A stretch of 63,649 nt of DNA, counting the filler, from Collodictyon triciliatum (Eukaryota): NCBI GenBank assembly GCA_043381765.1. It is 5 parts of 5 records of this genome, joined end to end, with 100 filler letters (N's around TTAATTAATTAA, not from the genome) between each part and the next. Parts side by side here need not be neighbours in the genome. Positions count along the whole stretch, not along the records: positions 22,609 to 43,801 come from JBHJMP010000705.1; 4 more parts are not named here. The stretch is one strand, 5' to 3'. How positions within the stretch are numbered: the first letter of the stretch is position 1; each line of letters begins with the position of its first letter. Below are positions 1-63,649 of this stretch, in pieces. Below the pieces are notes generated by a model. The model had not been told where the DNA came from. It was given only the letters and a program-made list of their open reading frames with translations, and made no database searches. The position numbers and the translations under genes were made by a program.

Positions 1-98
1 CAAACAAACAAACAAACAAACAAACAAACAAACAAACAAACAAACAAACAAACAAACAAACAAACAAACAAACAAACAAACAAACAAACAAACAAACA
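1..98. repeat. (CAAA)n microsatellite in SEH1 intron
   Basis: Perfect tetranucleotide run. Confidence 0.95.
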
Positions 99-117
99 TT
101 ATTCAATAAAATACAAG

Positions 118-723
118 GTGTTTGAATACAATGACGGCAACAAGAAATGGATCAACATCTTGACACTCGATCCTTACAAAATCCGAAAAGGACGGTGCAT
201 CCGTACATGACATCTCCTGGGCCCCAAATGTTGGAAGGTAAAAAAAAAGAAATAATAATAAAAATTGAGAAAATGAAACAAATTCAATGATACTGTAAAA
301 GAAAAAAAAACATCATAATGCGTAAAATGTAAGGTATCACAAAACTCTACATCATACAATGGAGTCCGCAAGTTCAATATCCACCCAATTTATTTTTCAT
401 GGACATGTTTTCTATCGTGTACCCTGCGTGGAGATTTACTTATGATGTTTGCTACCTCCCCATATCATAGGACTTATCACCTAATCGCAAGCGCAGCTAA
501 GGATGGCGTTCGTATCTACAAACTGAATGTCAACGAGCTGAAACTAGTTGTGGACCAGCAGTTTGAGTTTGCAGACCATCGCGCTGAAGTGTGGAAAGTT
601 GAATGGAATGTCACAGGGACGGTGCTGGCCTCATCAGGTGACGACGGGAATGTGCGCTTGTGGAGGGCAAACTACGCCGGAGAATGGGCAAACATCGGCT
701 GCATCAGTTCGGACAGCACCTGA
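118..723 (+). CDS. SEH1: Nucleoporin SEH1 (WD40; Nup107-160/GATOR2 subunit), last two exons (118-237, 471-723); 5' part outside window
   Basis: Translates VFEYNDGNKKW...SVHDISWAPNVGR|TYHLIASAAKDGVRIYKL...DHRAEVWKVEWNVTGTVLASSGDDGNVRLW, the Seh1-type C-terminal WD repeats. GT-AG intron 238-470; stop TGA 721-723. Exon 118-237 needs a +1 frame correction (see findings). Confidence 0.85.
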
Positions 724-868
724 GCCAGAGCGAAAATAAACACCTGATCTAAATATTGTTTCGGGGAATGGACGTCGTATGTGGCATTATACACAAGAAA
801 AAAAAGTATAAACCATTCAATCCCAACAAAGTTTGCTTTTTTCTTGCAGAGCTTTGAATTTCGTCTTT

Positions 869-2770
869 TTATTTTTTTTTCAATTTTTGCGCAGAATATC
901 CAACAAAATATTTCATCCTATTTTGTTTTTTGAAGACCAGAGCCAACCACGTCCTTGAGCTTCTAATCAATTCCTTCAGCGCAACACTAACGTAGCTGCC
1001 ATGATAAGACATAGCTTTACAGTACACTGCAATAAAAATTGATAAAATCGAGACCAAATAAAGGAGCGAAAAAAAAACCTATTATAATACAAAAACAAAA
1101 AAATATATATAAATATACATATAAAAATAAATGACAATTACAAAGACAAATACGAAGACAAATACAAAGACAAATACAAAGACAAAGACAAAGACAAATA
1201 CAAGGACAAATACAAAGACAAATACAGAGACAAATACAGAGACAAATACAGAGACAAATACAAATACAAATACAAATACAAATACAAATACAAATACAAA
1301 TACAAATACAAATACAAATACAAATACAAATACAAATACAAATACAAATACAGATACAGATACAGATACAGATACAGATACAGATACAGATACAGATACA
1401 GATACAGATACAGATACAGATACAGATACAGATACAGATACAAATACAGATACAAATACAGATACAAATACAGATACAAATACAGATTCAAATACAGATT
1501 CAAATACAGATTCAAATACAGATTCAAATACAGATTCAAATACAAAACAAGAACAAGAACAAAACAATATTACTCACCCCATGACTGATGAATCTATTGA
1601 TGCTCCTACATTCATTTTACTATAATTATGCTCCCCAAACCCGCGCACGACCCTACTAATGACAAAAATTTCATAGACACACATGTTCCTGTGATTATTA
1701 GAGCATGCTCCCTTTAACTCGAACAAAGACGTAGTGTTGCAGCTGCCTGGCACACTTCAAACCATATCATGAGAGTTTTGCTGTCGGACATAGTCTGTCA
1801 CGTTTCTAATTTTGCCCCCACCCCATTGGTACCATGTCACAATGCTCAGCAAATGCTGGCTCACCACGGTCACCCTGGACACCCATGTGTTGTCGATGGT
1901 CAGAAAGAATGAAGGGCTCAATTGAACACAATATTCAATCGTCATGTTTCTCCCCCAATCCTCCCTCCGCATTTTTTTCCACCCAAGAGACTCTTCCAAC
2001 ACAGACCAATATCGTTCCCGAGCAGACACAAAGATTCCCAAGACCGGAGAAGCGACCTGGGAAAAACCGACTCTTTCCCTTTTTCCAAATACAGCCGATT
2101 TCTTTGATTCTCGAAAATAAAAATGGAGCATCGCTCCACATATGTAAATTTGCTATGAAACATTCCAGGAAAATAATTCACATTCCGCTTATGGCGACGA
2201 TTCCCATTCCCAGTGACGTCATAGGGAATGGGTGCATGACGCACCGAATAGTTTTGTCTGTCGACTTTAGTGATCATGGCCTATGACTTGGGAATTGTTC
2301 CCAAATTCATAAAGGGCGTGGCCACACGAGAAACCTTGGGAACAGGCCAGTGTATATAGAAGAGCGAGGGCCGGGCCGGGCATAGGCAGTTTGGATAATC
2401 CCTGGATGAGAGGGAGGACTGTGTGATTATGTATCACTTTATCATTGGAATACAGACTCATGGATACTGAACAAGGCCACTGGTGAAGAGCGCGGTGCTT
2501 GAATCTCGCATGTGCAGAAAGGAGCTTGGCAAGACCACAATGCGACTGCATTTACATGACGCCGGATGTTTACTCGTAGAGCGAATCACAACGGCACTGG
2601 ACAAAGATTTCTCTGTTGACCATACCTAAGACCCCCGAGGACTCATACAGCGTCTTTGTACGCCTCTAAAGGTCTCATTGTAAAGCCCGGGTGGTTTATG
2701 AGACTGGCGCAGAGAGCCTGGCTGGGATGTCTTGGGGTGGCTGTGGTGGGACTTAGGGAATGACTATGTC
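869..2770 (-). pseudogene. Possible decayed gene for an FN3-like single-pass membrane protein
   Basis: A minus frame over ~1945-1578 reads VTVVSQHLLSIVTWYQWGGGKIRNVTDYVRQQNSHDMV*SVPGSCNTTSLFELKG...VYEIFVISRVVRGFG (FN3-like pattern, one internal TGA). A GTGAGT donor at ~1578 leads to an exon at ~1078-869 with a hydrophobic stretch FFSLLYLVSILSIFIAVYC. The upstream part has several stops and frame changes. Confidence 0.3.
1137..1545. repeat. Compound hexamer microsatellite (ACAAAT/ACAGAT and 12-mer variants)
   Basis: Directly visible; produces spurious TN/TD, YL and VF ORFs. Confidence 0.95.
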
Positions 2771-3516
2771 CTGTTTCTTGTTGGATGCTCGGCGAATAAG
2801 CAACATGAGGTGGGATTAACATGCCAGTAGAGCACAAGAGGAGCTCGTCACGGGGAGAGAGAATGAAGCTTACCATCGCAAACAACTCACTGTTTAGTGT
2901 CTGCTTGACGAAAACTGTGCTACTTAAATCTAATCACGTAACTCTTCATAGCTTCGAGAGCGCAGCCTTTTCGAACCGACCGACCTACACAACCTTTTGT
3001 CNNNNNNNNNNNNNNNNNNNNNNNNNNNNNNNNNNNNNNNNNNNNNNNNNNNNNNNNNNNNNNNNNNNNNNNNNNNNNNNNNNNNNNNNNNNNNNNNNNN
3101 NNNNNNNNNNNNNNNNNNNNNNNNNNNNNNNNNNNNNNNNNNNNNNNNNNNNNNNNNNNNNNNNNNNNNNNNNNNNNNNNNNNNNNNNNNNNNNNNNNNN
3201 NNNNNNNNNNNNNNNNNNNNNNNNNNNNNNNNNNNNNNNNNNNNNNNNNNNNNNNNNNNNNNNNNNNNNNNNNNNNNNNNNNNNNNNNNNNNNNNNNNNN
3301 NNNNNNNNNNNNNNNNNNNNNNNNNNNNNNNNNNNNNNNNNNNNNNNNNNNNNNNNNNNNNNNNNNNNNNNNNNNNNNNNNNNNNNNNNNNNNNNNNNNN
3401 NNNNNNNNNNNNNNNNNNNNNNNNNNNNNNNTGCGACCATTCAGCCATAAAAAATGACTTGATATGGCATCTCATATTTTGTGCTCAAGTCTGATAATTC
3501 ACCAAACCTCAAACAG

Positions 3517-6042
3517 GTATTGATTGCCGCTGTGGCCGAATTCACTGGGGCTGTATCTATGGGAGCCCGAGTCACTGATACGGTGAAAGGAGGAATCACC
3601 AATGTCGACATGTACGAGAGTGAGCCAGAGGTAACTTTGCAGTCATACGACAAATATACCACTATTTTCTGCCCTTCTAACCCCCAAAGCAATAAAGGAA
3701 ATATTCCCACTTTTCACTTACAAATCCAATCCACACAGACCCTAATGTTTGTCATGATGTGCGCATTGCTTGGTGCTGGAACTTGGCTTCTTGTTGCATC
3801 CTACTTCTCGTGGGCTGTCTCCACCACACATGCCATCACCGGGGCAATCGCTGGCGGAGCCTTGGCCACTAAGGGAGGAGACGGAGTCGACTGGGATGTG
3901 GTTGTGAAAATCATCCTCTCTTGGATTATCTCACCACTAGTCTCTGGAGCCATGGCTTTCACATTCTTTGTCATCGTCCGCTTCTTCATTCTTCGCCATG
4001 AGAAGTCTGCTGAGCGCGCGCACTATGTCTTTCCGATTCTGTCATTTACTGTGTTCACAGTTAACACTTTTTTCATCATTTACAAGGTATGTGGAGACTT
4101 AATATTTCAATACAATCTGTAGTTCATTCAACGGAGACCAATCATAATCATCTTAATTTTTTTTGCCTTCAGGGCTCTCCTAATCTTGATTTAGATGAAA
4201 TCAGCCTCGGCGATGCATTGGGTGCTGCCTTTGGTATCGGTGGAGGAATGGCCATTATCTCCTTCTTCGTCGCTTACTTGTGAGTCTTATGCATAATAGT
4301 ATCACACTATCTTAATATGCCCTTTTATTGCTCTAATCGGCCTGTCCCAAACAATTCACCGAGTGCCTCTTTGTAGCATATTACGCCCCCGCATCGAAAA
4401 GCAGATTGAAGAAAAGAATTTGAAAGAGGCCAAAGCCACTGAGCTCCAGCAAGTCGGCATTGATGTTGTCACCTCAACTGATGTATTAATTCATATATGA
4501 TGCGCTAATGCCAGGAGTTCTTAAGCAAAAATATCTGTTCAAATCAAACCATATGTTTTAATCTATGTCTTACTACGTAGGGATACAGTACCACCAATGT
4601 CCCGTCCCCTAATGTCGAAAGAAATCCAGAGTCTCCCATCGCCGTGAGTCCATTCTGATATAATTTCTTTTAAAAAAACCAGATCGAAAAATAATTTACT
4701 TTTTTAGTCAAAGAGTTTTTCTTTTACGTTTTTAAGCTTTCCTGTTCTTAACGCTAAACTTCACCTGATACAGTCACCCGAAGAGAAGAAGAAATACAAG
4801 TGGTACAACAAGGGCATCAACCGCGTAAGCTAACCTATATAATAATATTTTTTCAAAGTCTTATGGGAGACCTCAGTGTGATTAAGGCATTCGTTTTTGG
4901 GATTTTTTGGTTTGTTTTAAAAATAATAAATAAAATCCAATTAAAATATAGGATGTGCACGAGTCCACTGTCAACGAAGAGAAGGTGCGTGAAATCCACG
5001 GCAACGCGGAGGAGTTCAACCCAGTGACCGAGGGGATGTTTTCCTATGCCCAGGTAGCATATTATTTCACTCAATCCTAGTTTTGCTTCTATTTATATTA
5101 ATCGAACCCTAAACCTGCCACACCAAATATACACAAGGTCTTGACTGCTTTCTTTGACTCCTTTGCCCACGGAGCAAATGATGTGTCCAACAGTATTGCC
5201 CCTCTAGCGGCTTGCATCGAAATCTATCGCTCCCATGAAGCTAACGGTGACACTCATGTGGATATTTGGATTTTGGTTTTGGGTAAGAAAATAAATATTC
5301 CTTCGGAAAACATAGTGAAGCACTCTCAAAAATATGTGTCGTTTACTAAAGGACTACCCACACTCTATTAATAATCCTTTTTTTTTTAAATAAAAAAGGT
5401 GGTGCTGGTATCGTCACTGGACTTGCCCTCTATGGCTACAACGTCATTGAGACGTTGGGTGTCAAGATTGCCAAGATTACACCATCCCGGTATATTTAGT
5501 AGCATCGATGAAATGAAACGTTAGAATACCTATCCCGTTACCCTGTATCCTAATACGATTGTTATTGTAACCAGCGGCTTCTGCATCGAGCTCTCCACTG
5601 CTCTCGTTGTCGTAATTGCCAGCAGATACGAGTTTCCCATCAGTACTACCCATTGCCAGGTAAATACTGTTATTTAAGAGTTGCTGTAATAAATTGAAAA
5701 CTTCCTCAAGCATGAATCTGGCCACACACAATCGTCCAACATCGTGCTCATTTCTTCCTTTCTCAAGGTCGGAGGCACCATGGGCGCTGGATTGACAGAG
5801 GGTTATAAGAATGTCCATTGGTGGCTCTTCGCTCAGGTTTCATGAAATCTCAGTTTTATGTTCTGAAAAGAAAAAGTACTTTCACTTACACAAGAAATAA
5901 TAACCTCACTTCTTAACAACACACACTGATTGCTATTTAGATGATTGGCAGCTGGGCCATGACACTTGTTTTCTCTGCTGCTGTGACCGCTCTCTTTGTG
6001 TCCTTCGGGTTTTACTCCCCTTCTTTCAGTTCTATGCACTAA
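3517..6042 (+). CDS. PiT/PHO4 (SLC20-type) inorganic phosphate transporter, 5' end lost in N gap
   Basis: Exons 3517-3630, 3739-4086, 4173-4279, 4377-4482, 4581-4643, 4774-4824, 4952-5053, 5138-5282, 5399-5489, 5575-5659, 5768-5836 and 5941-6042 splice in frame. Signatures: AEFTGA, VSTTHAITGA, SFAHGANDVSN, PSRGFCIEL, PISTTHCQVG. Stop TAA 6040-6042. Confidence 0.95.
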
Positions 6043-6280
6043 AGACTTCATATACATCCAACCTATCACACGAACACTTTCTCCTTGCTTACTTATTCCT
6101 ACACAACATCATTTAATTCCTGGGAAATCCAAATTTCAAACAATAAATCGTACCAGACCAAAAAAAAAACTAAATGTTTGCGGTCTTCGCTTTCATGTCA
6201 TATCTATTTACTTTGTGCTGTCTTTAGCTCAATCGATGCGTGTCTCGGCATTTAATAACTCACCACGCCTTCGTCGCTTC

Positions 6281-6416
<136 letters not shown>

Positions 6417-6772
6417 TAGAGGTCCATCTTGAATAGCACATTTAGCACAATAAACTATTCGTCTGGGCTGTGGCGCGCATACTCAAGTTCATACATAAAG
6501 AAGAGCACAGAGAGCCAGTGTTTTAACAACCTTAGAATGAAATTACACGATATCCCTGAATGCCCTCTAGGAGACGTAGTCATGAATCTCGAGAGAATTT
6601 TTTTTTTTTTTGTATGTAACAGTAAAATAAAACATTTTGGTTCTATGATTCTTCAGAACGAAAAACATCGAACCATGCCAAGATTGAATGCTGGCGATAG
6701 CGGTATAGTATTTTGAATTTATTCGGAAACATAGGAAGGATTAACCATGATGGGCGAGTAACGCTAACTGCG

Positions 6773-9530
6773 TCAATAAGATGACACCACGGAGCAGGTT
6801 TGGTTGGTCACATAAAGCAAGTTATCCATCCCAAAGGTGGCGAAGGTAGGACACGAGACTTTCCAGCTACACATGAGCGAGCCATCTTCTTTTAAAAAAT
6901 GGATAGCCTGGCCTGATGGATCTGTTAGAAGGATGCCATTATTGGGAGCTCGAGAGATGGAATGCAAATTGGTTGGGGGAATCGACCCAACGTCACTCAA
7001 ACGAGAAACCTTCAAAACCTTTCCATTCTCATCCAAAAATACTAGGACGACGTAGTGGAGAGCTAAACTATCTTCCGCGGCTTCATTCATGGCGAGATTT
7101 GTGGCTGAAACTATAACTTTGTTATCATCATTGACACAAACACCCATGGGCCATAAATCACAGGAAGGTAGAGTGATTATTGTTACTATCTGCCCATCAA
7201 TATCAAACTTTACAATCCTTTGTTCATCAAAGTCCACCACATACAGATTTCCTTTTCTATCATAAACAAGGCTTTGTGGATGGCGAAGTAACCCTGCTCC
7301 TAGTGTTTGCTTCAGTGTCCAATTGGCTTCAACAAGGGCATTTACTCTACTGTGATCTTTGGCTTCTTCGAAAACATAAACCCGGTGATCAGATATATCC
7401 GAAACAGCCAACCTGTTTGACGACATAGCCAAGAATGCAGGACGAGCTGAGCGTGGGAATGGGAGCTGCAAGGCGGCCCAATTGCCGGCCTTTTCAAGTC
7501 TCCAAACTTTGCAGGACGTCATATCGCAAACCATGATAAGACCCGTTCTTGGGTCCACGCTAATGTTCCCAGGCCTTGGGTGTTTGCCTGCTACGAGAGG
7601 TAAAGGATACTCAAGGCAAGGTCCAGGGCCTGCTTTAATCATGCGATATAATGGATAGAAGTTGTGAGTAACAATAATATCCAGCCTTGGTAATAATGAA
7701 CTTGACATATTCGGTCCGTGAGATAAATGCGATGTGTATTCTGACTCGGAAAAAGCAAGTTGTTCGGAGCGTGGTTCATGTGAACTTTTCGGCTCAATAA
7801 TGCTTTTGAGAGATACATGCGATGTGACATCCAGCTGGATACTGCTGCGCACAAATCGATGAATCTTCAACAGGTCATCTTCGGAATACTCCGAGAGCTG
7901 AGACGTGTCGACTACGGAGAGGATATCCAAGGCTGTTTGCAAGTGGTTTAAAGTGGCGGATAGGGTTTTCACACTCATCTTTGCTTTTTCATGCAACATG
8001 CCTTTGGTGGCGAGTTGCTATTGTTTTAAATAGCTTAGTTAATGAAAATGGTATGCACATGACAAGTTATCATAAAACTTACTCAAAAATCAATAGAATA
8101 TAATAATTTGTAACCTGGGCTTTTGATTCTGCCTCATTTTTTGTAATTTCATTGTTGAGACTTTCTACAATCATCCTCTGATTATCATAGTATTTTGAAG
8201 TGTATGAGGCTATACTCTCCAGAACAGCTTCTATCTGGAAAGACGACACAATTTTTTTAATCAAACTGTGGATTTATTAGAATACTATGTACCAATTGTT
8301 GTTTAATTTCGTGAAAATGTGTATTATACTTGAGATAACCCTATCTGAATATTTTCCTTGTTATCCTTGCACTGGGCCATCCTCTCTTCCAGTAGAGCGC
8401 TTCCATTTTTTAAGTCGGATATTATTTTTGACCAGGATTCATCAAAGCTGTCCAGAGTGTGATGCCTTTCGTCCTTGTTATGAGATGTAATACATACTCC
8501 GCATTTCAATGGGCTGGTGACACAATCGCGACATATATGTGTGAGTTTTTCTCCATGGAAAGCGCATACTTTCTTCCCTTGTGGTTTTGGTGACCCGGAG
8601 AGAGCCAGTACCGCCCTATGATATCACTTGTCTATTAATCCTCCAAGGGATAAAATTGGGAGCTTGGTACATATCTGTTTGAGAATATTAAAGGAAAAAA
8701 ACAACTGCGCCGAACAATACATGACAAAAAAAAATGTCAATTTAACTATTTCATGATAAATTGAAAGGGTTATTTTCTTTTACCATCGTTATCATCGTTA
8801 TCATTATCATGATAGACCAAGTCAATAATAACAATAGTAATAACAATAGTAATAACAATAGTAATAACAATAGTAATAACAATAGTAATAACAATAGTAA
8901 TAACAATAGTAATAACAATAGTAATAATAATAGTAATAAATAACAGCAATGAAAAACAAACAATAAAAAACAAAGAATAAAAAACAAAGAATAAAAAACA
9001 AAGAATAAAAAACAAAGAATAAAAAAACAAAGAATAAAAAAACAAAGAATAAAAAAACAAAGAATAGCAATAAAAACAGCAATAACAACAAGAATAATAA
9101 CAAGAATATACACAATAAAAGTAAAAAGAAACACAAACGTAACAAGATGACGCTTGGATATCCGTGAGGAGCGGTGTTCTGCCTCGCAAGTCGCGCACAG
9201 AAAGCCGCACCCGTTTTTGCACACAACAGAGGCCTCTGCTGCACACGAGTCCACCTGACACCCCGGCCCGGCAGCCGCAGCCGTTGCGTTCTGCTCAGCG
9301 ACTTTTTGTATGGGTCTCAGTATGCACGATCGCAGGGCGTTTGGATCGCCACCCGGGACGATCACTCTGTCCAAGCACAAAGGACAGACGATCTCGCTTC
9401 CGTCAGGGCCCGAGTCTCCGCCTTTCGAAAGAACGCCGATGCAAGTTGCGCAATAAACATCCCCGCATGGAAGAAGTTTCGGCGTTGTGTTCAGCTCTCC
9501 GCACATCGGACAGACAACGAGCAGATCCAT
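6773..9530 (-). CDS. TRIM-NHL-like protein: RING, two B-boxes, coiled coil, C-terminal NHL/6-bladed beta-propeller (putative E3 ligase)
   Basis: Exon 9530-9139: CPMC...LPCGDVYCATC...CPLC and CQVDSC...CKNGCGFLCATCEAEH...H. Exon ~8615-8330: CAFHGEKLTHICRDC...CGVCITSH...HH. Helical exon ~8235-8115. Last exon ~8017-6773 with NHL-like repeats (HPQSLVYDRKGNLYVVDFDEQRIVKFD, WPMGVCVNDDNKVIVS). Confidence 0.8.
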
Positions 9531-10228
9531 GAGTCTTCGTTTTCACGGGTTTAGAAAGGCTGGAGACAGAACGGAGTAAAGGAAACCGGAGTGCGACTTT
9601 TGATCGCGCTGCGAAAGAGATCTGCCAGAAGGGATCAAACCACGCCTTAGCTCCGAAACATAATGAACGACATTGGTTTTATTGTATAACTTTGCTGGTG
9701 TATTCTTTCCTCTTTCCGCCTGTTTCTATGAAGGTGGCGGCTGATGTGAATAAAACACGGTTGGATGCAACAACATTGATGCTAATAAGAATACAAATAA
9801 GACTTTTTTTTTCCTTGTGAACTGAAAAGATCTGAAGAAACAGCAGGTTCTCCTGTTGTAGTATTCTATTAAAGCATACCATCGCGATTAAAGCCAACCA
9901 CGTAGGTTTGCGGGTTGTGGGTTTGCAAAGGATTTCTTATTTTTATTTTCCTCCTTTTATTCGACTGGAAGATTTAGAATATCGTTTATTTAAGGCAGGT
10001 AACACGACAGAAGAGGAGAGGAAGCGACTCAGTTTTTTTTTTTTTTACCATGGAGGGAAATAGGAAGCAGAACACATTAGGCATGGAGAGGAAGAGAACA
10101 TGAGAAAAGGCCAACATAAGAACGAGTATATTTTGGCGTCCTGTTCACTTTTAATAAAAAAAAATGTATATAATTAGGGGGAAGCAAAAAGAGGAAGCAT
10201 TGTAGCCATTTCAATCAGAGCGAGGATT

Positions 10229-14530
<4,302 letters not shown>

Positions 14531-14664
14531 TATGCCAGTTTGGTAAAGAAAAACTTTATTCACTACATATGATTTGATATAGTTTTTTTTTTCAAAAACA
14601 AAAACAACGATTTTTTTCCTTTATTCGATTCAAAGAAAAACAAAAACAATGATAAGAAACAGAC

Positions 14665-15119
14665 ATCCCTTCGACGATATGTAGCGTATGAAACAGGGAA
14701 ATAAAACGCCAAACCAGGGATGCTGTTGCTGCTAAAAGGCCTGGTGTCGACTATAAGCCTCTTCATCACTAGCAAAAGTGTAATGCATACAGAGCTGAGC
14801 ATGATGTAAAAGGCTTGGAGGTAGGAGTCATCCATGTGCCCGACAAGAATCATTCCTAGAAAAACAAAGAGAATAGCACCAGGGATGAATCGGGTTTCCC
14901 AACGTAGCCTCCGTTTCTTGTCTGGCCAAGCGAGCGAGTGCCTTCTCAACTTTGCAACAAGGTCGAATCGAAGAATTCCATCGTCCTTCGTGTCTGTCCA
15001 CATGAAACAAAACCTTCTGCGGCCCTCTCCTGTCTTTCCTTTGGTTCGGTCGGATTGAGAGGAAGAGGCAAAGAGCAGAACCAAGGATGGGACACAGATC
15101 AAAGCGAAAGCCGACGAGT
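14665..15119 (-). CDS. Exon-like ORF with 2-3 hydrophobic segments upstream of the AGC kinase (own gene or kinase N-terminus)
   Basis: Open frame between an AG acceptor at 15121-15120 and a GT near 14664. Hydrophobic runs FIPGAILFVFLGMILVGHM and LQAFYIMLSSVCITLLLVM. No family recognised. Confidence 0.35.
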
Positions 15120-16023
15120 CTAACACAATAAATGATTTGCAATACAGAAAAAAAGAAAAAAAAAGAGGACATCAGACAAATCAACTAGAAAATCAAACAC
15201 TCACCAACCCCTACGCACAAAGTCACAGAAGAGCCTTAAACCCCAAACAGAACCAAAAAAAAATAGAGGGTCTTATGTATGCGCGTCCTGAGCTGACGCG
15301 TTCTTTGGCCCGAGAATCACACACACACAACAAAAGACCGCGTGCGTCCACATAGCAAACAGCCGCGTCCGGTCGCGGGCGCATTGCAACAGAATTCCGG
15401 CCAGGAATGTGTGCGTTTCCTTGTGCGAGGCTAATTTCGCCCTGCGAGAGAATATCTGCGGAATCATGCCATATATGTATTTATGACATTGCACTTGCCT
15501 CCCAAAAGCCGCTCGGCCGGAGTCATAAAAGTGATCAAAAATCAACAGAGGGAGCAGGAGACAAACCAGCCAGAACCTGCGCGTCAGTGGGATCTGCTCA
15601 ACCTGTCCAGCTGAGAATCCCACACACCAGTATGTCATTCAGTTCATCACGCGCGCAACTTCACAAACACACATATGTACAGGAGTGTCACGTATCATAG
15701 TCGTGTTTCTGTGCTTTCATATCTGCCTTTTGTTGTAATCATCATCATCATCATCGTTTTTTAACCTCTCTCTATGACGACAATAGAGAAACTGTGTTTT
15801 CGCTTTCTGATGTAAAGTCCACTGCACAGGAATGACTTCCAATAAAAAAAAAAAGGTGACAATTTGAGAAATAGCAGGATTGCACGCCTGTTTTGCTTGC
15901 ATGTTCCTTTCACCATGTCGGGATATTTATGTCCCTTGCCGAAGGAGATGCACAGGATTTTTGGTTGGAAAAAGAAGAAATAGAAGGAAAAGAGGGAAGG
16001 GGAAAGGCTCCAGACACCTGGTC

Positions 16024-16375
16024 TTACTGACTGACTGATCTTGCAGTAGCTTCCAGAACTTGAACGCGACGCTCCAGAACTTGGATGCGTTCGTTGACGA
16101 CAGCCAAGCGCGATCGGGTGGAAAGATCTGAGTTATTTTTTTTTTTGTATGGTTGTGAGAAGGATGTTGTGTTCGAGTGTTGACTTGGTGCGAACGAGTA
16201 TTCATGAGAAAATTGAATTCGACTGCAACACAAACTGTGTGTATTCTCTTTGGCACTCACCAAACTTTGTCAGAAACTCTGTGATCTTGAGGATGCTAAG
16301 AGAGATCTGCTCCGCAAAGTCGCGGTTTTCCCAGTCAGGCTTCACGAAGGGAGGAAGTGGCGGGGCTGTGGACAT
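16024..16375 (-). CDS. BRK1: BRICK1/HSPC300 subunit of the SCAR/WAVE complex, 2 exons (16375-16261, 16127-16024)
   Basis: MSTAPPLPPFVKPDWENRDFAEQISLSILKITEFLTKF|DLSTRSRLAVVNERIQVLERRVQVLEATARSVSQ* matches the BRK1 pattern DW.NRE...I..FL..FD.S.R.RLA..NE.L..LER....LEA. GT-AG intron. Confidence 0.93.
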
Positions 16376-17404
16376 GACTGTAGAGCTGTCTTTCTGTAAG
16401 AAACAAAAAAAAATGGTGCCAGTTAAGTTTGTTGGAGAGTGCTGCTTCTTCCTAGGCTTTTGTGAATCGAAACTGTCAACGCATGAATCCATGAACAACG
16501 CTGCTCGAGCCATGTTTTGATTGCTGATGAATTGCTGATGGATTGATCGAAAGTTCCACTCTTTAAGTGAGATTTTTCATATGTGGAAATTATGTATTTT
16601 CGAAATTGTCGCCCCATTGGGTGCGATTCAATCTTAAAAGTGGATATAATTCGGATTAATAATAACTTTGAGTGAACTTGGGTGGTAACGTAGTTTTCAC
16701 ACGCGAAGGCTATATCCCAGATTCGCGTATCCGCCTCACGGACGGGGCTTCTTTTGTCTTTCTCTCAAAGCCTCGCCAAGTAATAATAGCAAATTGAGAA
16801 AAACTGCACAATCAACATGGGTGATTCCGGATATGTTTTATCTATGCTCCACATATTTTATGCGCCCCAGCAGCATGCTCTCGCCGGAGTTTACCAGTTT
16901 ATTACCATTCACACTAGTTTAATTAATAGACAAACACGTCTCGTTTTCTCTTCATCACGGAAAAGAAATAAGCACTTTTGTCATATCTAGTTTATCTAAA
17001 ACTCGTGAATGAGTGCATGAATGATAATTTTTCATTTTATTTAAGGAATAGATATTATGAACCATTGTCTGTAAGAAAAAGAAAAAAACTGGAGAATCAA
17101 TCCAGGAGAGTAATTTGTGTAAATATATATATATATATATTTTAAAGGTCTTTGGTGTGCGCTCTCAGTCAGAAAGATAAAGTGGAGATAAAAAGGATTA
17201 TTGAAATGAACAACACAATTGTAAAATGAACGAAAAAGAAATTAAACTGGAAGGAAAAGACAATTAAATATACTTTACACGAAGCATATTTAACATAAAC
17301 AAAAAAACAAAAAACAAAAAACAAAAAACAAAAAAAAAACAAAAAAAACAAAAAAAACATAAACAAAAGTAAAAACAACAACGAATAATTGCTAACATTT
17401 CCTT

Positions 17405-30645: not shown

Positions 30646-31542
30646 CTCACACAGTCGAGAAGAAGAAAATTTACGCAGGAGAAGAATTTCTCAAAACTCA
30701 ACCTAACGAATCCAGGGTTTGTACATATTTTACTTTATTTTCAAGAAAATTTCTGCTGCTATGTTCTAAATACCTCTCATTTTCTCGTTTTTTTTTTTAA
30801 AATATACTGACTGAAATAATTTTTCGTTACTAATTTATAAATAGGTATTCTTCAAAACTTTCTTCGAAACACAAATGTTCCGACGGTCAGTTCACATTTA
30901 TACACCCATCAGCTTTCTTTTCTGTCACACGACTTCTGGTCACCTAAATTTTACGCAATCATAGATTTGTGGAGGACATGAACCAAAGGTCAAGATACAA
31001 TCTAGTATCTGTGTTCGATCGGTATTTAGACCCACTCTCAGAAAAAGTCGACTTTCTACTTAACGTTCATGAGGTAAGATATTATATCACCAAACTTGAA
31101 TTCACAAAGCACACCTTAAATATATTGCTTGATATCCTTAAACATACCGACTCCTCGGTGCCAATATCATAAGATTAAACATCAAACATCACTTATACTT
31201 GCCAGACTAGTGACAGATGCACTCTACTTGATATCCCTGGGCCGGTCATCAGCCTTGGTCAAGGTCTGTTTTCGTGCGGTCCTTGCGTATTAGTTTTTTC
31301 TTTTCTTTTCTTTTCTTTTCTTTTCTTTTTCTTTTTCTTTTTCTTTTCTTTTTGTTTTTGTTTTTGTTTTTGTTTTTGTTTTTGTTTTTGTTTTTGTTTT
31401 TGTTTTTGTTTTTGTTTTTGTTTTTGTTTTTGTTTTTGTTTTNNNNNNNNNNNNNNNNNNNNNNNNNNNNNNNNNNNNNNNNNNNNNNNNNNNNNNNNNN
31501 NNNNNNNNNNNNNNNNNNNNNNNNNNNNNNNNNNNNNNNNNN

Positions 31543-31636
<94 letters not shown>

Positions 31637-34600
31637 GAATCTGTCTCCTATGAGCACATCTTCCCTGAATTGGACCATAAGAAATACACAAACCCGGTAA
31701 TAAAAGTATTTACAGATGTTCGATATTTTCCCCAAATGAAAATATTACATATCAATAAAAAAAATTTTCTTTTGACTTTACCAGGTCTTGGTTTTTTCTT
31801 TCAAAAACAATATAAATATTCTATTCGGATAAACCAGTAGAATTGACATAATGTTCACTTAAACATATCAGGATGTATCTAAGCTTCTGTCAATCTTAAA
31901 CGATTGCATCACTAAGTAAGGCATTTCTTTCTTATAACTGACTTATGTAAATGTATACAACCTAGTGTCAACATATACTAAAATCGCACTACTAAAACCA
32001 TGTTTACATTATAGGACCCCTAATGTTGCCCAGTTTTACTATCTCAGAGCATTTGTGTATGAAAAAATGGGCGACTTAGTCAAGGTTATTTTTCTATCGA
32101 AAAATTGTATGATTTCTGTTCTGAACTAGTTGAGAACGTAATATCAACTTTACATAACTAAAGGCTGTTGCGGATTGTGACGTTGTTTGGACGAAGAGCA
32201 TGCATATGCTGCCACCTAAAATGATGGGTAGTCAAATATTTTAACACTATAGCAGAGCCAATAATATACTTTCAAGTTAGTATATTGATATAGCTTGATT
32301 TATAGACAGAATCGTTGAAAAGATGAACGCTGCCCAGCTAAACGAGACTGAGGATATTGGATTCAAGGTGCACTACGAATTCTTTTCATTTTATTATTCT
32401 TATCACTTCGTAAGTCAATTGACCAGGTAGACTTGATTTTAATCAGAGTGTTCGATGAACCCAACAACATTAGCCTGCTGAAATTGTCAGGCGCGTGAGA
32501 TGCATGCGAAACCCAACCAATGCTGGGCGTCTGTTCATAATATATCATTGATTGAACTAACGCACACATTTAGAAGAAAAAACTTACCTCTGCTTTGTTA
32601 CATATTTATATCCTCATTACTAGTATTGTAAAAGAATGAAACAATATTTTCTCTAAATTTCGAGTCATTTGTATTTCAAGCGCGCATTAAAAAAATCACT
32701 CTTTCCTATCATGTAACCTATAGTGGCCTCATCAACTCTAGAAAAGGACTCTGCAGAGAATCCTGTGGTTTTTGTATGTCTTTGTATTTTTTGATGCAAC
32801 TTTGCCTCCTCTTCTATTTTTTTCTCTACGAATGTTCTAAATAAAATAAAATCTTACAGGCAAATACAGGCATCGACTTTGTGGAAGGTTTTTTTTTTTT
32901 TGTTAAAAATTTCATTTTCCATAAGTTGTAGCTTAGTTTTATTCAATCTATTGTGAGATTATATTCATCTGGCTGTTCTTGTATGTCAAATTATTCACAT
33001 ATTATTTTAAATTAATTTTCTTTTTGGAAATTGTTCAGTGCTATCTGTTTTGGGGTTAGCCGCAAATGGAAAAGTATCAAAAGAAAACTTTGTGCAATAC
33101 TCTGAGCGCCTTAACTTAGCCGATGATACCTTGGTGGCCAGATTGTAAGCCAAATAGCTATTTTGGCTTTTAATATTCATATCAATTTTGACAGTCATTT
33201 TATCCATTTCATAGGTTATTTGAGGCTATTGCCGATGATTCGAAAGCAGAGTTCATCGACATATCGCTATTGGAAACGTACATCCAAACTTTCACCTCTA
33301 TATGCAATAGAGTTCCTGAGAGGCTTAAACTGGGTCAGTGAGGTTCATACCGGGGCGCGAGATTTAAACATTTTTTTCTCGTCAACAATTAATCAATCTA
33401 TTTTTTTCTGTAGAGGAAACCGAAGTCGTCATTCGCTGTTCGTCGAAAGCATATGATAAGTAAATTTCAAATTAATTAATAATACCCTTGCGCTACATGT
33501 TTGATTGTGTCCAGTTTTTTTTTTCTTATTTGTTATTGATACCTTCCATAGAAACGCTGTTGCAGGCCACGTTATTTTAACCAATAAGCAAATATACTTC
33601 GGGGTAACTGTTCATTTAACTCTGATAATCCCATCAAATATTTCAAGCCAAGCACATTTTCACTCACTCAGTCACATGAAAGAATCTGTCATAGAATGCC
33701 ACCTATTTTTTTTTAATTTTTGCGGAATATCGTTCATTTTTCATATACCCTTAGTCTGAAGAATTTAAGCCGATTGTCAAGCTCGATAAAATCCAAAGGT
33801 GTGAGGAATACAACTATAGAGTTTTGGTTCCACCAGGTCTTGCATTGAACTATCTGCTAATAGTTAACAATATCTCTAGTTTTAAGTAATTATCGGCAAT
33901 TTTGTTTCATTTTTCCATATCTGTTGAGCTCACAAAATTTAACTTTATCGTTATTTTTTCCCTTTATTCGATATAAAGTATTAACTTCATCGATATAATA
34001 TTAAATTTCAATAAAACTTTATCTTCATAAACTAGGAATGCCCTGTATTAGAATTATGTCTCAAGAGGAAATCACTTTTTGCTTTTGGTCCTTCCCTGAA
34101 CGCGAAGTCTGGGTGTCATATATAAAGTATGGTTTTGTATAGCTATTTTTTTCTTTTCTGCTAAATCTTTCATTTGAGTTTCACGTCTAACCAGAAAATT
34201 ATCTCAGTGAAATATGCGCAGCCAATCAGACTATGCTCGAGAATTCTGAAGCTGTGATGAATGGTAGAGCTTTTGTTGTTAATTTTTCCCCAGAACCATA
34301 AAAATTTCTTTTGTATATACAAATGAACGAAATGTGCAACTAAATATTTAAGCTACGTTTGAATGCAGAAGTGACAATACTCATTTTCGATGTAATTGAA
34401 CATCTGTAATTCCAGTTAATAAGACGATGAACAATCTGTTGCGTACGGAGGCTTTATCCCAGATGCACAAGAAAACTATTGTACTCTTTTACTGAGACAA
34501 CTTGAAACCAAATTTCTGGGATTTTTAGCTTTTTTTTTTTAAAGAAAAAAGCTCGGCATATATAATTAATTTATAATTTATAGAACACTCTATTGTACCA

Positions 34601-35152
34601 AAAAGACGGATTCAACGAAGCACACGAATATGTCATGCAAAGCGTCAAGGTATGCTTACAATCTATCATCAATATTTTCTCAAATAGCGGATAGAATAGA
34701 GCGCCTCATTCCAAATACACTAGAATCAAAGGGACCGAAAGTGGGGTACTCTTTCGATGAACATCGACCTTATTCCAGGCTTAGAAAGAATTACAGACCC
34801 GTGTCAGGTTGAACCACTTACAGCATTCTGCGGATAATTGTGTGCTTATTTTTTTAATTTTTTTAATTTTTTTAATTTTTTTAATTTTTTTAATTTTTTT
34901 AATCTGTCAAGTTAATTAGCATGTGGTTACAATAACAAAAATATCATCAAAAACTTTTAAAGCTAACACTATTCTATTATAGTTGTCTGAGGTGATGTGC
35001 AAGCTTATACTAAAAACGTTCTACATGTACGTTGATATGTCGACAAAAAGTAAGTGAATATCGGTCAAACCTGACTATTTCACAAGCTAATTTTAAGTAG
35101 GGTTCGCTTCATCACGCTTAAATTTCATTTATCTCATCCAAATGTCTCCTCT

Positions 35153-35183
<31 letters not shown>

Positions 35184-36301
35184 ATGGGACTCTTCTTGTT
35201 AATGAATTCCTCTTTCATCAAGGTGTCGACTCTCAGAAATTTTGCACTTGTGAATCTTTCAAACAGTATATTGCATACATGCATTTTCTGAAAGATGTAG
35301 GATTAATTCATATTTTGAAGTATATTCTGTTCATGATACACGTTTTTCTCATTACAATATTCGAAATCTGTTATAATTTATGATTAATTGTATCCTTAAT
35401 AATAATAAAAAATAAAAAGGTTAAATTACAAGTCTTATCGGACGACCAGCGAGCCGCATTTTTTATAAATATATATAATTCCTTGGTTATTTTCTTTTTA
35501 CGTGGATAAACACTATACTATTTATTAAAATTTAATTGAAACCCATGGCATCATATTAACAGGTGGAAAGAAACAAAACCATACAAATCGTTCCCCTCGC
35601 TAAATCTCCAATTCTTAGATTGTCCACATGTATGCCGTCTATGGAGTCACTGCCACACTGCAGAAGAAATTAAACAGCCAAATGTCACGATATCAGATTG
35701 GAGACGAATTCTATTCAGCAGACGATATTAAACATGGCATTCTTCGAGGTTGCAACAACAGTGGGATGTTTTCATTGTGAATGTAAATTTATCGAAGATT
35801 AACCAAATAAAAGGAAATCGCCCAAGAAAACGCCGGGTCATAGTCCTTGAGTGTCGCCAATTCGAAAGGGCAGACCCCAGACTCAAGTTTGTAGCCCTTG
35901 CTGGTCTAAATACGCCATGAAACATACACAAAAGGGAGAAATTTTCTTGAGCCGTCTGGAATGGTTTCTTGTTATTTATAAATCCCTGTGCAGATTTGCA
36001 ATATCGAAGTTGGAGCCGCGTGTAAACTTTGTCCTCTGCAAGCATACACATGTAAGCCCATCCGTGAAAGTGTACACTGCAGCCAATTTAGAGCAGGTTT
36101 TTTTTTTTAAAAAAAAAAAGTAAAATAATTCTTTGCGTATATATTTTTTTTATTCTGGGAGCATGCTCATGCATCTGCCCATACAATCTTTATTGTAACT
36201 CTTCCTATCACTCATGAAAACTGGATGCAAGAGCTTCCCTTTCTTCCTTTCTCTCGCATTTGCCACCGAGATATTCACTGCTCTGCACTATGAATTTGCG
36301 C

Positions 36302-36397
<96 letters not shown>

Positions 36398-36977
36398 AGT
36401 GATTATATAATAACAAAAAGGACCTGCAAAGGGCCACTGAGGAATATTGCCAAATGTTCATCTCATACTTCCATCAAAAGAAAGAGGTTTGCAAAAAGAA
36501 ACAAAAATCACTACTTAGAATCGCGATTGCAGAAAAGTAATACTAATGGGAGAGAAAATAGAAGAAGAAAAAGAAGACAATAACAAAAGGAGGAATTTGC
36601 CCAAGAAAGAAAAAAAAAATAACGCCCGCCTTTGTCTGGTTGTAAACTCCTAGATTCACCTCCCAAAAGTCTTTTACTACTGCGAGTCTGACTTTGGAAA
36701 CAGCGAAGAGGACATGCTGAAATGGATTTCTCGTTTGTTCCATATATACTTTTCTTTTACTTTCTGTCAATTTTTCCTACCATTTTGCACGAGAGAAAGA
36801 ACTGTTGGTTATATATATCTATTTATTACATTAATACCCGAGCACGGCAACAAACAAATGGTGTTACTTGCACTTTTTCTAGGCTATTCCCCACAATCCG
36901 TATCCCGCGCTGTTCAGGCATACATCGAGAAGCCTAAAGAATACACAATCGTCTTTGACAATGACACAACGTTTGAA
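27073..36977 (+). CDS. DENN-domain Rab GEF-like protein with TPR-like and PH/GRAM-like segments and a C-terminal DUF547 domain; 3' end runs into N gap
   Basis: uDENN LDCLLLVG, FCFPE, RYAACLVFYD. cDENN YAPKCLCLISHWP, IPAPPPG, LPFLD, VLTEQKILF, LVYPFTWLHTYIPVLP, LSAPVPFIMG. dDENN FFETQMF. YYLRAFVYEKMG (TPR-like). DUF547-type AFFINIYNSL, YQIGDEFYSADDIKHGILRGN, DPRL...EPRVNFVL...SPSVKVYT, LPKVFYYCESDFG. Confidence 0.85.
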
Positions 36978-37780
36978 NNNNNNNNNNNNNNNNNNNNNNN
37001 NNNNNNNNNNNNNNNNNNNNNNNNNNNNNNNNNNNNNNNNNNNNNNNNNNNNNNNNNNNNNNNNNNNNNNNNNNNNNNNNNNNNNNNNNNNNNNNNNNNN
37101 NNNNNNNNNNNNNNNNNNNNNNNNNNNNNNNNNNNNNNNNNNNNNNNNNNNNNNNNNNNNNNNNNNNNNNNNNNNNNNNNNNNNNNNNNNNNNNNNNNNN
37201 NNNNNNNNNNNNNNNNNNNNNNNNNNNNNNNNNNNNNNNNNNNNNNNNNNNNNNNNNNNNNNNNNNNNNNNNNNNNNNNNNNNNNNNNNNNNNNNNNNNN
37301 NNNNNNNNNNNNNNNNNNNNNNNNNNNNNNNNNNNNNNNNNNNNNNNNNNNNNNNNNNNNNNNNNNNNNNNNNNNNNNNNNNNNNNNNNNNNNNNNNNNN
37401 NNNNNNNNNNNNNNNNNNNNNNNNNNNNNNNNNNNNNNNNNNNNNNNNNNNNNNNNNNNNNNNNNNNNNNNNNNNNNNNNNNNNNNNNNNNNNNNNNNNN
37501 NNNNNNNNNNNNNNNNNNNNNNNNNNNNNNNNNNNNNNNNNNNNNNNNNNNNNNNNNNNNNNNNNNNNNNNNNNNNNNNNNNNNNNNNNNNNNNNNNNNN
37601 NNNNNNNNNNNNNNNNNNNNNNNNNNNNGATAAAAAAAAAGTGTAGAAAAAGTAATCGTCTGACGAAACATTAATCATTTTTTCTCCAAAAAAAAGAAGA
37701 AAAAAGAGGAAGTTATTATTCATGACATGAGCGTGCGATTTCCAAGTTCCTTTGTAGATGCAAACTAGACAAATTAGTCT

Positions 37781-40700
37781 TCACGAGATGTTCGCTTCAG
37801 GTTTGCGTGGAATCATCAAACGGTCTCTGCTCTTTGGTCGAGAGGCTTTTAAGGCGGCAGTTGGGGCGGATGGTTGAAACGTGTCCTTTCCATGACTGCC
37901 ACATATAATTTGACAGGTGGATTATACAAATGGTGTTTTTCTCTTTTCTTTTTCTTTCTCTATTCCTTTTTCCTTTTTCCTTTTTCTTCTATCAATTCCG
38001 TCTATTATTGAATGTAAAAGAAAACCCATTTTCTTGCTCTGTGGGGCGGTCTGTATCGGAGGATGTTGGCCTTGACCGCCCCTGCGAGTTGGGCCTTGAC
38101 TTTCCTTGGGATTGAGGACGTGACCTTCCTCGGGACTCTGGTCGAAGAGCGAGAGGTATTTCAGACCGGGATGACCGAGAGAAGCTTGGTCGTTGAGAGC
38201 CTGGGGAAGAGAGGGCGCTCGTTGGAGGGGATGAAGCGTACGACAGCTCAAGCGAATCCTTTTTTTTTTTTTTCAATAGTAGATTATCGAGTGAATAACA
38301 TGTTTTTGTTACTTCTTGGTACTTTCATAGTCTTTATGCATATTTTATTTTCAATGTTTAATCTTGGGAAGATATTCACAACAAAAATATAGAAGTTGGT
38401 GTTTGGTTTGGTTCATGGGCATTCTTTTTCTGCTTTATATTCACTTAAAGAGTACAGAATGGAATTTTTTATATCAATTTCATTCCTTACAATTTTTGAT
38501 CGGAAGGAATCTGGAAAAATATTGGACGATTGGTCTGATGTCCTTGATATCTAAATTCAAAGCATTCGTGGGTTTGATATGATTATTTTTTTTTAAAAAA
38601 AAAACACCTATTATTTTGCTAAATTTTGCAATCTACCCTGTAAAATATGATTTATTTCTATGATACCAACTCCAAAAAGGAAGCATATATATTCACGGTA
38701 CACTACACTTCAAGCCAAGATTCAATTCAGAGCATTACACTTTTTCTATTACGAAGGGCCATGACTGGGTTTCCACAAAAGACTTCATTAACACCTATAC
38801 GTTAAACAGTTAGATTATAATAATAATAATAAAAAAAAGTATGAGCATAATTCACTACTTTATTTTCATTATATTTAATACAAAATGCGATAATTATGAG
38901 AATATAGACCATGAGTTAAGTTACTGCTGGCGTCGTCTTCAACGGCAAGTGAATCTGAAAAAAAAAATGAGAATGGCGATATCATTTATGTAATGCTTTC
39001 TGTTAAAATTTGAAAAGCAAAAGCAAAAGCAAAAAATAAAACAAATAAATAAATAGATAAAAATTCCTACTCGGTAACGCTTGTAATGAAAGCCCTTCGA
39101 TTAGAGCACGAGTGGAAACAACTGCGAAAGCAATAAAACATCAATTAACAGTATGACTAAGTCAACTATTTGACATTTTAACTAAAGCTCGCTCAGATTA
39201 GTGTAAATTCCTACTTAGATGGTAACATATAGACAAACCATATGGCTGCATATCGCATGACTCTGCCCCAGAGCCTCGTTCAGCTTCGACACTGAATGCC
39301 GTGGATGTGCGTGGTCTTCCAGCGCTGCTGCTTGGTCTGTTTGAAAGAGATGTGGCGGGTCTTGTTGCGGTTGTTGGTCGTCTTTAAAAGATCAAGAAAA
39401 TTTGAAAACAAAACAAAACAAAACAAGACAAAACAAAACAAAACAAAACAAAAATCAAAAATCAAAAATCAAAAATCAAAAATCAAAAATCAAAAATCAA
39501 AAATCAAAAATCAAAAATCAAAACAAAACGTGATGTTAGTAAGTTCGATTAGCTTTTTATTTGTCTTACTTTCTGGGATGTAAATAATATTATCAAGAGC
39601 CACACCAAAGACCACGGGTACACTTTTTTGCATATGATAAAAAAATGTGAAAAATAGGACCAGCATGGATTGTATTCTACACAAACCCAGATGTCGTGGG
39701 TCTCTCGAGGGGCGCATTTCTTGACGGAGAAAGTATAGAAAAGTATAGAAAAGTATAGAAAAGTATAGAAAAGTATAGAAAAGTATAGAAAAGTATAGAA
39801 AAGTATAGAAAAGTATAGAAAAGAAAGGAGCATTCAGTCCCAATTACAAACGATTACATTAAAGGTATCTTAAAGAATCATAACTGGACTGCTAAGTGAA
39901 AATTTGATCAGGAAATTTTGGTGATGATATAGAGTTGCTGATGAACTACGAATATGAAAGTCAATCTTACCCGAAAGGGGACATATCAATGGTCGACTCG
40001 ATGAAAGTAAATTTTTTTGTTATGCTAAATATTTGTTGAAAATTATATTTTTAAAAAAATTCAAAGAAAGGACGTATTTCATTAAAATTTAATAAAAGTT
40101 GGCTAATTCAAGTATTAGACCACTGCATATTCAACTTGATAAAACTCAAATAGGAAAACAATTTACCTCTCAATACTTTGTTCCTCCTCCTCATCTCTTG
40201 CATATTTTTCCATGACCTCTTTAATTTCACTTTCTTCCTCTGTATTCCCCTATAAAACAGAATTTTTATAAACCACATGAAGACGACGAGGAAAATGATG
40301 AAAATAACAATTTTTTTTAAAAATCCTTTTTTGCCACATGAAATTGAATATCCACTTCGGCTTTATCAGCTGGAATCACTTCGATATCGTCCAGAGTGTC
40401 TAATGTCTATAAAATAGAATTATCAAATCATAAAGTTTAGTTATATTTGTCATAAAATTAGAAGGTGAATGAAGGAAAACATTGATAGTATCTTGAAATA
40501 TAGAGCAAGTGCATATGGTTAGTCAGAACTCACAGGAATCGAGCGACAAACAATTATTCGGTAGAATGGGATTTCTTTGTCGGCCATAATTAGAGGGGGG
40601 TTTCAATAAGATTAAAAAATTTTCACAAAATGGGTTATCCGCACACAAAAATTCATGGGAAGTGCATCATCAGCCACAGTTAAAAAATTCTGAAGAAAAG

Positions 40701-42171
40701 CATACGACTGATGGGATTTCCCTCCAGGGTTAAAGCGTTCAAGTTGGCACATCCCGCTGATTTTTGATATATTATATTTCAAGTATTCAGTACTGGTCAA
40801 AGGAAAAAAATATTTGGACATATGGGAGGGGTAGTGTACCTAGAAATTCGATTGTTTCTATGCATCGAATATGATTTCTGTTGGACGTCACAGAAGAAAG
40901 AAAGATATATTTATTAATAATCCCTTACAGAAAACAAAAAGATATTACATTTTTTTGGGCCCGATGGATGTAATTAATTCTTTAAAATTTTCAGCACTCT
41001 CTGATTTTTATATCACATGTAAACTAAGATAAAAACGGAATAAAGAAACCCTTCTAAATCCAACAACTGAAGGTTATCAAGTCCGCTGAGCGGACTAAGG
41101 TCACATATTTTGTTGAAAGAAAGATACAATTCCTTCAGATCTATTTATTGATTTATTGAATTTCAAAAATAATCCAAATGATATCACAGCAAGTATAAAA
41201 AAATATATAAAAATTCAAGCGAGAATGACAAGTATCTGAAAATATGGAATGATACAGGATTCATCATGAAAAAGCTTTACTTGGTATCGATAAGACTCCT
41301 TCTAGATCAACGACTTCGCACCGAGAGAGCCACAAGACCTCCAGATGAATAAGAGATGTACCCAAATGTCTTTGAAAAAGAGATGCAATTGATAACAATT
41401 TTGTATAAAATTTTTTCATTCTCTTTTTGGCCATATAGGCGAGTAAAATTGAAAAACCTTAGGCTCGATATTTTACTGTTATTCAACTTTAATTCTTTCA
41501 GGTTCGGAACATAATCACCTAAATATATATATTGTTTCAGTGCTCTAAAAGTAGGGTAACGTTTTGAAGAAAAAGAAATTGGCTCCGAAAAAAAATCTTA
41601 TAGCTTTTCGGTATTTAAGAATGGAAAAATATGTACATATTTAAATTTTAGAAAAAAAAAATTATAATGATGGTCATGTGAAAACGATTTCAAATTAATC
41701 AGAGAGTGCAGCTCACACACACGTGTGCGCAATAAAGACAGACCAAATCTTCCGAGAGAGTTAAATGTGGTATCTACAAATATCTCCAGGAACCGAACAA
41801 TATTCAGGTCATGATTATTTGATAGTTCCCTCTGCGTGAGAATTTGAGCAAAAAAAAAATGGTTTCAGATAAAAGAGTAAGTAACAACATCAATTCTTAA
41901 TGGATATGTAATAATCGATTTCTAAAATGAAACTGGTTTTTTTTCCATGTGAAAGAGTGAGCGTCGCTTGCAAGTGAAAGCTACTTACTAGTCTGCTCTC
42001 TGATAGATATTCCTCCAGGACAACCTCATCCAAATCTTCCAAACCAAAGTCATCGGGTGGTCTCGTGGGCGTGGCTGGCTTTGAGGGTTTTATCACTGGG
42101 GCAGAGCGAGCAAGAGGCGTAATGACGATGTCCCTGGGGACGAAAGCTGATTGTGCATCAAGATTGCCCAT
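37781..42171 (-). CDS. LRRC56: LRRC56/ODA8 (outer dynein arm assembly/transport factor), multi-exon
   Basis: EEYLSESRL|RELSNNHDLNIVRFLEIFVDTTFNSLGRFG|DYVPNLKELKLNNSKISSLR|HLGTSLIHLEVLWLSRC...LKELYLSFNKICDLSPLSGLDNLQLLDLEG closely follows the LRRC56 N-terminal LRR. Later CGNPVMALR and RPxS/T-rich tail. Both ends approximate. Confidence 0.85.
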
Positions 42172-43259
42172 AGAGGAATCTATTCATTGTCAATATAATT
42201 AGATTGGCTCATTCACCAAACCATCACAACTTTTACCAATGTTAGATTTTAACTAAGAGTTATGATGTGTTTATCATCACAGTGTTCAATAACTCAAATA
42301 TTGGAAATAAAGCGTGGGCATAAGTAGACCAGTAAATGAGTAGGTGATTATGTATGCATATATGGCTTGCTAGTATGCACACGAATGTTTGAATATGGAA
42401 TAATATTGTGATTTATAGAACAAAGATATATACACCGCGAAGACGGGCGCATCGCGACGCTCTGCGTTGACTTCATGTGCTACGTAATCCCTGTATGTTC
42501 AGTCTGAACGATAGCAAAAGAGAAACCCCGTTAGACATGATTAACACTTGTGATATATTTTCTAGCGGCATGTGTATATTTCGCGAATATCCTCTTCTTT
42601 TTTACATAAAAAAACGACTCAAAAGCTGGGCTATGTAAAACCAAGATTACGCCTCGTAACATATTGGTAGGGGGGATTATTCGGTTATTGCGTATTGTAC
42701 TATTTTCGCTTAGTTTTGCTATTCTTTCTTTTTGGCTTCCTTGTTTGGTTCATTCAGCTCATAAACATCCTTTAAAAAAAGAAAGAAAGAAAGAAAATAA
42801 TCGTAATGCCATAGAATACATGAAGCTTTCAACCCTGTCGGAAATACCTCCAGCTTGAAACAAAATGGCCCGGGAGGTTATTTTGTTGAATGGGTTTACA
42901 ATTATCACTGAATAAGTGAATTAAATAAAGAAAAACTCTTGTCGACCAACCTGAGCTTTTTTTTATTTTCTTTTTTAGTCATAGGAAACCATATCTTGTT
43001 CGATTTGCGTACCTCAGAATAGAAAAAAATACGGCAAGTCTTCCAGGGCGCCTCCAAGTATATGATCGGCCGTTCTTCCTTCTTCTTTCTTCCTTTTGCT
43101 GTTTGTTGTTGTGATCCTTTTTTTCTTTTCTGATTGATGACTGACCCAAGTTTGATTGGAAAATGAAAACAGAGGAATCGTTGTTCCACATTTGCTTTTC
43201 AAATAAGGCATGTGCAAAAAATTATTGTTTTTTTCTCTTTTCTTTTGCATAAAGGGGCA

Positions 43260-43367
43260 ACCAATTCTTTCGATTGGTAAACCAGGTGCGCTAGTATCCA
43301 AGGTCTCACCACCATTTTCACAAAGATTGTGTAGTGGTGAAGGCTGCCAGGAAAGACCCAACAGCCT
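43260..43367 (-). ncRNA. Candidate Fanzor omega-RNA scaffold (three stem-loops right after the Fanzor stop)
   Basis: Minus-strand RNA: AGGCUGUUGGG-UCUUU-CCUGGCAGCCU (43367-43341); UCACCACUA-CACAA-UCU-UUGUG-AAAA-UGGUGGUGA (43340-43306); ACCAAUC-GAAA-GAAUUGGU (43278-43260). The G-U wobbles and GAAA tetraloop work only on the Fanzor-sense strand. Confidence 0.55.
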
Positions 43368-43801
43368 ATTTTTTTTTAGAGAAAGGTGTATGCATATTTG
43401 GAAGGATTAAAACAACTTTCTTGAGTATATTTTTAGCGCTGATAAAGTCCCTTGTCAAGAATAAACTTTGTTTGCTTTCTGAGCGATTGCATTCCTTACA
43501 CATGAGACATATTTACACCTTTTTTATATTTCCTTTCAGTGTCATATATTCCAGTTCTTTTTCGCAGTTGCAACACATCTTGGAGGTTCTAAATTCATCT
43601 ACGCTAACTATTTCAAAACGTTTGGATAGTATTTTTCGTTACCCTCTTCCGATTGTTGGCGTAAAATGGTTCATCAGAGATTTTCTGCTCCAGTCTCCAT
43701 ACGCCAGTACAACATCCTTGCCAAATGTCTTTTCGATTCGGTCCGTAAACAACTGTTCACTTCTTTTTGTATTAACATATTGTCTCCATCTCATCTTTCG
43801 A
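43366..43801 (-). mobile_element. Fanzor1/TnpB-family RNA-guided nuclease, C-terminal RuvC/zinc-finger part, disrupted by two in-frame TAA; 5' part cut by scaffold end
   Basis: One uninterrupted-by-introns frame from 43800: RKMRWRQYVNTKRSEQLFTDRIEKTFGKDVVLAYGDWSRKSLMNHFTPTIGRG*RKILSKRFEIVSVDEFRTSKMCCNCEKELEYMTLKGNIKKV*ICLMCKECNRSESKQSLFLTRDFISAKNILKKVVLILPNMHTPFSKKK*. Motifs GDWS, PT.G.G, VDEFRTSK.C..C, C..C, RD..SA.NI. Confidence 0.88.
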
Positions 43802-43901
43802 NNNNNNNNNNNNNNNNNNNNNNNNNNNNNNNNNNNNNNNNNNNNTTAATTAATTAANNNNNNNNNNNNNNNNNNNNNNNNNNNNNNNNNNNNNNNNNNN
43901 N
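43802..43901. other. Artificial scaffold spacer
   Basis: TTAATTAATTAA at 43846-43857 between N runs. Confidence 0.95.
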
Positions 43902-43914
43902 AAAAACAAAAAAA

Positions 43915-44016
<102 letters not shown>

Positions 44017-61030: not shown

Positions 61031-62008
61031 TCATGTTAGGGAAATAGTATAGCTACTCACTGGCTCATAGAGTTGAAGCTTTCTCAGAGCCTCTGCGACA
61101 GACAATCCATTGTAATATTCCTTGTTATTCCAGCATGGAAGGGTTGTAATACCACAAGGTGCCCTCTTTATGTTGATACCGGCATCATCGCTAGCAATGC
61201 CCAGCAGTTGGAGATTCTTGAGGGCTGTAATTTGTGCTGGAAGCTCTTCCATCTGCAGAGATAGTTTTTAGCTACTTACTTTTGAATTTGAATTAAATCG
61301 GAGTCATTTATGAAGAAAAGAGCAAAAGGAAAAAAAAACCGGATTGTGAAGAACGTTGAGACAAATGAGATTGGTTAACCCCGATATTCCTTCTGATAGC
61401 AATGACAGTTGATTATAACCAATGTCAAGTTCTGTGAGCCGGTTTAGGTGATATATTCCTTGAGGCAGCGATGTCAGCTGATTCTTGTAAGACCAAAACA
61501 TTTGAAGGTCTAACAGGCATGATACTTCTGTGGGTAGCATCGAGAGTTGATTGTTTGAAACATCAAGGTATGTGATACCAGTCAAGTGTGATATTTCTTG
61601 TGGCAGTGACGTCAGTCGATTGTTGTGGGCATCGAAGTATGTAACACTAGTCAAACGTGATATTTCTGGAGGCAATGACGACATATGATTCCAACCAATA
61701 TGAATATATGCAAGACCAGTCAAGCAAGATATTTCTAGTGGTAAAGAGGACAATTGATTGTGAGCAACACCAAGGGCGCTAAGGCCAGTCAAGTATGATA
61801 TTTTTGACGGCAGCGAGGACAGCCTATTGTCAGAAAGATCCAAAGCGACCAAATGACTCATCCCAAATACCCCGAGTGGCAAAGATATCAGATTTTTGGA
61901 ACCGAGATTGATGTACGTGCGGCTTCGAAGGGTGGAAACGTCCGTGTCTAGAGTGATTTTCTGCAGCTCTTCCAGTTGCGTAGTTCGGCTGGACAAAGAG
62001 TTCCCCAT
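61031..62008 (-). CDS. Leucine-rich-repeat protein with N-terminal MGNSLS motif, 2 exons (62008-~61340, ~61253-61031)
   Basis: About 9 tandem 23-aa LRRs (LDLSDNRLSSLPSKISYLTGL). MGxxxS fits the N-myristoylation consensus. Confidence 0.85.
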
Positions 62009-62673
62009 GCTGCGGAAAAGATCTCGTGGGCTCTGAGTTTGAGATGCCAAACGAGTGGGTTTGTATGTTAGCACGCTGTGGCGCAAGAGTTTTCTTTTCA
62101 GAGCCTCTTGTCAAACTTCGGAGTATTGCATATTTGGTCGGGTGAAAGCAAGGGCGTGAGAAAAGCACATACACCAAACACCCCAATAGAAAAGCGATCC
62201 ACGAGTCAGTGACAGTTGTGGGACTGAGTAGTTGGCATTAAATGATTTTTGTGGTTTGTGGTTCCATTTGCAGTGCATCCAATTGTCCTAATACACCAAC
62301 CCCTTGCTTGACATATGGGAAAGGGCCTTAAAAAGCTCTCACGACAGACTCAACCCTTCTGACCCTCGTCAACAATCATCTAGTTGAGCCGCCTGCAAGG
62401 CCAAGCTGCTATCACTGGTTTCTCTCCAGTAGTGGCATCTCTAACAGTTGCGACATCCAATCGTACCCGCATCTTCTTTTTTTTTTTTTTTTTTTTAGCC
62501 ATTTGTGTGATGGGATACTTCAAGTCTGAATGGGAAAGATGGGTAAGATGCCAGGAGCATCAGCTTTGTCCGGTGTGGGTTTTTGTGAGAAGAGCTTTAT
62601 TTTATTTTATTTTTATTTTTTTGCATTAGCGCCACTTAAAAGGCTAGTGGTTGAAAAGCGAATTGCAAAAGGA

Positions 62674-63490
62674 TTAATAACTCTGGACACGTGTTTGAAG
62701 GGCAGCGAGAAATTTAGACAGGTCGTCCTTGGACACAAGTATAGTTGAGCTATCAAAACTATCATGCTTCACTTGAGCGTTTGTTAATTCAGCCGCGGTG
62801 CGGAATGCTTGACCGAATTCACTAACAAGCCCAGCATAGTTAAATGAATATATATACATATAAATGTGAACGTATATGATTTCAATTCAGGGAACAAAAT
62901 AGAATATAAAATAAGTATATTTGATGGTCAATCGAATAGTTCCATATCATCCCACTAATGATGATGATTTGTGGGAGATGTAGTGAATAATCATGATTAT
63001 TGAACCGTTACTTTCGAATGATGCCTCCAATCTTAGGTGAGCATCCGACACCAATGACGAGATAAGCTTGTTTGCTTTTGAGAAGCGCTGCAAGGACAAG
63101 AGCCTTTGAAACTCTCTTATTTTGCTGGAAAAAAGAGTGTCAGGTTTCAAATTTCTTTTTTTTTATAAGAAAAAAATAGTGTTCATTTCAAATGAATCAT
63201 AGTAAATAATTCATTGAATTAATATAATTTTGTTTCTTCAGTGATATAATCGTGGTTTTATAATATTTAACAATTACTTGATGAACATCCACCAAAAAAT
63301 GTGCAAGCTTTGAAAGAATTAAAGGATGGCTGAACAGATCTAATTCTCTGCAATCATGCAGAAATGCATAACGAAAAGCATACGATGTTACAATGGCTTT
63401 CTTTTCTAGCAAGAGCATTCCTTGTTCCACAATCGCTCGTTGGATACGTATTGACTGTTGCAGTCCGCTATGAAGTAAATCCATTCGCTC
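62674..63490 (-). CDS. CDC45: CDC45 replication initiation factor, last three exons
   Basis: GLQQSIRIQRAIVEQG...FRYAFL...LFSHPLILSKLAHFL, LVLAALL, EFGQAFRTAAELTNAQVKHDSFDSSTILVSKDDLSKFL. Stop TAA 62674-62676. Confidence 0.9.
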
Positions 63491-63525
63491 TCTGTTTTGT
63501 ACGATTAGCAAAGGAATTATCCTTC

Positions 63526-63649
63526 GTATGTCTATGCCTATGTCTATGTCTATGTCTATGTCTATGTCTATGTCTATGTCTATGTCTATGTCTATGTCTA
63601 TGTCTATGTCTATGTCTATGTCTATGTCTATGTCTATGTCTATGTCTAT
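63526..63649. repeat. (CTATGT)n microsatellite in CDC45 intron
   Basis: Directly visible hexamer run to window end. Confidence 0.95.

Follow-up and report, generated by a model that had tools for sequence, protein, structure and literature searches.

A decayed Fanzor1 gene fragment of Collodictyon triciliatum and two hairpins at its 3' end that may be a relic of its omega-RNA

Background

Is the group of stem-loops at the 3' end of a Fanzor-like gene fragment in Collodictyon triciliatum the scaffold of an omega-RNA? An earlier note on this locus had described five pairings between 43367 and 43187, starting at the stop codon of a Fanzor ORF, and had read them as a single scaffold that lies directly downstream of the gene and is specific to its sense strand. 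Here we examine how much of this structure stands out from its surroundings, how it is placed relative to the nuclease gene and how it compares with the omega-RNAs of Fanzor1 systems. All positions refer to the window, i.e. the whole stretch of 63,649 nt from the NCBI GenBank assembly GCA_043381765.1 that was analysed; positions 22,609-43,801 come from the record JBHJMP010000705.1.

What such an RNA should look like is indicated by parts of two published studies. According to supplementary file 5 of Saito 2023 (PMC10432273), Fanzor1 omega-RNAs open with an SL1-type stem-loop located at the stop codon or immediately ahead of it. In the portion of Xu 2024 (PMC11423790) drawn on here, each of the three solved Fanzor1 complexes has an SL1 of seven base pairs, and this stem-loop is the conserved element in contact with the protein, while the rest of the scaffold is variable and poorly constrained. 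The lengths of Fanzor1 omega-RNAs given in these portions of the two studies range from 75 to approximately 150 nt.

Results and Discussion

General features of the window

The window is draft eukaryotic nuclear sequence with a G+C content of approximately 36% and 2368 N. Long exons in the standard code carry ordinary host domains identified by Pfam (PHO4, NHL, RING, ion channel, protein kinase and LRR). Four identical spacers, each composed of 44 N, a 12-nt linker with stops in all frames and another 44 N, are located at 22509-22608, 43802-43901, 54843-54942 and 59282-59381, and several plain runs of 100 N are also present. All of these look like artificial joins between contigs, so adjacent segments of the window are not necessarily neighbours in the genome. 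At 43902-44030, immediately past the second of the four spacers, more than 100 nt are taken up by a poly-T tract as read on the minus strand, and a long hexanucleotide repeat, whose translation is a repeated CCV, follows at approximately 44370-44490. ARAGORN and Rfam, the latter at gathering thresholds, agreed on a single RNA gene in the window, a tRNA-Leu (CAA) at 55633-55716 on the minus strand.

A Fanzor1 gene fragment

The C-terminal part of a TnpB-like nuclease gene directly adjoins one of the contig joins (Table 1). It retains the RuvC-II Glu (43596-43594), a CxxC...CxxC zinc finger and the RuvC-III Asp (43449-43447), and these catalytic and zinc-finger residues align with invariant columns of the family (E555 and D604; C562, C565, C587 and C590). 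The Pfam match to Cas12f1-like_TNB stayed below threshold, with an E value of 4e-4 and 20.9 bits against a cut-off of 26.3. Comparison with whole proteins was far more informative. Among 1.84 billion representative proteins, 1502 matched the fragment at E<=1e-3 and 332 at E<=1e-10, and the full-length ones are mostly 580-720 amino acids long. The closest intact homologue, a protein of 648 amino acids designated P0001, is 65-67% identical to the fragment (E 3e-56 in the protein search). When P0001 was compared with the window by tblastn, 102 of 158 positions were identical (E 8e-54) and the alignment covered residues 487-643 only. By sequence comparison the fragment is assigned to Fanzor1, because P0001, its close homologue, matches the solved Fanzor1 proteins GtFz1 (E 2e-28), PpFz1 (E 3e-24) and SpuFz1 (E 4e-23).

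Table 1. Features at the 3' end of the Fanzor1 pseudogene; positions are those of the window
Feature	Position	Strand	Evidence
Fanzor1-type (TnpB-like) nuclease pseudogene, C-terminal 144 codons	43369..43800	-	Pfam, tblastn, protein alignments
Contig-join spacer, removes the N-terminal ~486 codons	43802..43901	.	sequence; tblastn
TAG, probably a secondary nonsense codon	43366..43368	-	P0001 alignment: Gln or adjacent one-residue gap
Ancestral coding tail, 15 codons + TGA (43320-43318)	43318..43365	-	one-frame tblastn alignment to 43327
Stem-loop A (stem 1), 11 bp including 3 G-U, 5-nt loop; candidate SL1 equivalent	43341..43367	-	folding
Stem-loop B (stem 2), 9+5 bp, 4-nt bulge, 1 G-U; candidate SL2	43306..43340	-	folding
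GAAA-loop hairpin, weak, 6-7 bp, indistinguishable from chance	43260..43278	-	folding, shuffles
TGCAAAA and CACAT inverted pairs, weak, chance level on the minus strand	43187..43249	-	folding, repeat counts

The RuvC-I Asp and the WED/REC domains belong to the approximately 486 N-terminal residues that are cut off at the contig join. A tblastn search with five full-length relatives detected no N-terminal part of the gene elsewhere in the window, and no second copy of the element was found there either, the only matches being of low complexity. A close relative was likewise absent from the Fanzor table of Saito 2023 (PMC10432273), in which two of three peptide words occurred 0 times and the third in Phytophthora proteins only. 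In the table of Jiang 2023 (PMC10530073) two of three peptide words were present (15 and 13 times) and one was absent; the five matches listed were unrelated proteins of family 4 or unclassified ones.

One further family member deserves mention. P0011, a predicted protein of 136 amino acids from a contig of 582 nt, reads a frameshifted copy of the gene family to which the fragment belongs, and its N-terminal part matches another reading frame of the window at 43790-43700. This suggests that more decayed copies exist in this genome or in that of a close relative. P0118 likewise looks like a further copy of the family from the source genome.

Decay of the gene copy and its ancestral coding tail

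The gene copy is a truncated, dead pseudogene. In-frame TAA codons occur at 43641-43639 and 43515-43513, where the relatives possess Leu and Phe or Tyr, respectively, and at 43443-43441 Ile takes the place of the RuvC-III Asn (N606), which is almost invariant in the family. Counting the TAG listed in Table 1, the reading frame is broken by three nonsense codons. Given these codons, the Asn-to-Ile exchange and the loss of the N-terminus, the copy is not expected to function in cis.

Two other explanations of the stop codons were considered. An altered genetic code in which TAA and TAG specify residues was rejected because exons with Pfam domains in the standard code are found across the window; it is also disfavoured by the alignment of the stops with Leu, Phe/Tyr and Gln, each plausibly one base step away. 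Introns at the TAA codons were rejected as well, since the protein alignment is unbroken across both.

The earlier note had been right to speak of a Fanzor, and P0001 narrows this to Fanzor1, but its ORF is a fragment with two in-frame TAA codons that ends at a contig join. Its choice of the stop codon as the starting point of the structure needs a similar correction. A TAG does stand at 43368-43366 but it is probably a secondary nonsense codon and not the original stop, as judged from the alignment with P0001, whose frame runs 19 residues past this position. In the ancestral tail of the window that follows the TAG, 6 of 15 residues are identical to P0001. Because the tail continues in frame, the hairpins overlap the last ~16 ancestral codons. 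They are thus not located 3' of the ancestral ORF, although the structure had been placed downstream of the gene.

Two hairpins stand out from the candidate region

All five pairings described in the earlier note are present in the sequence. When each element was folded separately, the minus strand of stem 1 gave -16.5 kcal/mol as against -9.3 for its plus strand, and stem 2 gave -14.2 and -12.4 kcal/mol, respectively. The corresponding values were -4.4 and -4.8 kcal/mol for the GAAA hairpin, -4.8 and -2.9 for the TGCAAAA pair (43213-43249) and -2.9 and -7.2 for the CACAT pair (43187-43214). Strand specificity, which had been claimed for the structure as a whole, therefore holds for stem 1 and weakly for stem 2, but does not extend to the other three pairings.

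Stem-loop B abuts stem-loop A, and the ancestral TGA falls inside it. On the minus strand the 62-nt unit formed by the two (43367-43306) folded with -31.0 kcal/mol (z -5.41), and none of 200 dinucleotide shuffles was as stable; the plus strand gave -22.0 kcal/mol (z -3.99). Stems A and B together comprise 25 pairs on the sense strand, of which 4 are G-U, with zero mismatches. The advantage of ~9 kcal/mol on this strand arises because each of the four G-U pairs corresponds to an A-C mismatch on the plus strand. When 5944 windows of 100 nt from both strands were scanned, the two containing the 62-nt unit ranked 8th and 9th by GC-corrected energy, and the windows outranking them were mostly simple repeats.

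The comparison with dinucleotide shuffles, suggested in the earlier note as a check, came out in favour of the 62-nt unit but against everything beyond it. For the 119 nt at 43187-43305 the z value on the minus strand was +0.31, with 113 of 200 shuffles folding as well, while the plus strand gave a z value of -1.66. Perfect inverted repeats whose loops do not exceed 25 nt are frequent in the window, where they occur at 23.7 per kb with 5-bp arms and at 2.2 per kb with 7-bp arms. Hence the three downstream pairings, counted as scaffold parts in the earlier note, are at chance level on the minus strand. The real structural feature consists of stems 1 and 2 only, and the region 43305-43187 is without detectable signal.

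These figures bear directly on the reading in which all five elements (43367-43187) make up one omega-RNA scaffold of ~180 nt, with the right end of the element at 43180-43250 and the guide in the next 15-20 nt. We regard this as unlikely. A long scaffold would be possible in a relative of GtFz1, the omega-RNA of which, in the published material considered here, is ~150 nt long and has several stem-loops past SL1. Nor is weak structure past SL1 disqualifying, to go by the portion of Xu 2024 (PMC11423790) in which that region is described as poorly constrained. However, the downstream pairings do no better than shuffled sequence on the sense strand, the other strand folds better, and pairs of this kind abound in the window. 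Moreover, no evidence for a boundary was found in the window, which contains a single copy of the element with its left end missing.

Other kinds of content in the candidate region were also sought. No Rfam family was detected in 42500-43801 at permissive thresholds, no tRNA was found in the candidate region, and no Pfam domain matched any frame overlapping the segment. When the sense frame was read through its stops, residues 100-200 had no match in the set of 5.8 billion proteins. A stop-free frame of 130 codons that is distinct from the Fanzor frame (43406-43017, minus strand) spans the whole candidate region; it had no Pfam match and no homologue in the same 5.8-billion protein set, and it is probably due to chance. 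A Helitron-type 3' hairpin was rejected, the matching terminus being absent after the stems on inspection by eye.

Position and shape of stem 1 in comparison with distant loci

As a positive control we used three distant Fanzor1-like loci, L001-L003, which came from a scan of prokaryotic genome contigs with an alignment of 9 sequences. They are 25-31% identical to P0001 and are located on contigs of MAGs. At the 3' end of each gene, a few codons past the conserved C-terminal motif, lies a 7-bp stem that is closed by a 6-nt loop and preceded by a conserved lead of 5 nt (L001:553-590, L002:3231-3268, L003:1391-1428). Each of the seven pairs of the stem has changes in both partners, and pairing is found in 21 of 21 cells; 500 shuffles and the slid registers all fell far short of this covariation. 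Inspection by eye of the Fanzor1 omega-RNAs in supplementary file 5 of Saito 2023 (PMC10432273) reveals the same layout of lead, 7-bp stem and loop at their 5' ends. The MAGs that carry these loci are labelled as bacteria and have G+C contents of 18-48%, and the gene of L003 is frameshifted. The contigs may be eukaryotic or viral contamination.

The distance from the RuvC-III Asp codon to the start of SL1 is 83, 88 and 81 nt in L001, L002 and L003, respectively, and 79 nt from that codon to stem 1 in the window. The window and the comparison loci thus agree in the position of the stem-loop after RuvC-III and in the strand, the stem-loop of L001-L003 straddling or preceding the stop codon. Stem 1 has the location of a Fanzor1 omega-RNA start, being encoded by the sense strand where the gene ends and beginning at or shortly before the stop.

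In shape, however, the two differ. The motif of L001-L003 is absent from the window, and stem 1 consists of 11 bp with a 5-nt loop as compared with 7 bp and a 6-nt loop in these loci. Stem 1 also departs from the seven base pairs of the published SL1, a figure that rests on three structures. A covariance model built from L001-L003 (R1) had no hit in 42800-43801; its best match on the minus strand (E=3) was located elsewhere and was mismatched.

The tail peptide of P0001 offers an indirect look at the pairing in an intact relative. It can be back-translated in such a way that 11 of 11 pairs of stem 1 and 8 of the 11 determinable pairs of stem 2 are kept, a result that speaks for feasibility only. 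Among 400 randomised controls, in which the residues identical to those of the window were kept, 4 reached 11/11 and 14 reached at least 19 pairs. The test is biased, the 5' arm being so rich in G/U that most transitions are tolerated; by a count from the sequence this applies to 9 of the 10 transitions that are possible in the 3' arm. Since it proceeds from the peptide, it shows no more than that the stem is not refuted.

The C-termini of the protein family were also inspected. A Gly excess, which might have been a sign of an overlapping RNA, was not significant (9/120, p=0.10). Seven of 122 family tails (P0003, P0016, P0055, P0090, P0112, P0154 and P0155) bear G-[KQ]-S-V-x-F-[TA] at their extreme C-terminus and are otherwise variable. 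This sequence may be a motif of the protein itself or may have been imprinted by an RNA element that overlaps the gene.

Interpretation of the hairpins

The window contains the 3' end of a dead Fanzor1 copy. The most likely reading of stems A and B, for which in our judgement the chances are about even, is that they are a relic of the omega-RNA 5' module. The reading is based on the fold of the 62-nt unit, its bias towards the sense strand, the Fanzor1 gene itself, the SL1-like position and the overlap with the coding tail. The hairpins at 43367-43306 would then be the 5' module of the scaffold of the element, equivalent to SL1 and SL2. In an intact relative the sense strand would give rise to this RNA, with its start within the last ~16-20 codons of the nuclease gene, and its first stem-loop would be bound by the RuvC/TNB face of the nuclease. 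It would continue to the right end of the transposon, and ~15 nt of flanking DNA would serve as the guide. As omega-RNAs range from 75 to ~150 nt, the right end could equally be near 43290. No structure signal is present past 43305 on the minus strand, so a complete scaffold cannot be shown. The length of stem 1, the lack of an R1 match and the choice of the region post hoc beside the gene all count against its membership among omega-RNAs. What remains of the scaffold proposed in the earlier note is a pair of sense-strand hairpins at the SL1 position (79 as against 81-88 nt), and because the gene copy is a pseudogene they are at best a relic.

The hairpins could also be real and selected without being part of a scaffold, either as DNA-level subterminal palindromes for a transposase or as an element for the 3' end or the stability of the mRNA. 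In favour of this, either strand of the 62-nt unit is more stable than its own shuffles, and the rest of the element is missing. The surplus stability of the sense strand, which is owed to the G-U pairs, points to RNA rather than DNA, however, and a palindrome inside the ancestral coding tail would not be at the terminus of the element. The agreement in position with the covarying SL1 of L001-L003 argues against either version. Overall we think it improbable that the hairpins serve such a purpose.

Chance must be considered too, all the more so as the region was selected post hoc. The hairpins might be fortuitous palindromes in a decaying coding tail that were noticed for the sake of the adjoining Fanzor fragment, and about seven other windows of 100 nt score equally well or better, though most of them are simple repeats. 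The departure from the canonical shape of SL1 would be explained as well. Against this, no shuffle matched the unit, the start of stem 1 coincides with that of SL1 within a few nt, and the peptide of P0001 is compatible with the pairing. In addition, two perfect abutting helices with 25 bp in total have stayed free of mismatches while the adjoining 160 codons gained three nonsense codons. We therefore doubt that chance is the explanation. Three nonsense codons within ~160 codons point to a fair amount of neutral decay, which none of the 25 pairs has suffered.

This perfect pairing amid nonsense codons would fit continued selection on the RNA, but we hold it to be quite improbable that the guide-RNA module has outlived its nuclease and is still selected for use in trans by intact paralogs, in a subfamily whose SL1 has been extended to 11 bp.

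If the reading of stems A and B as an omega-RNA relic is confirmed, another Fanzor1 subfamily would have a candidate omega-RNA start, with an unusually long first stem, and the locus would be an example of a guide-RNA module that persists in a decayed copy. Its use would be modest: it would add to the catalogue of Fanzor guide RNAs and leave the general understanding of these systems unchanged. The locus is probably an ordinary relic of a known system, and the copy cannot work as an editor.

Comparison with known Fanzor1 systems

A guide-RNA module without a working nuclease in cis would have a precedent in the 'ghost loci' of Spizellomyces punctatus, which, in the published material considered here, are omega-RNA elements without a Fanzor gene. 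The ghost loci are, however, complete and short and possess both inverted repeats, whereas the window shows a broken 3' fragment only.

SpuFz1 of S. punctatus and PpFz1 of Parasitella parasitica belong to the same protein family as P0001. In the same published material their omega-RNAs consist of two hairpins followed by the guide, 75-90 nt in total, and a scaffold made up of stems A and B alone would fit this layout. They differ from the window in an SL1 of 7 bp with a 6-nt loop, and no similarity in sequence to the hairpins of the window was seen.

The best match of P0001 among the solved structures is GtFz1 of Guillardia theta (PDB 9cer, 9ces and 9cet; E value given above). For GtFz1 an RNA of ~150 nt, a TAM and cleavage have been demonstrated in the literature as far as covered here, whereas our locus is a truncated pseudogene known from its sequence alone. 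The SL1 of GtFz1 has 7 bp and a 7-nt loop in the published material, as opposed to the 11 bp and 5-nt loop of stem 1. The likenesses lie in the arrangement. Inspection of supplementary file 5 of Saito 2023 by eye shows that the omega-RNA of GtFz1 begins with two closely spaced hairpins and that the stop codon is in the second. That omega-RNA overlaps 17 C-terminal codons of its gene according to the part of Saito 2023 (PMC10432273) drawn on here, and the hairpins of the window overlap ~16 codons of the ancestral tail.

Follow-up and report, generated by a model that had tools for sequence, protein, structure and literature searches.

Fanzors are eukaryotic RNA-guided nucleases that are wanted as small genome editors. 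For the Fanzor1 type, the available text of Bao and Jurka (2013) gives a C-terminal motif, [TS][TS]-x-x-[C4 zinc finger]-x(5,50)-RD, as well as transposon-borne Fanzor1 genes with Helitron, Mariner, IS4, Sola, and MuDr carriers. A further Fanzor1 criterion places the RuvC-I Asp 125–275 residues upstream of the TS motif. Among these carriers, Helitrons are described there as having a 3′ subterminal hairpin, a CTRR-3′ end (Helitron1), and a 5′-TC end, and as depending on RepHel (Bao and Jurka 2013, in the portion available). In the accessible portion of Jiang et al. (2023), the Fanzor active site is described as one in which Gly or Pro takes the place of the canonical RuvC-II Glu and an alternative Glu lies approximately 45 residues further on. 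Excerpts of Saito et al. (2023) name D383, E541, and D606 as the metal ligands of SpuFz1 and state that in TnpB and in GtFz1 the omegaRNA overlaps the sequence that encodes the C-terminus. A link between Fanzors and giant viruses has also been published, as far as the available parts of two of these papers show (Bao and Jurka 2013; Saito et al. 2023).

Here, we describe a locus in a stretch of eukaryotic DNA of 63,649 nucleotides, the whole of which is referred to as the window. The locus, on the minus strand at 43246–43800, is very probably what remains of the 3′ end of a Fanzor1 mobile element that lacks introns and occurs in multiple copies; this copy has decayed, and its host is a eukaryote.

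Reading frame and coordinates of the remnant

The window contained four spacers composed of N44 + TTAATTAATTAA + N44, located at 22509–22608, 43802–43901, 54843–54942, and 59282–59381; it therefore comprises at least five separate scaffolds, and adjacency across the spacers is meaningless. The Fanzor1 remnant was found at the right end of the scaffold spanning 22609–43801, where translation of the minus strand from 43800 to 43369 gave a frame of 144 codons reading RKMRWRQYVN...GDWS...PTIGRG*...VDEFRTSKMCCNC...CKEC...TRDFISAKNI...KKK*. The other two minus-strand frames at the locus were dense in stops. An initial annotation, made from the sequence, had reported a minus-strand frame of ~145 codons with the motifs GDWS, PTIGRG, VDEFRTSKMCCNC, CKEC, and TRDFISAKNI, broken by two in-frame TAA codons (43641–43639 and 43515–43513) and cut at the scaffold end; all of the motifs, both stops, and the cut were seen again. 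The extent it had given, 43366–43801, was right as to the frame itself and wrong as to the start, which lies at 43800 and not at 43801. A third in-frame stop, TAG, occupies 43368–43366.

The frame ended abruptly at 43801, where it met the spacer. As the scaffold ends inside the ORF, roughly three quarters of the gene, on its 5′ side, are unassembled, and the remnant corresponds to about the last quarter. Searches with tblastn and blastn retrieved no second Fanzor1 copy in the window. The features of the locus are as follows.

43369–43800, minus strand: Fanzor1 coding remnant of 144 codons, with the pre-RuvC-II region, YGDWS, E69, the C4 zinc ribbon, and the RuvC-III RD
43639–43641, minus strand: premature stop 1 (TAA, codon 54), a sense codon in relatives and other copies
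43513–43515, minus strand: premature stop 2 (TAA, codon 96), a sense codon in relatives and other copies
43366–43368, minus strand: premature stop 3 (TAG), past which homology to the best relative, P0002, continues
43318–43365, minus strand: run-on tail of the ancestral frame, 15 codons, closed by TGA at 43320–43318 and overlapping hairpins 1 and 2
43246–43367, minus strand: structured 3′ tail with three hairpins, from folding and coverage by other copies
43245–43246, no strand: approximate 3′ boundary of the repeated element, placed by eye from 30-letter loose ends
43802–43901, no strand: artificial, non-biological spacer (N44 + TTAATTAATTAA + N44) at the end of the scaffold, read from the sequence

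Assignment to Fanzor1

The fragment translation (P0001), in which X replaced the two TAA codons, was compared with solved structures and matched the Fanzor1 proteins of Parasitella parasitica (PpFz1, 9cf0; E = 1e-10) and Spizellomyces punctatus (SpuFz1, 8gkh; E = 2.2e-5), while that of Guillardia theta (GtFz1) gave E = 0.053. A profile of 18 sequences (alignment A1), consisting of the fragment and 17 relatives, mostly full-length, matched PpFz1, SpuFz1, and GtFz1 over nearly their full length, at 3.8e-84, 1.4e-79, and 3.9e-72, respectively. The profile had five PDB matches at E ≤ 0.01, the other two being weak rows for LaTranC (~4e-3). The profile matches to solved Fanzor1 make the family assignment secure, and 43369–43800 corresponds to the C-terminus of a Fanzor1 nuclease. 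The order RuvC-II / C4 zinc ribbon / RuvC-III, which the initial annotation had proposed for a Fanzor1-type C-terminus, was borne out by the PDB matches and alignment A1.

An exhaustive HMMER search of 1.84 billion representative proteins returned 1502 relatives at E ≤ 1e-3, 332 of which were found at E ≤ 1e-10, and the long matches (~590–720 aa) aligned to the fragment at their C-terminus. The best relative, P0002 (648 aa), was 67% identical to the fragment across all 144 residues without a gap. Its E value of 3e-56, together with the 1502 relatives, places the match far beyond chance. Local Pfam gave no match on P0002, for which PF26935 is a precomputed annotation. On the fragment itself, PF07282 (Cas12f1-like TNB) scored 20.9 bits, below the cut-off of 26.3.

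The family has a RuvC and zinc-ribbon core in common with prokaryotic TnpB (ISDra2 type) and Fanzor2 and, by homology, would share their RNA-guided mechanism. It differs from them in the replacement of the RuvC-II Glu and in its scores: the NCBIfam guided_TnpB model (NF040570) reached 18 bits on the fragment, over the last 54 model positions only, against a curated cut-off of 100, so that membership in prokaryotic TnpB was not obtained with this model, and none of the five PDB matches of the A1 profile at E ≤ 0.01 was to a chain named Fanzor2.

Catalytic residues

Twelve columns were invariant in A1 (R1, S14, G35, W37, P48, G53, E69, S73, C76, R117, D118, and N124), and the window copy retained all 12, which indicates that it is little decayed apart from its stops. 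Numbered along the chain of the MBP fusion, the three SpuFz1 metal ligands are residues 777, 935, and 1000, in each case 394 higher. Window residue E69 (VDEFRTS) aligned with E541 and D118 (TRDF) with D606, and the nearly invariant DPG of the full-length relatives aligned with D383, the RuvC-I Asp; the window copy's own position for this Asp falls beyond the scaffold end.

G35 (YGDWS) and E69 (DEFRTS), both invariant in A1, are 34 residues apart. G35 is the place of the canonical RuvC-II Glu according to the description available in Jiang et al. (2023), rather than by alignment with TnpB. The rearranged Fanzor1 catalytic site that had been read from G-D-W plus the Glu of DE.RTS thus stands, on the invariant Gly and the alignment of E69 with E541. 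The motif of Bao and Jurka was also complete, as T72-S73-K-M-C76..C79...C101..C104 followed after 12 residues by R117-D118, in columns that were invariant or nearly so in A1.

Compared with solved Fanzor1 proteins (9cf0, 8gkh, and 9cer), the locus is alike in its D/E/D positions, in the Gly in place of the RuvC-II Glu, and in the C4 zinc ribbon, but identity is low, and three stops and a truncation set the window copy apart. The full-length relatives, at 620–650 aa, are about the size of the 633-aa SPu-1-1p of Spizellomyces given in the available text of Bao and Jurka (2013).

Repetition and the 3′ boundary of the element

Logan contigs from four public runs, each of a different study (X1, X2, X3, and X5), were compared with positions 42000–43801. 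Contigs with 85–99% likeness numbered 18, 5, 62, and 131, respectively, almost all of them within 43266–43801. Contig depth was confined to ~43220–43801; over 42183–43158 it fell to zero in X1, X2, and X5 and almost to zero in X3. Loose contig ends were found at 43266 (two in X1, three in X3, and three in X5), 43268 (one in X1), and 43278 (one in X2). Past these ends, approximately 20 letters were still window-like by eye, comprising a short hairpin whose stem letters varied by copy and then a C-rich stretch; beyond ~43246, the flanks of the other copies were unlike the window and unlike one another. Since the flanks diverge after these ~20 extra letters, the end of the element was placed near 43246 with some uncertainty, the boundary being approximate as it was read by eye from the 30-letter loose ends of short Logan contigs.

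The Fanzor1 element is multi-copy. Contigs with differing flanks came from all four runs, and three NCBI-sourced fragments (P0166, P0012, and P0119), on contigs of 513–582 nt, were 76–80% identical to the window copy; the multi-copy family supposed in the initial annotation is therefore supported. Two of the three fragments were visibly frameshifted, and frameshifted fragments on contigs of this length are as expected of a repeat that breaks assemblies. In being multi-copy and non-autonomous-looking, with the Fanzor1 ORF alone, the element resembles the transposon-borne Fanzor1 genes described in the available portions of Bao and Jurka (2013).

Two short metagenome contigs extended with the window's own flank (43167–43359 in X1 and 43255–43358 in X2) and may stem from a relative that has this locus. 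This insertion, or a longer sub-family, may occur in environmental samples. No contig bridged the ~43245 junction into the unique flank beyond ~80 nt (X1, record 1). None of the public runs listed for the stretch contained half or more of its words, and none was an RNA run. In X5, one contig covered 42000–42182 with two differences, at a depth of 12 versus 200–566 over the element, where contig depth does not equal copy number; this suggests that run X5 contains the host or a near relative. Around the locus, inverted terminal repeats were sought and only low-complexity pairs were obtained, the left end of the element and any transposase lying outside the window.

Relatives in giant viruses and metagenomes

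Relatives were sought in IMG/VR and the JGI metagenomes by means of conserved peptides from a narrower alignment (A2). IMG/VR yielded 267 related loci, many on giant-virus MAG contigs, the best of which showed 56% identity and lay on a 254-kb contig, and the JGI metagenomes yielded at least 355 relatives. The ORFs of the relatives were single open frames, mostly of 590–700 codons. In the Atlas, P0002 adjoined clusters that were 92–100% Viruses, mainly Nucleocytoviricota, with PF26935 (DUF8286). The closest labelled relatives of the window copy are on giant-virus contigs. The host or its clade may already be included in published lists of Fanzor hosts.

Sixty-two chosen rows went into a quick maximum-likelihood tree: besides the window fragment, these were 29 representatives and, with near-duplicates removed, 32 locus ORFs of at least 550 aa. 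The window fragment grouped with P0002, P0012, P0008, and P0009 (SH-aLRT 99), and this group was sister (99) to a clade with the viral contigs L001 and L002, in a tree that was midpoint-rooted and had most rows unlabelled. Given this rooting, the few taxon labels, and a window row that fills 23% of the alignment columns, the tree gives no direction of transfer. Overall, the window copy resembles the giant-virus Fanzor1 genes (‘transposase’ clusters, PF26935 DUF8286) in identities of up to 56%, in the intact single-exon ORFs of ~590–700 aa found on the viral side, and in the sister position in the tree, but its clade stands on a long stem of its own, and the 30-nt terminal motif of the viral clade is not in the window.

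These relationships raise the question of whether the remnant is a piece of a large integrated giant-virus segment rather than of a small transposon. The 267 IMG/VR loci with a best identity of 56%, the Atlas clusters of 92–100% Viruses, and the sister clade with viral MAG genes all point in that direction; however, the likeness among copies stops ~75–120 nt past the ORF and the flanks differ among copies. Moreover, the 6 kb next to the element (37629–43245) contained short interrupted ORFs, a weak LRR_4 hit (E = 0.02), and no viral gene, and we consider a viral segment unlikely. That weak hit is also all that was recovered of the LRRC56 gene which the initial annotation had named as a neighbour, and the name was not retained. 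The small multi-copy mobile element remains the preferred reading.

Three premature stops and the state of the copy

At codon 54, the site of the first TAA, the 17 relatives in A1 had Leu (12), Met (2), Ile (2), or Phe (1), and at codon 96, the site of the second, they had His (11), Phe (4), Tyr (1), or Arg (1); the closer fragments had Leu at codon 54 and Tyr or Phe at codon 96. At 43640, every covering contig differed from the window (4/4 in X1, 4/4 in X3, and 12/12 in X5), and at 43513, the single covering contig of X3 differed, as did 201.2 of a depth of 206.8 in X5. The differences at both positions restore a sense codon. The TAG had been taken for the natural stop, a view overturned by tblastn of P0002, which crossed it and aligned through to 43327 (158 residues, 64.6% identity), in a frame that continues to TGA at 43320–43318. 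P0002 and P0165 have Gln at the TAG site, followed by Ala-Val-Gly, and position 43368 differed from the window in 142.8 of a depth of 217.6 in X5, in 26.5 of 48 in X3, and in less in X1 and X2. Since homology runs past the TAG to the TGA, the TAG is a third premature stop.

The window copy is a pseudogene, carrying three nonsense changes in a frame that is nowhere shifted. The report that the remnant is broken by stops was accordingly sustained, the two TAA stops being private to the window copy when compared with other copies and relatives. An open frame for an active nuclease was absent from the window copy, which has three premature stops and lacks its 5′ part.

Each stop is one letter from the sequence of the other copies, and the copy sits at a scaffold break inside a repeat, both of which would be expected if the real copy were open and errors in assembly or sequencing had arisen where a repeat collapsed. 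Three independent stop-creating errors within 480 nt are nevertheless improbable, and sister fragments from an NCBI-sourced assembly are likewise frameshifted or truncated; we hold an artefactual origin of the stops to be decidedly unlikely. It is highly improbable that the segment is a contaminant from a virus or another organism, misjoined to host DNA: it does lie at a scaffold end and its relatives are common in freshwater metagenomes, but 37629–43801 is gap-free sequence, and run X5 has both the exon-like 42000–42182, with two differences, and many copies of the element. That the gene is intact in a host that, like ciliates and some other protists, gives TAA (and TAG) an amino-acid meaning is scarcely credible, for although all three in-frame stops are TAA or TAG, the run-on frame ends with TGA, and the genome is AT-rich, the other copies have ordinary sense codons at the TAA sites, one reassigned meaning of TAA cannot fit both Leu and His/Phe/Tyr, and host-like ORFs of 404–669 codons elsewhere in the window are stop-free under the standard code in DNA of 35–43% GC. 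The stops are thus best read as nonsense changes in a dead copy of the mobile element.

Structured 3′ tail

A 133-nt tail folded at −42.3 kcal/mol (z = −2.68), with 4 of 200 shuffles folding as well, and a wider stretch around it gave z = −2.55. It forms three hairpins, at 43341–43367, 43306–43340, and 43256–43283, the first two of which overlap the old ORF tail. The tail is shared by other copies to ~43266, with looser likeness to ~43246. Four variants were listed in hairpin 2, one located in the loop, two keeping their pairs, and one breaking a pair unless compensated. Rfam gave no match at E ≤ 1 on 40000–43801, and comparison of the tail with 160 relative loci showed DNA likeness only within the coding part (43421–43801); the comparisons of the tail covered Rfam and these loci.

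By analogy with the 3′ structure of the sister clade, the ~120 nt after the TAG in the window are most likely an omegaRNA scaffold and/or a transposon 3′ end. In that clade, which comprises viral and metagenomic loci, the ORF tail plus ~70 nt gave a consensus of 46 pairs, 19 of them compensatory, and the likeness stopped abruptly at the element end. The structured region is found at L001:3419–3574 and in the matching parts of L002, L086, L087, L091, and L092, and the protein tail EKVGQSVDF is conserved across it, as expected if the RNA constrains the coding sequence. A covariance model of this structure was considered for the window tail and rejected, as the sequence and hairpin layout differ.

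A terminal motif of ~30 nt, 93–97% identical, was present just 3′ of the Fanzor1 ORF in 68 of the 160 fetched loci (e.g., L001:3540–3574), including loci whose proteins are only ~40% identical to the window fragment. Locus L091 carried 32-nt inverted repeats with 97% complementarity (522–553 and 3330–3361), the right one located 15 nt after the stop, and the 30-nt motif is the right arm of this repeat (L091:3330–3361). An end sequence that is constant across diverged nucleases is a candidate for a shared transposase site or an omegaRNA 3′ module and deserves a look.

The loose ends of the other copies read CTAG (three) or CTTG (one), followed by T in all three with visible flank, and have the subterminal hairpin at 43256–43283. 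The hairpin, and the resemblance of CTAG/CTTG + T to CTRR-3′, are likenesses to the Helitron carriers, from which the locus differs in that the window copy has TATG and then C at the same place and in that a RepHel gene was not seen. The end recalls that of a Helitron, a likeness which, coming from four 30-letter loose ends, may serve as a lead only.

Genomic context

Genes with introns lie at a distance of 1–2 kb from the element. The window is very rich throughout in microsatellites and short tandem units, and many assembly gaps fall inside them. The scaffold following the element's own starts with a run of well over 100 T (43902–44060, on the minus strand as read). Several open frames elsewhere in the window had recognisable features. 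Two large exon-like ORFs were found at 6773–9542 on the minus strand; one has, by eye, a Cys-rich, RING/B-box-like stretch, and the Atlas look-alikes of the other were NHL-repeat clusters, mostly metazoan and commonest in Mollusca. The likeness of a host ORF on another scaffold to metazoan TRIM-NHL clusters (Atlas 0.90–0.94) is a weak lead. A 404-codon open frame at 21128–22342 on the minus strand appears by eye to be ion-channel-like, with the TVGYGD signature of a potassium-channel filter, and 46330–47439 on the plus strand carries what reads as a protein kinase catalytic domain (HRDLKLENIL...DFGLS), split by a microsatellite and an assembly gap.

Proposed explanation and implications

In the proposed explanation, intact members of the family would encode a nuclease of ~620–650 aa which, by homology to solved Fanzor1, would bind an omegaRNA produced by transcription of the element's 3′ end and cut double-stranded DNA at a single RuvC site formed by the RuvC-I Asp, the relocated Glu, and the RuvC-III Asp. 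The window copy would be unable to make this protein, having three premature stops and roughly its first three quarters unassembled, a loss that a scaffold break within the repeat would explain. The ~120 nt after the TAG, which overlap the old ORF tail and form three hairpins, would serve as the omegaRNA scaffold and/or the transposon end. The analysis establishes the identity of the copy, its catalytic residues, its stops, the multiplicity of copies, and the approximate boundary; from these we infer the RNA, the type of transposon, and the activity that intact copies would have as nucleases.

A bolder reading, which we regard as possible but doubtful, is that the window copy is a wreck left by a living Fanzor1 family that has passed from one to the other between giant viruses and a freshwater eukaryote with partly metazoan-like genes and is now spreading in the latter, with its own three-hairpin omegaRNA and a Helitron-like 3′ end in contrast to the 30-nt terminal motif common to the viral relatives. 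If this were true, intact copies of ~650 aa would be a new compact, eukaryote-adapted RNA-guided nuclease whose guide RNA is already delimited.

The window copy is genuine but, as one more member of a family already well described, rather ordinary; dead and truncated, it is valuable as a pointer to the family rather than as a functional gene. Any new Fanzor clade whose 3′ RNA region has been delimited provides useful raw material. The locus is also an example of a Fanzor1 lineage common to giant-virus and cellular genomes and, as such, bears on how such genes travel.
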